Shown one piece after another: positions 1-64,000 of a DNA stretch of 64,000 bases. Source of the stretch: an uncultured Candidatus Binatia bacterium (GTDB lineage Bacteria > Desulfobacterota > Binatia > UBA9968 > JAJDTQ01); assembly GCA_965215605.1 (NCBI GenBank), contig OZ244070.1:320001-384000 (forward strand), written 5' to 3'. The notes under the pieces are model-generated. The model was not told where the DNA came from. It saw nothing but the letters and a program-made list of their open reading frames with translations, and searched no databases. Every line of letters starts with the position of its first letter. Positions within the stretch are counted from its first letter, which is position 1. The translations under genes and the position numbers were made by a program.

Positions 1-912
1 CAACGGCTTGCGTTTCATGGTGATGGCGGTCACCTCCATGAACGGCGACACCGTGCGCGGGTGCAGGTAGCCGTGGGACTCGCCGAAGGGGCCCTCGGGT
101 TCCACGAAATCCGTGCTGATGAGCCCCTCGATGACGATCTCGGCGTTGGCCGGCACCTCGATGTCCACGGTCTTGCAGCGGACCAGTTGGACGGGCTCTC
201 CCGCCAGGCCGCCGGCGATGCCCATCTCGTCCACTCCCGGCGGCACCTTCTGCACCGTGCCGTAGGAGACCACCGGCGGCGCGCCCACCACCAGCGCGGC
301 GTGCAACGGCCGGCCCTGCTCCCGGCACTTGTCCCAGTGCGGGAAGATGTGCTGGTGCATGCCCGCGTACATACCCACGCGCTTCTGGCTCTTGATCTGC
401 CCGCGGTAATTGCCCTGGTTGCGGACACCCGTTTCCGGGTCCTTGGTGAACCAGTGGGAACAGGTGGTGTAAGGCGCGTTGTCGAACCCCGGCGTGGAGA
501 TGGGAACGGGAAGCTGCAGTAGCCCGCCGCCCTCGATGTCCAGGTCCGCCCCTTGCAGGACCACGTCGTGAACCGGTCCGGACTCGACGATGGCGGGTTC
601 GATGGGGTTCGCCAGCGCATGCGCCCAGAGGTCCGGGATCTCGTCCACCGGTCGCTGCAAGCCGACCGAGTACACTTGCGGCGAGGCCGCCAGCGCGGCT
701 ACCGCCACCGGCATGTCGTAGGTCCGGCCGTGGCTGTCCGTCACGTTCTCGAACAGGAAGGCCTTGCGTTCCGCCTCCGGCAAGCCGCCGCGGAATTGCC
801 AGCGCACCAGCGGATGCATCTCCGTGTCCTTGTTGATGGGGTGGCGGATGCGCAGCAGGAGGCCCGCGGACTCCAGGTTGGACAGGTGCTCTTGAAGGTC
901 GGGATAGGACAT
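1..912 (-). CDS. UbiD-family (prFMN-dependent) decarboxylase, 3' end outside window
   Basis: Hand translation from ATG at 912 (not in the ORF track because it has no stop in the window): MSYPDLQEHLSNLESAGLLLRI...KAFLFENV...KDPETGVRNQGNYRGQ...VPANAEIVIEG...EPEGPFGESHGY. The EGPFGE motif is typical of UbiD. Frame is open to base 1. Confidence 0.9.
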   Translation of the reverse strand, partial: MSYPDLQEHLSNLESAGLLLRIRHPINKDTEMHPLVRWQFRGGLPEAERKAFLFENVTDSHGRTYDMPVAVAALAASPQVYSVGLQRPVDEIPDLWAHALANPIEPAIVESGPVHDVVLQGADLDIEGGGLLQLPVPISTPGFDNAPYTTCSHWFTKDPETGVRNQGNYRGQIKSQKRVGMYAGMHQHIFPHWDKCREQGRPLHAALVVGAPPVVSYGTVQKVPPGVDEMGIAGGLAGEPVQLVRCKTVDIEVPANAEIVIEGLISTDFVEPEGPFGESHGYLHPRTVSPFMEVTAITMKRKPL

Positions 913-942
913 GTCGGGCTCGCGTGGTCCGTGGATTCGCGC

Positions 943-1968
943 CTACCGGCGCCCGCCGTTGCCGCCGGGACGCTGCTCTTCACGGTAGAGCTCCAGCGCT
1001 TCCAGCACCGGCCGGTCGTTCATGGAGAAGACCACCGCCTCCTCGTCGAAAGGGTTCTCGTGGCGGTGCCATTGCCAGTTGGGGATCATGAACGAGTCGC
1101 CCTTCTCCCACTCCAGGAAGCCCTCGCCAACCGCCGTGCGGCCGCGGCCGCGGAACACGTGGTAAAGCGCGGTGCTGGTGTGGCGGTGGGTGCCCGTGGC
1201 CCAGCCCGGTTTCAGCAGTTGCGCCTCACAGGACAGGGTCGCCATGGTATAGCCGCCGGTGACCGGATTGGTGTAGCGGACCAGGTGGCCGTCGAAGGGA
1301 TCGGCCTCGACGTCGGCGATGTTGTGGAGCGAGGCGTCGGTATCCTCCCAGCGGTAGCAGAACGGCAGGCCCCGGCCGGGGGATTCCGCGCGGGCCGGCG
1401 GGCGGGCGAAGCCGTAGCGCATCTGCGCGTCGCCGTCGGCGCGGGTGACACCCTGGGTGTCCTTGTCGTAGTTCTCGAAGAACAGCACGTTCAGCGCGTT
1501 GATGAGCGGGCCGTCGAGGCCGTCGAGCCAGACGATGGGCTCGCTCGATTCGTTGTGATGCTCGTGCCAGGTCCAGTTGGGGGTGAGGATCAGGTCGCCC
1601 TCGTGCATGGGGAAACGCTCCCCCTCCACCAGCGTGAAGGCGCCGCTCCCCTTCACCACGAAACGGATGGCGGCCATGTTGTGCCGGTGCGGCCGGGCGA
1701 TCTCGCCGGGGTTCACCACCGAGAAGGTGAAGAGCAACGTCCGGGAGGTGGCGCGGGTGGGGTTCTGCGGGTTCACCAGCCGTATGGCCCGGCGCTCCGC
1801 CAACTCGAGGCCGACGGATTCCCTGGCGTCCATGAGGCACGGGTGGACTTCCCGCCACTTCCACAGGTAGGGCGCCTCGTCCTGGTGTTCCGGCGTGCGG
1901 GTGTTCCAGAAGCCCGAGAGGTCGTGCTCGGCCAGCGAGTCATTGAGGTCCTTGATCTCCATCTTCAT
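943..1968 (-). CDS. Bicupin, gentisate 1,2-dioxygenase-like
   Basis: ERRAIRLVNP, PHRHNMAAIRF, DLILTPNWTWHEH, WLDGLD, YTNPVTGG, THRHTS and PNWQWHRH motifs. Confidence 0.88.
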   Translation of the reverse strand: MKMEIKDLNDSLAEHDLSGFWNTRTPEHQDEAPYLWKWREVHPCLMDARESVGLELAERRAIRLVNPQNPTRATSRTLLFTFSVVNPGEIARPHRHNMAAIRFVVKGSGAFTLVEGERFPMHEGDLILTPNWTWHEHHNESSEPIVWLDGLDGPLINALNVLFFENYDKDTQGVTRADGDAQMRYGFARPPARAESPGRGLPFCYRWEDTDASLHNIADVEADPFDGHLVRYTNPVTGGYTMATLSCEAQLLKPGWATGTHRHTSTALYHVFRGRGRTAVGEGFLEWEKGDSFMIPNWQWHRHENPFDEEAVVFSMNDRPVLEALELYREEQRPGGNGGRR

Positions 1969-2011
1969 GAGAGGTCCCTCGGGATGCTTGCAGGGGCCGG
2001 GGCGCCGGTAC

Positions 2012-2719
2012 CTATGGCAGCCGCGCCATGGCCGCGGCCATGCCGCCGAAATAGGCCCGGTGAAGGTCCATGGACTCCCGGGCGGTGCTCAGCACGCCTT
2101 CCTCGGCGCCTTCGGGCACGAACCGCTCGAAGATGTCCAGGAACATTTCGGAGTGCTTCTCGTCCGCGGCGCGATGGGCGGTGAAGTTGGGCATCTGGTC
2201 GTCGGTGAACTTGAGGTCCCGGCTCCAGCGTTCGTACAGCCGGCCGCAGTTGCCCCCGCCCAGGTCCCCCAGCAGGCGGTCGTCGTTGGTCCACTCCGCG
2301 ATGGTGGAGGCGGCCAGCGCCTCCTGCCACGGCTTGGTCCGAGCAATCCACCACCAGCCGTAGACGGCCGCCCGGGTGGCGGGCAGCGGCTCGGCGTCCA
2401 GCACTTCCTCCTCGCTGAGTCCTACTTCCCTGCCCTGCCGGAAGATCAGGTCCAGGTGGCCGCGGTCCGAATAGTCGTCCTCCACCAGTTCCTCGTACTC
2501 GTGGGACATGATGCGCTGCTTCACCAGGTGCACGGGACAGTTGGCGGCCACCTGGGGCCAGTAGTGCCGCCGCTGGCGGACGTAGATGCCGAGCTGCGAC
2601 AGGTAGAGCCGCGCGCGCTCCAGGCTGACGGGGGTTTCGTAGAACTGTCCCAACTCCGGAGACCGGAAATAGTCCCTGACGATCTCACCAAGCTCGTTGC
2701 GCCATTCCTTCGGGTTCAT
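2012..2719 (-). CDS. Heme-oxygenase-like (TenA/PqqC/CADD-type) iron-containing redox enzyme
   Basis: All-helical 235 aa protein with HEYEE...GH, EW and HRAADEKH ligand-like motifs. Confidence 0.65.
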   Translation of the reverse strand: MNPKEWRNELGEIVRDYFRSPELGQFYETPVSLERARLYLSQLGIYVRQRRHYWPQVAANCPVHLVKQRIMSHEYEELVEDDYSDRGHLDLIFRQGREVGLSEEEVLDAEPLPATRAAVYGWWWIARTKPWQEALAASTIAEWTNDDRLLGDLGGGNCGRLYERWSRDLKFTDDQMPNFTAHRAADEKHSEMFLDIFERFVPEGAEEGVLSTARESMDLHRAYFGGMAAAMARLP

Positions 2720-2750
2720 GACTCTTCTCCTTACGTGCTGGTTCAGGAAA

Positions 2751-3644
2751 TCAGTCCCGCGCCACGGCCAGCGCGTTCTTGAGCCGCGTGGCCTGCTCGC
2801 TGTTGAGGTCCTTGGTGGGCCACCTCGGGAAATCCACCACCGGGAGATCCCGCAGCTTGAGAGACTCCCGCAGGACCGAGCGGCCCGCGGCCCGCTGGAG
2901 GTCGCTGACGACCGCGGTGAATTCGATCACCCGCCGCTGCAGTTCAACCGCCTCCTCCAGCTTGCCCGTCGTGGTCGCGACCCACAGATTCACCAGCAGC
3001 TCGGGGATGGCCACCGTCAGCGGATGAATGGAGCCGGCGAGACCCCACAACACCCCCGGCATGATCAGCGTGGCGGAGCCGGAGAACACGGCGCAACTCG
3101 CGGGCAGCGCCCGCACGAAGGCGAGCTGCTGCTCCAGGGGAATGAACGACATCTTGATGCCGCAGGCCTCCGGGACTTCCGACACCAGCTTCGCGGTCCA
3201 CGGCGCGGTCATGCGATAACCGCTGTTCACCGCGTTGTTGTAGATGAACATCGGATACTGAATGGCCTCGTAGACCTTGACGTAGTGCTGCAGAACCTCG
3301 TCGTCGAGGTGGTCGAAGTAATACGGCGGCACCACGCCGACCACGTCCGCGCCCTTGTCCCTGGCGTCCCTGGCCAGATCGATGGTGGTGGGGGTGTCGG
3401 CCGTGCCCGCGTGAATCACCACCGGGATGCGGCCCGCCACCCGGTCGATGACGATCTTCGCGGTGCGCTTGCGCTCATCCGGCGTCATCGCCGGACCCTG
3501 GCCGAAGGTGCCGAGCACGAACAGGCCGTGCACCCCGGCTTCCACGTAGAAGTCCGTCAGCGCCAGCACCGCGTCCTCGTCCACCGCGCCGGTGCCGGTA
3601 AACGGCGTCGGCAACGGAATGTACATACCCTTCAAGCGTTCCAT
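2751..3644 (-). CDS. DHDPS/N-acetylneuraminate lyase family aldolase
   Basis: Start reassigned to MERLKGMYIPLPTPF. GTFGQG, IYNN and GIKMS (Schiff-base Lys) are present. Confidence 0.88.
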   Translation of the reverse strand: MERLKGMYIPLPTPFTGTGAVDEDAVLALTDFYVEAGVHGLFVLGTFGQGPAMTPDERKRTAKIVIDRVAGRIPVVIHAGTADTPTTIDLARDARDKGADVVGVVPPYYFDHLDDEVLQHYVKVYEAIQYPMFIYNNAVNSGYRMTAPWTAKLVSEVPEACGIKMSFIPLEQQLAFVRALPASCAVFSGSATLIMPGVLWGLAGSIHPLTVAIPELLVNLWVATTTGKLEEAVELQRRVIEFTAVVSDLQRAAGRSVLRESLKLRDLPVVDFPRWPTKDLNSEQATRLKNALAVARD

Positions 3645-3727
3645 AAGCTCGCTCCGTAGTATTGGTTTCAGTTTTCGGACCCACCACGGGTCATAGGGCA
3701 ACGGCGGATGGCTGTCAACGGACGCGG

Positions 3728-4399
3728 CTAGCGTTGCGCGGTGACCTCGATTTCGATGAGCTTGCCCTGGGCGGAATAGCCGTCCACGAACGACCACTCG
3801 ACGCGCCCCGGACGGGGCGCCACGGCGCGTTCGAACGCGTCCTTCAGCGCGGCCGGGTCTTCCGCCCGCTGGAGGAAGAACGACACCAGCACCGCCTGCT
3901 CCCAGGATACTCCGGCGTGTTCCAGGGACTCGCCGATGAGGCCGCAAACCTCCGTCACCTGCTCGGCAAGGTCGCCCGATGTGGAGGTGACGCCCGACAG
4001 GAAAACCAGGCCTTCGAGACCGAGATAGCGTAGCGGCACGATGGGCGGATCGTACTCCACCAGCTTCTTGCTGCCGCCGGAGCGCATGGCGATGAAGTCC
4101 AGCGAGACGGAGGCGCCGGAGTCGAGGTGACCGGGCGCGATGTAGCTCGAACTGGAGGAGCGCGCGCTCCCGCGCATGCGTTTGGAGCGGGCCTGACTGC
4201 CGAGGTTCCGGCTCTCCCGGTCCCGAGCCCACAGCCGCGTCCGCACCGTGTCGGCCAGGGACAGGCCCAGTGCGCCGATGCGTTCCTCGATGCGGTCGAG
4301 GATCCCGTCCATGCCCTGGTCGGCGGCAACGCCGTCGGCGCCCTCGCACGAGACCGCGACGAATTCGCGGCCGAGCCAGTCAAAGGATTTCATGCGCAT
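3728..4399 (-). CDS. Rid/YjgF-family protein, apparently two Rid-like domains
   Basis: VFLSGVTS...LAEQV...GKLIEIEVTA C-terminal Rid pattern; the N-terminal half has a similar repeat (TVRTRLW...SLDFIA). Confidence 0.65.
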   Translation of the reverse strand: MRMKSFDWLGREFVAVSCEGADGVAADQGMDGILDRIEERIGALGLSLADTVRTRLWARDRESRNLGSQARSKRMRGSARSSSSSYIAPGHLDSGASVSLDFIAMRSGGSKKLVEYDPPIVPLRYLGLEGLVFLSGVTSTSGDLAEQVTEVCGLIGESLEHAGVSWEQAVLVSFFLQRAEDPAALKDAFERAVAPRPGRVEWSFVDGYSAQGKLIEIEVTAQR

Positions 4400-5310
4400 G
4401 GGTTGGATCCCTCGTCATGCGGATCAACCGGACAAGACGTGGACGTCTCATCGCAACACACCGGAGCGTCGAAGAACGCCAGCGTCCGGATCTCGATGCT
4501 CTCCCGGCCCGGCGCGCCGGCTGGGCTCGTGGGGTCGTCGAAGGAGGAATGGGCGGTAAAGCGCGCCCTTCCGTCCCGGGCGGAGTCGAACGTCTTGAAG
4601 ACGATGGCCTCGTTCCGTGTCATGGCCGGGAAATAGAACCAGCGGTGGTCCGGCCCGTACTTGATCTGGTAGGTCTCGCCGATACGGCCGGGGTAGCTGC
4701 GCTGGGACGCGATCAGCTCCTCCGCTCGCAGCGAGCGGGCATCCGCGATGGCCAGCGGGTTGGTGCGCACCGGGTTGCGAGTGGGCTGCCACACCTGGAT
4801 GATGGCGAACCGGCCCTGGAGCAGCCGTTCCGCCTCGTCCGCCGGCAGGATGTCCCGGACCCGCTTGGGCCCGGACCAGTCGGTGTAGTCGTTGTGCACC
4901 GAGCGGTTGGGCTCCCGGACCTTCCGCTCCGCCCGGATGCCTTCGTCCTGGGCTCGGAGCGTGTGATCGAAGATGACCACCCGGGAAGCGCCGCTCTCGC
5001 GCTTCACCAGCGCCTCCACCTCGGGGTAGTAGACGGACCGGAGCTCGTCCTCGTCGTAGAAGTCCTTGACGCGGGTGTCGTGCCGAACGAACACGAAACC
5101 TTCGCGCTCCAGCGAGAACTCGCTCGCCATCGGACGGCCGTTGTGGATGGCGGCGCGGCGGGCCTCGTGCCTGCCGGTGCGCAACACCGGCGTGCTGTTG
5201 AGCACGGCGGTATGCGTCACCGGTTTCTCGCCGGTGTCCAACGCATAGTTCAGAACGGCTTCCACGGCATCCGGTGCGGTCTCGACCGACTCGAGTCCAC
5301 TCATGTGCAT
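4390..5310 (-). CDS. CmcJ/NvfI-family (2OG/Fe-like) oxidoreductase
   Basis: FSLEREGF, VVIFDHTLR, HNDYT, PLAIAD, HRWFYFPAM, HSSF and RESIEIR motifs; GGAGGT RBS upstream. Confidence 0.8.
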   Translation of the reverse strand: MHMSGLESVETAPDAVEAVLNYALDTGEKPVTHTAVLNSTPVLRTGRHEARRAAIHNGRPMASEFSLEREGFVFVRHDTRVKDFYDEDELRSVYYPEVEALVKRESGASRVVIFDHTLRAQDEGIRAERKVREPNRSVHNDYTDWSGPKRVRDILPADEAERLLQGRFAIIQVWQPTRNPVRTNPLAIADARSLRAEELIASQRSYPGRIGETYQIKYGPDHRWFYFPAMTRNEAIVFKTFDSARDGRARFTAHSSFDDPTSPAGAPGRESIEIRTLAFFDAPVCCDETSTSCPVDPHDEGSNPCA

Positions 5311-5343
5311 ACCTCCCGCGAATGACTTCTACTCTCACCGCGG

Positions 5344-5372
5344 ATGGTATCAGCCCAAGGCCTGTTCAACAA
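5344..5372 (-). promoter_or_regulatory. Putative sigma70 promoter for the leftward operon
   Basis: Minus strand reads TTGTTG-17 nt-TACCAT about 35 bp upstream of the 5310 start. Confidence 0.4.
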
Positions 5373-5426
5373 TAACGAACGGCGGATCGCGGCACGGACC
5401 GACGCCTTCCTGGCCGGCGCTGCGCA

Positions 5427-5456
5427 TTGACACGACCGCGGGCCATTGGCTAACGT
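5427..5456 (+). promoter_or_regulatory. Putative sigma70 promoter for the rightward operon
   Basis: TTGACA-18 nt-TAACGT upstream of 5514. Confidence 0.4.
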
Positions 5457-5513
5457 GCCAGTCAGGTTCTTCCCGCGCGACGGGTCCCGAAGATTCCCTG
5501 GAAGGAGCCCGAA

Positions 5514-6668
5514 ATGGGACGTGACTACAACGTCATATCGGCCGACGGCCATATCGACCTGAACCCCGACATCTGGCGCGGCCGGGTGGCAACATCCATG
5601 CGCGAGCGCGCGCCCAAACGGGTCAAAATGCCCAACGGGTCGGATGCGGTGGTGGTGGACGGCGGCAAGCCCAACACCATCGGGGTGACCCGGAGCGTGC
5701 GGGTGAACAAGGAGGACATGGCCAGGCAGGTGCCCACCTTCGAAACCTGCGCGGGCACCGGCCCGCCGGAACAGCGGCTGGAGGAACAGGCCAGAGACGG
5801 CATCGACGCGGAGGTGGTGTTCTCGCAGATCTCCTTCGTGCTGGAGCAGGCCAGGGACCGCGAACTCTATTGCGAACTGGTGCGGGCGTACAACGAGTTC
5901 CTGGCCGAGGAGTACATGGCGCCGGCCCCGGACCGCATCATCCCCATGGGCGTCATCCCCGTCAGCGGCGTCGACGACGCGGTGCGGGAGATGGAACACT
6001 GCGCCCGCCTGGGCCTCAAGGGCGTCAAGCTCGACAGGTTCCCGAGCGGCCGGGGCTACCCCACGGCCGAGGACGACCGTTTCTGGGCCGCCGCCCTGGA
6101 CCTCGGCGTCGCCCTCACCAACCACAACACCGGCAACATGGGCTCGGGCAAGGACGAGGCCGCGTTCACGTACCAGCGCAAACCCGGGCCCGACGTGCAC
6201 GTCAAGGAGCCCATGAACTACTTCTTCCGCTTCACCAACCCCGCCATGGTGGGCGCCGTGCAGATGGCCTTCGCCGGCGTGTGGGACCGCTTTCCGACGC
6301 TCAAGATGTACTGGGCCGAGACCATGATCGGCTGGTTCGAGTACGGCCTGTGGCAGATCGACGACCACTACCAGCGCTACATGCCCATGATCCACGAGTT
6401 CTGGGGGCTCCACTACCTGGAGAAGAAGCCTAGCGAGTACCTGACGGAGCACAACTACTGGGGCTTCCTGCACGACCCCATCGGCATCAAGCGGCGGGAG
6501 TGCATCGGCTACGACAAGCTCATGTGGGGAACGGACTTCGCCCACGCGGCCAGCGAGTACCCCAACTCAATCCCGATAATGGAGCAGGACTTCGAGGGAG
6601 TGCCCGCCAACGAGCGGCGGGCCATGCTGGTGGACAACTGTGTGAAGTATTTCGGGCTGGATGCATGA
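5514..6668 (+). CDS. Amidohydrolase_2-family protein
   Basis: ISADGH, DGIDAEVVF, AYNEFLAE, AETMIGW and MWGTDFAH motifs. Confidence 0.9.
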   Translation: MGRDYNVISADGHIDLNPDIWRGRVATSMRERAPKRVKMPNGSDAVVVDGGKPNTIGVTRSVRVNKEDMARQVPTFETCAGTGPPEQRLEEQARDGIDAEVVFSQISFVLEQARDRELYCELVRAYNEFLAEEYMAPAPDRIIPMGVIPVSGVDDAVREMEHCARLGLKGVKLDRFPSGRGYPTAEDDRFWAAALDLGVALTNHNTGNMGSGKDEAAFTYQRKPGPDVHVKEPMNYFFRFTNPAMVGAVQMAFAGVWDRFPTLKMYWAETMIGWFEYGLWQIDDHYQRYMPMIHEFWGLHYLEKKPSEYLTEHNYWGFLHDPIGIKRRECIGYDKLMWGTDFAHAASEYPNSIPIMEQDFEGVPANERRAMLVDNCVKYFGLDA

Positions 6669-6696
6669 ACGTGGCGCCCCGCACCGAGGACTTGTC

Positions 6697-7731
6697 GTGA
6701 GCGATGTCGGCACCACCCACGAGGACCTTGAGCAGTACCTCGCCACCCACCACCTGGTAGGGGCCGGGCTCCGGCGTGAAGGCATGGCGGCGCCACGCAC
6801 CGGGCCCGCCGGCGCCCACTGGCGCTGGGAAGGAATCTACAAGGGACTCATGCGGTCCGGCGAGATCGTCACCGTGGGCCCCGGCGGCATGACCGGCATG
6901 CGCTCGGTCACCGGCATCGAGGCGCGCCGTTTCCCCATCTGGATGAACGTGCAGATCCTCATGCCCGGCGAGCGCACCCAGGGACACCGGAACATGCGGA
7001 ACGAGACCCGCCTGGTGTGCCAGGCGCCGAAGGAAGCCGCGTTCGTGTGCGAGTTCGAAGCGTTTCCCATGGAGCGGGGCGACGTCGTCATCAGCCCGTC
7101 CTGGACCTTCCACGACCACTGGAACCAGGGCACGGTCCCGGCCCTGTACGTGGACGGCTATGACAACGGCTACAACGGCGGAGTGAACCTGAACGAGCGG
7201 CTGCCCGACGATCTCCCCTACCAGGAGATCCGCAAGCCCGACGGCTACGGCGGCCGCACCCGCGGCCTCGCGCGCCCCACGGCCGCCGGCCGGCCCTTCC
7301 CGCTGCCGCCCATGCGCTATCCTTGGGCCGAGACTCTGGCGGGACTCCGGGCACTCCAGGAGGCCGGCGAGGAGGACCCTTGCGAGGGCGTCCATCTGAT
7401 GCTGGCGAGTCCAGTGGACGGCGGCCCCACCCTGCCCACCCTTGCCTGGCATGCGCAACTCCTGCGCGCCGGGCAGGCCACCCTGAGCCACCGGCACAAC
7501 AGCAACACTTTCTACCACGCGTTCGAGGGCGCCGGCGCCGTGGTCATCGAGGGGGAGCGGCTCGAGTGGCGTCAGGGAGACATCTTCGCGGTGCCGGCCT
7601 GGGCGTGGCACCATCACGAGAACGGTCACGAAAGCGACTCCATCCTGTTCTCCATCGACGACTGGCCGGCGCAGACCAAGCTCGGCTTCTACATCAAGGA
7701 GACCGCGGCGGCAGACCCCCAGGACGGGTAG
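6697..7731 (+). CDS. Bicupin, gentisate 1,2-dioxygenase-like
   Basis: GTG start after GAGGA (alternative ATG at 6661). GHRN, SPSWTFHDH, SHRHNS and PAWAWHHH motifs. Confidence 0.82.
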   Translation: MSDVGTTHEDLEQYLATHHLVGAGLRREGMAAPRTGPAGAHWRWEGIYKGLMRSGEIVTVGPGGMTGMRSVTGIEARRFPIWMNVQILMPGERTQGHRNMRNETRLVCQAPKEAAFVCEFEAFPMERGDVVISPSWTFHDHWNQGTVPALYVDGYDNGYNGGVNLNERLPDDLPYQEIRKPDGYGGRTRGLARPTAAGRPFPLPPMRYPWAETLAGLRALQEAGEEDPCEGVHLMLASPVDGGPTLPTLAWHAQLLRAGQATLSHRHNSNTFYHAFEGAGAVVIEGERLEWRQGDIFAVPAWAWHHHENGHESDSILFSIDDWPAQTKLGFYIKETAAADPQDG

Positions 7732-7764
7732 CAGGCCCGCGCCATACCGAAGGGAGACGAACCC

Positions 7765-8721
7765 ATGGCGAACCCCAAGCTCCGGCTCGGCTTCCGTGAG
7801 CCCGAGGTGGACACCAACCGGCCCTTCCTGGACGGCACCGTCCAGGTGGAGGGTTTCGACCTCGAGATGAGCGACTTTCACGGACCCGAGACCATCGACG
7901 CGTGGGACGCCAGCTTCGGCGGCCTCATGCGCACCAAGGGCAGGGGCGCGCACCCGTACGTGTCGATCCCGGCCTACCCCAACCGCAAGTTCCGCCTGGC
8001 TTACATCTTCGTGAACGTTGCCTCGGGCATCGAGGCTCCGAAGGACCTGGAGGGGAAGCGCGTGTTCGTGAGCAGCACCGCCGGGGTGTGGTCCCGGGCC
8101 GCGCTCCAGAACCATTACGGCGTGGACCTCGCGCGTATCCGTTGGTGCATGCCCGGGCCCGAGGCCGAGAGCTGGGCCGCGGACGTCGAGGTGGAGGCGC
8201 TGCCGCATATCCTGGGACCGCAACCCGGCGAGCCCCTGGACGAAATGCTGCTCGCGGGAGAAGTCGATGCGGTCATCGAGCCCAACGTGCTGCCTTCCAT
8301 CAGCCGCAAGGACCCGCGGGTGCGCCGGCTGTTCCGCGACTACAAGACCGAGGAGATCGACTACTACAAGGCCACGGGCATCTTCCCCATCAGCCACATG
8401 GTCACCCTCAAACAGGATTTCGTGGACAAGCACCCGGACGCCCCGGTGGCGCTGTTGAAAGCGTACCGCCAAGCCCGGGACGTGGCGCTGGACCGGCTGT
8501 ACGGTTCGGACCCCGAGATCCTCATCACCTCGTGGGTGGCCGCGGCCATCGACGAGCAGCGGGCAGTCATGGGAGAGAACTACTGGTCCTACAACGTCGC
8601 CGACAACGTCCGTTCGCTGGAAGCCATGATGACCTTCGCGCACCAGTTCGGGCTGACGTCCGAGAGGCTTAACTACGAGGACTTCTTTCATCCGGAGGCC
8701 GCGGCGTTGGAAGGGGTTTAG
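7765..8721 (+). CDS. 4,5-dihydroxyphthalate decarboxylase-like (PhtD) / periplasmic-binding-fold protein
   Basis: LDGTVQVEG, IPAYPNRKFR, PKDLEGKRV, RRLFRD, YYKATGIFPISH and NYWSY motifs. Confidence 0.75.
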   Translation: MANPKLRLGFREPEVDTNRPFLDGTVQVEGFDLEMSDFHGPETIDAWDASFGGLMRTKGRGAHPYVSIPAYPNRKFRLAYIFVNVASGIEAPKDLEGKRVFVSSTAGVWSRAALQNHYGVDLARIRWCMPGPEAESWAADVEVEALPHILGPQPGEPLDEMLLAGEVDAVIEPNVLPSISRKDPRVRRLFRDYKTEEIDYYKATGIFPISHMVTLKQDFVDKHPDAPVALLKAYRQARDVALDRLYGSDPEILITSWVAAAIDEQRAVMGENYWSYNVADNVRSLEAMMTFAHQFGLTSERLNYEDFFHPEAAALEGV

Positions 8722-8743
8722 GCGACGGGAACAGGAGACGATC

Positions 8744-9802
8744 ATGAGTGAAGCTGTCAACACCGACGATCCGCGGCTCGCGGAACTGCACCGCATCATG
8801 GCCGAGAACTCCCTCGCGGGCCACTGGCAGCCGCGCCAGCCCGCGCCGGAGCTGCGCCCCCACCTGTGGAGCTGGCCGGTGGTCTATTCCTGCCTGATGG
8901 AGTCCGGCGAGGTGGTGAAGCTCGGGCACATCGACGAAGCCGCCAAGCGCCGCACGGTGCAACTGGTGAATCCGGGGCTTACCGCGTTCAAGTCCACCAC
9001 CCGCACCATCCAGATGTCCGTCCAGCTCGTCAGGCCGGGAGAACGGGCCGAGTGCCACCGGCACACGGCCGCGGCCCTGCGCTTTGTGGTGGAGGGCGAC
9101 GGCAGCGGCTACACCACGGTGGAGGGAGAAGAGATGCACATGGAGCCCGGCGACCTGGTGCTGACGCCGAGCTGGACCTGGCACGACCACTACAACCAGG
9201 GCGAGAACAACATCGTATGGCTGGACGTGCTCGACGTCCATCTCATGAACCACCTGGACGCCAACTTCCACGAGAACTACGGCGAGGGGCCGGCCCAGCC
9301 CGTCACCAAGTCCGAGGGCCACAGCCGCCACCGCATGGGCGCCGTGCGGCCGCTCACCGCCAGTCCGGGCAACCGCGCCCTCCCCTACACCTACAAGTGG
9401 AGCGACACCCTGCCCGTGCTGGAACAACTGGCCGCGTCCGCCGACGGCGACCCCCACGACGGCATCCTCCTGCAGTACGCCAACCCCGTCACCGGCGGCC
9501 CCACCATGCCCACCATCGACTGCCGAGTGCAGTGGCTGCGCCCGGGCGAGGACACCCGCCCCCACCGCCACACCAGCAGCACCATCTACCACGTGATGCA
9601 AGGAGCCGGCAGCACCGTGGCGAGCCGCGACAAGGACAACGGCACCCCCATGGCCTGGACCGAGCAGGACTGCTTCGTGATCCCTTCGTGGCACTGGCAC
9701 CAATTCAAAAACGACTCCCAAACCGAGCCCGCGATCCTGTTCTCCGTCACCGACCGCCCGGTCCTGGAAAGCCTGAACCTCTACAGCGAGGAGGACGCGT
9801 AA
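8744..9802 (+). CDS. Bicupin, gentisate 1,2-dioxygenase-like
   Basis: CHRHTAAALRF, LTPSWTWHDH, YANPVTGGPTMPT, PHRHTSS and PSWHWH motifs. Confidence 0.9.
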   Translation: MSEAVNTDDPRLAELHRIMAENSLAGHWQPRQPAPELRPHLWSWPVVYSCLMESGEVVKLGHIDEAAKRRTVQLVNPGLTAFKSTTRTIQMSVQLVRPGERAECHRHTAAALRFVVEGDGSGYTTVEGEEMHMEPGDLVLTPSWTWHDHYNQGENNIVWLDVLDVHLMNHLDANFHENYGEGPAQPVTKSEGHSRHRMGAVRPLTASPGNRALPYTYKWSDTLPVLEQLAASADGDPHDGILLQYANPVTGGPTMPTIDCRVQWLRPGEDTRPHRHTSSTIYHVMQGAGSTVASRDKDNGTPMAWTEQDCFVIPSWHWHQFKNDSQTEPAILFSVTDRPVLESLNLYSEEDA

Positions 9803-9940
9803 CGCGAACTGCAACGCGGAGAGCCGGGCGGGCGCGTCCCTGAAATCTGTAGACGGCGGGCGGACGTGGCAACGATCCACGACGCCACCCGGGCGAGGCA
9901 GTTCGTCACGAACCCGGCACCCACCGTCTCCGGATTTCAG

Positions 9941-10031
9941 GGACGCCCCCCGCCCGGCTCGGGAACAAGCGGTACGAGACGAAGTCAACCCATTCGGCCC
10001 CGGACGCCCCCCGCCTGGCTCGGGAACAAGC
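9941..10031 (+). repeat. Two 30-bp direct repeats (1 mismatch) separated by 31 bp
   Basis: GGACGCCCCCCGCC(C/T)GGCTCGGGAACAAGC at 9941-9970 and 10002-10031. Confidence 0.75.
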
Positions 10032-10101
10032 ACCCCGTAAAGCAAACCCATAAGACCAACCACCCCGAAATCCGCCCATGGCAACTCCACGGTAACCCCT
10101 C

Positions 10102-11589
10102 ATGCTTGACGCGATAGCGCAGGCCAGCCTCCAGATCCTCGACCCGGTCCACCTCTTCATGCTGTTCGCCGGGACCTTCCTCGGGCTCATGCTCGGGGTC
10201 ATCCCAGGCATCGGCGGCGTCACCGGACTGGCGCTGCTGCTCCCCTTCACCTTCGACATGGACGCCGTCTCCGCCTTCGCCTTCATCATCGGCATGCTGG
10301 CGGTGACCACCACCTCGGACACCATCCCCTCGGTGCTCTTCGCCGTGCCCGGCACGGTGGGCTCCCAGGCCACCATCATCGACGGCCACGCCATGGCCAA
10401 GCGCGGCGAGGCCGGACGCGCCTTCGGGGCCGCGTTCACCGTATCCGCCATGGGCGGCATCTTCGGCGCCTTGCTGCTCACCCTGTCCATCCCCGTCCTG
10501 AGCCCGCTGGTGCTGACCTTCGGCTCTCCGGAATTCTTCATGATGGTGGTGCTGGGGGTGTGCATGGTGGCGAGCCTCAGCGGCGCGGCGTTGATGAAGG
10601 GCGTGGTGGCGGGAGGCGCGGGCCTGCTCCTCGCCACCGTGGGCACCGACCCCATCCTCAGCGTGGAGCGCTGGACCTTCGACCAGATCTATCTGTGGGA
10701 CGGCTTCCACGTGGTGCCCATCTCCCTGGGCCTGTTCGGCCTGGCCGAGGCCACCGACCTGCTGGTTTCCGGCAAGAGCATCGACGCGGGCGCCCTGGGC
10801 CGGCTCAAGGGCCGCTGGGAAGGTGTCCGGGACGCCTTCCGCCACTGGTGGCTGGTGATCCGCTCCGCCACCCTGGGGGTGTGGATCGGCATCATTCCGG
10901 GGCTCGGCACCCTGGTGGTGGACTGGTTCGCCTACGGCCACGCCCTGCATACCGAGAAGAATCCGGAGAGCTTCGGCACCGGCGACGTCCGCGGCGTCAT
11001 CGCGCCCGAGAGCGCCAACAACGCCAAGGACGGCGGCGGCCTGATCCCGACCCTGGCCTTCGGCATCCCCGGCAGCACCAGCATGGCGCTGTTCCTCGGC
11101 GCCATGGAGATCCAGGGGCTCACGCCGGGGCCCGAAATGCTGAACCAGCACCTCGACGTGATCTTCACCATTGCCTGGAGCCTGGCCCTGGCCAACATCA
11201 TCGGCACCGGCACCTGTTTCCTGTTCACCGACCACCTGGCGCGCCTCGCTACCATCCGCGCCCAGCTCCTGGCCCCGGTGCTGCTGGTGATCATGTTCCT
11301 GGGCGCGTTCATGGCTCGGCGCCACATCGCCGACATCTTCCTGTTCCTCTTCTTCGGACTGCTGGGCTGGACCATGAAGCGCCAGGGATGGCCGCGGCCG
11401 CCGCTTATCATCGGCTTCGTGCTCGGCTCCACCGTGGAGAAGTACCTCTACATCTCGATCCTGACCTACGGCTGGAGCTGGCTGTCGCGCCCCTGGGTCA
11501 TCGTGTTGTTTTTCCTGATCGTCGCTGCGCTGGCCGGTCCGGCCATCCAGCAGTACCGGAACCGGGCCGCCGCGGCCGCGAACCCCTGA
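10102..11589 (+). CDS. tctA: Tripartite tricarboxylate transporter large permease TctA
   Basis: GVIPGIG, VPGT, DGHAMAKRGEAGRA, IAPESANNA and PTLAFGIPGS motifs; highly hydrophobic. Confidence 0.93.
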   Translation: MLDAIAQASLQILDPVHLFMLFAGTFLGLMLGVIPGIGGVTGLALLLPFTFDMDAVSAFAFIIGMLAVTTTSDTIPSVLFAVPGTVGSQATIIDGHAMAKRGEAGRAFGAAFTVSAMGGIFGALLLTLSIPVLSPLVLTFGSPEFFMMVVLGVCMVASLSGAALMKGVVAGGAGLLLATVGTDPILSVERWTFDQIYLWDGFHVVPISLGLFGLAEATDLLVSGKSIDAGALGRLKGRWEGVRDAFRHWWLVIRSATLGVWIGIIPGLGTLVVDWFAYGHALHTEKNPESFGTGDVRGVIAPESANNAKDGGGLIPTLAFGIPGSTSMALFLGAMEIQGLTPGPEMLNQHLDVIFTIAWSLALANIIGTGTCFLFTDHLARLATIRAQLLAPVLLVIMFLGAFMARRHIADIFLFLFFGLLGWTMKRQGWPRPPLIIGFVLGSTVEKYLYISILTYGWSWLSRPWVIVLFFLIVAALAGPAIQQYRNRAAAAANP

Positions 11590-11593
11590 GGTC

Positions 11594-12103
11594 ATGCAAA
11601 AGGCCGTTGCATTGTTGTTCGACGGGTTCTTCCTGGCGCTGCTGGCCGGGGCCGTGGCCACGGCCTGGCAGTGGCCCTTCGCCACCGGGCTCTTTCCGCT
11701 GACCATCGGCATCCCCGTGCTGCTGGTGGCTGCCACGCAGTTCTGCAAGGACGCGTTCCTCAAGGGCGGCGCCAACGAGGTCGAGAGCCATGCGCCGCGC
11801 CAACGCATCCGCGACATCGAGGTGGACCGCTCGGTGCCCGCCCGCCTGGTGGCGCAACGGGCCGGCGCCTTCTACCTGTGCGCCCTGGGCTTTCTGGCCG
11901 CGATCCTGCTCATCGGGTTCAAGCTGTCCGTCCCCCTGTTCCTGGTGTTCTATTTCAGGCGCTTCAGCCGGGCGGGATGGGTCGTGACGGCGATCCTCAC
12001 GGGGCTGTTGACGGGGCTGGTGCTGGGCGTGTTCGACGCCATCCTCTACGTGGTGTGGCCGGACAACCTGCTCGGCTATTTCATCGGCCGATGGACGGCG
12101 TAA
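11594..12103 (+). CDS. tctB: TctB small membrane subunit
   Basis: Four to five hydrophobic segments, FP motif, position between tctA and tctC. Confidence 0.8.
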   Translation: MQKAVALLFDGFFLALLAGAVATAWQWPFATGLFPLTIGIPVLLVAATQFCKDAFLKGGANEVESHAPRQRIRDIEVDRSVPARLVAQRAGAFYLCALGFLAAILLIGFKLSVPLFLVFYFRRFSRAGWVVTAILTGLLTGLVLGVFDAILYVVWPDNLLGYFIGRWTA

Positions 12104-12236
12104 CGGCAATACGCCATCCGTCGACGTCGCTCCGCCGCGCCGGTCCGTTCGTTGACATGGCGCGCGACGGACGTATAGGAAGGAACGAACCACGACACCC
12201 ATGAAACCACCGACGGTACGGACCAGGAGGGTTCCC

Positions 12237-13226
12237 ATGAAAATACGAATGACCTGCCTGTCGCTGATCTCGGCATGCGTCGCGATCTTCGCGGCCCACG
12301 CGAGCGCGGCGGAAGACGCCGCGAAATTCTACAAGGGCAAGCGCATCACGATGCTGGTGCAGTACTCCCCCGGCGGCACCTTCGACATCCGCGCCCGCTG
12401 GATGGCGCGGCACATGCCCGGCGTCACCGGCGCCAAGGCCATCGTACGAAACCTGCCGGGCGGCGGCGGGGTCGCCGGCTACAACCGGCTGTTCCGGCTC
12501 CCGTCCGACGGCCTGACGCTGCTCACCGCGCATACCAAGCTGGTGGCCTTCGACCTCTTCAAGCAGAAGGGTGTGAAATACGACTTCGACAAGTTTGGTT
12601 ACCTGGGACGGGTAATCCGCACCAACACCGCGTTGCTGGTGCGCAAGGATTTGCCGTCGGACATCGAAGGACTGCGCAAGCTCAAACGTATCCGCATCGG
12701 CGCATCCTCCCCCTTCAACGAGGGAATGATCGCGGAGATGTTCGACCTGCCCATCACCATCGTGCCCGGTTACGGCGGCTCCGCGGAACGCATGGCGGCC
12801 ATCGCCCGCGGAGAGCTGGACGCCACCACCGCGGCGGTGGCCACGGGTCTGAGGTTCAAGGACAGGGTCAACATCGCGTTTGCCTTCGTCAAGGACAAGC
12901 GCGTGCCGGACGTGCCGTCGCTGGCGGAGCTGGACGCCAAGGAGCCGTGGCGCAGCTACGCCCTTTCGTTCTCCGACATCTTCGGTACGGTCGTCACCTC
13001 CCCCGGCGTGTCGGAGGCCAGACGGCAATACCTGAGCGCCTCGCTCAAGAAGATCACAGGGATGGAGAAGGCGCAGCAGGAAGCCGCCAAAATGAAGCTC
13101 GTGGTCCAATGGACCGGTCCGGAAGAGCTCAGGAAGACCCTGAAGCCGTTCCTGGATCTCAATGCCGAGACCACCAAGCAGCTCAAGCACGTCATAGAGC
13201 GCAAGTACGTCGGCAAGCTGCGGTAG
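12237..13226 (+). CDS. tctC: TctC/Bug-family periplasmic substrate-binding protein
   Basis: Signal peptide (..AHASAA), FYKGKRIT..YSPGGTFD..AR, RNLPGGGG, GYGGS and RGELD motifs; AGGAGG RBS before 12237. Confidence 0.88.
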   Translation: MKIRMTCLSLISACVAIFAAHASAAEDAAKFYKGKRITMLVQYSPGGTFDIRARWMARHMPGVTGAKAIVRNLPGGGGVAGYNRLFRLPSDGLTLLTAHTKLVAFDLFKQKGVKYDFDKFGYLGRVIRTNTALLVRKDLPSDIEGLRKLKRIRIGASSPFNEGMIAEMFDLPITIVPGYGGSAERMAAIARGELDATTAAVATGLRFKDRVNIAFAFVKDKRVPDVPSLAELDAKEPWRSYALSFSDIFGTVVTSPGVSEARRQYLSASLKKITGMEKAQQEAAKMKLVVQWTGPEELRKTLKPFLDLNAETTKQLKHVIERKYVGKLR

Positions 13227-13250
13227 GAGCCGGCTGGACGGAGCAGACCC

Positions 13251-14423
13251 ATGGAAATCAAGTTCGGGTTGATCAGCGCGGATTCCCACAGCGGGTTCGA
13301 CCGCGACGCGTTCACCTCGCGCATGTCCGTGGCCAAGTGGGGCGAGCGCATTCCACAGGTGAGGGAAGTGGAGGAGGACGGCCGGAAGGTGGACCGCTGG
13401 TGCGTCTACGGCAAGCCCCGTGGCGACAACGTGGGCAACTGTCCGGCGCTCATGGGCGACCCGTTCCCCACCTACCCGCAACACTGGGAGGACGTGCCGG
13501 CGCTGGGGTATGACCCGGCGCAACGACTCAAGGCGCTGGACGCCGACGGCGTCGACGCCGAGGTGCTGTTTCCCAACCCGCCGGGCGGCACCTTCTTCGA
13601 GTTCGACGACCCGGACTTCGAACTGGACGTCGTGCGGGCCTACAACGACTCCCTGGCGGAGTGGACCACGGTGAGCGACCGCTACTTCCCGGTCACCATC
13701 ATTCCGTTCCTGAGCGACCCGGCGACCATCCGGCGCGAGATCGAACGGGCCACCGCGGCCGGTCACCGGGGAATCAACCTGCAAGGCGAAACGCCCGGTT
13801 CGTTGCCCCACCTCACCGATCCCTACTGGGACCCGGTGTGGGACGCGTGCCAGAGCCTGGAGGTGCCGGTGCACTTCCATGGCTCCTGCGGCGTCATGGC
13901 GGGCCGGTCCACCCGGTTCTGGAGCGGCTACTCCCCGCGGCAGGCCCATTCGGCCATGACCAGCACCTCCGCCACGACGCCGGCCCAGATCATCCCGCAA
14001 CTGGTCTTCGGCGGCATCACCGAGCGCTTCCCGCGGCTCAAGTTCGTATTCGCGGAAGCCGGCATCGGCGGCCTGAACTACATCCTCGCCGCATGCGACC
14101 ACGAGTGGGAGTGCCGCCACCTCTGGACCGAGGGGTTGAGCACCCGTCCCAGCGAGGCCGTGCGGCGGCAGATGTTCACCAACTTCTGGTTCGAGACCGA
14201 GGGCATCAAGCTGCGTCACGACATCGGCATGGACAACCTCATGTGGGAATCGGACTTCCCGCACGTGGCTTCCTTCTACCCTCGTTCGTGGCAAGCGGTG
14301 GAGCACGTGCTGGAAGGGGTCTCCGCGGAAGACCGCCGAAAGCTGCTCTACCAGAACGCCATGCGGGTGTACCGGATGGATGCCGTGGCAACCGAGGCGG
14401 CGCCGATGGAAGCACGGGCATGA
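13251..14423 (+). CDS. Amidohydrolase_2-family protein
   Basis: ISADSH, DGVDAEVLFP, AYNDSLAE, ERFPRLKFVFAE and MWESDFPH motifs. Confidence 0.9.
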   Translation: MEIKFGLISADSHSGFDRDAFTSRMSVAKWGERIPQVREVEEDGRKVDRWCVYGKPRGDNVGNCPALMGDPFPTYPQHWEDVPALGYDPAQRLKALDADGVDAEVLFPNPPGGTFFEFDDPDFELDVVRAYNDSLAEWTTVSDRYFPVTIIPFLSDPATIRREIERATAAGHRGINLQGETPGSLPHLTDPYWDPVWDACQSLEVPVHFHGSCGVMAGRSTRFWSGYSPRQAHSAMTSTSATTPAQIIPQLVFGGITERFPRLKFVFAEAGIGGLNYILAACDHEWECRHLWTEGLSTRPSEAVRRQMFTNFWFETEGIKLRHDIGMDNLMWESDFPHVASFYPRSWQAVEHVLEGVSAEDRRKLLYQNAMRVYRMDAVATEAAPMEARA

Positions 14424-15562
14424 GCGTTGCCCAAGGGTTGGTGAGCGCCGACGACCACGTCCAGGAACCCCCCGACCTGTGGACCGGGCGGCTCTCCCGG
14501 AGCCGCTTCGGCGACCGCATCCCGCATCTCGAATGCGACGCCGACGGCGCCGAGCGCTGGGTGGTGGACGGACAGCCGCTGCTCGGCGGCAAGGTGGCGT
14601 CCGCCGGGGCGCTCTTGCCCGACCGGAACCGGGAGCCCCGGTGCTGGGAAGAAGTGCCCGCCACGGCCTGGTCGCCCGCGGAGCGGTTGAAGGCCATGGA
14701 CGCCGCCGGCATCGCGTTTTCGGTGCTCTTTCCCACCGTCGCCGGCATGGCCGGCGAGGCCTTCGGGCGGCTCGATGACCCGGAGCTCGAGACCGCCTGC
14801 GTACAGGCCTACAACGACTGGCTGCTGGAAGAGTGGGCCGCCGCCAGCCCGCGCTTCATCCCCCAGTGCATCGCGCCCATCTGGCCGCCCGAGGCAGCCG
14901 CCGCGGAGATGCAGCGGGCCGTGGCCAAGGGTCACCGGGGCATCGTCTTCCCGGCCCTGCCCATGCACCTCCGGGACGTGCCCCACGTGAGCGGCCCCGA
15001 ATACGATCCGGTGTGGAGCGCGTGCGAAGAGCTGGGCGTGCCGGTATCGCTGCACGCCGGAGCCTCGCCGCAGTTGCTGTACCCGGCGTTCTCCGGACTC
15101 GCCCCGGCCCTGTCGGAAGCCGTGGACGCGGTGACGCGGCCCATGTCCAGCGTCTACGTGCTCTCGCTCCTGTCCTTCTCGCGGGTGCTGCTGCGCCATC
15201 CGCGCCTGCGGCTGGTGCTGGCGGAGAGCGCCGTGAGCTGGGCCATGCTGTACCTGGAATGGGCCGACCACCAGTTCGAGCACGACGGCCTTGCGCGCGA
15301 AGGCTACGACCTCAAGCCCTCGGAGATGTTTCACCGCCAGTGCTACCTGACCGCGTGGTTCGACCCGATCGCGCCCTTCGTGGGCTACCTGGGCGAAGAC
15401 CACATCCTCTGGTCCACGAACCTGCCCCTGGCTACCTCCACGTGGCCGCGCACGCGGGAAACCGTGGAGCGGTGCTTCAAGGGCGTCAGTGACGGAACCC
15501 GCGAGAAGATCCTGTGGAACAACGCAGCCGGGCTTTACGCCATCGAGCCGGCGGGGACGTAA
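14420..15562 (+). CDS. Amidohydrolase_2-family protein
   Basis: ATGA overlap with the upstream stop. VSADDHVQEPPDLW, AYNDWL and RHPRLRLVLAES motifs; the catalytic Asp position reads WSTNLP. Confidence 0.88.
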   Translation: MSVAQGLVSADDHVQEPPDLWTGRLSRSRFGDRIPHLECDADGAERWVVDGQPLLGGKVASAGALLPDRNREPRCWEEVPATAWSPAERLKAMDAAGIAFSVLFPTVAGMAGEAFGRLDDPELETACVQAYNDWLLEEWAAASPRFIPQCIAPIWPPEAAAAEMQRAVAKGHRGIVFPALPMHLRDVPHVSGPEYDPVWSACEELGVPVSLHAGASPQLLYPAFSGLAPALSEAVDAVTRPMSSVYVLSLLSFSRVLLRHPRLRLVLAESAVSWAMLYLEWADHQFEHDGLAREGYDLKPSEMFHRQCYLTAWFDPIAPFVGYLGEDHILWSTNLPLATSTWPRTRETVERCFKGVSDGTREKILWNNAAGLYAIEPAGT

Positions 15563-15696
15563 CCGGCGTTTCAAACCCCTTCGCGGCTCGCCTCGAGCCA
15601 CTGTCTACACGATTGATGGATGAATCTGATTGTGAGTATAGTGGATTCCACCAACGCAGGATTCGACACAACCAGCTTCAGTCAAGGAGGTGACTC

Positions 15697-16656
15697 ATGT
15701 TGACCCCGAAGGACATCGGCGGAGCCATGGGCATGATGCCCGCTTTCGCCACCGACGACGCCGTGGACATCCAGGCGACCCAGACCATCGCCGTGGACAA
15801 CCTGGCCGCGGGGGTGGACCGGATCATCAAGGACGGCATCGACGTCATCTCCACCACCGGCACCTACGGCGAGTGCTACAACCTGCTCTGGGAAGAGTTC
15901 CAGACCATCACCACGGCGGCCGTGGACACGGTGAAGAAGCGCGTGCCGCTGTTCATCGGCGTCACCAGCCCCAACTCGCGGGAGGTGGTGCGGAAGATGA
16001 ACTTCGTCAAGGACACGGGCGCGGACGGAGTGCTCCTCGGCGTCCCCTACTACGAGACGCTCCCCCTGTCCGATGCCGTCCGTTTCTTCCATGACATCGC
16101 CGACCTGTTCCCGACGCTGAACATCCTGATCTACCACAACCCCGGGAACCACAAGTTCACGCTGCCGGTGGGGGCGTTCAAGGAGCTGGTGAAGAAACCC
16201 TCCATCATCGGCATGAAGGACAGCCACCGCACCACCAGCCAGTTCATGAACATGCAGCGGATCACCCAGGGCAGGATCAGCGTGTTCGTGAACCAGACCC
16301 AGCTCGTCCCCTACTACAGCCTGGGCGCCGCCGGCTGCTGGTCCACCGAGGTCTGGATGGGCCCCTGGCCGGTCCTCCATCTCCGGAACCTGGTGCGGCG
16401 CGGCGAGGACGACAAGGCGGCCGAGGTCATCGCCGACATCATGACCGCCAGCCAGGGCAAGCCCGTCCCCGGCGAGGGCTTCAAGCGGCCCGCCGAGTAC
16501 GCGGACTACTGCAAGGTGGGACCCACGCGCGTTCCGTTCCTCAACTTCCCGGACAACCAGATCGAACGCGCCAAGAAGCGCGCCGCCCACTGGATGGAAA
16601 TGAACGAGCGCTATCGCCCGCTGGTGGAAGCCGAGAACGGCCGCAGCGCCGCCTAG
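15697..16656 (+). CDS. NahE-like (trans-o-hydroxybenzylidenepyruvate hydratase-aldolase) DHDPS-family enzyme
   Basis: MLTPKDIGG..MPAFAT, TTGTYGEC..LLWEE, YHNP, GMKDS and WMGPWPV motifs; AAGGAGG RBS. Confidence 0.8.
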   Translation: MLTPKDIGGAMGMMPAFATDDAVDIQATQTIAVDNLAAGVDRIIKDGIDVISTTGTYGECYNLLWEEFQTITTAAVDTVKKRVPLFIGVTSPNSREVVRKMNFVKDTGADGVLLGVPYYETLPLSDAVRFFHDIADLFPTLNILIYHNPGNHKFTLPVGAFKELVKKPSIIGMKDSHRTTSQFMNMQRITQGRISVFVNQTQLVPYYSLGAAGCWSTEVWMGPWPVLHLRNLVRRGEDDKAAEVIADIMTASQGKPVPGEGFKRPAEYADYCKVGPTRVPFLNFPDNQIERAKKRAAHWMEMNERYRPLVEAENGRSAA

Positions 16657-16665
16657 CCGTCCCAT

Positions 16666-17952
16666 GTGTTGCCGGGGGGCGGCTTGGCCGCCGCCCCGGC
16701 AAACCCCCACACCGCCGCAACGAAGCAGGAAGCACGGAGGACCACGAGACTGAAGCCATCCCCAGGCGCATTGGTCCATCGTGGCTTCAGCTTCCTGTGT
16801 GTGGCCATCCTGGCCACGTCCTTCGGTTTCTACATCCAGCGGACCCTGGAGCTGTGGCTCATCTACGAGCTGACGGGCTCCGCCTTCCACCTGGGGCTCA
16901 CCGGACTGGTGCGGGGAATTCCCGTCTTCATCCTCTCGCCGTTCGGCGGCGTCCTCGCCGACCGCATCGACCGCCGCCGGTTCGTGATACTGGTGCAGGC
17001 ATGCAACGGGGCCGTGAACGCCGGGCTGGCGTTCCTGGCGCTGACGGGGCTCCTGGAGGTCTGGCACATCTATGTCTCGGGCTTCATGAACGCGTCGTTG
17101 AACGCCCTCGGCGCGCCCGCCCGCAACGCCATGGTGCCGGGGCTGGTGCCGCGGGAGATGCTGCTCAACGCCCTCTCGTTCACGGCCATGAGCCGGAAGC
17201 TGTCCCAGCTCACGGCGCCGGTCCTGACCGGCTTGCTCATCGTCTGGCTCGGCTCCGGTCCGGCCTATGCCCTCAACGGCGGCGTCTACTTTGCGGCGGC
17301 CTTCCTGGTGGCGGCGATCCACTACGTGTCGGACGTGTCCAGCGTCCGCGAGTCTCCCTTCCGGAGCCTCAAGGACGGCTTCGGGTTCGTCCGCCGGGAG
17401 GCCGTGGTGTGGGTCTTTCTCTCCATGGAACTCGTCACCGTCTACCTCGGGAGCTACCGGGCCTTGCTGCCGATCTTCGTGGCCGGCCTGGGCACCGGCG
17501 CCGAAGGCTTCGGCCTGCTTCTGTCCGCCGCCGCCGGCGGCGCCATCCTAGGCGTCGCCGTGATCATGTCCGTGGGCAACCTCCGCTACAAGGGACTTTG
17601 GACCGCGTTCGTGCTCTTCGCCTATTCCTTCTCCCTGGTGGTGCTGGCGCTGTCGGACTGGTTCTTGCTGGCCATGGCCGCGGTGTTCCTGCTGGGCGTC
17701 TTCGAAGCCGTCCAGATGGTGCTGTGCAACGCCATCGTCCAGATCATCACTCCCGACAGGCTGAGAGGACGGGTCCTGAGCTTCCAGCGGATGATGGGCG
17801 TGGGCGGCACGAGTCTGGGAGAGGCGCAGTCGGGCTTCGTCGCCGCCTTTCTGGGCGCCCCCTTGACCCTGATCGCGGCCGCCGCCGTCTGCTTCGGCGC
17901 CACCCTGGGACTCACGACCTTCAAGAGGGAGGTGCGCAAGGCGGATCTGTGA
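16666..17952 (+). CDS. MFS transporter (start uncertain)
   Basis: GGVLADRIDRRR motif A, PARNAMVPGLV and TPDRLRGRV; about 12 hydrophobic segments. Confidence 0.88.
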   Translation: MLPGGGLAAAPANPHTAATKQEARRTTRLKPSPGALVHRGFSFLCVAILATSFGFYIQRTLELWLIYELTGSAFHLGLTGLVRGIPVFILSPFGGVLADRIDRRRFVILVQACNGAVNAGLAFLALTGLLEVWHIYVSGFMNASLNALGAPARNAMVPGLVPREMLLNALSFTAMSRKLSQLTAPVLTGLLIVWLGSGPAYALNGGVYFAAAFLVAAIHYVSDVSSVRESPFRSLKDGFGFVRREAVVWVFLSMELVTVYLGSYRALLPIFVAGLGTGAEGFGLLLSAAAGGAILGVAVIMSVGNLRYKGLWTAFVLFAYSFSLVVLALSDWFLLAMAAVFLLGVFEAVQMVLCNAIVQIITPDRLRGRVLSFQRMMGVGGTSLGEAQSGFVAAFLGAPLTLIAAAAVCFGATLGLTTFKREVRKADL

Positions 17953-18133
17953 AGTAAACCACGCCGGCTACCCTGCGACCAAGGCCGCCTTGTGGCTGAC
18001 CATCCCGGACAGACGATGGCGCCGCATCGCCTCGCCAATCGTTCTTGTCGCGGCCGCGTTTCCTGTGGCACAGTGCCGGGGAAAGAGCCCTCGGCTACAC
18101 GAACGAACCCTCCTCCGTCGTGAGGAAGGAGAC

Positions 18134-18982
18134 ATGGCCATGATGGTTTGTCCCTATGACGACGAGCGCCTACTGCTGATTCTCCAGGTGGACCACTCCC
18201 GGGTGACCGGGTGGCTGGCGGCCCATTGGGGCAACGACGAGTTCGCGCGTCCCTCGCCCTACGCAGCCATGGTGTTGGCCGCTCAGGAACATGATACCGG
18301 ATGGTGGGACTGGGAGATCAAGCCGCAACTCAACGACGAAGGGCGCCCGTCGGACTACATCGGCAGCATCAGGCACCTGGGGCTCGGCGTCTGGCTCGCG
18401 TTCTATCGGAATGGCATCACGCGGCTGGCCGAGCAGGATGCGTACGCGGGTTATATCGTCTCCCTGCACGCCGAAGCGTTGTTGAGCCAGGGGAAGGGGC
18501 TGTTGTCGTACATGCCCGACTATACGGTGCACTCGGAGGTCCGCGAGTTCCTGGCCGAGCAGGAGTCCTGCCGCGGGAAGTTGATGGAGCGACTGCGGGA
18601 ATCGCTCGTTTACCGCGACCACGTATCGGACCAACAGCTTTGGACGAACTTCAAGCTGATGGAGATCTACGACCAGATGGGCCAGTTCGTCTGCAACCGC
18701 TATCCGTTCAACGCCACCGACCGCAAGAACGGCCCCAGCCCCACGCTGAGCGGCATCGCCGCGCCGGTGAGTCCCGGCCGGGAGGATACGGTGCTGACCT
18801 TCGACATCCGGGATGAACGGAACGCCGTCGTCACCCCCTACCCTTTCGACATCGATCCGTTGCCGGTGTCGTTCCAGGCGAGGCTGGTTCCGGACCGTCG
18901 CTACGAGAGCCAGGAGGAGTTCCTGGGCGAGTACTACGGAGCCGAGCGTCTACCGGTGCGTTACACGCTGCACTCGCGCTAG
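18134..18982 (+). CDS. DUF3891-family protein
   Basis: QVDHSRVTGWLAAHWGN...EHDTGW...YAGYIVSLH...PYPF; AAGGAG RBS before ATG at 18134. Confidence 0.75.
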   Translation: MAMMVCPYDDERLLLILQVDHSRVTGWLAAHWGNDEFARPSPYAAMVLAAQEHDTGWWDWEIKPQLNDEGRPSDYIGSIRHLGLGVWLAFYRNGITRLAEQDAYAGYIVSLHAEALLSQGKGLLSYMPDYTVHSEVREFLAEQESCRGKLMERLRESLVYRDHVSDQQLWTNFKLMEIYDQMGQFVCNRYPFNATDRKNGPSPTLSGIAAPVSPGREDTVLTFDIRDERNAVVTPYPFDIDPLPVSFQARLVPDRRYESQEEFLGEYYGAERLPVRYTLHSR

Positions 18983-19015
18983 TGTCGTGTCTCACAAGCT
19001 CACGACCGCGGCAAC

Positions 19016-19200
19016 TTACACGGATGGCCGGCGGGGCTTCCTCTTGCGCGGAGCCTTCTTCACGGCAGGCTTCTTCACGGCGGCCTTCTTCCCGCCCCCG
19101 CGGCGCGGAGGCGACGCCACGGGCGCCTCTCTCGAAGCCCCGGTCATGTCGATGTCAACGCCGAAGACCGCTGACAGATCCCCGGGCGCCAGCAGCGCCA
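19016..19200 (-). pseudogene. Possible C-terminal remnant of a SWIM zinc-finger-type protein
   Basis: DLSAVFGVDID followed by a Lys-rich tail (KKAAVKKPAVKKAPRKRK) resembles the C-termini of bacterial SWIM-domain proteins; no matching N-terminus. Confidence 0.35.
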
Positions 19201-19401
19201 GCAGCTTGTCCCGGTTGCGGGCCCCGGCGTATTCCTTGTTTCGCGTCAATCACGGGCTCCTCCCCAGCCGGACACCCCGTGAACCGGCAAGGGACGTGAA
19301 CCTTGTCGTTGGTGCGCGCCCCATGGCACATTGGCGGTGGATGACACGCCGCATTGCAGCCAATGCCGAAAGATCTCTCTTGCTTCGAAGGAGACCGGAC
19401 C

Positions 19402-19743
19402 ATGTGGTATCTCGTGCTTTCCCGTTCGCTGCCAGAAAAGGAAGAGGCGAAGCAACGCAACTACGATGACCATCGAGACTGGCTGGAGGAACAGCACCGG
19501 GCGGGGCGGCTGCTCTTTTCGGGCCCGACATCGGACCGCGCCTACGGCATCTATGTCATGCTCGCGTCAAGCCTGAGCGAGGCCAAGGCCCTCGCCGCCC
19601 AGGACCCGCATCACGCCAGGGACATTCGGACCATGGAAGTCCTGGAATGGAACCCGCACCGGGCCTTTCGAATGGACGGCGCCACCATCGACGATGTCGC
19701 GGGGATGGCGACCGGGAGTGAACCTTCCCGGAGCCGGCCGTAA
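19402..19743 (+). CDS. YciI-family protein
   Basis: H..WL..Q...GRLLFSGP...G......S..EA..LAAQDP pattern; AAGGAG RBS. Confidence 0.8.
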   Translation: MWYLVLSRSLPEKEEAKQRNYDDHRDWLEEQHRAGRLLFSGPTSDRAYGIYVMLASSLSEAKALAAQDPHHARDIRTMEVLEWNPHRAFRMDGATIDDVAGMATGSEPSRSRP

Positions 19744-19857
19744 CGGGCCGTGACTGTTCTTCAGGCCGCGTCCAGCCGGAAGAAACGCACTGCCGTCCGA
19801 GGCGTAAATCCTTTAAAATCGGGGGCATACATCCACGCCACCAGTCTTGTACCCATG

Positions 19858-19886
19858 TTGACAGCCCACCAGGGACTTGCTAGGGT
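19858..19886 (+). promoter_or_regulatory. Putative sigma70 promoter with extended -10
   Basis: TTGACA-17 nt-TAGGGT with TG-C immediately before the -10, upstream of 19980. Confidence 0.55.
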
Positions 19887-19979
19887 CGCGACCGGTCGGG
19901 GTGGTTTGCCCCCGCGGCGACAGCGACCATGCCGGTTACCCGGAACCCAGCTACTACGTGCCCGAAGAAGGGAGAAACC

Positions 19980-20930
19980 ATGATCCAGGCCAGCGATATC
20001 CACGGCGTGATGGCCATGATGCCCGCGTTTGCCACGGACGACGCCAACTCGCCGCGGGCGAAGAACACGGTCAACGTCCCGGAGCTCGAACGGAGCGTGG
20101 ACCAGGCGGTGCGGGACGGCATCGGCGTCATCACCACCACCGGCACCTTCGGCGAGTGCCACACCCTGCTGTGGGAGGAGTTCACGACTCTGGCGGACGC
20201 CACCGTGGCGACGGTGGACAAACGCATCCCCGTGGTCATCGGCTGCACCAGCCTGCACACGCGGGAGGTGCTGCTGAAAATGGACCATGCCGCCAAGGCT
20301 GGCGCCGACGCCGTGCTCGTGGGCGTGCCCTTCTACTTCAAGTCGAGCGTCGCCAACGCCGTACAATTCTACTTCGATCTGGCGGACGAGCACCCGGAGC
20401 TGGGCATCTTCATCTACCACAACCCGCGCAACCACCACATCCAGATCCCGGTGTCGGCGTTCAAGGAGCTCGTCACCAGCCCCAACATCGTGGGCATGAA
20501 GGACAGCCACCGGACGCCCATGCAATTCATGCAACTGATGGATGTCGTCCGGGGCCGGATCAGCGTCATGACCAACCAGAACCAGATGTATCCCTACATG
20601 ATGATGGGGGCCGCCGGCTGCTGGTCCATCAACGCGTGGATGGGGCCGTCACCGGTGGTCCGTGCCTATCGGGCCGGGCGCGAGGGACGTTGGGACGAGG
20701 TCAAGGAAATCTGCATGGCCATCGCGCGGGTGGGCGGACGTGATCCGAGCCTCACCGATCCCGTGGAGAGCAAGATCTCCATCAACGAGGCGGGCTACTG
20801 CTACGCCGGCCCCGGCAGGCCGCCTTTCCGGGTGACCACGGACGAGACTCGGGCGGAGGCCAGGGCCATCGCGCAAAGGTGGCGCAAGCTGTGCGAGGCC
20901 TACCCGCTGCCGGAGGAGGCCGCGGCCTGA
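19980..20930 (+). CDS. NahE-like hydratase-aldolase (DHDPS family), paralogue of 15697
   Basis: MPAFATDDA, TTGTFGECHTLLWEEF, YHNP, GMKDSHRT and WMGP motifs; clearly alignable with 15697..16656. Confidence 0.82.
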   Translation: MIQASDIHGVMAMMPAFATDDANSPRAKNTVNVPELERSVDQAVRDGIGVITTTGTFGECHTLLWEEFTTLADATVATVDKRIPVVIGCTSLHTREVLLKMDHAAKAGADAVLVGVPFYFKSSVANAVQFYFDLADEHPELGIFIYHNPRNHHIQIPVSAFKELVTSPNIVGMKDSHRTPMQFMQLMDVVRGRISVMTNQNQMYPYMMMGAAGCWSINAWMGPSPVVRAYRAGREGRWDEVKEICMAIARVGGRDPSLTDPVESKISINEAGYCYAGPGRPPFRVTTDETRAEARAIAQRWRKLCEAYPLPEEAAA

Positions 20931-20994
20931 CGCGCGCAACCCATCCTCAACCCCGGACAGACCCGCGGATCGGACCGAAAGAAGGAACACGAAC

Positions 20995-22014
20995 ATGGCA
21001 AAGGTCGAACCCGATCATCAACGGAAGCGGGACGAGCTGCATGAGAAATTCGCCGCCCTCGGGCTGGTGGGCTACTGGCAGCGCCAGCGGGAACACCACA
21101 ACGTGGAGCCACGCCTGTGGCGCTGGGACGACGTCCACCCCGCGCTGATGCAGGCCGCCGACGTGATCAGCCTCGGGCCGGAGGCCTTCCGCCGGAACGT
21201 CGGCCTCGAGACCGAGAGCCGCACCATCATCATGGGCTACCAGATCGTCATGCCGGGAGAGGCCGCGCCGGCGCACCGGCACACCAACACCGCGCTGCGT
21301 TTCGTGGTCCAGGGGGGCGGCGCCTACACCACCTCCAACGGCGAGCCCATGACCATGGAGCCCGGGGACCTGCTGATCCAGCCCAACTGGGTGTGGCACG
21401 ACCACGTGAACGATTCCAGGGAACCCATCATCTGGATCGACGCCCTCGACGTCGGCGTGGTCAACTTCCTGGGCGCTTCCCGATTCCGCGAAGAGTGGTC
21501 GGAGGGCGTCCAGCAGCCGCTGACGCGGAAGTCCGGCGCGTCACGCCGCCTCTACGGCGCCATCCGGGAGCCGAAGGTACGGTTCGAGGGCGCCGGCGTG
21601 CCCTACCACTACAAGTGGAGCGAAACCCTGGAGGCCCTGAACGAGGTGGCGGAAGCGGGCGGCGGTGACCCCTACGACGGCGTGCTGCTCGAATACAAGA
21701 ACCCCGTCACCGGCGGCCACACCTTCCTGACCATGACCTGCCACATCCAGATGCTGTTGCCCGGCCAGGCCACCCTGCCCCACCGCCACACGGGTACCAC
21801 GCACTATCACGTGGTCCAGGGACAAGGCGCCACCATCGTGGACCGTGACGAGCCCATCGAGCTCGAATGGGACGTGAACGACGCTTTCACCCTGCCGCCG
21901 TGGCGCTGGCACCGGTTCCGCAACGCGTCCGAAACGGAGCCCGCGATCCTCTTCTCGGTGACCGACCGGCCGATGTTGGAGATGACCGGGCTCGACCGGG
22001 CAGAACCGGGATAG
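20995..22014 (+). CDS. Bicupin, gentisate 1,2-dioxygenase-like
   Basis: AHRHTNTALRF, PNWVWHDH, YKNPVTGG, PHRHT and PPWRWH motifs. Confidence 0.88.
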   Translation: MAKVEPDHQRKRDELHEKFAALGLVGYWQRQREHHNVEPRLWRWDDVHPALMQAADVISLGPEAFRRNVGLETESRTIIMGYQIVMPGEAAPAHRHTNTALRFVVQGGGAYTTSNGEPMTMEPGDLLIQPNWVWHDHVNDSREPIIWIDALDVGVVNFLGASRFREEWSEGVQQPLTRKSGASRRLYGAIREPKVRFEGAGVPYHYKWSETLEALNEVAEAGGGDPYDGVLLEYKNPVTGGHTFLTMTCHIQMLLPGQATLPHRHTGTTHYHVVQGQGATIVDRDEPIELEWDVNDAFTLPPWRWHRFRNASETEPAILFSVTDRPMLEMTGLDRAEPG

Positions 22015-22158
22015 ACCTCAATCGACGCAACCGACGGCGGACGGCATTTCCGATTCAGAAGGCGATCCGGCTTACGCCCTCAACAGCGGCGAGATGCCGG
22101 TCGTTGCTACGTCGGGCAACTCGATTGTCGTCTTCGTGGACCCATATTCCCGCAAAAA

Positions 22159-23202
22159 TCAACCGCGCGCGGCGCTTCGCTGAAGCTCCGAGGCGGAGGC
22201 CATGATCCCGGCCACCAGCTCGAAGGACCGTAGCCGCTTGGCGTGATCGTGGATGTTCGCCGTGATCATGACCTCGTCGGCGCCGGTCCGCTCGATGAAG
22301 GCGGCGATCTCGCGTTCGACCGTGTCGGGGGCGCCGACGGCTGCGCAGGACTGGGCCTCCGCCAGCATCGCGCGCTCGCGCGGAGTTATCTGATCCTCAA
22401 AGTCGGCGGCCGGCGGCGGCAGCTCGCCCCGCATGCCGCGGCGCCGGTTGACGAAGGACTGCTGGATCGAGGTTCTGAGAAAGCGGGCCTCCTCTTCGGT
22501 ATCGGCGGCGACGACGGTCATGCCCACCATGACATAGGGCTTGTCGAGTTGCGCCGACGGTTCGAAGCGTTGGCGGTAGACGGCGATGGCCTGCATCAGG
22601 GCCGCCGGCGCGAAGTGCGAGGCAAAGGCATAAGGAAGCCCAAGGGCGGCAGCGAGCTGGGCGCCGTAGAGGCTGGAGCCCAGGATCCAGATCGGCACGT
22701 TCAGGCCGGCGCCCGGCACGGCGCGCACGAACTGGTCCGGCGCCGGTTCCTTGAAGTAATGCTGCAGCTCCAGCACGTCCTGCGGGAAGTCATCGATGTT
22801 GCCGTTCAGGGTGCGGCGCAGGGCACGCTCGGTGTGCCGGTCGGTGCCGGGCGCGCGGCCCACGCCCAGTTCGATCCGGCCTGAAAACAGCGCCGCCAGG
22901 GTACCGAACTGTTCGGCGATGACGAGCGGCGCATGGTTGGCCAGCATGACGCCGCCGGCGCCGACCCGGATGGTCGCCGTTGCCTGGGCGACCTGGCCGA
23001 TCACCACCGCCGTCGCCGCACTGGCGATGCCGGCCATGTTGTGATGCTCGGCCAGCCAATAGCGCGTATAGCCCCATGCATCGGCATGGCGCGCGAGGTC
23101 GATGGTATTGAGCAACGCCTGGCGGGCGTCGCCGCCCTCGACGATCGGCGACAGGTCAAGAACGGAGAGCGGTGTGTCTAGCATCGGAACACTATAGGCC
23201 AT
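22159..23202 (-). CDS. LLM-class (luciferase-like) flavin-dependent oxidoreductase
   Basis: [37 protein letters not shown] and YAFASHFAP motifs; start may be 23184. Confidence 0.92.
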
Positions 23203-23215
23203 CGGCGGCGAGTTT

Positions 23216-23406
23216 TCAGTCCCGGCGCTGGCCCTTTCCGAAAGCCTCTCGGTAGGCCGCCTCGACCCGCTCCACCTCTTCGTCGCTCAGCGCGGCGAAC
23301 TCGTCCTCCCGGCGCGCGCGGGCAGGTCCATGCCGGCGTAGCGTTCCAGCGGCTCGGTGCGAAACACCAGCGGACAGAAGTCCGGAGTTCCCGGCAGGTT
23401 GTTCGC
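23216..23406 (-). pseudogene. Internally deleted Fic-family gene remnant
   Basis: Minus strand gives NNLPGTPDFCPLVFRTEPLERYAGMDLPARA joined out of frame to [24 protein letters not shown]..stop. Both resemble distant segments of long Fic proteins. Confidence 0.6.
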
Positions 23407-23474
23407 AAGCGGTCCGAACGCCCCACCTTACTTTGTTGGGGGTGATGACGGATGCTGTGGCGGAGGAGGGTGCG

Positions 23475-23726
23475 TCAGCCCGACGCCTCCACGATCTCCG
23501 AATCGAGCAGCGTCTTGCAGGAGGGACAGAAGAGTTGCTCCAGGAGGAACTGGCCTTCCAGGTCCTTCATGAGCGGACCGGCCGCGGTGGGGGGCGACAG
23601 CTTCCGGTGGCTGCGCTGCTTCCAGTCGGCCTCTCCCCCGAACACGAAGCCGCACCGGGCGCACAGGACCCGCGGCGGCGCCGCATCCGGGTCCAGCTCG
23701 AGGTTCTCTCTGAACGGTCGCTTCAT
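23475..23726 (-). CDS. Acetone carboxylase gamma-subunit-like Zn-ribbon protein
   Basis: MKRPFRENL...CARCG...WK...FCPSCKTLLDSE; two CxxC pairs; follows hydantoinase B. Confidence 0.72.
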   Translation of the reverse strand: MKRPFRENLELDPDAAPPRVLCARCGFVFGGEADWKQRSHRKLSPPTAAGPLMKDLEGQFLLEQLFCPSCKTLLDSEIVEASG

Positions 23727-23745
23727 CGGACTGTCATCCTCCTCG

Positions 23746-25563
23746 CTAACGCTGCTCCCGGATCCGGGCGCGGAGCGCTTCGGTGGCGGCATCGTCCACC
23801 TGTGTTTCCGAATCGCCGAGGGCGACCCCGTAGATGTCGCGGGCCGACTCGGCCGAGACGATGCCGTTGACCACATCCCGCAGCACTGCCTCGCGGTCCC
23901 GGTCCAGCGGGTCTCCGTACCCTCCGCCGCTGGCCATGCGCATGTACAGGACGCCGCCGTCGCGCAGGTCGAAGTCGCAATACGGCAGCATCTCCGAGGT
24001 GCCTCCCATGGCCTCCACGTCCTCCGGGTGGCGGTTCTCCCGGATCGCATCCCAGATGGCGGTGTCCTCCTTCAGCACCAGCAGGCTGGGGGCGGCGGAG
24101 AGGCCGCCGAAGATCCCCTGCCCGGAGTTTCGCAACCCCGAGACTCCCAGCGCCACGCCCTTGATGCCGCCCTCCGGGGCGTCGTAAACCGTCAGCGCGG
24201 TCTCCGCCCCCGCGCCGCCCCGGAACCGGCCGGCCCCGGCTCCGTCCATCAAGTGGCGGCGGAACAGGTAGAGGATGGGGAAGTTCTGCTCCACCCACTC
24301 GACGTTCTGGCACGAATGCCAGCCGCGGCCGCCGGAGTCCACCCCGTCCTTGCCGGCGCGGGCGCCGTATCCGTCGATGGCCCCTTCGGAAAGGCTCGAC
24401 ACGTAGTACCGGCCGTACTGGTTGACGCCGGCGTGGCGGGCGAAACGATGGCCCGCGTTGGACGCCATCACCTCGTGCCGCCAGCTCTCGCTGGTGGCCA
24501 GCATCTGCATGAGCACCGCGGGGGCCAGGTAACGGCAGGTGGCCGCGCCCGAGGTGGTGTTCAGGGACACCGGGGCGGGGTACTGCGCGTTGACCACTGT
24601 CCCCGGTGGAGCCACGATCTCGATGGGGGCGAAGGCGCCGTGGTTCCGGGGGATATCGAATCCGAGGGTCTCCAGGACCGCGGCGAAGCAGGTCCCGAAG
24701 GTGGCGTGGTACGGCATGTTGATGCCGGTCCTGGCCTGGGGGTCGCTGCCGGTGAAGTCGAAGATCAGGCGATCATCCTGCTTGTTCAGGGTGAGCTGCA
24801 TCTTCCAGGTGTCGTCTCCCTGGATGAGCGCCGTGTCGCTCCAGGAACCGTCGGCGAACTCGCGGATCCGCTCTCGCAGCACCGACTCGGTGTAGCGGAT
24901 GATCTCCGCCGCCACTTGTTCCAGGAGGTCCGGACCGTACTGGCCGGCGATCTCCTGTATCCGAGCCTTGGCGATGTTGTTGGCGGCGATCTCGCACTTG
25001 AGGTCCAGCCCCACCATCACCGGCTGCCGGGTCATGTTCAGGAGGGTGTCGAAGACGTCATGGCGGAGCTTGCCGCGCTCCACCAGCTTGAGGCCCGGCA
25101 CCCGCAACCCCTCGTGACAAATTTCCGTGGCCCCGGGAGAGTTGCCGCCCGGCGACATGGCGCCGATGTCCATGACGTGGACGAAGGTGGCGCTCCAGGC
25201 GATGCGGCGGCCCTCGAAGTGGATCGGCGCGATGACGTAGACGTCGGACTGGTGGATGGCCGCCACGTAGGGATCGTTCAGCAGAAAGACGTCGTCGGGA
25301 TCGATGCCCTCGCCGTCCTCGAACCGCTCGATGATCTTCTTCACGGCGACGCCGGCGCAGGCGACGTGCTGGCCCAGGGACTCGCCCGCCGACAGCACGT
25401 CTCCGTCCGCGGTGTAGAGCGACGCCATGTAGTCGTGCTGCTGGGTGGTGTTCACCGTGCCGCCCACCCGCTCCAGGGTGATGCCCATCTCCCGGGCGAT
25501 CTGGTACAGCCGGTGCGACAGGATCTCGAGGGTGATGGGATCGATGTTGCCGGTTGCGGTCAT
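23746..25563 (-). CDS. Hydantoinase B/oxoprolinase-family subunit
   Basis: Start MTATGNIDPITLEI. FLLNDPY...HQSD, HVMDIG, EGLRVP, DFTGSDPQ, GAGRFRGG and GGGYGDPLDR motifs. Confidence 0.92.
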   Translation of the reverse strand: MTATGNIDPITLEILSHRLYQIAREMGITLERVGGTVNTTQQHDYMASLYTADGDVLSAGESLGQHVACAGVAVKKIIERFEDGEGIDPDDVFLLNDPYVAAIHQSDVYVIAPIHFEGRRIAWSATFVHVMDIGAMSPGGNSPGATEICHEGLRVPGLKLVERGKLRHDVFDTLLNMTRQPVMVGLDLKCEIAANNIAKARIQEIAGQYGPDLLEQVAAEIIRYTESVLRERIREFADGSWSDTALIQGDDTWKMQLTLNKQDDRLIFDFTGSDPQARTGINMPYHATFGTCFAAVLETLGFDIPRNHGAFAPIEIVAPPGTVVNAQYPAPVSLNTTSGAATCRYLAPAVLMQMLATSESWRHEVMASNAGHRFARHAGVNQYGRYYVSSLSEGAIDGYGARAGKDGVDSGGRGWHSCQNVEWVEQNFPILYLFRRHLMDGAGAGRFRGGAGAETALTVYDAPEGGIKGVALGVSGLRNSGQGIFGGLSAAPSLLVLKEDTAIWDAIRENRHPEDVEAMGGTSEMLPYCDFDLRDGGVLYMRMASGGGYGDPLDRDREAVLRDVVNGIVSAESARDIYGVALGDSETQVDDAATEALRARIREQR

Positions 25564-27668
25564 GTTGCCTCCTGGCCGACGTGGATCACGATGTTCCGGA
25601 ACGCGTCCATCTCCGCCCGGTCGTTGGGGTTCACCACGATGGTGGTGACCGGCGTCTCGATGACGGCCGGGCCGGCAATGGTGGCCCCCGGCGCCAGGCG
25701 CCCGAAATCGTAGACGTCGGTGGGCACGAAGTCTCCATACTCCTCGAAGTACGCCTGCCGTGTCCCCTTCAGGGCCTCCCGCGCATCGCCCGGCGCCACG
25801 CCGCTCCTCTGCACGGACGGCCGGGCCAGCTTGCCCACGGCCGTGACCCGCAGGGACAGCATCTCCCTGCCCGCCTCCGGATAGCCGGCCCCCTGCCCGA
25901 ATGACTGTTCGTAGAGATCGTCGAAGCGGGCGTAGAGTCGCTCCAGATCGTCGTCCCCCACCGGCTCCCGCCCCGGCACCGGCACGTTGATCTCGTTGAC
26001 CTGGTAACGGTAGCGCATGTCCACGCTCCGCAGGATCTCGGTGCCGCCGTCCTGAAAACCGGCGCCGGCCAGGTCCGCCGCGGCGCGGGTGCGCAACGTC
26101 TCGAACCCGGCGTTGAGACGGACGGGGTCCAGCGGCGCCACCACGTGGTCCGACATGCCGTACTCGTAGGTCACGTCCGCGGAGATCAACCCGGTGGCCG
26201 CGTGGACGGAAGCCGTCAAGGGAACCACCACCTTGCCCACGCCGAGCTGGAGCGCGCAACGCGCCGCGTGCGCGGGCGCGGACCCGCCCATGGCCACCAT
26301 GGTGAACTCCCGGGGATCGTGCCCGCGCTCCACCGTGCAGCGGCGGATGAGGTCGCTCATGTGGGCGTTGATGATCCGGAAGATCCCGCCCGCGGCCTCC
26401 ACCACGCTCATGCCCAGGGGCCTGGCGATCCGCTCCTCGATGGCGGCCATGGCGCCTTCCTTGTTGAGGGAGAGACGGCCGCCCAGGAAGTAGTCCGGAT
26501 TCAGATACCCCAGGGCCACGTCCGCGTCGCACACCGTGGGCTCGGTGCCGCCGAGCCCGTAGGCCACCGGGCCCGGAGCGGCGCCCGCCCCCTGGGGACC
26601 GACCTTCAGCAGACCCGCCGTGGGGTCGATCCAGGCGATGCTGCCGCCGCCCGCGCCGATGGACGCCACCCAGATCTTGGGCGCCAGGATGCGGTAGCGC
26701 TCGAACACCGGCTGGTAGTCGCGCTCGATGACCCCCTGCCGGACCAAGCTCACCTTGAAGGTGGTACCGCCCATGTCCGCGGCCAGGACATTGGGCTCGC
26801 CGATCAGGTCGCCGATGAATTTGCTGCCCACCACCCCTGCCGCGGGCCCGGATTCCAGGGCTCCGATGGCCCGTTGGGAGGTCGCTTCGATGCTGAGCAT
26901 GCCGCCGTACGCCTGCATCACCAGCGGGTCGCTTCCAAGCCCCCTGTCCGCCAGGCTTTGCCGAAGGTTGCGCAGGTACGAAGCAATCCGGGGGCCGATA
27001 TAGGCGTTGAAGATGGTGGTAGCCGTGCGCTCGTACTCGCCCAGGAACGGCGCCACGTCGCTGGAGCAGCTCACATGGACCCCGGGGTACAGCCGCCGGA
27101 CGACGGCCGCCACGGCCTTCTCGTGGGCGTCGTTGGCGATGGACCACAAGAGGCACACGGCCACCGACTCGACCCCCTTGGCCACCAGCCTGCCCACCAC
27201 ATCCTCAATCTGCCGGTCATCGGCCTCGATCAGCACCGACCCCTTGTAGTCGATGCGTCCCTGCACCTCCTCGGTCAGGCTTCGCGGCGCCAACGGCTCG
27301 GGCTTCTCCAGCGCCGCAATGTGCGAGCCCTCGGCCTCCGTGAGACCGGGGGTCACATCGCCCCGCATCATCAGGAAGGTGTCCGGAAAACCGCGCGTCA
27401 CCACCAGCCCGGTACGCGCCCCGCTCCGGGTGATGAGGGTATTGTCGGCCACCGTGCAGGCGTGGAAGAAAAGGCGGGTGGAGCGCAGCAGGTCGTCCAC
27501 GGACGGAAGACCGAGATTGGCGGCCCCGTCCTGGAGGGAGTCGACGACGCCCCGGGAGAAGTCGTCCGGCGTCGACAGCGCCTTGCCGATGGTCAGCTTG
27601 CCGTTGCTGTCCAGGATGACGCAGTCGGTGAAGGTGCCGCCGATGTCGACACCGATGATGTAGTCCAT
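25560..27668 (-). CDS. Hydantoinase A/oxoprolinase-family ATP-binding subunit
   Basis: GVDIGGTFTD, EYERTATT, SGPAAG, DMGGTT, SIGAGGGSIA and DMRYRYQ motifs. Confidence 0.93.
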   Translation of the reverse strand: MDYIIGVDIGGTFTDCVILDSNGKLTIGKALSTPDDFSRGVVDSLQDGAANLGLPSVDDLLRSTRLFFHACTVADNTLITRSGARTGLVVTRGFPDTFLMMRGDVTPGLTEAEGSHIAALEKPEPLAPRSLTEEVQGRIDYKGSVLIEADDRQIEDVVGRLVAKGVESVAVCLLWSIANDAHEKAVAAVVRRLYPGVHVSCSSDVAPFLGEYERTATTIFNAYIGPRIASYLRNLRQSLADRGLGSDPLVMQAYGGMLSIEATSQRAIGALESGPAAGVVGSKFIGDLIGEPNVLAADMGGTTFKVSLVRQGVIERDYQPVFERYRILAPKIWVASIGAGGGSIAWIDPTAGLLKVGPQGAGAAPGPVAYGLGGTEPTVCDADVALGYLNPDYFLGGRLSLNKEGAMAAIEERIARPLGMSVVEAAGGIFRIINAHMSDLIRRCTVERGHDPREFTMVAMGGSAPAHAARCALQLGVGKVVVPLTASVHAATGLISADVTYEYGMSDHVVAPLDPVRLNAGFETLRTRAAADLAGAGFQDGGTEILRSVDMRYRYQVNEINVPVPGREPVGDDDLERLYARFDDLYEQSFGQGAGYPEAGREMLSLRVTAVGKLARPSVQRSGVAPGDAREALKGTRQAYFEEYGDFVPTDVYDFGRLAPGATIAGPAVIETPVTTIVVNPNDRAEMDAFRNIVIHVGQEAT

Positions 27669-27726
27669 ATGCCAAGTCCCGCCAGCCGAAGGGGCTATGC
27701 GTCCCGGGCAAATGGCCAGCCCTCAA

Positions 27727-27738
27727 AGGGTGTTCACA
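27727..27738 (+). repeat. Left arm of a 12-bp inverted repeat bounding the 27.7-34.1 kb island
   Basis: AGGGTGTTCACA; exact reverse complement TGTGAACACCCT at 34056-34067. Confidence 0.5.
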
Positions 27739-27798
27739 CTTAGCTCTGTGTGTCAAGTAACCGTTTACATCCATTCAGTCACATGGCATATATTGTGT

Positions 27799-28447
27799 AT
27801 GGGTCAAGGACAACCACCACTGCTTGGGCCTATCGCCAACACCGAGGGTATGCGGAAGGCGGAGTACGCTAAGCGGCGAAGAGCCTATAATGAAGAAACC
27901 TTCCCCTACGCGTTGCAAGCAGAAAAGGAACAAGCGGGGTGGACGGTCGCGCGTGAGAACAAAACCTCGGTGCGGATGCGAATTCCCAAGAAAGCGGACG
28001 AGATCCTCGAGAACCGCTTTTGGAATGTATTGTATGGGTTCGGTTACGATGAGTTAAATGCTGGCCGTCAATTCAAGGTTTCGGTTTCGAAAACGGAACC
28101 GTCGCTATCTAAACAGATCGACGTGTTCGGAAAGGACCTTGAGACCGTCGTCGTCGCCGAGTGCAAGACCTCTCTAGAGCGTGGGAAAAAGAGCCTTCAG
28201 TTAGAACTCAGTGAATTTGCCGGTTTGCAGAAGGCGATCGCCGATTCTGTACGCAAGCACTACGGCGGGAAGTTCAACCCGAAGATCATTTGGTTCTTCG
28301 TCACTGACAAAATCCAATGGATTGACAACGACCTGAAGCGTGCACGTGAATTCAACATCCACGTCGTTCAGGCACGTGAACTTTTGTACTTGGAAGAGGT
28401 CTCAAAAAAGCTCGGCGCCGCGGCTCGATACCAATTCCAAGCAGAGT
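27799..28447 (+). pseudogene. N-terminal PD-(D/E)xK-like part of a DGQHR (DndB-like) domain protein, truncated by an IS end
   Basis: ENRFW..LY.FG..ELN.GR.F...KQIDVFGKD.ETVVVAECK...LGAAARYQF resembles the N-terminus of long DGQHR proteins; the frame runs into the IS terminus at 28448. Confidence 0.65.
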
Positions 28448-28557
28448 TGAGGTGGTCCTGGTTTGTAGGACAGGAAGGCGGCGGAGATAAGGTGTATTCC
28501 AGACGTTCGATCATGCCGCCAAGGTGCCGTTTATCACGTCATCGTGTTCCGATGGAA
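28448..28557 (-). mobile_element. 110-bp terminal fragment of a sister IS3 copy
   Basis: Direct copy of 28558-28667 (TGAGGTGGTCCTGG...) with 2 substitutions. Confidence 0.9.
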
Positions 28558-28620
28558 TGAGGTGGTCCTGGTTTGTAGGACAGGAAGGCGGCGGAGATAA
28601 GGTGTATTCCAGACGTTCGA

Positions 28621-29547
28621 TCATGCCGCCAAGGTCCCGTTTATCACGTCTTCGTGTTCCGATGGAACTGACAGAGGGGCGGGCGGGGTGTGAGGTCCGG
28701 CCTGCCTCTTGAGTCCTCGTTCGTAGGCCTCGGCCGGGGTGGAGCCGGCGAGGGCGGAATGAGGCCTTTGGGTGTTGTAGAAGTGGAGCCAGTTGGCGAT
28801 GGTCCTTTGGGCGGCGAAGCCGTCCGAGAGCTCGTGCAGGTAGACGGCCTCGTACTTGAGGGAGCGCCACAGGCGCTCGATGAAGATGTTGTCCATGCAC
28901 CGGCCCCTGCCGTCCATGGAGATGGCGACGCCGGCGTCCTTGAGCACGGAGGTGAACTCCAGGCTGGTGAACTGGCTGCCCTGGTCGGTGTTGAAGATCT
29001 CGGGAGGGCCGTAGCGTTCCAGAGCCTCTGAGAGGGCCTCGACACAGAAGCGGGCATCGAGGGTGTTCGACAGCCTCCAGGAGAGCACCCGGCGGGTGGC
29101 CCAGTCCATCACCGCCACCAGGTACAGGAAGCCCTTCTGGACAGGGATATAGGTGATGTCGGAGGTCCACGCGTGATTGGGCCGTTCGATGGCGACCCCC
29201 TTGAGCCGATAGGGGTAGACCCGGTGCTCGGGATGCGGTCGGGTGGTCCGCGGCGCCTGGTAGATGGCCTGGAGACCCATCAGGCGCATCAGACGCCGCA
29301 CCCGGTGACGACCCACACGGTCGCCCTCCCGCCACAGATGGCGGACCATCTGGCGGCTGCCGTAGAAGGGGTACTCCAGGAACAGCTTGTCGATCCGGCG
29401 CATCAGCGCCAGATTCTCCGCGCTCTCGCCCTTGGGCCTGTGGTACACGGAGGATCGACTCACTCGAAGCAGATGGCATTGACGGCTCAAGCTGAGCTTG
29501 GGATGGCCGGGCTCGATCATCCCCCGGCGCTTCTCCCGGCTCACCAC
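28621..29547 (-). CDS. IS3 OrfB DDE transposase
   Basis: WTSDITY, FNTDQGSQF and DNIFIERLWRSLKYE motifs. Lies in the -1 frame to orfA, with a candidate slippery T-TTT-TTG at about 29562-29568. Confidence 0.92.
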   Translation of the reverse strand: MVSREKRRGMIEPGHPKLSLSRQCHLLRVSRSSVYHRPKGESAENLALMRRIDKLFLEYPFYGSRQMVRHLWREGDRVGRHRVRRLMRLMGLQAIYQAPRTTRPHPEHRVYPYRLKGVAIERPNHAWTSDITYIPVQKGFLYLVAVMDWATRRVLSWRLSNTLDARFCVEALSEALERYGPPEIFNTDQGSQFTSLEFTSVLKDAGVAISMDGRGRCMDNIFIERLWRSLKYEAVYLHELSDGFAAQRTIANWLHFYNTQRPHSALAGSTPAEAYERGLKRQAGPHTPPAPLSVPSEHEDVINGTLAA

Positions 29548-29822
29548 TTGAGCCCTTTGGCCAAAAAATCCCGCTCCACCGTCAACTCCCCGATCTTCGC
29601 GTGCAGGTCCCGAACCTCCCCCTCGTGGTCGCCCCTCGTCCGCTCCGCACCCTTCGTGAAAACCTCCTTCATCCCCTCCACCGCACGCTGCTTCCACGTG
29701 CTCACCTGGTTCGGATGAACCTTGTGCCGCACAGCGATCTCCTGGATCGTCTTGTCCCCCCGCAGCGCCTCCAGCGCCACCTTCGCCTTGAACTCTCCGC
29801 TGAACCTTCGTCGTGTGCTCAT
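29541..29822 (-). CDS. IS3 OrfA (HTH) protein
   Basis: RRFSGEFKAKVALEAL..KTIQEIA...VHPNQVSTWK...KIGELTVERDFL. Confidence 0.92.
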   Translation of the reverse strand: MSTRRRFSGEFKAKVALEALRGDKTIQEIAVRHKVHPNQVSTWKQRAVEGMKEVFTKGAERTRGDHEGEVRDLHAKIGELTVERDFLAKGLKW

Positions 29823-29889
29823 TGCGTATCCCTCCCTAAGTCGGTGGAATACACCTTAGTAACCTGTCCGATTTTCCAGGACCACCTCA

Positions 29890-30504
29890 GACGAGGACGA
29901 CGACGGCGCTACCTATGCCAGCCAAACCAGCAATACGAACACCGACACGGGAACATCAACGGATGAAGACAGTGGTTGGAGTCACCATGATCAGCAAGAT
30001 CAGGACTTCTTTCCGGATGAGGACGCTCCGACTACGGACCCGCCAGTCCCGATAGAAGACGAGGACGACCCACTGCCTGAGCAAGTACTCAGGAACGCCG
30101 GATTTGACATAAAACCTGACTACCCATCCACGCCTAAAGATGAGACTGCCGTGGTCTCCTACTTGTCCTCGGAGATTCTGGAGGTTGTCCCCATCGTCAA
30201 GGAAGTCTTCGAAAGACACGAAGTACCGGTCACAATAACGTCAGGTACAGACGGCGCCCACGGAGCTACTTCGTGGCATTACAGTGGCGATGCAATCGAC
30301 ATAAGAGCGAATCACATTAGTGACGGGAAGGCAACGGAAGTGGCAGCGGACCTAAAAGCAGCACTGGCAGAACGTCTGGGGAGCCAATACTATGCGGAAT
30401 TCGAGAAGTACCCTGAGGCCAAGGAAGCCAACGATCACTTCCACATCGAATATGATATCACCGAAAGCCGGGACGCTCCCAGTCGTGACCAGCGCATTGA
30501 CTAG
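29890..30504 (+). pseudogene. 5'-truncated protein: acidic linker plus C-terminal M15/LAS Zn-peptidase domain
   Basis: Frame is open from the IS end (DEDDDGATY...) into ITSGTDGAH..SWHYSGDAIDIR...DHFHIEY (H-x6-D and HxH Zn motifs). Confidence 0.7.
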
Positions 30505-30979
30505 AGCGATTCTCCTGTTCTTCCTTGTGCTGGGGGTTCTGACGCCGTCCACCCTGTTGGCGGAGAGCTGTGCCGAGTACGCCGCCGGCCGGGTGCGCGA
30601 CACCCCGCACGATCGCAAGGCACATTGGTTGTTCTCGAACGAGTCCATATACGCAGCCGGCGATTTCGACGGCGACGGCCGCAGGGACGAAGCCTTCTTC
30701 AGCAAACGCGCCGGAGAATACCATCTGGTAGCTTGCCTGAACGACGGCAAGGAGGCGTTCAAGCTGTATAAAGTCCCTTATGTGACTGAAAGGTTCCTGT
30801 ATGCGATTCCGCCCGACATCTACCTTTCCGCCTGCGCCAAGGGATATGCGTCGGGTTGCAATGAGGACGACCTGGCTGAAGTCGAGTTGGAACACGACGC
30901 CATCATGCTCATCCTAAACGCCGGGGTGATCTTCTACTGGGCGAATGGAGACTTCAGGAAGGTTTGGATATCTGGCTAG
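30497..30979 (+). CDS. Secreted small protein (possible immunity protein)
   Basis: TTG start overlapping the upstream stop (alternative GTG at 30485); signal peptide (AILLFFLVLGVLTPSTLLA); GDFDGDGRRD Ca-blade-like motif; several Cys. Confidence 0.6.
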   Translation: MTRAILLFFLVLGVLTPSTLLAESCAEYAAGRVRDTPHDRKAHWLFSNESIYAAGDFDGDGRRDEAFFSKRAGEYHLVACLNDGKEAFKLYKVPYVTERFLYAIPPDIYLSACAKGYASGCNEDDLAEVELEHDAIMLILNAGVIFYWANGDFRKVWISG

Positions 30980-31103
30980 AACGTTCGCACATGTCGAACA
31001 GCAGACCGCCGGTATAGACGCTTGACAGCCGTTGGCGGCAAGCCGTTTTCGGGTTCGCGGCACGACCGATTTCCTTGCCATCGTTCCGGACCAGGAGGGG
31101 CCA

Positions 31104-32009
31104 ATGCCTAACCTTTTTTGTCGTTCCAAGACTGTTCTCTTCGCCGCCCTCTTGTGCCTGGGCGTAGGCAACGTCGCTGTGGCCAGCGACGCCTCGCTGC
31201 CGTTCCGGGGCGTTGCCGCAGCCGCCGCCGCGGTTCAGCCGGGAGTGAAGGCGCCTGCCTCGTTCTTCGTCGACTGTCCTCTGTGTCCCCAAATGGCGAT
31301 AGTGCCAGCGGGCGCGTTCATCATGGGAGAAGCCGATGGGAAGACCAAGCGGCTCGGCCCTCGACGCCGGGTGCGCATTGCGCGACCCTTTGCGGTGGGC
31401 CGGCTGGAAGTGACCTTCACCCAGTGGAAGGCATGCGTCGAGGCCGGCGGCTGTAGCTCGCTTACTTACAGGGAATCGGTCCGCAACTATCGGCTGAAAA
31501 AGGAAGACCCGGCCCTGTACCGCGCCCCCGTCATGACCGTGAACTGGAAGCAGGCCAAGTCGTATGTCCGGTGGCTCAGCCGTCTGACCGGGCAACACTA
31601 CCGGCTCCTGAGCGAGGCGGAGTGGGAATACGCGGCCCGCGCAGGGACCACCACACGCTGGTTCTGCGGCGACAGTCCTTCGTGTCTGGACAGGGTGGCC
31701 TGGTATGCGGCCAACAGCGGCAACTGGGCGCAGCCTGTCGGCAGCAAGGAGGCCAACCCGTGGGGGCTTCATGACGTTCACGGGAACGCCTGGGAATGGG
31801 TGGAGGACTGCTGGCGCCCGGACTATCGCGGCGCACCGTCGGACGGCAGGGCAGCGACAGCTACGGGGAACTGTGATTGGCGTGTGCTGCGCGGGGGCTC
31901 GTGGGGAAGCACGGCCTGGACGCTGCGTATCGCCAACCGCTTCGGTATCAGTACCCACAGGGGAGCCCTCACGTTCGGATTCCGTGTGGCCCGCACGCTG
32001 GCAGAGTGA
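31104..32009 (+). CDS. Formylglycine-generating enzyme (FGE/SUMF1) family secreted protein
   Basis: Signal peptide, CPQM..VPAGAFIMG, YRLLSEAEWEYAARAG, ANPWGLHDVHGNAWEW, RVLRGGSW and GFRVAR motifs. Confidence 0.92.
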   Translation: MPNLFCRSKTVLFAALLCLGVGNVAVASDASLPFRGVAAAAAAVQPGVKAPASFFVDCPLCPQMAIVPAGAFIMGEADGKTKRLGPRRRVRIARPFAVGRLEVTFTQWKACVEAGGCSSLTYRESVRNYRLKKEDPALYRAPVMTVNWKQAKSYVRWLSRLTGQHYRLLSEAEWEYAARAGTTTRWFCGDSPSCLDRVAWYAANSGNWAQPVGSKEANPWGLHDVHGNAWEWVEDCWRPDYRGAPSDGRAATATGNCDWRVLRGGSWGSTAWTLRIANRFGISTHRGALTFGFRVARTLAE

Positions 32010-32142
32010 CACCTGTCCTTGGAGGTAGATGGAATCACGGAAAGGGTCGATCCATGGCGGAGTCGTTTCGGCACCCGGGCCGCTCGCGACCTGCCGCCGC
32101 CCGTAAAACTGAACCGGTGAAGGAATCCACAGAGGAGACATC

Positions 32143-33117
32143 ATGGAAGAGCTGCCCCCAGCGCTGGACCCCGCGGCATGGAAGCCTGACGACCTCGCCC
32201 GGTCCGAAGCATGGCGCCGCACGTTCACCGGACGCGAGTTGGCGGAGTTGCTGGCAGTGGCGAGGGACAACAATGGAACCGAAGAGCCGCCGGCGCCGCC
32301 TCCCTTGCCCGTTCTCGCGCCCGAGATCGAAAAGACCGCCAACGAGTTGAAGTTGGGCCTGGGCTTCCGCATCCTGCGGGGCCTGCCGGTCAAGGAACTC
32401 GGCAAGGATGGCGTGGGCCCGGCCTTCATGGCGTTGAGCCGCCGACTCGGCACTCCCATGGAACAGCCTGGAGGCGTCAAGCTCGCCCACGTGCGCGCCG
32501 AGCCCCAGGGAAAGGGCAAGGGCCGCTACGGCTTCCGGGCCACCGCCGAGCTTCCCTTCCACGCCGACCTCGAGGACGTCATCGGTTTTCTGTGCGTAAG
32601 ATCCGCTTCCCAGGGAGGAACCCGCAAGTTCGCCAGCGCCGCCACCGTTTACAACGTCATGAGAGAGGAATGCCCCGACCAGTTGCGAGTCCTCACCCAA
32701 CCCTTTCACATGGCACTGCACAGACCGCACCCCGACCACGGCAACAAGTGGACCCGGCTCCCCTTCCTGTGCGTCACGGACGGCCTGTTCAACGCCTGCG
32801 CCTACAGGGTCCATATCAAGCGGGCCCAAGGCCTCCCCGGAGTTCCGGATCTGACCCCGGCGCAGAACAATGCGCTGGCGGCCTTCAACGACGTGGCCGA
32901 CCGTGTATCGGTATCCGTGGACCTCAAGCCGGGTGACATCGAGTACTTCAACAACCACGTCGTCCTGCACACCCGGACACAGTTCTCCGTGGACGGCAAC
33001 GGACCCGGCCGCCATCTTCTGAGGGTGTGGCTTTCGATGACAAATTTCCGAAGGCTCAACCCGGAGCATCACATCAGCCTGAGGGCCAGGATACAGGGTA
33101 ACGAGCAGAGCGCGTAG
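32143..33117 (+). CDS. TauD/TfdA-family Fe/2OG dioxygenase
   Basis: LPFHAD (HxD), LKPGDIEYFNNH.VLH.RT and RHLLRVWL motifs. Confidence 0.85.
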   Translation: MEELPPALDPAAWKPDDLARSEAWRRTFTGRELAELLAVARDNNGTEEPPAPPPLPVLAPEIEKTANELKLGLGFRILRGLPVKELGKDGVGPAFMALSRRLGTPMEQPGGVKLAHVRAEPQGKGKGRYGFRATAELPFHADLEDVIGFLCVRSASQGGTRKFASAATVYNVMREECPDQLRVLTQPFHMALHRPHPDHGNKWTRLPFLCVTDGLFNACAYRVHIKRAQGLPGVPDLTPAQNNALAAFNDVADRVSVSVDLKPGDIEYFNNHVVLHTRTQFSVDGNGPGRHLLRVWLSMTNFRRLNPEHHISLRARIQGNEQSA

Positions 33118-33162
33118 CACAGGCGTGTACCGGCTTCAAACCGGAGGAAATCTCAAGTCGTC

Positions 33163-33918
33163 ATGGATCTCGGCATCAAGGGCAGGCGGGCGCTGATATA
33201 CGGAGGCTCCAAAGGCATCGGACGTGCCGTCGCCGAGGCGCTGGCGGCCGAAGGCGCGGAGTTGGCGGTCTGCGCCCGCAAGGAGTGGGCGGCGCAGAAG
33301 GTCGCGGCCGAGGCGGCGGAGAACAGCGGCGTCAGGGCCAGGGGCTACGGGATCGACGCTTGGGACGAGCAATCGACCGTTGCCCTCATAAGCCGTATTG
33401 TCGAAGATTTCGGCCCCATCGATATCTTGTTCGGGGTCGCCCGGCGGCCGGCGTTGGAGGACAGGAACGCACTCCCTCCGAGTGGCTGGCAAGCCCAACT
33501 CGACAGGGGATTCCTTCGCTTCAAGGCCGCCACGGAAGCGCTTCTCCCTGGCATGCAGGAGCGGCATTGGGGCCGCATCCTCTGGATGATCCCGTGGCGG
33601 GCCGCGGGAACCAGCGTCGAAAGACAACTCTACTCCGTCATGACCGCGGCATTGTCTGCCTGGGTCGAGTCCGCCGCCACGGACCTCGCCAAGGACAATG
33701 TCACCATGAACCTGCTGAGGCCGGCACCGGTGTCGCGGACGGCAGGGATTGGCACTGCTTCCACGCACCACGAGTTTCGGCAGGGCGCCGCCCCCGCGCA
33801 GGCGGACACGACTCTTTCCGTCAGCCAAATCGCCTCCGCGACGGTTTTCCTGCTTGGTGACCCGGCAGGTGCTCTTTGCGGCAAAACCATCGAGCTTGGC
33901 ACCCGCGGGGCCGGCTGA
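33163..33918 (+). CDS. SDR-family oxidoreductase, atypical
   Basis: MDLGIKGRRALI.GGSKGIG Rossmann start; the catalytic YxxxK reads YSVMT. Confidence 0.75.
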   Translation: MDLGIKGRRALIYGGSKGIGRAVAEALAAEGAELAVCARKEWAAQKVAAEAAENSGVRARGYGIDAWDEQSTVALISRIVEDFGPIDILFGVARRPALEDRNALPPSGWQAQLDRGFLRFKAATEALLPGMQERHWGRILWMIPWRAAGTSVERQLYSVMTAALSAWVESAATDLAKDNVTMNLLRPAPVSRTAGIGTASTHHEFRQGAAPAQADTTLSVSQIASATVFLLGDPAGALCGKTIELGTRGAG

Positions 33919-34055
33919 CCCAACGAAGCCGGGGAACGCCGAATCACGCGAACCTGCGTATCCGTTGCCTCGTGAACGGAGTCCCCGTCTTGAGCTTGCC
34001 GGGACAAAGTGGTTAACTCCCCGGGTACTCGAACTTGGGACAAATCAATGGGGTC

Positions 34056-34067
34056 TGTGAACACCCT
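34056..34067 (-). repeat. Right arm of the 12-bp inverted repeat
   Basis: TGTGAACACCCT, reverse complement of 27727-27738. Confidence 0.5.
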
Positions 34068-34087
34068 GTGTCCTCGCGGCTGTTACC

Positions 34088-34978
34088 ATGGCCACCCCTG
34101 AACAAAGCTACTTCGACCCGGCGGTGCTGGCGAGGCTCTCGAACCTGCACCTGAAGGCGCGTTGGGTCGTGGAAGGCGTCATGGCCGGGCTCCACCGGAG
34201 CCGCGCCAAGGGCTTCAGCGTCGAGTTCGAGCAGCACCGCGAGTACGCCCCCGGCGACGAAATCCGGCGCATCGACTGGAAGGCCTTGGGCAAGTTCGAC
34301 CGCTACTTCATCAAGGAATTCGAGGACGAGAGCAACCTCAAGACCCACCTGCTGCTGGACGTCAGCGGCTCCATGGACTACGCGTCGGGCGAGGTCACCA
34401 AGTTCCAGTACGGCTGCATCCTGGTTGCGTCGCTGGCCTACCTCATCCTCAGGCAGCAGGACGCTGCCGGCCTGATCACCTTCTCCGACCGCATCGACTC
34501 GCAACTTCCGCCCAAGGCCACCCGCGGCTACATGGTGGAACTGCTGCAACAGCTCGAAGGCGAGACCACCCGGGGCGAGACCGCGGTGGGCAGGATCCTG
34601 CGGGAGGTGGCCGGCGGCATCCGGCGGCGGGGCCTGGTGGTGCTGGTTTCGGACCTGCTGGACGACGCCGAGTCGGTGCTGCAGGGGTTGCGCCTGTTCC
34701 GCTACAAGGGCAACGACGTGCTGGTCTTCCACGTGATGGACGAGGCTGAGCGGACCCTCCCCTTCTCCGGCAACACGCGGTTCGAGGACATCGAGGACTC
34801 CAGGCTCCGGGTCACCGCCGATCCCAAGGCCATTCAGGCCGAGTATCGCCGGGTGGTGGAGAACCACATCGACACCCTCCGGTCGGGCTGCCACGAGTAC
34901 GCCATCGACTACCAACTGGTCTCCACGGCCACGCCGCTGGACCAGGCGCTGGTGAGCTATCTGAGCTGGAGGAAGTAA
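34088..34978 (+). CDS. DUF58 (vWA-like) protein
   Basis: GLHRS..KGFSVEF..HREY.PGDE.RRIDWK, LLDVSGSM and VSDL motifs. Confidence 0.92.
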   Translation: MATPEQSYFDPAVLARLSNLHLKARWVVEGVMAGLHRSRAKGFSVEFEQHREYAPGDEIRRIDWKALGKFDRYFIKEFEDESNLKTHLLLDVSGSMDYASGEVTKFQYGCILVASLAYLILRQQDAAGLITFSDRIDSQLPPKATRGYMVELLQQLEGETTRGETAVGRILREVAGGIRRRGLVVLVSDLLDDAESVLQGLRLFRYKGNDVLVFHVMDEAERTLPFSGNTRFEDIEDSRLRVTADPKAIQAEYRRVVENHIDTLRSGCHEYAIDYQLVSTATPLDQALVSYLSWRK

Positions 34979-34980
34979 CC

Positions 34981-37080
34981 CTGGCGTTCCTCTACCCACT
35001 GTACCTGGCGGCCTTGGCCGCCGCCGTGATTCCGCTGGCGATCCACCTGCTCAACCGGCGGCAGCAGAGACGCCTGCGCTTCCCGGCGGTGCGCTTCGTG
35101 CTCATCTCGCAACGGCGCGTGGCGCGCACCTACAACCTGCGCAACTGGCTGCTGCTGGCGGTGCGGACGTTGGCGGTCATCTTCCTGGCGCTGCTTCTGG
35201 CGCATCCCCTGTGGGAAACCGGGGCGGGTCTGTCGGCCCGCGGGGCGCCGCTCTCCACCGCCATCATCGTGGACAATTCCCTGAGCATGCAGGTACGCGA
35301 GGAAGGCGCGCCGTTCAGGGAAGCAAAGCAGGCCGCGGGGCGGATCCTGGCAGCGCTGGGCGACCGCGACCGGGCGGCGGTGATCGCCACCAACCCGGTG
35401 GGACGGCGAGAGCCACGGCTCAAGGACTCGCGGGAAACCGTCCTCAAGGACCTCGATCCGCTGGCGGTCACGGCCGGCGCCGCGGACTTCACGGCCGCGC
35501 TTCGCACCGCCTACGGACTGCTGCGGGAGACCGGGGGCCAGAAGGCCCTGTGGGTCGTCACGGACCTGGGATTGTCCGGATGGGACCGCCTGTCGCTGCC
35601 GGCCGTAGGCGAGTACGATCCCACCGTCCCGGTAAAGATCATCACCGTGGGCTCGTCCGAAGCCGGACCCGGCGCCACCATCGACGCCCTCGCGTCCCCG
35701 GCCCTCAACATCGCCCCCGGACTGGACATCGGACTGGTGACTTCCCTCGGGGCCTCCGTCGCGGGAGCCGGCCTGCCGGTGGCCGCCCGGCTCCACATCG
35801 ACGGCAAGGTCCGGGACGAGAAGCAGGTGACCTTGTCGGGGGACGCCGAGTCCACCGTGGACTTCCAGTTCAAGCTGGACCGGCCGGGCAGCCACTCCGG
35901 CTACGTGTCGCTCCACGGGGAAGGCTTGTCGGAGCACCTGCGGCACTACTTCACCCTCCACACTCGGGACCGGTTGAACGTGCTGCTGGTGGACGGCGAC
36001 CCCCAACGGGCGCTGGTGGCCAGCGAGACCTTCTTCCTGAGCCGGGCGCTGAACCCCACCGGTGACGCGGCAAACTCGGTGCTGCTGCCGGAGGTGATCC
36101 TTTCCGGCGCGGTGGGACAGGTCGATCCGGAGGGCTACCAGGCCCTGGTGCTGGCCAACGTCGCCACCCTGCCGCCGCCTTTCGTGGCCAGGCTGGACGC
36201 CTTCGTGGAGGGAGGCGGGGGCCTGTTGCTATCACTGGGCGACCAGGTCGTGGCCGAGGACCACAACCGGGCGCTGTGGAACAACGCCTCGCCTCTCCTT
36301 CCCGGCCCGCTCGGAGAACGCCGGCGGGTGCCCTTGGACCAGAGCGTCACCGTCGGCGAGGTGGATCTCTCGCACCCGGCGCTGGAAGCCTTCGGCGACC
36401 GGCGGCTGCTTGATTCGTTGCGGTCGGCGAAGGTATCGTCGTATTTCCAGGTGTCCCCGGTCGGCGGACGCACCCTGATGCGGCTGAGCAACGGCGACCC
36501 GCTGCTGGTGGAGAAGGAAGTCGGCAAGGGCCGGGTCCTGCTGTGGACCTCCACCGCCGACAGCGCCTGGAACAACCTCCCGCTCAAGACCGGCTACGTG
36601 CCCTTGGTACAGTCCCTGGTGACGCACATGGCGGGCGGAAGCAGCGGCTCCATCGATACCGGGATCATCGCCGGGACGGAGAAACGGTGGTCCACGGAAA
36701 CAGTCCACGCGGGCAAGCGGTTGCGGGTGGTGGACCCCCGCCGGACGGAACGGGAAGTCACGCTGGTGGCCGCCGGCGGAAAGGCTTCCGGGTCCTTCGA
36801 CGGGAACCACTTTGCGGGAGTCTACCGGGTGGTTTCTCCCGGCGGTGACCTGGACATTCCCTCCCTCTACGCGGTGAACCCGCCGCCCATGGAAACGCGC
36901 CTTGGGCGCATGGACGGCGACGAGCTCGCGCGGAAGTTCGGGCCGGTGGACCACGAGGTCCTGTCCGCCGGGGCCCTGTCCGACGGGGGAATCCGCACCG
37001 ACCTCGCGCTGGCCCTGGTGGTGGTGCTGATCCTCACGCTGCTGTTCGAGGGCTGGCTGGGGCAACGGAACTATGAATAG
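34981..37080 (+). CDS. BatA/vWA-domain membrane protein, probable CTG start
   Basis: (L)AFLYPLYL...IPLAIHLLNR...FPAVRF...LLLAVRTLA BatA N-terminus; DNSLSM MIDAS motif; GATase-like middle region; C-terminal LLFEGWL. Confidence 0.85.
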   Translation: MAFLYPLYLAALAAAVIPLAIHLLNRRQQRRLRFPAVRFVLISQRRVARTYNLRNWLLLAVRTLAVIFLALLLAHPLWETGAGLSARGAPLSTAIIVDNSLSMQVREEGAPFREAKQAAGRILAALGDRDRAAVIATNPVGRREPRLKDSRETVLKDLDPLAVTAGAADFTAALRTAYGLLRETGGQKALWVVTDLGLSGWDRLSLPAVGEYDPTVPVKIITVGSSEAGPGATIDALASPALNIAPGLDIGLVTSLGASVAGAGLPVAARLHIDGKVRDEKQVTLSGDAESTVDFQFKLDRPGSHSGYVSLHGEGLSEHLRHYFTLHTRDRLNVLLVDGDPQRALVASETFFLSRALNPTGDAANSVLLPEVILSGAVGQVDPEGYQALVLANVATLPPPFVARLDAFVEGGGGLLLSLGDQVVAEDHNRALWNNASPLLPGPLGERRRVPLDQSVTVGEVDLSHPALEAFGDRRLLDSLRSAKVSSYFQVSPVGGRTLMRLSNGDPLLVEKEVGKGRVLLWTSTADSAWNNLPLKTGYVPLVQSLVTHMAGGSSGSIDTGIIAGTEKRWSTETVHAGKRLRVVDPRRTEREVTLVAAGGKASGSFDGNHFAGVYRVVSPGGDLDIPSLYAVNPPPMETRLGRMDGDELARKFGPVDHEVLSAGALSDGGIRTDLALALVVVLILTLLFEGWLGQRNYE

Positions 37081-37831
37081 ACGGAGCTTCCTGCAATGCC
37101 TCCTGGGGGCCGCCGCCTGGGGGTTGCCCGCGGCGCTCCCGGCGGCGGAGCCCGGGCGGCGCATTCAGTTCGTCTTCGCGCAAGTGCGCTACCGCGGCGG
37201 CGACTGGGACCCGCGTCCCCGCGCCGTGACCCCGCTCATGGAAGAGCTCATGCGCCGCACCAGCGTCACGGCAGCCCCGGAACGCCGGGTGGTGAGACTG
37301 ACCGACCCCGAGCTGTTCTCGCACCCGTTTCTGTACATGGCCGGAAAGTACGACTTCCAGCCGTTCTCCGAGGAGGAGGTCCGGAACCTGCGGCGCTTCC
37401 TCTCCTTCGGCGGGTTCCTGCTGGCCGACAACACCCTCGGGCAGCTTGGATACGGCTTCGACCGGCGCTTCCGGGCGGAGATGCAACGGGTTTTGCCCGG
37501 ACGGGAGATGCGGAAGATCCCCTTGACCCACGCGCTGCTGCGGAGCTACTACCTGCTCCGCCGGGTGGGCGGGCGGACGGCCACCAGCTCCTACCTCGAG
37601 GGAATCCAGCTCGGCGAGACCACGCCCGTGGTCTATTGCCACAACGACCTGGCCGGCGCCTGGGAACGGGACGGGCTCGGACGCTGGAGCCACCCCTGCG
37701 TTCCCAACGGCGAGGAGCAGCGGCGCGACGCCTTCCACCTCGGGGTGAACCTGATCCTCTACTCCATGACCGGTAACTACAAGCAGGACCTGATCCACGT
37801 GCCGTTCATCCGCCGGCGGCTCACGCAGTAG
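37073..37831 (+). CDS. DUF4159-domain protein with Tat-like signal
   Basis: MNRRSFL signal; GGDWD, PFLYMAG, LRRFL..GGFLLAD, NDL..AW and GVNLILY motifs. Confidence 0.85.
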   Translation: MNRRSFLQCLLGAAAWGLPAALPAAEPGRRIQFVFAQVRYRGGDWDPRPRAVTPLMEELMRRTSVTAAPERRVVRLTDPELFSHPFLYMAGKYDFQPFSEEEVRNLRRFLSFGGFLLADNTLGQLGYGFDRRFRAEMQRVLPGREMRKIPLTHALLRSYYLLRRVGGRTATSSYLEGIQLGETTPVVYCHNDLAGAWERDGLGRWSHPCVPNGEEQRRDAFHLGVNLILYSMTGNYKQDLIHVPFIRRRLTQ

Positions 37832-37837
37832 GATGCC

Positions 37838-40075
37838 ATGACGGGACTCTCGGACATCGTTCTCGGCGGCGGCGTTCCCTGGTGGTTGGCCGCGGCACTG
37901 GCGCTGGCCGCCGCGGGCTTCCTGACGCACCAGTTCCGGTTCCTGTACCGGAGCCTGGGACCCGGCAAGGCCTCGCTGCTGACGCTGCTGCGCGGCGTGG
38001 TCTACCTCCTGCTGCTGCTTTTTCTGCTGGGACCCGTGCGCACGGTGGAGGCGCCCACGTCCTTGCGGCGCCCGCTGGTGGTGCTGCTGGACACCTCCGA
38101 GAGCATGGCGCTCCCTTCCGGGAGCGGCGAGACCAGCCGGCTCGAGGCCGCAAAGGAAGTGCTGGCGGCCCCGGGCCTCGCGCTGGGACTGGCCGGGAAG
38201 TACGACCTCAAGCTCTACTCCTTCGACCGTGAAGCCGCCGCGCGGGAACCGGGCGGGCTCGCAGCCCTGGCGCCGGCGGGCGACGCCAGCCGGCTCTTCC
38301 ATGCCCTGGAACAGGTGACGGAACGTGAACCGGAAGCCGCCGGCGTGGTCGTGGTGTCCGACGGCATCGTCAATCCCGCGGATGCTCTCGAAGCGTTTCC
38401 GGGCCATCCCAAACCGGTCTTCGCCGTGGCGGTGGGACAGGCGGACGGCTTCAGGGACCTGCGCATCGCCGGCCTGCGGGTCCCGGAGCTGGCTTTCCGC
38501 GGCCGCGCCACCACCGTCGACTTCACCATCCAGGCGTTCGGCATGGCCGGCGTCCAGGTACCCCTCTACTTCAACCTCGGCCGGAATCTCATCTCCACCC
38601 ACCCCATCACCATCGACCGCGACGTCTACGAGAACCGCATCACCCTCAACTACACCCCGCGGGAGCTGGGCGCCCACGGCTTCACCCTGACGCTGCCCGA
38701 ACAGGGGGACGAAAGCATCGCCGGGAACAACCGCAAGGCGTTCCGGATGGAGGTGCGGCGCGACAAGATCCGGGTGCTGACCCTTTCGGGGTCACCCTCG
38801 TGGAACTACCGGTTCCTGCGGTTCGCGCTGAAGCAGGATCCGTTCCTGGATCTGGTGTCGTTCGTCTTCCTGCGCACCCCCAGCGACGTGGTGGACGTGC
38901 GCGAGAACGAGCTGAGTCTGATCCCGTTCCCCATCGACGAGATCTTCGTCGAGGAGCTCAAGAACTTCGACGTGCTGATCCTCGACGACTTCTCGCACCG
39001 CAACTACTTCAACCCGCTCTACTTCGAGAACATCCGGGATTTCGTGCGGGACGGCGGCGGCATCGCCATGCTCGGCGGAGCCCGGGCCTTCGACCGCGGC
39101 GGTTACCACGATACCGCCTTGAACCCGGTGCTGCCCGTGAAGCTCGACGGCCGCGGCGCCTTCCGGACCGGCGTGGCCGCCCGCGCCAGCCTGACGTCCG
39201 CCGGGAAGGCCCATCCCTTGACCCGGGTGTTCGCGGACCCCCAGGCCAACGAGGAAGCCTGGAGCGCCCTGCCGCCTCTCACCACCCTCAACGAGGTGGC
39301 GCAGGCCAACGGCGAAGTGTTGCTTTCGGCCCGGGTGGACTCCCGTCAGGCTCCCCTGCTCACGGTCGGCCGGTACCACGAGGGCCGGACGCTGGCTTTC
39401 GCCAGCGACGAGCTCTGGCGCTGGAACTTCGACGCGGTGGGCCGCAACCAGAACCCCCAGATCCATCTGAAGCTCATTCGGAACGGCGTGCGCTGGCTGG
39501 CGCGGGAACCCGCGTTCGACCAGGTGCAGATACTGGCGGTGGGGGGTTCGCGCCGGCCCGGAGAACCGATCGAGTTCCGCATCCGGGTGCTGCAGGACAA
39601 CCATGGACCAGCCGCGGACCCGATTCTCCAGGTGGTGGTGACGGGGCCGGAGGGCGAAGGGACGCCGCTGGAGGCCGCGGCCACCGGACAAGCCGGCGAG
39701 TACCGGGTCGAGTTCACGCCGCGCCTGGAAGGCCCCCACCGCATCGAGGTCCGGGCGGCATCGTCGACGAAGCCCTTGGGGAGCGCCGCCGCCAACTTCC
39801 TGGTGGCACTGCCGTCGGAGGAAAACGATGACGGCCGGCCGAGACCGGAGCTGCTGGAAGCCGTGGCAGCGCGCAGCCAAGGCCTGTTCACCCCGGTCGG
39901 TTCGTTGACGGACGCCCACTGGTCGGAGTTCGAGGAACGGATGGAACGAGCCGCTCCCTCCAGCATCGTTGCCCGAAGCCGCGTGGCCCTCTGGAACGAA
40001 CCGCTGCTGTTTACGCTCGTGCTGCTGCTGCTGGGAGCGGAGTGGTGGTTGCGCCGGACCTGGGGGCTCGTGTGA
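37838..40075 (+). CDS. Membrane-anchored vWA / glutamine-amidotransferase-like protein
   Basis: LLDTSESM, VVSDG, GSPSWNYRFLR, GGGIAMLGG, GRT..FASDELWRW and AEWWLRR motifs. Confidence 0.85.
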   Translation: MTGLSDIVLGGGVPWWLAAALALAAAGFLTHQFRFLYRSLGPGKASLLTLLRGVVYLLLLLFLLGPVRTVEAPTSLRRPLVVLLDTSESMALPSGSGETSRLEAAKEVLAAPGLALGLAGKYDLKLYSFDREAAAREPGGLAALAPAGDASRLFHALEQVTEREPEAAGVVVVSDGIVNPADALEAFPGHPKPVFAVAVGQADGFRDLRIAGLRVPELAFRGRATTVDFTIQAFGMAGVQVPLYFNLGRNLISTHPITIDRDVYENRITLNYTPRELGAHGFTLTLPEQGDESIAGNNRKAFRMEVRRDKIRVLTLSGSPSWNYRFLRFALKQDPFLDLVSFVFLRTPSDVVDVRENELSLIPFPIDEIFVEELKNFDVLILDDFSHRNYFNPLYFENIRDFVRDGGGIAMLGGARAFDRGGYHDTALNPVLPVKLDGRGAFRTGVAARASLTSAGKAHPLTRVFADPQANEEAWSALPPLTTLNEVAQANGEVLLSARVDSRQAPLLTVGRYHEGRTLAFASDELWRWNFDAVGRNQNPQIHLKLIRNGVRWLAREPAFDQVQILAVGGSRRPGEPIEFRIRVLQDNHGPAADPILQVVVTGPEGEGTPLEAAATGQAGEYRVEFTPRLEGPHRIEVRAASSTKPLGSAAANFLVALPSEENDDGRPRPELLEAVAARSQGLFTPVGSLTDAHWSEFEERMERAAPSSIVARSRVALWNEPLLFTLVLLLLGAEWWLRRTWGLV

Positions 40076-40142
40076 ACGAAGATCCCCGGAGGGCTGCGCA
40101 TGACGCTCCCGGTGCGGGCCACTGGATACTGGAGTTTCGGTC

Positions 40143-41066
40143 ATGACCACACACGTCTTTTCCGGCAATCCTCTGGACCGCGGCGACGTACAGCGTCGGG
40201 ACGAGGACTGGCTCACGCGGGCGGCCCGGGACCCCCGTTCCCGCTTCCTGCCGCTGTGGCAGCTCGACATCCTCCTGCGGAGCGGCGACCGGGCCGAGCT
40301 CGGTTGGGTGAAGCCCGCGAACATCGAAGGGATGGGGCTCGACGCCCCGCCGGTGTTTCTCGGCCTCATGGACGGCGCCGCCCACTTCGCGGTGGACGTC
40401 TCGGCGGTCTCCGAGCCGCTCCGGGAGCTGAACCTGGAGGAGCCGTGGAGCTTCGTGGAGGCCCGGGCCGCGGCCGCCCAGCTCAAGCCCCAGGAGGTGG
40501 GCATCCTGGCCCAGAGCAAGGCCCAGGTGGACTGGCATCGACGGCATCGCTTCTGCGGCATGTGCGGCGGCGCCACCGAGCAGGGGCGCGGCGGCCAGGT
40601 GCGCAAGTGCACCGCCTGCAACGCCGAGCACTTCCCCCGCACGGACCCCGTGGCCATCATGGTCGTCACCGACGGCGAACGCGCCCTGCTGGGCCAGTCC
40701 CGCGGACGCTTGGCGCGCTCCGGACGCTACTCCGCCCTGGCGGGCTTCATCGACCAGGCCGAGTGCATCGAGGAAGCGGTGCGCCGGGAAGTGAAGGAGG
40801 AAGCCGGCATCACCGTGGGCGAGGTGCGCTATCACTCCTCACAGCCCTGGCCCTTCCCCTCGTCGCTGATGATCGGCTGCCACGGCAAGGCGCTGACCAC
40901 GGACATCGCCATGGATGACGAGGAGATGACCGACGTACAGTGGTTCACGCGGGAGCAGGTGGTCTCCTCCCTGGCCGGCAAGAATCCGAACCTGCGGCTG
41001 CCGGACCCCGTGGCCATCGCCCACCACCTGATCCGGGCGTGGGCGGAGGGACGGGTGGTGTTCTAA
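40143..41066 (+). CDS. nudC: NAD(+) diphosphatase NudC
   Basis: Zn ribbon FCGMCG..CTAC, FPRTDP, Nudix box and SQPWPFPSSLM signature. Confidence 0.93.
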   Translation: MTTHVFSGNPLDRGDVQRRDEDWLTRAARDPRSRFLPLWQLDILLRSGDRAELGWVKPANIEGMGLDAPPVFLGLMDGAAHFAVDVSAVSEPLRELNLEEPWSFVEARAAAAQLKPQEVGILAQSKAQVDWHRRHRFCGMCGGATEQGRGGQVRKCTACNAEHFPRTDPVAIMVVTDGERALLGQSRGRLARSGRYSALAGFIDQAECIEEAVRREVKEEAGITVGEVRYHSSQPWPFPSSLMIGCHGKALTTDIAMDDEEMTDVQWFTREQVVSSLAGKNPNLRLPDPVAIAHHLIRAWAEGRVVF

Positions 41067-41115
41067 CGGCCTGCCGGACCGACCGGACGGCGCATGCCCA
41101 CAGGGGGACGATCCG

Positions 41116-42708
41116 ATGTCCAAGCCACGCATAGCGGTGTTTTCGGGCCCGCGGGCCACCATCGCCAACACGCCACCGCTCGTGACCAGCAACAAGGCCC
41201 GGGCGGCAGGCGAACGGCAATTGGACGGGCGGTTCGACCACCTCGTTCCGCAACGCCTGCACGAGCCGGTGCGGGTGCGCATCCAGAAGTTCAGCGCGCA
41301 CCCGCTGGAATCCGACGCCGCCGAGGTCTACCACGACGACGGGAAGCCGTACTACGAGGTGGAGTTGCGCCCGGAAGACGGCGCGTATCCGCTGCCCTAC
41401 ATGGCGCGGCGCGGCGACGGCTCCGAGGACGGCACGCCCTTCGAGGACAGCGACCAGCGTGACGCCAGCATCCGCTACGGCGGGAGACAGTCGTACTTCC
41501 CCGATGCGTCGCGGCTGTTCGAGGAGATCGACCGAGGGTTGAGCGGGCGCGGCCACGACGGCGCCGCCAGCGAGCTGGACCGGCTCGCCGAGTTCGACTT
41601 CGTGCGCGTGCTGCCCCCGTCAGGCTACACCAAACAGGGCGAGGTGGGCGGGCGCGACTTCTTCCCGTACAGTCCCAGGCCCCTGGGCAAGTTTCCGCCC
41701 AATGCGGCCATGGCCCGCGCGCTCAACATCGTCCAGCAAACCGTCGACTCGGGCCGCTACGACGGCTTCATCTGGCTGGAGGGCAGCCCGCACGTGGAGG
41801 AGACGCTCTACTGGCTGAGCGTCGTCGTGGACACGGACCTGCCCTTCGTGGGCATATCGTCACAGCGTCCCCACGGCGCGCTCGCCAACGACGGCGACCG
41901 CAACATCGTGGATGCGACGCGCTACATCGCGTCGGGCCTGGGCGCGGGCCTGGGCGCCGTCGGCATCGTCGACGAGCAGATCTTCGCGGCGCGGGCGTTC
42001 AAGAAGGGCGACGCCCGGCCGGGCGGCTACCGCGCCACGGGTGGACACGGCGGGGTGCTCGGCAGCGCGGGCCACGAGGTGCGCGTGTGGTTCCGCCCCG
42101 CCTACCGGACCACGGGCACGTCCGCACTGGCGGTGGCAAGCCTGCCCGCCGCGGTCACCTTTCAGGAATACGGCGACAGCCCCGGGACGGCGACCATCCC
42201 GATCAAGGATGCCGGCGGCTCGCTGCGCGGCGATGTCATCGCGCCGGTGCACGTGGTGAAGTACGGCCACTACATGGCAGAGGAAGACACCGCGGATCCG
42301 GAGGTGGAAGTGGATATCATGGCGCGCATCGAACGCGGGCTCGCGCAGGAAGCGTCTCCGGAACCCGGCGCGCCGAGGTTCCATGGCTTCGTATTGGAGG
42401 GGGCGGCGGGCACCGGCTCGGCGCTCCACAGCCAGATGGCAGCCCTCGCCGTCGCCGCCTGCAACGGCATGCCGGTGGTGCGGGTGAGCCGCGGCGACCC
42501 GGAGGGTGCCCTGCCCTCCAACCCCAACGATCTGACCATCGAAGGCAGCAACCTGGACGCCACCAAGGCGCGCGTGCTGCTGCGCGCGGCCATGCTGCGC
42601 CTGGGACGTTTGCCCAAGGCGCGGGACCCCCGCAAGCCGACGGCGCAAGAGCGTGAGGCGTTGCTCGCGGCGATTGCGCGCTACCAGGAGATATTCGACA
42701 CGCACTAG
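41116..42708 (+). CDS. Asparaginase/glutaminase-fold protein, divergent
   Basis: ATIAN, EGSPHVEET.YWL, SQRPHG...DGDRN, PVVRVSRG and NLDATKARVLL motifs. Confidence 0.65.
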   Translation: MSKPRIAVFSGPRATIANTPPLVTSNKARAAGERQLDGRFDHLVPQRLHEPVRVRIQKFSAHPLESDAAEVYHDDGKPYYEVELRPEDGAYPLPYMARRGDGSEDGTPFEDSDQRDASIRYGGRQSYFPDASRLFEEIDRGLSGRGHDGAASELDRLAEFDFVRVLPPSGYTKQGEVGGRDFFPYSPRPLGKFPPNAAMARALNIVQQTVDSGRYDGFIWLEGSPHVEETLYWLSVVVDTDLPFVGISSQRPHGALANDGDRNIVDATRYIASGLGAGLGAVGIVDEQIFAARAFKKGDARPGGYRATGGHGGVLGSAGHEVRVWFRPAYRTTGTSALAVASLPAAVTFQEYGDSPGTATIPIKDAGGSLRGDVIAPVHVVKYGHYMAEEDTADPEVEVDIMARIERGLAQEASPEPGAPRFHGFVLEGAAGTGSALHSQMAALAVAACNGMPVVRVSRGDPEGALPSNPNDLTIEGSNLDATKARVLLRAAMLRLGRLPKARDPRKPTAQEREALLAAIARYQEIFDTH

Positions 42709-42782
42709 CGCCCCACCGGGTTTGCATTGATAGTTCCACCACATCTCAATTATCATTTTCACCGAAACTCTAGTGTTCTCTT

Positions 42783-43304
42783 TTACCCCGGAGGCGCGCC
42801 GGCACCCGCGAGGATGTCCATGACCTCGGTGAAGCCGTACGACTCAGCCAACTCCAGAGGGGTGCGACCATACACCTTGTCGCGCGCATCCAGATCGGCG
42901 CCGGCGGCAAGCAGGACTCGAATGACCGCGGCGCGGCGTTCGGCGCAACGTTCCAAGTCTCGGTCCGAACAGACCGACCAATATCGGACAGCCTCGTGCA
43001 GTGCGGTGGCCTGAAACGGACAGCACCCGGGAACCCACTCACCGAACGCGTTCACGTCCGCGCCGGCGGCAAGCAGAGCTTCGATGACTTGGACAGTGCC
43101 ATTCCATACCGCGAGTTGCAGGACGGGAAATCCATCCATCCTGTCGTTCGGGTCTGCGCCGGCGGCAAGCAGGGCTTCGACGGCGCTGAGGTCCCCACGT
43201 TCGGCGGCATCGAACAACTCGCGGTCAGAGATACCAGGGTCACCACCAAGACTGGCAGGAGCCACGAAGACGAGCATAAGAACAATGGCGGCAAGAGCCT
43301 TCAT
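42783..43304 (-). CDS. Secreted ankyrin-repeat protein
   Basis: Signal peptide MKALAAIVLMLVFVAPASLG; three LLAAGAD repeats, TALHEA and GRTPLELA. Confidence 0.88.
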   Translation of the reverse strand: MKALAAIVLMLVFVAPASLGGDPGISDRELFDAAERGDLSAVEALLAAGADPNDRMDGFPVLQLAVWNGTVQVIEALLAAGADVNAFGEWVPGCCPFQATALHEAVRYWSVCSDRDLERCAERRAAVIRVLLAAGADLDARDKVYGRTPLELAESYGFTEVMDILAGAGAPPG

Positions 43305-43391
43305 GGAGTACTCTCCTTCTCCAAAGCGAACCACATCTATCCTTGTCGGCAAACGTCCCGCAAACTATAGTTGAGGCGCAGGAGGTTAACC

Positions 43392-44324
43392 ATGACCACC
43401 ACGCTCCGTTTCAGCGGCGCCATCCCGGCCAATCTGCTTCCCTTCAACGAGGACCTTTCCTTCGACGAGTTCAACTACCGGAGACATCTCTCATGGCTCG
43501 CGTCCGTGGACGGCGTCGACGCCATCGTGTGCAACGGTCACGCGGGCGAGGTGTCGTCGCTGGACCGGGAGGAACGGCGCCGGGCACTGGCCATCGCCGT
43601 CGACGAGGTGGGCGACCGGGTGGACCTCATCTCCGGCATCTACACGGACAACACCCTGGAAGCCGCCCAGCTCGCCAGGGACGCCAAGGCCGACGGCGCC
43701 GCCGGGCTGCTGATCTTTCCGCCGACGCTGTTCATGTGGGGCGCCCGGCTCCGGCCCGAGATGGCCGTCACCCACTTCGAGACCATCGCCGAAGCCACCG
43801 ACCTTCCGCTCATCGTGTTCGAGTATCCGCCCGCAAGCGGCATCGGCTACGCTCCCGAGACCCTGGCGCGTCTGGCGGAGATCGATCACGTGGTGGGGGT
43901 CAAGGACTGGAGCAACGACATGGTGGCCCTGGAGGCCAACCTGCGGGCGCTGCGCGGCACCGGCCGGCCCGTGGCCATGCTGAGCAGCTACACCATGTCC
44001 ATGTTCGCGAGCTACGTGCTGGGGGCCGACGGCTCCATCTCGGGAATGGGAAGCGTCACCGCGGACCTGCACGCCGACCTCTTCCGCGCGGTCCGGGACG
44101 GCGACCTGGAAGCCGGACGTCAACTCAACGACCGCTTGGCGCCGCTGGTGGAGGTGTTCTACGCGCCGCCCTTCGTGGACATGCACAACCGCATGAAGGA
44201 AGCGCTGGCAATGCTGGGACGCATCGACAAGGCGGTGGTGCGGCCGCCGCTGAAGCGCATCACGGACGAAGAGCGGGAGCGCATCCGCCGGGCGCTGCTC
44301 AAGTCGGGGCTGCTGCTACCGTAG
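43392..44324 (+). CDS. DHDPS-family protein
   Basis: LLPFNEDLS, CNGHAGE, LIVFEYP and GVKDWS motifs; AGGAGG RBS. Confidence 0.88.
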   Translation: MTTTLRFSGAIPANLLPFNEDLSFDEFNYRRHLSWLASVDGVDAIVCNGHAGEVSSLDREERRRALAIAVDEVGDRVDLISGIYTDNTLEAAQLARDAKADGAAGLLIFPPTLFMWGARLRPEMAVTHFETIAEATDLPLIVFEYPPASGIGYAPETLARLAEIDHVVGVKDWSNDMVALEANLRALRGTGRPVAMLSSYTMSMFASYVLGADGSISGMGSVTADLHADLFRAVRDGDLEAGRQLNDRLAPLVEVFYAPPFVDMHNRMKEALAMLGRIDKAVVRPPLKRITDEERERIRRALLKSGLLLP

Positions 44325-44352
44325 AAATCCGGTGGACCTGCGGCTGACTCCG

Positions 44353-44384
44353 GCCCCCTCTTTGGGAGGGGTTTGGGGTGAGGG
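44353..44384. repeat. Degenerate REP-like palindrome / hairpin between convergent genes
   Basis: CCCCTC-TTTGG-GAGGGG followed by TTTGGGGTGAGGG, resembling the GGGAGAGGGTTGGGGTGAGGG repeat family. Confidence 0.4.
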
Positions 44385-44390
44385 CACCGC

Positions 44391-45038
44391 CTACGACCAG
44401 CTATCCTGGTACACCCAGCGGTCGAGATTGTCGAAGAACTGGCGCCGCAACATGAGGCTCATCTCCACGGCGCGCACGATGCGGTCCTGGGTCTCGGGGT
44501 CGGTGGCGTACTTGACGAGCAGCTCGAAGGGATAGTTGCCGTGCTCTTCCTCGTCGTCGTGGATCTTCTGGTAGGGGCCGGTGACCCACTCGGGAACGGT
44601 GCCGGCCTCGAGGCTCTTGCCGATGAGGTAGTCGGCCACGCCCTCGCCGGCGAAGGGAAACGCGGCAATGCGCTCACAGGTACTGGTCAGCGCCTCGAAG
44701 CCGTTGAACATCGCCATCTGGGCGGGTAACGGCTTGTAATCGTAGGGCACCGCTCCCTTGCTCTTCAGGGCTTCGGAAAGATACTCGGCGTGGACGAATT
44801 CTTCGTAAATGGCTTCCGCCAGAATCGCCTTGACCTCGAGCTCCGGGGTGGTCTTGAGCCAAGTGCCGAAGACCTCGGCGGCGCGCACCTCGTTGAAGAG
44901 CCGGCTCTGCATCACCTTGATGCGCATCTCGTCGGTGGTAAGCGGGATGTAGCTGTAGGCAGGCAGGTTGTCGTCGAGGCCCTTGCAGAACTCGACCACC
45001 CGCGACTGTACCTTCTTGGCAAACTCGTGACTGTCCAT
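44391..45038 (-). CDS. Ferritin-like (diiron-carboxylate) protein
   Basis: E..., EEFVH, EGVAD and DEEEH ligand spacing in a helical 215-aa protein. Confidence 0.65.
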   Translation of the reverse strand: MDSHEFAKKVQSRVVEFCKGLDDNLPAYSYIPLTTDEMRIKVMQSRLFNEVRAAEVFGTWLKTTPELEVKAILAEAIYEEFVHAEYLSEALKSKGAVPYDYKPLPAQMAMFNGFEALTSTCERIAAFPFAGEGVADYLIGKSLEAGTVPEWVTGPYQKIHDDEEEHGNYPFELLVKYATDPETQDRIVRAVEMSLMLRRQFFDNLDRWVYQDSWS

Positions 45039-45172
45039 GAATGCTCCCTGTCCGGAACGCTCCGGCTCGGTTTGATTGCCGGAAATTGATAACAACCGAT
45101 AGGGCCAGCGTCAACCAAACCTCATGACGGCAGCGTCCGGGACAGGGGCCGCGGCGTCCTTCCGGCGTCCTG

Positions 45173-45334
45173 CTATTTCTTCAGGCCGAGGAACTTCTTG
45201 TATTGGTCCACGACTTGCGGCGGAGCCCCGGTCATGAGCTCGATGATACGGGCGACTTCCTTCCCCGAACACGGGGCGACCCTGATGCCCTGGCGCTTGG
45301 CTTCGCTGATGAACTTGGGGCTGGCCAAGGCCGG
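45173..45334 (-). pseudogene. C-terminal remnant of a TctC/Bug protein
   Basis: ALASPKFISEAKRQGIRVAPCSGKEVARIIELMTGAPPQVVDQYKKFLGLKK-stop resembles Bug C-termini (compare the end of 12237..13226); an in-frame stop lies just upstream. Confidence 0.6.
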
Positions 45335-45340
45335 TCAAGC

Positions 45341-45760
45341 TCAGAGAAGCTCTACGGAATTCTGTCGGCAGACATCCGCAAAGTCGGCGGGATTGAAGGT
45401 AAGGAGCGCGGCAACCGCTACGTTGGTGTCCTCGATGACGGAACGGAGCACGGCATCCACAAGGCTCAGCGGACGACCGCGACGGCCCAACTCAACGGTG
45501 GTTCGATAGGCGTCATCCCGATAAGGCGTGTCATCCAGCAGTTTCGTGTCAGGTTGCGTCACGACGGCATCGAATCTGGCCATGATCTCGCGTCGCCGAG
45601 CAAATCGGGTGTTGACAGCCTCGTACAACACCGGCCACGGCAGAACGATCGGCAACTCATCCAGCCACTCCCGTTTTCCTTGGGCGGCGGCATGGTGCAT
45701 GTCTCTCCCCTCATACAATGCAAAGAAGAATCCCGAATCAGGCAGTAACGCGCCCCTCAT
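45341..45760 (-). CDS. PIN-domain (VapC-like) ribonuclease
   Basis: LPDSGFFFAL..D.HH, VLYE, LSLVDA and LTFN.ADF motifs. Confidence 0.82.
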   Translation of the reverse strand: MRGALLPDSGFFFALYEGRDMHHAAAQGKREWLDELPIVLPWPVLYEAVNTRFARRREIMARFDAVVTQPDTKLLDDTPYRDDAYRTTVELGRRGRPLSLVDAVLRSVIEDTNVAVAALLTFNPADFADVCRQNSVELL

Positions 45761-46071
45761 GCGACGTCACCGGCATCTTCTTCGTCGTCACCGTTGTTAC
45801 CGAATCCCTCCCACGGCGCACTCTTGCGCCGCCCGAACAGGTAACGCCCCCTGCGATCGTGGATGATGTAGATTCGGGAACGCTTATCGAGCGAAACCGC
45901 GGCCCGTATGTCCTCTTTCAGGGCCGTTGCAAGATCGCCATCATGCGCGTACTTCAGGAAAGCGACGCTGGAACCGCATTCCCTTGCATCGTGGCTATCG
46001 AGCCATGAGTACATCCCCTCGTAATCGCCGTTTACTCCCAAATCATAGCTGAGCCAAATGATGCTTTTCAT
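45757..46071 (-). CDS. Hypothetical protein, possible Cas2/VapD-like fold, coupled to the PIN gene
   Basis: IWLSYDLGVNGDYEGMYSWLD...ECGSSVAF; acidic tail; ATGA overlap with the PIN start. Confidence 0.6.
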   Translation of the reverse strand: MKSIIWLSYDLGVNGDYEGMYSWLDSHDARECGSSVAFLKYAHDGDLATALKEDIRAAVSLDKRSRIYIIHDRRGRYLFGRRKSAPWEGFGNNGDDEEDAGDVA

Positions 46072-46131
46072 TTCCCGTCTCGGAAGCCGAATGAAGATCC
46101 TTGGGTAAGTGTATCCCCTCCGCCAGCGGGT

Positions 46132-46818
46132 TCAAGCGGGGGCTTTCGGCGTCCTCACTACCGCCACGAAGATCTGCGACTGCGGGCGGATCTGGACCGT
46201 GGACACCAGGGAGAACCCGGCTTCGGCCAGCAGCCACTTCCAGTCCTCGGCGGTGTACTTGTTGTGGAACGGGAACATGCGGAGCCAACCGGCGCGCTGG
46301 CCGTCCGGCGGCGCGCCACGGTGGCGGGGCCGGTCCTGGACGTACTGCGCCAGGGGCATGCGCACCCAGTCGTCGAGCAGGAACACGCCGCCGGGGCGAA
46401 GCACCCGTCGTACTTCCGCCAGCACCCCAAAGGGGTCGTCCAGGACGTGAAGCACCCCGGCCATGGAAACGAGGTCCACGCTGCCGGCGGCCAGCGGCAG
46501 CGGCTCCTTTTCGACGTCCTGCACCGTCAGGGCCGGCGGCGAGCCGTGGTAGCGCAACCCGCGGGCGTGCTCGATCATGGCCGCGCTGGCGTCGAAGCCG
46601 TAAAGGCGACTGTCCGGGTGGCGTTCGGAGAGGTCGCGCAGGTACAAGCCCGGACCGCAGCCCAAGTCCGCGATGGCGGGCTCGGCCGGAAGGTGCCGCC
46701 CGACGTTCGCCTTGAACACGGACCAGTACTGGTCGTTGAAGCGTCGCGGATAACGCTCCACCATGCGCTCGACGAACTCCGCGTCGGACGCGCCGCTGAT
46801 CTCCTGTTGGGTCGGCAT
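46132..46818 (-). CDS. Class I SAM-dependent methyltransferase
   Basis: Start MPTQQEIS. IADLGCGPG, GFDASAAM, SVDLV and RVLRPGG motifs. Confidence 0.88.
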   Translation of the reverse strand: MPTQQEISGASDAEFVERMVERYPRRFNDQYWSVFKANVGRHLPAEPAIADLGCGPGLYLRDLSERHPDSRLYGFDASAAMIEHARGLRYHGSPPALTVQDVEKEPLPLAAGSVDLVSMAGVLHVLDDPFGVLAEVRRVLRPGGVFLLDDWVRMPLAQYVQDRPRHRGAPPDGQRAGWLRMFPFHNKYTAEDWKWLLAEAGFSLVSTVQIRPQSQIFVAVVRTPKAPA

Positions 46819-46865
46819 GGATGGTCGCAGGTTCGGGAACGCCGCCCTCGCGGCGTCCTTCCGTC

Positions 46866-47837
46866 TCAGGAGTCCAGCGTCGATTCCACGAACAGCTCGT
46901 CCACCGCCACGGCCTTGTCCATGAGCCCCTGGTCGTGGGAGTAGCCCATGAAGCGCTCCAGGTTGGCGCGGTTGCGCTTCAGGCCGTAGGGCCAGTAGTC
47001 CTGGCCCAGAGCCTCTCTTTCCTCTTCGTAGAGGTGCCGGGTCCACACCAGGCTCGACCAGTTGGGATCCGCGTAATACTCGAAGCAGGCCGCCTTGGCG
47101 TTCTCGAAGGCGTCCATGACGCTTTGCACGGCGAACGGATACTTCTCCAGCACCTCGTTCTTGAAGGCGACCACGTGCATGATGGGGTAGAAGCCGTTCT
47201 TGCGGTAGTACTTGAGCTCTTCGCCGCGGGGGTCGCGGAACAGGCGGCGGATCTTGTCCGAGCCGTCCACCACCTCGTCCGGCGGATGAGGCATCATCAG
47301 GGCGTCGATCTCGCCCCGCTCCAGCATGGCGCCGATGCTCTCGCCCTTCTCGAGGTAGCGGATGCTCACCCCTTCGGCCGTGATGGGCAGCGCCTCGGGC
47401 CGGTCGATGACCCAGTTGATCTCCCGCCAGGACACGTCGTACTCGCTCTGCAGGTCGCCCTTGGCCAGCACGGAGAGGGTCGTCTGGAACGTGCTCAGAC
47501 CCACGGTCCGGCCGACGAGGTCCTTGGGCGACTCGATGCCCGCGTCCACGTTGACCCACATCTGAGACAGGCTGAAAAGCCGCCGCGGGAACACCGGGAT
47601 GGCCTTGATGGGCATGTCGCGGCTCTGGGAGATGAGATACGAAGACAGCGACAGTTCGCCGATGTCGAACTCGCCCTGGAGCATGCGCTCGTGGCGCCGG
47701 GAACCGTGCCTCAGCGGGTGGGATTGGCCGACCTCCAGCACTTCGAGGTCCAGGCCCTCCGCGGTCACGCTTCCGTCCAGCAGCGGCACGTGCCTGTCGT
47801 AGTGGGACACGGCCATGGTCAGCTTGGGATCCGGCAT
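46866..47837 (-). CDS. 4,5-dihydroxyphthalate decarboxylase-like (PhtD) / periplasmic-binding-fold protein
   Basis: YDRHVPLLDG.V, FDIGELSLSSY, IPVFPRR.F, GFYPIMH and YWPYG...NR motifs. Confidence 0.8.
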   Translation of the reverse strand: MPDPKLTMAVSHYDRHVPLLDGSVTAEGLDLEVLEVGQSHPLRHGSRRHERMLQGEFDIGELSLSSYLISQSRDMPIKAIPVFPRRLFSLSQMWVNVDAGIESPKDLVGRTVGLSTFQTTLSVLAKGDLQSEYDVSWREINWVIDRPEALPITAEGVSIRYLEKGESIGAMLERGEIDALMMPHPPDEVVDGSDKIRRLFRDPRGEELKYYRKNGFYPIMHVVAFKNEVLEKYPFAVQSVMDAFENAKAACFEYYADPNWSSLVWTRHLYEEEREALGQDYWPYGLKRNRANLERFMGYSHDQGLMDKAVAVDELFVESTLDS

Positions 47838-47956
47838 GTGATCGTCGCTCCTTCCTCGCAAGGGTTGCACCGTGAATTGAAACGAGACTATACACTACCC
47901 CTATCGGCACAGCCAAACCTGACCGGCGCCCACCGCCGCACAGAGGAGGGACGGAC

Positions 47957-48745
47957 ATGGCCAGAATTCGCTACGTGGCCACCTTGAGCCGCGACCCCGA
48001 CGCACTGGCGGGCTTCTACACTCAATACATGGGGATGAAAGAATTGGGCCGCTCGCCGGAGGGCGACGTTTCCCTCACCGAAGGCCTCTACAACCTCACC
48101 CTGTTCCGCAAGCGGCAATCCCTGGGCGAGTTCCACATGCGCCGCGGACTGCATCACATCGGCCTCCAGGTGGAGGAACTCGGCGAGGTCCGGGCGCGCT
48201 ACCAGAGGTTCAACCCCAGGGGCGTGGTGGTGACCGAACCCGGGGGTCTGCACCACGGCGCCATCCGCATCTTCGATCCCGAGTGCAATCCGGTGACGCT
48301 GTCGGAAGGGAGCTTCGGCGTGGAGGAGGAAGGCGGGTACCCGCGCATCGCCCACGTCGCCTTCAACGCCTTGGACCCCGAGGTGATGCTCAACTTCTAC
48401 GTCCAGGTGCTGGGGCTCCGGGAGGTGGAAAGCAGTTACAAGCGGCGGCGCAGCGGCCTGCTCAACCGTTTCGCGGGCGACGGCTCCACCAACCTGGCCA
48501 TCCACCCGTTCTTCAACTCCACCGTGGGCCACGAACGCCGCTTCGGCGTGAACCACATCGGCTTCCTCGTAGACGATCTGGCCCGTAAGCTCGACGACCT
48601 GGGGAGCGTGGTGGCGGTCAAGGCGCGGCCGCCGGACCGGCCCTACGCCGAGTTCCGCTTCCGGGACCCGGAGGGGAACGCACTGGACCTGTCCCAGAAC
48701 AAGGGATGGGAGGTAGACATCGACAAGTGGGAACGGGCCGCCTGA
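47957..48745 (+). CDS. VOC (glyoxalase/extradiol dioxygenase) family, two domains
   Basis: FYT..MGMKE, GLHHIG, FDPE.N, IAHVA, GVNHIGF and FRDPEGN motifs. Confidence 0.85.
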   Translation: MARIRYVATLSRDPDALAGFYTQYMGMKELGRSPEGDVSLTEGLYNLTLFRKRQSLGEFHMRRGLHHIGLQVEELGEVRARYQRFNPRGVVVTEPGGLHHGAIRIFDPECNPVTLSEGSFGVEEEGGYPRIAHVAFNALDPEVMLNFYVQVLGLREVESSYKRRRSGLLNRFAGDGSTNLAIHPFFNSTVGHERRFGVNHIGFLVDDLARKLDDLGSVVAVKARPPDRPYAEFRFRDPEGNALDLSQNKGWEVDIDKWERAA

Positions 48746-48819
48746 CAAATGATTCTACAAAGGCCGTTGCGCCGCAAATTGATGATAAACAAACGCCTTT
48801 TCTGAAAAAGGAGAACGAA

Positions 48820-49248
48820 ATGGCCATCGAAGTCATGGATCTGATGGACAAGGGGCGCAAGGACCTCAAGCGCGAGGTGGTGTTGAACACCAAGCGCTTC
48901 CACACCTGGGTGCACGTCTATCCCGAGCCCGGCGACCGGGACGACATGCACTGCCACAACGCCGACCAGAGCTTCTACCTCATGGAGGGCGAGTGCACCA
49001 TGCACTTTCCGGACGGTGGCAAGGCCGTGATGACGCCGGGCATGGTGGCGCTCATCCACGGCGGCGACTTCTACCAGCTCGAGAACACGGGCGCCGGCCC
49101 GATGATCCTCATGGGCAACCGCTCGGGGCCGTCCGAGGACATCAAGCACATCAACTACGAGCTGCGCAAGGACATCAAGGAGTTGCCCAAGGAAGACCGG
49201 CAACGCATCGGCAAGGGCGGCCCGGTATACGTCACCAAGGCCGGCTAG
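48820..49248 (+). CDS. Single cupin protein
   Basis: MHCHNADQSFYLMEG...LENTG; AAGGAG RBS. Confidence 0.78.
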   Translation: MAIEVMDLMDKGRKDLKREVVLNTKRFHTWVHVYPEPGDRDDMHCHNADQSFYLMEGECTMHFPDGGKAVMTPGMVALIHGGDFYQLENTGAGPMILMGNRSGPSEDIKHINYELRKDIKELPKEDRQRIGKGGPVYVTKAG

Positions 49249-49250
49249 AC

Positions 49251-50045
49251 GTGGCTCTCGACTATCTTCCCATTCTGGCGGAAAACGCGGCCCCCAGGCC
49301 GCCGCGCAAGCTGTACCGCGCACCCCGCATCGGGTGGCAGCCCCTTGCGCGACCGCTGAACGAGATGCGCGTGAGCCTCGTGACAAGCGCGGCCATCCGC
49401 CAGCCCCGCCAGCGTGCCTTCACCGCGGGAGGCGACGCGAGCCACCGCCGCATCGGCGCGGACCCGGGCATCGAGGTCACCGTCGACCATCACTCTCCTG
49501 TCGGCAAGGACGTGCGCAGGGATGCCGAAGTGGTCTTCCCCCGGCGGGCGTTGCGGGAGCTGGCGCGAAAGGGGGTGATCGGCAGCGTGGCTCCGGCTCA
49601 CTTCTCTATCTACGGCGGCATCGGCGACCACGCCGCCATCACCGAAGGGCTCGCGCCCGAGTTGGCGCGGAAGCTCGCGGCCATGCGGGTGGACCTGGCG
49701 TTGATGGTCCCCTACTGACCCTACTGCCACGAGACCGTGAGTCTCGTCGCCAACCTGCTGGAGGCTTCCGGCATACCCACGCTCCTGATCGGCACCGTGC
49801 GCGACATCGTGGAGCGGGTCAAGCCCCCGAGAGCGGTGTGCGTGGACAATCCCGTGGGGCGCACGTTCGGACGGCCGCGGGCGGGGCGCCGGCATGAAGC
49901 GCTGTTGGCCGAAGCCCTTGGGCACACTCCCGCGTTCAAGCGCAAGGGGCGGATCATCGACCTCCCGGGAAACTGGACCGACCGTCCCGGCGCCTCATGG
50001 CCGGACATGGTGCGGCGGGAGATCCTGCGGCTGAAACGACGGTGA
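49251..50045 (+). CDS. Selenoprotein, D-proline/glycine reductase PrdB/GrdB-like (Sec at TGA 49716-49718)
   Basis: LARPLNEMRVSLVTSAA...GDASHR...D.EVVFP..AL.EL...G.IG...VDLALMVPY-TGA-PYCHETVSLVA..LEASGIPT...PPRA. Both halves are in one frame, giving a UxxC motif. Confidence 0.82.
49729..49747 (+). promoter_or_regulatory. SECIS-like hairpin
   Basis: ACGAGAC-CGTGA-GTCTCGT: perfect 7-bp stem starting at position +11 after the UGA. Confidence 0.65.
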
Positions 50046-50100
50046 GATTCCTTTGTCGGCGGGACCAGGCACCGCGCCCCGAACCCCGCCCTGCCCCGCA

Positions 50101-51051
50101 CTAGATCCGCTGCCCCGACGCCGAGTCCTTCAACACCTCGTAGGCCCGCAGCCCCACTGCCAGGTCCATGATTCCCAACCCTTGAAGCTTGAACAACGTG
50201 ATCTCCTCGGGCGTCGTCCGTCCCGGGGCGTTTCCGAGGATCACATCCCCCAGCTCGCACACGCCGTCCCAAGTGAGCACGCCGTCCCGGACGGCCCGGA
50301 ACACGTCGCTTTCGTTGGCCTCCACGGTCGCCTTCGAGGTGATGCAGACCCGCCCGGACCGGGTCATGGTATCCTGGTCGATCTCTTCCCGCACCCGGGT
50401 GCTGTCACCGTTGGCGATGGAGGTGACGTGCATGCCGGGACGGAGGCGGCGGCCATCGAACACCGGGGTTTGCGCGTTGGTGGCCGTAATCACGATGTCC
50501 ATTCCCTCCAGCGCGTCTTCGGGACTGTCCGCCACCGTGACCTCCACTTCCAGTGCATCGCGGACGCGGTCTGCGAATCGGAAACGATGCTCCGGGGCGC
50601 GGCTGAAGACACGGACGGTATCGATGGGTCTCACCGCGCACACCGCCTGGAGCTGGGTGAAAGCGTGCTTCTCGCTGCCGATGACCGCCACCCGGCTGGC
50701 GTCCGGGGGTGCCAGGTGCTTGGCGCCGACGCCGCCGGCCGCGCCGGTGCGAAGCTCGTTGATGGCGCAGTCCTGGAACAGGATCAGCGGTTCGCCGGTC
50801 TCGACGCTGTAGAGGATCACGGTCTCGTGGTGGATGGCGCGGTCCCGATCGGTCTGCAGGTAGGCCCCCATGACCCCCTTGAAGGAACCCGGCAGCACCC
50901 CGAACAGCATCCGGTTGGCGTGATGGATGCGCCGGCGCGGCAGCACCACGGCGTTGCCGCGGGAGGTCTCGGCGAGGCTCTCCTCCACCGCCTCGATGGC
51001 CTGGACCATGGGAATGATGGTCTCCACCGGCGTCTCTTCAAGGAACAGCAT
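50101..51051 (-). CDS. Ornithine cyclodeaminase / mu-crystallin family
   Basis: ELRTGAAGGVGAK.LA, VIGS..HA..QL, DIVITAT, LRPGMHV, ELGDVILG..PGR and ITLFKLQGLG.MD motifs. Confidence 0.88.
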   Translation of the reverse strand: MLFLEETPVETIIPMVQAIEAVEESLAETSRGNAVVLPRRRIHHANRMLFGVLPGSFKGVMGAYLQTDRDRAIHHETVILYSVETGEPLILFQDCAINELRTGAAGGVGAKHLAPPDASRVAVIGSEKHAFTQLQAVCAVRPIDTVRVFSRAPEHRFRFADRVRDALEVEVTVADSPEDALEGMDIVITATNAQTPVFDGRRLRPGMHVTSIANGDSTRVREEIDQDTMTRSGRVCITSKATVEANESDVFRAVRDGVLTWDGVCELGDVILGNAPGRTTPEEITLFKLQGLGIMDLAVGLRAYEVLKDSASGQRI

Positions 51052-51270
51052 GGATGGGTCTCCCGTTTCCGTATGCGAGCCGCCGTCAGCACTGGGACCG
51101 CGGCCCGCGGGCCTGTCCGGCGCAGTCTGCCATCCCTTGAACTGCCCGTCCAGGAGCGCTATTCAAGACCTTGACCGCTTGTCGTTTCGGCGCACCGTCG
51201 AGTCCGGGCCATCGCCACGGCCCGTCCGCTGTCGGGCTGGTGCCGCTGCCATCCATACAGGAGGAATCCC

Positions 51271-52353
51271 ATGGCCATTAACGGTACCAAGGTCATCGAC
51301 CTGGACAGCCATCTGGTGGGAGACGTGAGCAACTGGAAACACTGCATCGAGGAGGAGTGGAGGGATCAATTGCCCCGGCCGCTTCCGACCAGACCCGACG
51401 AAAGGCGCAAGACCCTGGTGGGATCCCGCATCATGGTGGGCTCGGAGGTGACGCGGCAGAGCGGCGAAAAGCCCCAGTGGCACAAGGCGGAGGATCTGGC
51501 GGCCGGAGGCCGGGTGCGGAACCTCGACAAGGACGGCATCGACGTGGCCGTGCTCTCGCCCAACTCACCCGCGCTGGACCTGGTTTGGTTTCCGGAAGAC
51601 CCGGAGCTGGCGGCGGCCTATTGCCGGGCCCAGAACAACTACATGCGGCAATACGCCGGCGAGTTTCCGGAACGGCTGCAATGGGCGGGCGTCATCCCTT
51701 GGCAGGACGTGGACCTGGCGGTCAAGGAACTGCACCGGATGGCGGACATGGGCAACCAGGCCCTCAACATGAAGGCGGTGCCGGTGGCCGGACGCCTGTG
51801 CTGGGACCCCTACTACGATCCCATCTACGCCGAACTGGAAAACCTGAACTGGCCGATCATCGTCCACGACACCAAGCACGAGTCCATGGGCCAGGAACGG
51901 TTCGCCGACAACTTCTTCTTCTCGCACATGGTCGGGCGTGTCTTCGAGTCCATGGTGTGCATGATGTCGTTCATCTGCGGCGGCGTGCTGGAACGGTTCC
52001 CGAAGCTGAACCTCGTGTGCCTCGAGACCGGCGCCTCCCAGATGCCGTGGTGGCTGGGGCGCATGGACGAGCACCATGAGAAGCTGCCGCACCTGGTGCC
52101 CTGGCTCAAGATGAAGCCCAGCGAGTACTTCATGCGGCAGGTGTACGTCGGCTGCGAGCCGTTCGAGGACGAGCACTTCGAGGTGGCGGTGGAGATGCTC
52201 GGCGATGACAACCTCGTGCTGGCCACGGACACGCCGCACTGGGACTCTTCTCCTCCCGGCACGGTGACCCGGCCAATCCTGGAGAGCGACAAGCTCACCG
52301 AAGAGAACAAGCGCAAGATCCTGGGCGCCAACGCGGCCCGGATATTGAACTGA
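51271..52353 (+). CDS. Amidohydrolase_2-family protein
   Basis: IDLDSH, DGIDVAVL, AQNNY, ERFPKL...LETGA and ATDTPHWD motifs. Confidence 0.9.
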   Translation: MAINGTKVIDLDSHLVGDVSNWKHCIEEEWRDQLPRPLPTRPDERRKTLVGSRIMVGSEVTRQSGEKPQWHKAEDLAAGGRVRNLDKDGIDVAVLSPNSPALDLVWFPEDPELAAAYCRAQNNYMRQYAGEFPERLQWAGVIPWQDVDLAVKELHRMADMGNQALNMKAVPVAGRLCWDPYYDPIYAELENLNWPIIVHDTKHESMGQERFADNFFFSHMVGRVFESMVCMMSFICGGVLERFPKLNLVCLETGASQMPWWLGRMDEHHEKLPHLVPWLKMKPSEYFMRQVYVGCEPFEDEHFEVAVEMLGDDNLVLATDTPHWDSSPPGTVTRPILESDKLTEENKRKILGANAARILN

Positions 52354-52405
52354 ACCAGCACCCTGAATCAGCATTCACGCAACGCGAACCAACCGGAGGT
52401 GAACC

Positions 52406-54652
52406 TTGGCCTATCAGACAGTCGGAAAGCCCATGCCCCGCATCGAGGGCGCGGATAAAGTCACCGGCGCCACCCGCTACGCCGCCGATCTGCCCATCCC
52501 CGAATCCCTTTACGCCAAGGTGCTCCGCAGCCCGCTGGCCCACGCGCGAATCCGCAAGATCGACACCGCCCCGGCCAAGGCGCTACCGGGCGTCCACGCG
52601 GTTCTGACCGGCGCCGATCTGCCCGAGGTGTACGTCGGACTGCGGATGAAGGACATGCCCGTGCTGGCAACGGACAAGGTGCGGTTCGTGGGCGACCCGG
52701 TGGCCGCGGTGGCCGCGGATACGCCCGAGATCGCCGAGGCGGCGCTGGGCCTCATCGAGGTCGACTATGAGGAACTGCCCGGGGTGTACGACCCGCTGGA
52801 GGCGGTCAAGCCCGGTTCTGCGGCGCTCCACGACGCGCCGCGCGACTACAAGAACGCGCCGCCGCTCGCGGAGGGCGTCGACCCGGACCGGCCCAACGTC
52901 CAGTCCCACAGCATCTGGCAGAACGGCGATACCGACGGCGGCTTCGACAACGCCGACCGGGTGTTCGAGGGCACCTTCGCCACGCAACTGGCGCACCACG
53001 GTTACCTGGAGCCCCACTCCTGCACCGTGGCGGTGGACGATTCGGGCAACGTGGAGGTGTGGGCCTCCAACAAGGGGCCGTTCGCGCTCAAGAACCGGCT
53101 TGCCCAGGACCTCGGAATCGAGCCCGAGAAGGTCAACGTCCACATCCTTTCGGTGGGTGGGGATTTTGGCGGCAAGGCTTCCATGATCGACACCCCGGTG
53201 TGCTACTTCCTGGCCAAGGCGACGGGCCGGCCGGTACGGTTGGTGCTCACCTACACCGAAGAGATCGCCACCGCGGCCCACCGCCATCCGGCGGTGGTGA
53301 CGCTGCGGGCAGGGGTCAAGAACGACGGCACCCTCACGGCCATCGAAGGCATGGTCACATTCGCAGGCGGCGCCTACGCGGCCTGGAAGGCCAACCCCGA
53401 GATCACGGTGATGGGCGCAAAGCGACTGGCCAGTTACTACCGGGTGCCGGCCATCCGCATCGAGACGGTGTGCGCCTACACCAATCAGGTCCCGTGCACA
53501 CAGACCCGCACCCCGGGGAGCCCGCAGATCGTCTTTGCCGTGGAATCGCTGATGGGCCAGATCGCCAGGGAAATGGACATCGATCCCGCAGACTTCCGGC
53601 TGCAAAACCTGTTGGACCCCGGCGACACGTCGCCCCTAGGGGCCAAGTGGGACGGCATCCTGGCCAAGGAAACCCTTGAGAAGGCGGTGGAGGCGTCGGG
53701 GTGGCGCACCAGCCCGCCGGGACCCAACCGGGGCCGCGGCATTGCCCTCTATGAACGCGGCGCCGGCGGCGGCAACGCCAACGCCGGCATCGATCTGGAT
53801 GAAGACGGCACGGTGACGGTGCGCGTCGGCGTGCCGGACGTAGGCCCCGGAATCCATACCGCCATCGTGCAGATCGTCAGCGAGACCTTGGGCACCGAAC
53901 CCGAAACCATCCGCATCCAGGTGGAGGACACCGACAACTCGCCCTGGGATCCCGGCACCGGCGGCAGCAAGTCCACCAACACCACCGGACACGCCGCCCA
54001 CAAGGCCGCCCGGGAGGTCCACGAGCAACTGATGGCGTGCGCCGCCCGGAAGCTCGGCTGCGAGCCCGACCAGGTAGGCCGGGTGGACGGACGCTTCGCC
54101 GCCCCCGAGGGCGGCGAGATGTCGTTCGCGGAGGTGGCCCAGGCCGCCATCGCCGACGCCGGCGGGTCGTTCCACCACGATACCGTCTTCGCGCCCGAAG
54201 GTCAGCCTCCCATCACGTCGTTCGCCGCCCAGATCGCGGAGGTAGAGGTGGATCCCGAGACCGGCCAGGTCACGGTCACCCGCATGACCACCGCCCACGA
54301 TTCCGGCAGAATACTGAATCACCTGACCTACCAGGGCCAGATCGACGGCGGCGTGGTGAACGGCGTGGGCTTCGCGCTGATGGAAGACAACCCCATGTCC
54401 GACGGCAAGATCACCACCCTGAACCTCGGCGACTTCAAGCTGCCCTGCGCCAAGGACATCCCCCGGCTCGACACCGTGTTCGTCGACCAGGGCGAAGGCC
54501 CCGTCCCCTTCCAGGGCAAGGCCATCGGCGAGCTCCCCAACGTCCCCACCGCCGCCGCCATCGCCAACGCCGTGGCCGACGCCACCGGCGCGCGGGTGTA
54601 CGACCTGCCGCTCACGGCGGAGAAGGTGTACGCGGCGCTGCACGAGTCGTAG
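52406..54652 (+). CDS. Xanthine dehydrogenase/CoxL-family molybdopterin-binding subunit
   Basis: KVTG..RY, LRSPLAHA, VRFVGDPVAAV, HGYLEPH, GGDFGGK, EVEVDPETG, GQIDGG and KAIGE motifs; TTG start after GGAGG. Confidence 0.92.
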   Translation: MAYQTVGKPMPRIEGADKVTGATRYAADLPIPESLYAKVLRSPLAHARIRKIDTAPAKALPGVHAVLTGADLPEVYVGLRMKDMPVLATDKVRFVGDPVAAVAADTPEIAEAALGLIEVDYEELPGVYDPLEAVKPGSAALHDAPRDYKNAPPLAEGVDPDRPNVQSHSIWQNGDTDGGFDNADRVFEGTFATQLAHHGYLEPHSCTVAVDDSGNVEVWASNKGPFALKNRLAQDLGIEPEKVNVHILSVGGDFGGKASMIDTPVCYFLAKATGRPVRLVLTYTEEIATAAHRHPAVVTLRAGVKNDGTLTAIEGMVTFAGGAYAAWKANPEITVMGAKRLASYYRVPAIRIETVCAYTNQVPCTQTRTPGSPQIVFAVESLMGQIAREMDIDPADFRLQNLLDPGDTSPLGAKWDGILAKETLEKAVEASGWRTSPPGPNRGRGIALYERGAGGGNANAGIDLDEDGTVTVRVGVPDVGPGIHTAIVQIVSETLGTEPETIRIQVEDTDNSPWDPGTGGSKSTNTTGHAAHKAAREVHEQLMACAARKLGCEPDQVGRVDGRFAAPEGGEMSFAEVAQAAIADAGGSFHHDTVFAPEGQPPITSFAAQIAEVEVDPETGQVTVTRMTTAHDSGRILNHLTYQGQIDGGVVNGVGFALMEDNPMSDGKITTLNLGDFKLPCAKDIPRLDTVFVDQGEGPVPFQGKAIGELPNVPTAAAIANAVADATGARVYDLPLTAEKVYAALHES

Positions 54653-54666
54653 AGGGACTCCACTCC

Positions 54667-54694
54667 GGACCCTGTGCCGCTCGGCGCAGGGTCC
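54667..54694. terminator. GC-rich hairpin after the Mo-subunit gene
   Basis: GGACCCTGTGCCG-CT-CGGCGCAGGGTCC; no U-tract, between convergent genes. Confidence 0.4.
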
Positions 54695-54723
54695 CACTTC
54701 ACAGCCGTATTCTCGAGCGATCC

Positions 54724-54755
54724 GTAGGTCGGATTCCCGGAGCGTAATGTCGGCA
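54724..54755 (+). repeat. Degenerate GTAG-type REP-like element
   Basis: GTAGGTCGGATT...AGCGTAATGTCGGCA resembles GTAGGTCGGATT..GCGTAATCCGAC-type REPs. Confidence 0.35.
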
Positions 54756-54783
54756 ACGGCCCGGGGTGCCTTCCACCTGCGCC

Positions 54784-55101
54784 TCATCTGATTGCTTGAA
54801 CCTTCAGTTGTAACCCCTCGTGCTTCTGAAACTGGCCGATGATCTCACACAGAGCACGGGCTCGGGGGTTGCCTCCAGGGCCGAACATACGCATCAGGCT
54901 CTTCGGCGATTTGTCGGCAAGCCCACCGAGTTTCTGAAAGCCAATGATTGCGTTGATGCAGTCGCGCAAGACGGCCTTGCCGGTGTCAATGTCGCCGGCG
55001 AGCAAACATTCAATTCCTTCGGTGAACAGTGCCTCCCGAAAGGCTGGGTCCCGTTCAACACGCTCTCGGATGGCTTCTCGTGAATCTCGTGTCAGCACCA
55101 T
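54784..55101 (-). CDS. Addiction-module antidote / HTH antitoxin (HigA-like)
   Basis: MVLTRDSRE...RDPAFREAL..E.IEC.LAGD..TGK..LRD.INA.IGF...KSLMRMFGP.GNP; GGGAGG RBS. Confidence 0.8.
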   Translation of the reverse strand: MVLTRDSREAIRERVERDPAFREALFTEGIECLLAGDIDTGKAVLRDCINAIIGFQKLGGLADKSPKSLMRMFGPGGNPRARALCEIIGQFQKHEGLQLKVQAIR

Positions 55102-55168
55102 CGAATCCTCCCGTGATTTGCGCTTCATTGTACTCCCGCCAGAGTTCTTCGTACCTCTTGGACCAAAC

Positions 55169-55378
55169 TCACGAACGCCAGGCTTTCGCCATGACTGCCT
55201 TGTTGAGGAGGTCCAGCCCGTCCATTTTCGCAAGCACCCTGACTTCCTGCCGGCGGGCGTCGGCGGACACGACTTCACGTAACGCGGCCTCGATTATCTC
55301 TTCGACGGAGGGCAGCCCGAGCGTGCGACGCGCCTCCTGAATCAGACTCTCATCAATGTCAACGGTGATCCTGGGCAT
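55169..55378 (-). CDS. VapB-type antitoxin
   Basis: MPRITVDIDESLIQEARR.LG......I.AALRE..R pattern. Confidence 0.75.
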   Translation of the reverse strand: MPRITVDIDESLIQEARRTLGLPSVEEIIEAALREVVSADARRQEVRVLAKMDGLDLLNKAVMAKAWRS

Positions 55379-55668
55379 ACGGCCATTTTATATCATTCGA
55401 ACAATAATTTATCGATCAGGGCGCAAGTGTATCGTCGGATACGGCCCCGACCAATGTCGACACGGAATCCCTGCTTGAAGACCCTAGCTTCGGCGGCCGG
55501 TGGCGTAGTTCCGTTTCTCGCGACTGACCGGCCAAGATTCCACGAGACGAAACTTCGGATCGTCAAGGTTTTGTCATTCTGGGCTTTCCTTGGTAACTGC
55601 TTGTCCATCGTTTTACGTATGAAAACCAGCGGTCACCAAGAACTCACGGCAAGGAAGGATAGCCCGGA

Positions 55669-58600
55669 ATGACGGCACCCGACTCCCTGTTTCAGGACAC
55701 CATCTTCAGGGTCCTCGAAAACGCACCGCGCGGGCTGACCGTCGAACGCATTCGTACACAGTTGGCTGAGGCGGGAGCGACGATCGGCAAGGACGAAGTC
55801 GTACGGGCTCTGGCACACATGAACGAACGCCAACTGGTCCAGTTCGGTGCGGCGCGACGTTGGCATGTCCGCCGGCAAGGGAACAAAACTGCGGAAGATA
55901 CCGTCTCTGGCAGACCAGACGAATACTTGGTTGCAGTCCCTTGCCAAGCCACCGCTGGTGAGGCGGCCGTGGTGGGGCCGGACATGCAAGGCGGGCGCAT
56001 CGACGCCAGCATGGACCTCTTGCAACGCCTCCTGCCTTACTATCAGGATGCGTTACGACACGGTGACGGCGGCCAGCCTCAAGCCTTCGCAAACCAGTAC
56101 GGGGAGAATTTCGTGCTGCTGGAGCCGGACAAGCCCTGGTGGCCGAAGGTGGAGCGGGGTCGCACGTTGGTCGTTCCACTCTCGCGAATGCCGGACGGCG
56201 CGCGAACGCGTTTGGCGAGACAAAACACACGGCACCTCCTGTTGGGTTATCCACTACATGTGGTAGCGCCCCGTAACGGGGAGACCGACGCCTCCGTTCG
56301 TCCTGTTTCGGTCTTCCGTTGCCGTTACGATCAGACAGAGACGCATCTACTGATTCGCGTTCCGGTGACCAGACCCATAATCGTTCGAGACTGGCTGCGA
56401 GATCAAGTGAGGTACAGCGGGTGGAATGCTGCGCGTTTGTTGAGCTGGTTGCTGATCGAAGATGAGACCGCAGATCTGGACACCGAGGATGAAGCCGAGA
56501 GCCCGGAATTCCTGGAGATTCCCACTTTCGCCGCTCGGCTGGAATCCGCTGCCGGCAAGAGGTTGCACCAGAGGCTTCTTCCAGACGCAGTGGCCGGCCG
56601 CGTGCCTCGTGGTGGCGTGACCGGGTTCTATAACGGTCTGGCCTTATTCCCGGAGGCCATCGGGAACTACGTCCGCTCCGCCATCAGGGACTATGACCGG
56701 CTTTGCCAGGAACCCAGGGAACGGCTAGAGGGCAGTGCGATCGGCACGCTGTTCGGGACAGAGCGGCCTGCTTCCCCGGTTCCGGCCATCGTGCATCCGT
56801 TCCCCCTCGGCGAGGCCCAATTGTTGGCAGGGCGGGCCGCCCTATCCCAACCCCTGACCGTGATCACCGGCCCGCCGGGAACAGGCAAGTCGCAGGTCAT
56901 CGCTTCGATCATGCTCAGCGCCGCGGCCGCCGGACGTTCCGTACTGCTGGCGGCACGCCAGCATCGTGCCATCGACGCTGTGAAAGAGCGTATGGAGTCT
57001 CTGACCGAAGATCGGGTTCTGCTCGTTCGAGCCAACGAATCCCAAGGATTCGGAAAGTTCACGTTCGCTGACGGTCTGCGTGCCCTGCAGACCCGGGCGG
57101 GTGGCCCGGACGCAACTCAGCGTTTCGCCAGACGTTTAAGCCGTTTGGCGGAAGTTGATTCGCAGCGCTGGAATCTACTGGAGAGATGGCTGAGCCTCAA
57201 GTCTCTGGGGGAAACCGGCGCCCATCTGTTGGCAGACCTGGAACGGCTGGGAGCCGAACGGGCGAAGCTATCGGAGGCGGTGGGACCTACGCCCAACAAG
57301 TCCCGTTTTTTCGTCGGGCTTCTCCACACGCTGGCCCGCTTTCTCCGCTTTCCGGTCGGTAGGGATATTCCGCTCGGTGCCGAATTTCGTCAAGCGCGTT
57401 TCGACCGTGAGGTGATCCGGTTAGAGGCTACTCTGGGCGAGTTGGAAGATCGGATCCAAACGCTTCGGAAGGAGTTGGAGGGCCAGGCCGAGAACCCGGT
57501 TACTATAGGGGAGCAAGTTCAGACACTCAGCAGCGAAATCATGGAGCCGCTCCTCGACCACCTCGACGCCGTGTCTCAGGATGACAGGCAGGTGCTAGCG
57601 GCTATTGCCGGCGATGCCGCCATCATGGGACAGAGAGATATCGACAGCGATGCGTACCGGCTGATTTTGAAGTACATGCCGCTCTGGGCAGTGACGACCC
57701 TCGCTGCCGGCAGCCGGATACCGCTGGAGGCGGGCCTATTCGACTATGTCGTGTTCGACGAAGCCGGCGTGACGGACATCGCATCCGCCCTCCCTCTCCT
57801 GTTCAGGGCCAAATCGGCAGTCATCGTGGGCGATCCCATGCAGCTTGGCATGATCAGCAACCTCGACCCACGTGAGGAGCGCCTGATGCTGAGCCGGCAT
57901 GAGCTCTTGGGGCCCGGCATCGGGCGTTTCGCCCAAGGACAGACCGACCTCTTCCAGCTTGCGGCGTCAGCCATCCAAGGCGCACCATTTTTGTTGAATG
58001 AACACTACCGCTGTCATCCGGATATCGCCGCATACTTCAACGAGGCCTTCTATGGCCGCCGTTTGACCGTCCTGACGGAGGCGGACAGACTGCGCGTTCC
58101 CAAGGGCTTCAAGCCGGGCCTTCACTGGACCGACGTACAGGGCTCAGTCTCCACGGGCCGTGACATTGGGATGGGAGGCTCCGCGTATTCCGACGCGGAG
58201 GCGAAAGCCGTGGTGGATATGCTGAAGGCGTTGGAGGCGCTAGGTTTTGAAGGAACCGTGGGCGTCGTTACCTTCTTTGCGCCGCAGGCCAGGCACATCA
58301 ATGAACGCGCAAGCCGCGAGATCGGCGCCGACAAGCTCAATCGTCTGAACGTCAAGATATTCACTGCCAACAAGTTCCAGGGCGATGAACGCGACGTAAT
58401 GCTGTTGTCGCTCTGCCTGGCTCCAAACATGCCGGACGGCGCGCGGAACTTCCTGATGAGAGAGAAGCGCCTGCTAAACGTCGCGGTCAGCCGGGCGCGC
58501 GCGGTCTGCCACGTCTTCGGTAACAGGGGGTTCGCCGCATCCTGTGGCATTCCACACATTGAGACCCTGGTCCGCCGAGTGAATGAAGCCGCCGTGCCGC

Positions 58601-58944
58601 CCGACGCCAAGTTCGACGATCGCTTCGACAGCCCTTGGGAAAAGCGACTTTACGAAGCGCTGATCGAGCGTGGGGTCGACCCGATACCGCAGCATCCGGT
58701 TGCGGGGCGCTTCCTGGACTTGGCGGTAGTAGACGACACACGCTGGCCGCCTGTGCGCCTGGACATCGAAGTGGACGGTGTCACTTACCACACAGATGAC
58801 GACGGCAACCGCCTCCAGACGGATCTGTGGCGTGACCGTCAATTGCGGGGGCTGGGTTGGAAGGTCCTACGTTTCTGGGTCTACGAGTTGAGGGACGACA
58901 TGGAGGGGTGTCTTGAGCGAGTGGAACAAGCCATCAGAGACTGA
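55669..58944 (+). CDS. wHTH + SF1B (UPF1/DNA2-like) helicase + Vsr/DUF559-like nuclease
   Basis: GPPGTGKSQ, VFDEAG, VGDPMQL, LNEHYRCHP, GVVTFF, FQGDERD and LNVAVSRAR helicase motifs. C-terminal FDSPWE...PQHPV.GRFLDLA...IEVDG..YH...RD..L..LGWKVLRFW. Confidence 0.9.
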   Translation: MTAPDSLFQDTIFRVLENAPRGLTVERIRTQLAEAGATIGKDEVVRALAHMNERQLVQFGAARRWHVRRQGNKTAEDTVSGRPDEYLVAVPCQATAGEAAVVGPDMQGGRIDASMDLLQRLLPYYQDALRHGDGGQPQAFANQYGENFVLLEPDKPWWPKVERGRTLVVPLSRMPDGARTRLARQNTRHLLLGYPLHVVAPRNGETDASVRPVSVFRCRYDQTETHLLIRVPVTRPIIVRDWLRDQVRYSGWNAARLLSWLLIEDETADLDTEDEAESPEFLEIPTFAARLESAAGKRLHQRLLPDAVAGRVPRGGVTGFYNGLALFPEAIGNYVRSAIRDYDRLCQEPRERLEGSAIGTLFGTERPASPVPAIVHPFPLGEAQLLAGRAALSQPLTVITGPPGTGKSQVIASIMLSAAAAGRSVLLAARQHRAIDAVKERMESLTEDRVLLVRANESQGFGKFTFADGLRALQTRAGGPDATQRFARRLSRLAEVDSQRWNLLERWLSLKSLGETGAHLLADLERLGAERAKLSEAVGPTPNKSRFFVGLLHTLARFLRFPVGRDIPLGAEFRQARFDREVIRLEATLGELEDRIQTLRKELEGQAENPVTIGEQVQTLSSEIMEPLLDHLDAVSQDDRQVLAAIAGDAAIMGQRDIDSDAYRLILKYMPLWAVTTLAAGSRIPLEAGLFDYVVFDEAGVTDIASALPLLFRAKSAVIVGDPMQLGMISNLDPREERLMLSRHELLGPGIGRFAQGQTDLFQLAASAIQGAPFLLNEHYRCHPDIAAYFNEAFYGRRLTVLTEADRLRVPKGFKPGLHWTDVQGSVSTGRDIGMGGSAYSDAEAKAVVDMLKALEALGFEGTVGVVTFFAPQARHINERASREIGADKLNRLNVKIFTANKFQGDERDVMLLSLCLAPNMPDGARNFLMREKRLLNVAVSRARAVCHVFGNRGFAASCGIPHIETLVRRVNEAAVPPDAKFDDRFDSPWEKRLYEALIERGVDPIPQHPVAGRFLDLAVVDDTRWPPVRLDIEVDGVTYHTDDDGNRLQTDLWRDRQLRGLGWKVLRFWVYELRDDMEGCLERVEQAIRD

Positions 58945-60628
58945 TCGAGAGTCTTCCGAACTGCCCAGCGGATCGTCACGCCTGCGCAGCGAGTCACCTG
59001 AACCACCCCAAACGACGTCCGCGCCGGTCGGCTCGGCCCGCCAGCAGGCGAAGACCCGTCCGCGCCTGCTGCCGCTGGGGCTCGTCACGTTGATCGGTTT
59101 GGGCGCCGTGGTGTGGCTTGCGTTCGCCGTAGTGGAAAGCGTCATCAGCAGAACCGCAAAGAGGGCTGAGATCGAGGCGCTTTCCGCGCGACTCGGACCA
59201 TTGCGGGCTGAAGTGAGCAGGACCGAAGTCGCAAGGGACGAACTCCGCGCCGACCGCGACGTATTGCAACGGGAGGTGGACGGCCTGAGCGCTCGCCAGC
59301 AAGCGCTGGCTGGAGGTCTTGCAGACGCCCACGCGGTCATCGAACGGGGAGAACTGGCCCAACGTCGACAAGCCGAGTTGGACCGCGCCCTCACTGAAGA
59401 TCGGCGCAAGTTGGAAGAGCTGGAAAGGCGCCGCAATCAACTCGCCACCGAGGTCGCCTCCGTAGGGGAACGCAGAGACGACCTGAATACTGCCTTCAAC
59501 GCCGAAGCGGATCGTCTGAAGGTCATGCGCGGTGACCTCCAAACCCTTCGCGCCCAGCGACAGCGGACAGCGGACGAACGCCGCGCCGACCGCGATGCAT
59601 TGCAACGGGAGATGGACGGCCTGAGCGCTCGCCAGCAAGCGCTGGCTGGAGATCTTGCGGAGGCGCACGCGGTCATCGAACGGGCAGAGCTGGCCGAACG
59701 TCGACAGGCCGAGATGGACCGCGCCCTCACTGAGGATCGGCGCAAATTGGAAGAGCTGGAAAGGCGCCGCAATCAACTCGCCACCGAGGTCGCCTCCGTA
59801 GGGGAACGCAGGGACGACCTGAATATTGCCATCAACACCGAAACCGATCATCTCAAGGTCCTACGTAGCGACGTCCAGACCCTTCGCGCTGAGCGGCAAC
59901 GAGCCGAACAGGAGCGGGAGAAGGCCGAGAGTGAATTAGCGCGTGTGCGCACAGCTCTTCGCCATATCGAGGCCAAACGCGAAGCGGCACGTGTCCAGGA
60001 GCGAATGCTGGCGGGTCGCGTCCGCGAACTTGCGGCCGAGCAGTCGGGCCTCGAACCCGTGCAGAAACAGATTGCCGAGACGAAGCAGACACTCGCGAAC
60101 GTCCGCCAGGAGTTGGATGCGGTAAGCCTTCAGCTCGCGGAAACGCGCGCGGACGCGGCCCAGACTCGAACGTTGGCCGACCAGCTCCCCCTTCTGAAGG
60201 AGGAAACACAAGCCCTGGAAGCGCGCAGAAAGGAAGCCGTCCGTGACATCGCCGATCTGGAGGGGAAGCGGGCCGAGAGAATCCGCGTCGCTGGGGAGAT
60301 CAGTGTTGCACAGGGCAGGCGGAATGGGTTGTTGAAGGACGAAGCGGAACTCCGCGCACGGATCGACACTCTCGAAATGCGGCGAGACTCTCTCGGTGGG
60401 ACGATTGCGGAACTGGAGAAGGAACGGGTCGGACTTGTTGGTCAGATCAAGAGACTTCACGAAGACCGCAGGCTCGCGGACAACGCGCGTATGGACGCTC
60501 AGAGTGACTTGGCGAAGCTCCAGGATCAAAACGAGAAGGAACAGCAGCGCCTGACCGCCGTAAGGCGCGAACTCGGTACGGCCGGCCAACGGTTGCAGGC
60601 GATCCAACCTGACCTGGAAGCAGACTGA
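58913..60628 (+). CDS. Single-TM long coiled-coil protein
   Basis: Hydrophobic segment LLPLGLVTLIGLGAVVWLAFAVV followed by roughly 490 aa of heptad-rich E/R/L/A sequence; overlaps the helicase stop. Confidence 0.82.
   Translation: MSEWNKPSETDRESSELPSGSSRLRSESPEPPQTTSAPVGSARQQAKTRPRLLPLGLVTLIGLGAVVWLAFAVVESVISRTAKRAEIEALSARLGPLRAEVSRTEVARDELRADRDVLQREVDGLSARQQALAGGLADAHAVIERGELAQRRQAELDRALTEDRRKLEELERRRNQLATEVASVGERRDDLNTAFNAEADRLKVMRGDLQTLRAQRQRTADERRADRDALQREMDGLSARQQALAGDLAEAHAVIERAELAERRQAEMDRALTEDRRKLEELERRRNQLATEVASVGERRDDLNIAINTETDHLKVLRSDVQTLRAERQRAEQEREKAESELARVRTALRHIEAKREAARVQERMLAGRVRELAAEQSGLEPVQKQIAETKQTLANVRQELDAVSLQLAETRADAAQTRTLADQLPLLKEETQALEARRKEAVRDIADLEGKRAERIRVAGEISVAQGRRNGLLKDEAELRARIDTLEMRRDSLGGTIAELEKERVGLVGQIKRLHEDRRLADNARMDAQSDLAKLQDQNEKEQQRLTAVRRELGTAGQRLQAIQPDLEAD
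59245..59916 (+). repeat. 336-bp (112-codon) tandem duplication inside the coiled-coil gene
   Basis: CCGCGCCGACCGCGA... at 59245 and 59581; RADRD..QRE.DGLSARQQALAG...VASVGERRDDLN occurs twice. Confidence 0.9.
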
Positions 60629-60670
60629 ATGGCGAGCAGACGCGAACTTGCGTGGTGGGGGGAATAGACG

Positions 60671-62791
60671 ATGAATTGGGTCCTGTATCCTGAAGTGCTC
60701 TCGATCATGATCGCGGTCCTGGCCTTGGTTGGGGTGTTGGGACTCGCATTCATCTATGGAGTACACCATCGTCTGGCTTGGGCGCAGTTGCCGGCCGCGG
60801 CACGCGACGCGGAGTTGGCAACCCGTGTCATGCAGCGCGAGACCGACCTTCTGGACAAGGAGCAAAGGCTGGAGCGGCTCGACGAACAGATTCGCGACCG
60901 TGAAGCCAAGCTGCTGGAGCGCGACCAGTTGGAAGCTGAGGCGGCCTATTGGAAGTCTCAGATAGAGGCTGTGAAAGCCGAGTATGCCGGGCTCGATGCG
61001 TTGCGGACCGAAATCGAGGAAGTGCGAGAGTCGTATCGCCAGGAGATGGAGAGTCTGGCCGATGCGGAAAGACAAACCCGCGAGGCGAAGGGCGAGTGGG
61101 AGGATGCGTGCACACGTGTGGTCAAAGCCGAGCGGTGCCTGGCCGCGCTTGCCGGTAAGGCGGACCGGCTGCGCGAGATGCTCCAGGAGTTGGCGGAGAC
61201 GGAAGCCCGGCTCACGAAAACGAAGGCTAAGCACAAAGACGTGCTCACGGCATTGGAAGTGGGTCAAGACCGTCTCTCCCGCGTCGAGCGCGAGGTGGAA
61301 TCGCTTCACGCACGGCAGCAGAACCTGCTTTCTGAGCTTCGTGGCCACGAAGAGCGACTGGAAACTGTCAAGGCCGAACTGGCCGGTTTGGCTCCCGCGC
61401 GCCAAGAGTTGACCGTGGTCCTAGAGTCGTTGCACTCGGCCGAAGAAGACTTGAAGGACAAACGCGAATCACTCTCGCGTCTTACATCCGACGAAGCGTG
61501 GCTTCACGCTCAGATTGCGCGGTTGCGGGGCGAACTCGACGAAGCTGCCGCAAAGAACTACGAGGGCGACTCGGCTGAATCGCTCGCCGACCTTCTCGTG
61601 CCGCCCTCGTGTCTCGCGCGCACTGATGATGACGGTCACATCGCTGTCTTGCCGGGCGAGCGGCCCGCCGTACGGGAGTTGGACGCCCTACAACGGGTCC
61701 GGCAGCACCTAAAGGAATGCGGGCTTATCTTCGATGAACGCGTGACCAACGCTTTTCACACGAGTCTGAAGACCGCGGTGATTTCGCCACTGACGGTGCT
61801 GGCTGGCGTCAGCGGCACCGGCAAGAGCCAGTTGCCGCGCTTCTATGCGGACGCCATGGGGATGCATTTCCTGAAGATACCGGTCCAGCCCCGTTGGGAC
61901 GGCCCGCAGGATCTCTTCGGCTTCTACAACTACATCGAGAAGCGCTACAAGGCGACGGACCTCGCCCGGGCGCTGGTTCATCTGGACAACTACAACTGGC
62001 CCGATCAGGCAGAGAGGTTCCATGACCGCGTGCTGCTCGTGCTGTTGGATGAAATGAACCTCGCCCGCGTGGAGTACTATTTCTCCGAGTTCCTGAGTCG
62101 CCTTGAAGGACGCCCCCTTGACAGGGAGGCGGGCACCCCCGATATCCGGCGTCCGACGGAGATCGAGATCGACATCAGCCGAAAGGAGCGGTCTCAGGGT
62201 GTCTACGTCGGTCAGAACGTCCTGTTCGTAGGCACGATGAACGAGGACGAATCCACATTGTCCCTGTCGGAAAAGGTGTTGGACCGAGCCAACGTGCTGC
62301 GCTTTCCGAAACCAAAGGAGTTGAGATCGGATCTTCTCACGATGGACGAACGGTTTAAAGCCGCGGGTTATCTTCCCAGGAGACGATGGACGGAGGAGTG
62401 GCCTCGCCGCATCGGGGACATGGACAACGCCGCCCTTGACCGTGCGACCGAGACCGTGTCGGCCATCAACGCCATCATGGACGAAATGGGACGGCCGTTC
62501 GGTCACCGCATGGGACAGGCGATGCTTTACTACGTGGCAAACTACCCGTCTCAACCGGACCGAACCGACGAGCCGGAATTGATAAACAACGCGCTTGCCG
62601 ATCAGATCGAGTTGAGGTTGCTTCCGAGGCTGCGCGGGGTCGGAGTGGACGAGAATCGGAACTCCCTGTACCAACTGGCCGAAAAGGCGAGATCACTGGG
62701 TGACGAGGCGCTTGGGAACGCTATCGACAACGCCGTTCAACGTTCGCACGACACCGGCCTGTTCGCTTGGCGCGGTTTCACCAGGGAGTAG
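60671..62791 (+). CDS. TM + coiled-coil + McrB-like AAA+ NTPase (NxD variant)
   Basis: N-terminal hydrophobic helix and coiled coil, then LAGVSGTGKSQLP, VQPRWDGPQDLFGFYNY, LLDEMNLARVEYYFSEFLS, GTMNEDEST and SEKVLDRAN. Confidence 0.88.
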   Translation: MNWVLYPEVLSIMIAVLALVGVLGLAFIYGVHHRLAWAQLPAAARDAELATRVMQRETDLLDKEQRLERLDEQIRDREAKLLERDQLEAEAAYWKSQIEAVKAEYAGLDALRTEIEEVRESYRQEMESLADAERQTREAKGEWEDACTRVVKAERCLAALAGKADRLREMLQELAETEARLTKTKAKHKDVLTALEVGQDRLSRVEREVESLHARQQNLLSELRGHEERLETVKAELAGLAPARQELTVVLESLHSAEEDLKDKRESLSRLTSDEAWLHAQIARLRGELDEAAAKNYEGDSAESLADLLVPPSCLARTDDDGHIAVLPGERPAVRELDALQRVRQHLKECGLIFDERVTNAFHTSLKTAVISPLTVLAGVSGTGKSQLPRFYADAMGMHFLKIPVQPRWDGPQDLFGFYNYIEKRYKATDLARALVHLDNYNWPDQAERFHDRVLLVLLDEMNLARVEYYFSEFLSRLEGRPLDREAGTPDIRRPTEIEIDISRKERSQGVYVGQNVLFVGTMNEDESTLSLSEKVLDRANVLRFPKPKELRSDLLTMDERFKAAGYLPRRRWTEEWPRRIGDMDNAALDRATETVSAINAIMDEMGRPFGHRMGQAMLYYVANYPSQPDRTDEPELINNALADQIELRLLPRLRGVGVDENRNSLYQLAEKARSLGDEALGNAIDNAVQRSHDTGLFAWRGFTRE

Positions 62792-62794
62792 AGT

Positions 62795-64000
62795 GTGGCG
62801 ACGCCCGATCTGATTCTCCTGCGCGTCCCCTGGGGTCTGATCGGGCCTTCCCGAACGAGACTGGAAATTGCGGAGCCCGTACCCGAATCGGATACAGACG
62901 GTTTGGACCTGGACGGCTGCGTGTCTCCTCTCCTGTTCAGTCGCGACGATAAGCCGGTTCCGCTCAACGAAGACGATAGGGTCCTGGAGAGGTTCGTCGA
63001 ATTCCGGACACGTCTCGACGAACGGCAACGAGCCTGGGACATTCCGGTTCCACTGCACGGAAGCGAACTGCAGAGCCTTCGGTTCCATTCCTGGAAGCGG
63101 TCCAGGAAATTCACTTGGTCCGGAGGCGTCGATCGCCCCCCGACCGCCGGTTCGGGCGACGGGGAAGAGCAGAACCAGCCGGGAGCGCGCCTCCATCGTT
63201 TTCTGCGCACCATCCGCGCGCGTATGCAGGACTTCGAGACGGTTCTATCGGAAGGGCTGGAGCCGTGGGACCACGTCCCCGTCTTGTGGCTCGACCCGCA
63301 TGCCCCGCGTGACCCTACCATGGATGTCCTGGTGCGACATGCGCGTGAACACCGGACTGCCTGGGGTCATCTCGCCGAACACCCGCGACGCCTGCTCAAC
63401 CGCAGGCGCGAGTTGGTCACGCTACCCCGTGTAGAGGAACTGGACGTTCCGTGCATGCAGTGGTTGTCGCGCCAGCCGGGACAGACGCTTGCAGAACGGG
63501 CCGGCGGGCGCCAGCGCATCATGGCGCTCGCGCGCTACGAGAACCGGAACACCCTGGAGAACCGTGTCTTCCTGGACCTCATGGCGCGTAGCGTCGCTGC
63601 GGCACGCGACTACGACGCCATGAACAAGGGACGAGAGGGACGTACACGGCAACGGGGTAGCCTGCGGATCGAGTCCGTTCGGGCATACAGCCGAGAATGC
63701 CGTCGCATTCACCAGGAACTGGACATGCAGGGTGTTCTGCGCCCATCCGAACCGGTCCAACCCAATCATGTTCTGCTCGACGACATGCGCTATCGCAGTG
63801 TCTGGGCAGCGCGGAAGGAGATCATCCGGCGCGAACGGGCGATCGACGACCTTTGGCGTTGGCAACGCAGGGCCTGGACGGAGTTCTGCAAGGCAACGGT
63901 CGCCGTCAGCTTGGTCTGGCTTGACGGAGTCCAGCGTTTCTTCAGTGCACCGATGTTCGTAACAGACGAACACAGACGCGGATGCTTCCTGATTCACGAT
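62795..64000 (+). CDS. McrC-like DUF2357 protein, 3' end outside window
   Basis: Hand translation from GTG at 62795, open to the window end: HPRRLLNRRRELV.LPRVEELD..CMQWLSRQPG..LAERAG.RQRI....RYE.RNTLENRV...PNHVLLDDMRYRSVW. Confidence 0.82.
   Translation, partial: MATPDLILLRVPWGLIGPSRTRLEIAEPVPESDTDGLDLDGCVSPLLFSRDDKPVPLNEDDRVLERFVEFRTRLDERQRAWDIPVPLHGSELQSLRFHSWKRSRKFTWSGGVDRPPTAGSGDGEEQNQPGARLHRFLRTIRARMQDFETVLSEGLEPWDHVPVLWLDPHAPRDPTMDVLVRHAREHRTAWGHLAEHPRRLLNRRRELVTLPRVEELDVPCMQWLSRQPGQTLAERAGGRQRIMALARYENRNTLENRVFLDLMARSVAAARDYDAMNKGREGRTRQRGSLRIESVRAYSRECRRIHQELDMQGVLRPSEPVQPNHVLLDDMRYRSVWAARKEIIRRERAIDDLWRWQRRAWTEFCKATVAVSLVWLDGVQRFFSAPMFVTDEHRRGCFLIHD

Follow-up and report, generated by a model that had tools for sequence, protein, structure and literature searches.

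A probable Type III-B CoCoNuT operon with predicted membrane anchors in an uncultured Candidatus Binatia bacterium

Does the row of helicase, coiled-coil and McrB-like genes at the end of a 64,000-nucleotide stretch of Candidatus Binatia DNA (contig OZ244070.1; hereafter the window) belong to a known family of defence systems, and what could the hydrophobic N-termini of two of its products mean? An earlier note on this DNA described four co-oriented, overlapping or closely spaced genes. These are real: the ORFs and their spacing were confirmed, and reading on into the downstream contig, as the note had asked, revealed a fifth gene, cnuD, for a separate Hsp70-like protein (AlphaFold2 model and Foldseek). 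The operon cnuH-cnuA-cnuB-cnuC-cnuD runs from window position 55669 to about 66972, with its last 1.5 genes past the window end. It is probably a Type III-B CoCoNuT, i.e., an McrBC-derived NxD system with a presumed anti-phage or anti-mobile-element function, consisting of five translationally coupled genes on an acquired insertion. Start codons were picked by rule.

55669-58944, plus strand: cnuH, 1091 aa, UPF1-like SF1 helicase with a Vsr-like/DUF559 nuclease joined at its C-terminus
58913-60628, plus strand: cnuA, 571 aa, TTG start, predicted N-terminal membrane helix and ~500-residue coiled coil
60671-62791, plus strand: cnuB, 706 aa, predicted membrane helix, ~300-residue coiled coil and NxD-branch AAA+ GTPase of McrB type
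62795-64432, cut at the window end 64000, plus strand: cnuC, 545 aa, beta-sandwich, DUF2357 and PD-(D/E)xK-like
64420-66972, extrapolated (L002:9420-11972), wholly outside the window, plus strand: cnuD, 850 aa, Hsp70-like

The genes cnuH and cnuA overlap by 32 nt, gaps of 42 nt and 3 nt follow cnuA and cnuB, respectively, and cnuC and cnuD overlap by 13 nt. An overlap of ~30 nt between the cnuH stop and the cnuA start is found here and in most other loci. The sequence AGGAAGGA sits 8 nt upstream of the cnuH ATG. Within the first three genes, the following elements are relevant.

58639-58935, plus strand: Vsr-like PD-(D/E)xK nuclease domain, CnuH residues 991-1089 (Pfam MTES_1575 8.8e-16, DUF559 2.9e-6)
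59066-59134, plus strand: predicted membrane helix, CnuA residues 52-74 (KD 2.43), with KTRPR just before it
59236-59889, plus strand: tandem duplication of 336 bp within the cnuA coiled coil (TRF: period 336, 1.9 copies, 90% matches, no indels)
60695-60769, plus strand: predicted membrane helix, CnuB residues 9-33 (KD 2.82), followed by a conserved juxtamembrane LPAAxR
61805-61828, plus strand: Walker A GVSGTGKS, CnuB residues 379-386 (G379, S381, G382, T383, G384 and K385 invariant in 37 sequences)
62240-62251, plus strand: NxD(E) signature N524-E-D526-E527, replacing the NxxD of McrB (G521, T522, N524, D526 and E527 invariant in 37 sequences)

The profile matches bear out the claim that an SF1 helicase is joined to a Vsr nuclease in CnuH. 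Besides MTES_1575 and DUF559 in the nuclease domain, AAA_11 (1.6e-15; 345 residues over 247 profile positions) and AAA_12 (7e-26) were found in the helicase, which spans residues ~380-953, carries a ~100-residue insertion after Walker A and has UPF1, SEN1, SMUBP-2 and DNA2 as top PDB sequence matches. Among 40 CnuH sequences, the helicase residues G401-K407, D697, E698, Q725 and R942 are invariant, as are E991, Q1008, D1017, E1034, D1036, H1041 and R1055 of the nuclease. The first 380 residues, to which the wHTH of the earlier note would belong, are unassigned: the sole profile match was FUR at a weak E of 0.27, and a PDB sequence search gave no match; a wHTH and an OB fold are reported for Type III-B CnuH (PMC11090510). 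Since CnuC probably lacks nuclease activity (see below), CnuH would be the only evident nuclease/effector of the operon.

CnuB was correctly recognized as an AAA+ protein with a GTMNEDE motif: it matches Pfam AAA_5 (24.2 bits, cut-off 22), and its MNEDES aligns to MNTADRS of E. coli McrB, which provided the only PDB sequence matches of the AAA+ part (E 0.4-1.1). The protein also matches the PADLOC candidate-defence model PDC-M26A (1.8e-40). Its hydrophobic periodicity is marked in the coiled coil (z 5.7) and absent from the AAA+ part (0.1). CnuA yields profile matches of the coiled-coil type only (SMC, Rad50, JetC) and has a hydrophobic periodicity of 3.5 residues (z 4.3). Its alignment shows a mean column identity of 18% and zero invariant columns, and an ORF occupies the cnuA position in 67/67 loci with both cnuH and cnuB matches.

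CnuC consists of an Ig-like beta-sandwich (residues 1-110), a helical DUF2357 region (~120-375) and a PD-(D/E)xK-like domain without Lys (379-545). That this ORF is of the DUF2357 type, as proposed earlier, holds: its own DUF2357 match lies below cut-off (E 0.0036), the domain is detected in 46/48 aligned homologues, and McrC chains are the top Foldseek matches (6ut7_G 1.5e-5, 6hz4_M 5.4e-5, 6ut6_G 9.1e-4) of its AlphaFold2 model (pLDDT 90.9, pTM 0.89). The idea that the McrC component serves as a nuclease fared worse. In 48 sequences, the column two after E418 holds Q, L, R or H, and, since the Lys of (D/E)xK is not among these four commonest residues, CnuC probably does not work as a nuclease. 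Three columns further, an Arg is found in 25/48 sequences, with one intervening column being a gap in 33/48; because of this Arg near the motif, CnuC may have residual activity. CnuD gave zero matches in Pfam, NCBIfam and PADLOC. Its model (pLDDT 91.2, pTM 0.72) has an Hsp70-like NBD and SBD and, after these, a helical-repeat domain, and full-length DnaK, BiP, Hsp110 and Ssb are its top Foldseek matches (best E 2.5e-14, prob 1.00, 570-730 aligned columns).

These architectures agree with Type III-B CoCoNuT as defined computationally (Bell, Sahakyan, Makarova, Wolf, Koonin, eLife 2024; PMC11090510), an assignment that rests on gene content and domain architecture rather than phylogeny. In the main text of that paper, Type III-B has the Vsr-like domain fused directly to the helicase, a CnuA that is a separate coiled coil only, a CnuC that combines an Ig-like domain with an inactivated PD-(D/E)xK, a CnuD encoded by its own gene, and no TerY-P. 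The locus shares all five genes and their architectures, including the CnuD helical repeats and the lack of TerY-P, and differs in no gene (PMC11090510). Thus, the five-gene architecture supports the family named in the earlier note, CoCoNuT/CoCoPAL, whereas its "variant" matches a described subtype and most of the claimed novelty is therefore gone, as the note itself had allowed for such a match. The statement that such systems lack experiments needs a similar division: for Type III-B none were found in the literature, whereas a type II CoCoNuT-like locus, according to a preprint, protected P. aeruginosa from PP7 and LeviOr01, both RNA phages, and the DNA phage MPK7 (bioRxiv 10.64898/2026.04.06.716636).

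Several other systems are similar in part. A locus on plasmid pSYSX of Synechocystis PCC 6803 matches Type III-C (PMC11090510). It shares an NxD CnuB (GTMNEDE) whose N-terminus has a hydrophobic segment (KD 2.39), a DUF2357 CnuC, a P-loop protein, an 800-aa last gene and an adjoining Rpn-family gene; however, its effector belongs to the phospholipase D family instead of being a helicase-fused Vsr, its gene order differs, and no cnuA-like gene is annotated between helicase and cnuB. Canonical McrBC (E. coli, Thermococcus gammatolerans) has in common the AAA+ NTPase with Walker A/B and sensor Asn and the McrC-fold partner (Foldseek 1.5e-5 to 9.1e-4). In contrast, CnuB carries NxD instead of NxxD, with a membrane helix and coiled coil replacing the N-terminal DNA-reader domain, CnuC lacks an McrC-like Lys, and three extra genes are present. 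ShdA of Shield, as described in PMC11090510, also combines one transmembrane helix plus a lengthy coiled coil with a nucleic-acid enzyme, but there an RmuC-like nuclease is on the same chain, whereas the CnuB chain terminates with a GTPase of McrB type and a different protein, the helicase, carries the nuclease. With Zorya (ZorAB with ZorC/ZorD; Nature 2024, PMC11946911) the analogy is functional only, without homology: an inner-membrane-anchored part extends into the cytoplasm as a very long coiled-coil tail, and soluble effectors that bind or cut nucleic acid act on invading DNA near the membrane. The ion-driven 5:2 motor and peptidoglycan-binding domain are absent here, the energy source being the NTPase, and none of the five Cnu proteins matched a Zor model of PADLOC.

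Type III-B is mainly alphaproteobacterial according to PMC11090510, and so are 51/80 loci found by tblastn on genome contigs, judging from record titles; the present host apparently is not, and the closest related locus (L003) belongs to Candidatus Binatia. The order H-B-C-D is found in 58/80 loci; the remaining 22, many on short contigs, show H-B-C (8), B-C (6), B-C-D (6), H-B (1) and B (1). In 8/8 H-B-C loci, an ORF of 866-1004 aa with a CnuD-like N-terminus directly follows cnuC. As its coiled coil is masked, cnuA was scored by tblastn in only 2/80 loci.

The surroundings point to an insertion of foreign origin.

55383-64000, no strand: left-hand portion of an insertion of 12.5 kb (~55383-67901, extrapolated) carrying cnuHABCD and an rpn-like remnant
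55169-55378, minus strand: VapB_antitoxin ORF (PF09957, 1.9e-8)

In blastn comparisons with two same-genus syntenic loci, similarity ends at 54652/54748, is inverted over 54776-55382 and resumes at 67902, and all five cnu genes and rpn are absent from the syntenic site in 9/9 same-genus genomes. The suspected A/T-ending codon usage was borne out by GC3, which is 0.69-0.74 in the five cnu genes but 0.886-0.938 in five genes that flank them and 0.877 +/- 0.044 in 30 background ORFs. The AAA+ part of CnuB occurs in 5/28 genomes of the genus, this one included, at other chromosomal positions, and related copies lie on rhizobial plasmids, among which the conjugative pRtrCIAT899b. The operon is judged to be horizontally acquired. 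The upstream toxin-antitoxin "debris" exists as the VapB_antitoxin ORF, but, since 5/9 relatives without the operon also have this ORF at the syntenic site, it is a resident gene rather than something the island left behind.

The proposed membrane anchoring of the McrB protein and its partner holds up clade-wide by hydropathy and flanking charges, statistics on related and thus non-independent sequences on which membrane insertion and topology both rest. An N-terminal hydrophobic helix is present in 108/120 listed CnuB proteins, in 63/63 locus-derived CnuB ORFs and, for CnuA, in about 61/67 loci. Such an anchor is missing from a type II-like CnuB encoded by a Klebsiella plasmid (max KD 0.78). 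K+R is higher in the C-flank than in the N-flank of the CnuB helix in 108/108 proteins, and net charge is more positive there in 107/108; for CnuA, the N-flank exceeds the C-flank in 60/66 loci, with 3 ties and 3 reversed. CnuB is predicted to be N-out/C-in and CnuA, oppositely, N-in. As the flank charges are opposed, the C-terminal parts of the two proteins would, by the positive-inside rule, be on opposite sides of the membrane, and the CnuA coiled coil may therefore be periplasmic.

Both coiled coils could instead be cytoplasmic, with CnuA bundled along the CnuB stalk and the helices only localizing the complex to the inner membrane, a geometry to which we assign somewhat less than an even chance. 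Contacts between coiled coils of Cnu proteins are indeed proposed in PMC11090510. The CnuA coiled coil is rich in Arg, Glu, Ala and Leu and without Cys, like cytoplasmic SMC-type rods. Moreover, the part after the helix varies from 347 to 1031 residues across loci, and the periplasm is narrower than a coiled coil of such length if extended. Against it stand the opposed flank charges (60/66 versus 107/108) and the coiled-coil lengths of CnuA and CnuB, which are uncorrelated (Pearson -0.08, p 0.55, n=63) and therefore argue against in-register pairing along their length. That the hydrophobic N-termini are wrong-start artefacts or cleaved signal peptides, leaving the mature proteins unanchored, is scarcely credible. 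The starts were chosen by rule and that of cnuA is TTG, but the helices are kept while the sequence drifts to 38% overall identity, most loci preserve the ~30-nt overlap of cnuA start and cnuH stop, and an exported, cleaved AAA+ GTPase makes no sense. The uncharged stretches, of 19-29 residues (median 22.5), also exceed typical signal-peptide cores, which are shorter.

Nor is the identity of the system seriously in doubt from the side of CoCoPALM, an NxD system named in PMC11090510 but not described in detail there. It would share an NxD McrB GTPase behind a transmembrane helix and coiled coil, so that CnuB superficially resembles its FtsB-like fusion (PMC11090510). Still, this reading is very improbable: CoCoPALM is defined by that fusion, by associated signal-peptidase-family genes and by McrC coiled coils (PMC11090510), and none of the three was found here. 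The scanned neighbours include no signal-peptidase-family gene, the CnuC model is without a long coiled coil, and the genes for CnuH-Vsr, CnuA and CnuD, by which Type III-B is defined, are present in the operon. The predicted N-out/C-in orientation of CnuB, furthermore, is the reverse of that of FtsB. A function other than immunity, i.e., membrane-associated surveillance of RNA, DNA or ribosomes, or a mobile-element addiction module turning the helicase-nuclease on the host, is unlikely. UPF1-like helicases and Hsp70-like proteins have known quality-control roles (PMC11090510), and the operon stands by itself amid metabolic genes rather than in a defence island, which counts against the preferred reading as well. 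However, the patchy occurrence (5/28 genomes, the site empty in 9/9 relatives), the plasmid-borne copies, the PDC-M26A match of CnuB (1.8e-40) and the phage protection by a type II relative (bioRxiv 10.64898/2026.04.06.716636) all speak for immunity.

If the Type III-B assignment and the predicted topology are right, the AAA+ ring of CnuB, presumably a hexamer as in McrB, would be suspended from the inner membrane by a coiled-coil stalk of ~335 residues and bind CnuC, in which the McrC scaffold would be kept and the nuclease chemistry lost. The ATPase-degenerate Hsp70-like CnuD would supply target binding, the target being proposed to be RNA by Bell et al. (PMC11090510), and NTP hydrolysis may then license the helicase-Vsr protein CnuH to break down the nucleic acid of an invader close to the membrane. 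CnuA would be another coiled coil with a membrane anchor, very variable in length and possibly periplasmic. That the complex may sense phage injection or pilus events is pure inference. The main text and figure legends of PMC11090510 make no mention of membrane helices in CnuA or CnuB, which its supplements may show; conserved membrane anchoring thus appears to be a feature of these systems that is undescribed in that main text and is testable.

The operon is made up of five ORFs on the same strand, cnuH, cnuA, cnuB, cnuC and cnuD, which span window position 55669 to ~66972 when the sequence is read beyond the window end. The four co-oriented ORFs of the earlier note were borne out exactly as described when the ORFs were read; at full length, the product of the fourth counts 545 aa, and that of the fifth 850 aa. 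cnuH and cnuA overlap by 32 nt, cnuA and cnuB are 42 nt apart, cnuB and cnuC 3 nt, and cnuC and cnuD overlap by 13 nt; this spacing suggests a single, translationally coupled operon. AGGAAGGA is located 8 nt upstream of the first ATG, that of cnuH. A sigma-70 promoter scan gave 0 sites, and a search for terminators revealed nothing notable. The neighbours are genes for an amidohydrolase, a Mo-cofactor dehydrogenase subunit, an Rpn-like remnant, a glyoxalase and an M24 peptidase. The features of the region, in window coordinates, are:

54776-55382: 0.6-kb stretch that separates the dehydrogenase gene from the insertion and has the opposite orientation in two same-genus genomes (blastn)
54784-55104, minus strand: ORF of 106 aa without family match, adjoining the VapB ORF
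55169-55378, minus strand: VapB-type antitoxin ORF (PF09957, 1.9e-8) without recognisable toxin partner
~55383-67901: bounds of the insertion (blastn)
55669 to ~66972, all on one strand: cnuH-cnuA-cnuB-cnuC-cnuD
59236-59889: tandem duplication within cnuA
60770-60808: juxtamembrane LPAAxR motif of CnuB (residues 34-46)
~67012-67842, minus strand: Rpn/YhgA-like (Transposase_31) gene just past cnuD (12012-12842 in L002, the sequence of this locus extended past the window)

By gene content and domain architecture, the locus is a Type III-B CoCoNuT. The earlier interpretation, i.e., a variant of the CoCoNuT/CoCoPAL-like systems, was right in kind, but the locus belongs to a described subtype and is not a new variant. 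According to the main text of Bell et al. (2024; PMC11090510), CnuH of Type III-B carries a Vsr-like nuclease directly fused to the helicase and has a wHTH (Sul7s-like) and an OB fold in its N-terminal part, CnuA is a separate protein consisting of a coiled coil only, CnuB combines a coiled coil with an NxD GTPase, and CnuC contains an Ig-like domain, DUF2357 and an inactivated PD-(D/E)xK domain. CnuD is encoded by its own gene and comprises an Hsp70-like NBD/SBD and HEAT-like repeats; TerY-P is absent, and the distribution is described there as mainly alphaproteobacterial. Found here were an NxD CnuB with an N-terminal coiled coil, a CnuH-Vsr fusion, CnuA, CnuC and a separate CnuD, and no TerY-P triad was present in the operon or among its neighbours. 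A literature search retrieved no experimental work on Type III-B.

CnuH (1091 aa) combines the SF1 helicase domains AAA_11 and AAA_12 with a Vsr-like endonuclease domain (MTES_1575/DUF559) at its C-terminus; among solved proteins, UPF1, SEN1, SMUBP-2 and DNA2 are closest to it in sequence. The helicase has a helical insertion after Walker A, and the nuclease is fused to it directly, as in Type III-B. In an alignment of 40 homologues, the helicase residues G401-K407 (Walker A), D697 and E698 (Walker B), Q725 and R942 and the nuclease-domain residues E991, Q1008, D1017, E1034, D1036, H1041 and R1055 are invariant, and since these include the catalytic residues, both activities appear to be intact. 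The only match of residues 11-59 was a weak one to FUR (E 0.27), and the N-terminal part had no match among PDB sequences.

CnuA (571 aa) matches only coiled-coil models and has no other recognisable domain; its hydrophobic periodicity of 3.5 residues is significant (z 4.3). A 336-bp (112-codon) stretch of cnuA is tandemly duplicated, with 1.9 copies that are 90% identical and free of indels. The length of the protein varies from 406 to 1067 aa across loci, and it seems to change through duplications of this kind in the coiled coil.

In CnuB (706 aa), a coiled coil is followed by an AAA_5 domain that scores above the cut-off. Residues 45-306, searched as a profile, retrieve the rods of myosin and SMC proteins (best E 1.2e-19), and the heptad periodicity is clear (z 5.7). 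As such coiled coils swamped the search of PDB sequences with the full-length profile, the AAA+ part was used alone, and E. coli McrB was then the sole match, weak (E 0.4-1.1) but exclusive. The motifs GxSGTGKS, LLDEMN and GTxNxDE are invariant in 37 sequences, including N524-x-D526-E527, and the alignment places MNEDES of CnuB opposite MNTADRS of E. coli McrB. Hence, the claimed NxD-branch McrB-type NTPase is present, with NxD in place of the NxxD of McrB. Directly after the membrane helix, the LPAAxR motif is strongly conserved, with P41 present in at least 90% of the 37 sequences while the helix itself drifts; the motif may be a contact site.

CnuC by itself gives a weak match to DUF2357, but the domain is found in 46 of 48 homologues (best E 3.5e-12). 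The AlphaFold2 model (pLDDT 90.9, pTM 0.89) consists of an N-terminal beta-sandwich, a helical middle part and a C-terminal alpha/beta domain, and Foldseek ranked the McrC chains of the Thermococcus gammatolerans and E. coli McrBC complexes on top (E 1.5e-5 to 9.1e-4). A profile search of PDB sequences yielded only chance matches to T-cell receptors. In the C-terminal domain, the column of E392 is acidic in 47 of 48 sequences, D402 is found in 28 and E418 in 39 of them, and the four commonest residues two positions past E418 are Q, L, R and H; Lys is not among them. The domain thus has a PD-(D/E)xK-like fold without the catalytic Lys, in agreement with the inactivated nuclease of Type III-B, and we infer that CnuC is inactive as a nuclease.

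The Hsp70-like part for which reading of the downstream contig had been proposed is indeed there, but as a separate gene, cnuD. Searches of Pfam, NCBIfam, PADLOC and PDB sequences gave no match for CnuD. In its model (pLDDT 91.2, pTM 0.72), residues ~590-845 are all-helical and form a helical-repeat domain, and Foldseek retrieved full-length Hsp70s (DnaK, BiP, Hsp110, Ssb) over 570-730 columns with a best E of 2.5e-14 and a probability of 1.00. The link to Hsp70 was taken from this fold search, which superseded an hhalign comparison with DnaK that scored 24.3 over 323 co-linear columns (12.6-22.7 for eighteen reversed, shuffled or unrelated controls). A CnuD profile searched against 1.84 billion representatives gave 1385 clusters at E <= 0.001; among the 150 matches listed, no fused form was found, all being stand-alone proteins of similar length.

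Two other McrBC-related classes can be set against Type III-B. Canonical McrBC has NxxD, an N-terminal reader of modified DNA and an McrC with an intact D...(D/E)xK, none of which was found here; at the position of the reader domain, CnuB has a membrane helix and a coiled coil. For CoCoPAL(M), the other option raised in the earlier note, the main text of PMC11090510 describes an FtsB-like fusion, neighbours of the signal-peptidase family and coiled coils on McrC. In this locus, the scanned neighbours include no signal-peptidase-family gene and a long coiled coil is missing from the model of CnuC, which argues against this assignment. No follow-up paper on CoCoPALM was found in the literature.

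A scan with one genome per species yielded at least 528 confirmed loci, 80 of which were kept for comparison. By tblastn, cnuH, cnuB, cnuC and cnuD were found in this order in 58 of the 80, so that the gene order is kept elsewhere, as anticipated. The other 22 showed H-B-C (8), B-C (6), B-C-D (6), H-B (1) or B (1), many of them being short contigs. Masking of its coiled coil limited the detection of CnuA by tblastn to 2 of 80 loci; in 67/67 loci with both flanking genes, the gap between cnuH and cnuB is occupied by an ORF. In all eight H-B-C loci, cnuC is directly followed by an ORF of 866-1004 aa whose N-terminal motif resembles that of CnuD; CnuD in these loci is diverged, not absent. Genes of 866-1004 aa after cnuC were noted in L022, L038, L051, L062, L066, L076, L081 and L082, loci from Desulfobacterota-type and Planctomycetota genomes and one Methylobacillus-labelled genome, in which the last gene is beyond the tblastn reach of this CnuD; they may represent a sub-clade with a longer CnuD.

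According to taxon labels, 51 of the 80 loci are alphaproteobacterial, and others come from Gammaproteobacteria, Desulfobacterota-type bacteria, Planctomycetota, Binatia and more. Copies are carried by rhizobial plasmids, including the conjugative pRtrCIAT899b of Rhizobium tropici, where the annotations read AAA domain-containing, hypothetical, hypothetical, DUF2357 and hypothetical. On this plasmid (locus L110, 1840-6481), the cnuH homologue is annotated as 733 aa and directly follows an IS21 element (istA/istB), whose insertion probably truncated the 5' end of the gene. A locus on Synechocystis pSYSX contains a phospholipase D gene and fits Type III-C as described in the main text of PMC11090510. 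In public sequencing runs, ~40% of the sampled words of window 55300-64000 were found in six sponge-metagenome runs from six studies; in the three of these that were compared, the whole operon is covered by contigs, mostly with 90-99% identity. The public runs listed include no RNA run.

Judged by synteny and base composition, the operon sits on a mobile insertion. The GC3 of the five cnu genes is 0.69-0.74; values for five flanking genes are 0.886-0.938 and for 30 background ORFs 0.877 +/- 0.044. The syntenic site in same-genus genomes contains neither a cnu gene nor rpn in 9/9 cases, and in all nine, genes that here follow the operon are located 0.1-3 kb after the Mo-cofactor dehydrogenase gene (glyoxalase in 7/9, M24 peptidase in 8/9, BNR in 6/9, aldo-keto reductase in 4/9). 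The AAA+ part of CnuB is found in 5 of 28 genomes of the genus, this one included, at other chromosomal positions. No direct or inverted repeats were detected at the left junction, and no tRNA within 20 kb.

Next to the insertion, no inverted repeat flanking the inverted 0.6-kb segment was found in the window, and joints of the 'opposite strands' kind at 54748/55438 are seen in contigs from related strains. VapB is present at the syntenic site in 5/9 operon-free relatives, and the DNA of the VapB ORF and the 106-aa ORF aligns in both relatives compared by blastn. At the other end, the Rpn-like gene looks internally shortened, with 266 query residues aligned over 313 columns to the homologue in L003, the closest other locus. 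Rpn was considered and rejected as a component of the system, a homologue adjoining the operon in only 1/80 loci; an Rpn-family gene is also annotated beside the III-C-like system on pSYSX. For the Mo-cofactor-binding dehydrogenase subunit encoded upstream of the insertion, this genome yields 25 matches at E <= 1e-100, and the numbers in relatives are similar, which indicates an unusually large paralogue family.

The earlier note had also claimed that CnuB and its partner are anchored in the membrane, and the homologues bear this out. With a 19-residue window of Kyte-Doolittle (KD) mean >= 1.8 within the first 80 residues as the criterion, a hydrophobic helix was found at the N-terminus of 108 of 120 listed CnuB proteins, the present one included, and in 63/63 CnuB ORFs derived from the loci; for CnuA, a KD of 1.8 was reached by 61 of the 67 ORFs in the H-B gap (2 of the 67 were wrong picks). 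These counts come from kin sequences, so their independence is overstated. Among the 12 exceptions in CnuB, eight start in the coiled coil, one of them being 1028 aa long and the other seven short forms (432-561 aa), two start inside the helix, and two score 1.59-1.68. The type II-like CnuB on a Klebsiella plasmid is without a hydrophobic segment (maximum KD 0.78), and the III-C-like CnuB of pSYSX has one (KD 2.39).

The charges flanking the two helices predict opposite orientations. In CnuB, the N-terminal tail has a mean of 7 residues with 0.02 Lys+Arg, the 12 residues past the helix have a mean of 2.46, and Lys+Arg is higher on the C-flank in 108/108; this is an N-out/C-in signature, which would place the GTPase on the cytoplasmic side. 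In CnuA, the net charge of the 15-residue flanks is higher on the N-side in 60 of 66 proteins, with three ties and three reversed. By the positive-inside rule, CnuA is predicted to be N-in, and its coiled coil would then be outside the cytoplasm. The part of CnuA after the helix is 347-1031 residues long, and the spacer between helix and Walker A in CnuB 235-611 (median 335). Lengthwise pairing of the two coiled coils should make these lengths co-vary; no co-variation was seen (Pearson r -0.08, p 0.55, n 63, kin sequences), and hence nothing contrary to a location on opposite sides was found. In both versions of the main text of PMC11090510, 'transmembrane' or 'membrane' is used only for FtsB/CoCoPALM, EssC, ShdA and a 4-TM protein; the supplements may show the helices of CnuA and CnuB. 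The conserved anchors, with their oppositely biased predicted orientations, thus go beyond that main text.

A role in anti-phage defence is indicated indirectly, because the operon is mobile and patchily distributed, CnuB matches the PADLOC candidate model PDC-M26A (1.8e-40), and a type II relative is protective: a 2026 preprint (bioRxiv 10.64898/2026.04.06.716636) reports that a type II CoCoNuT-like locus of seven genes gave P. aeruginosa protection from three phages, two of them RNA phages and one a DNA phage. Nothing was found in the literature on PDC-M26, PDC-S37 or 'ProA anti-phage'. By analogy with McrBC, and after Bell et al., the CnuB ring and CnuC would form an NTP-driven switch, with CnuD supplying target binding and CnuH acting as the effector. 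RNA is proposed as the target of CnuD in the main text of PMC11090510, where the argument is that its ATPase motifs are degenerate. A long stalk would tether the switch to the inner membrane, so that it would act at the point of phage genome entry, with CnuA possibly reporting from the opposite side. As a working analogy, Zorya comes closest, described as a membrane complex whose coiled-coil tail extends 70 nm into the cytoplasm and which recruits a nuclease upon phage invasion (PMC11946911); there is no homology, and none of the PADLOC Zor models matches the five proteins.

A bolder reading, which we consider rather unlikely, is that CoCoNuTs of Type III-B, and perhaps also of III-C, act as trans-envelope devices. 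In this reading, CnuA would be a type II membrane protein with a fast-evolving, length-variable coiled coil in the periplasm that registers envelope damage or a penetrating phage tail; via a helix-helix contact in the membrane, it would switch on the ring of the oppositely oriented CnuB, ~335 residues into the cytoplasm, and the ring would license CnuD and CnuH at genome entry.

The CoCoNuTs, a large family of McrBC relatives, have hardly been tested, and RNA targeting through their Hsp70-like and helicase-nuclease modules is still conjecture. Genes that are called 'hypothetical', 'AAA domain-containing' or 'chromosome partitioning protein ParA' in public records can now be named. In two of the five Type III-B proteins, membrane helices are conserved among hundreds of diverged homologues, and their predicted orientations are opposite; as these helices give the system a defined cellular location, its site of action, the periplasmic placement of CnuA and the need for anchoring become testable. 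The finding ties Type III-B conceptually to Zorya and Shield, in which membrane-anchored coiled coils couple envelope events to nucleases, and the anchors change where and how Type III-B would be expected to act. If the trans-envelope reading were true, a descendant of McrBC would sense infection outside the cytoplasm and not via modified bases.
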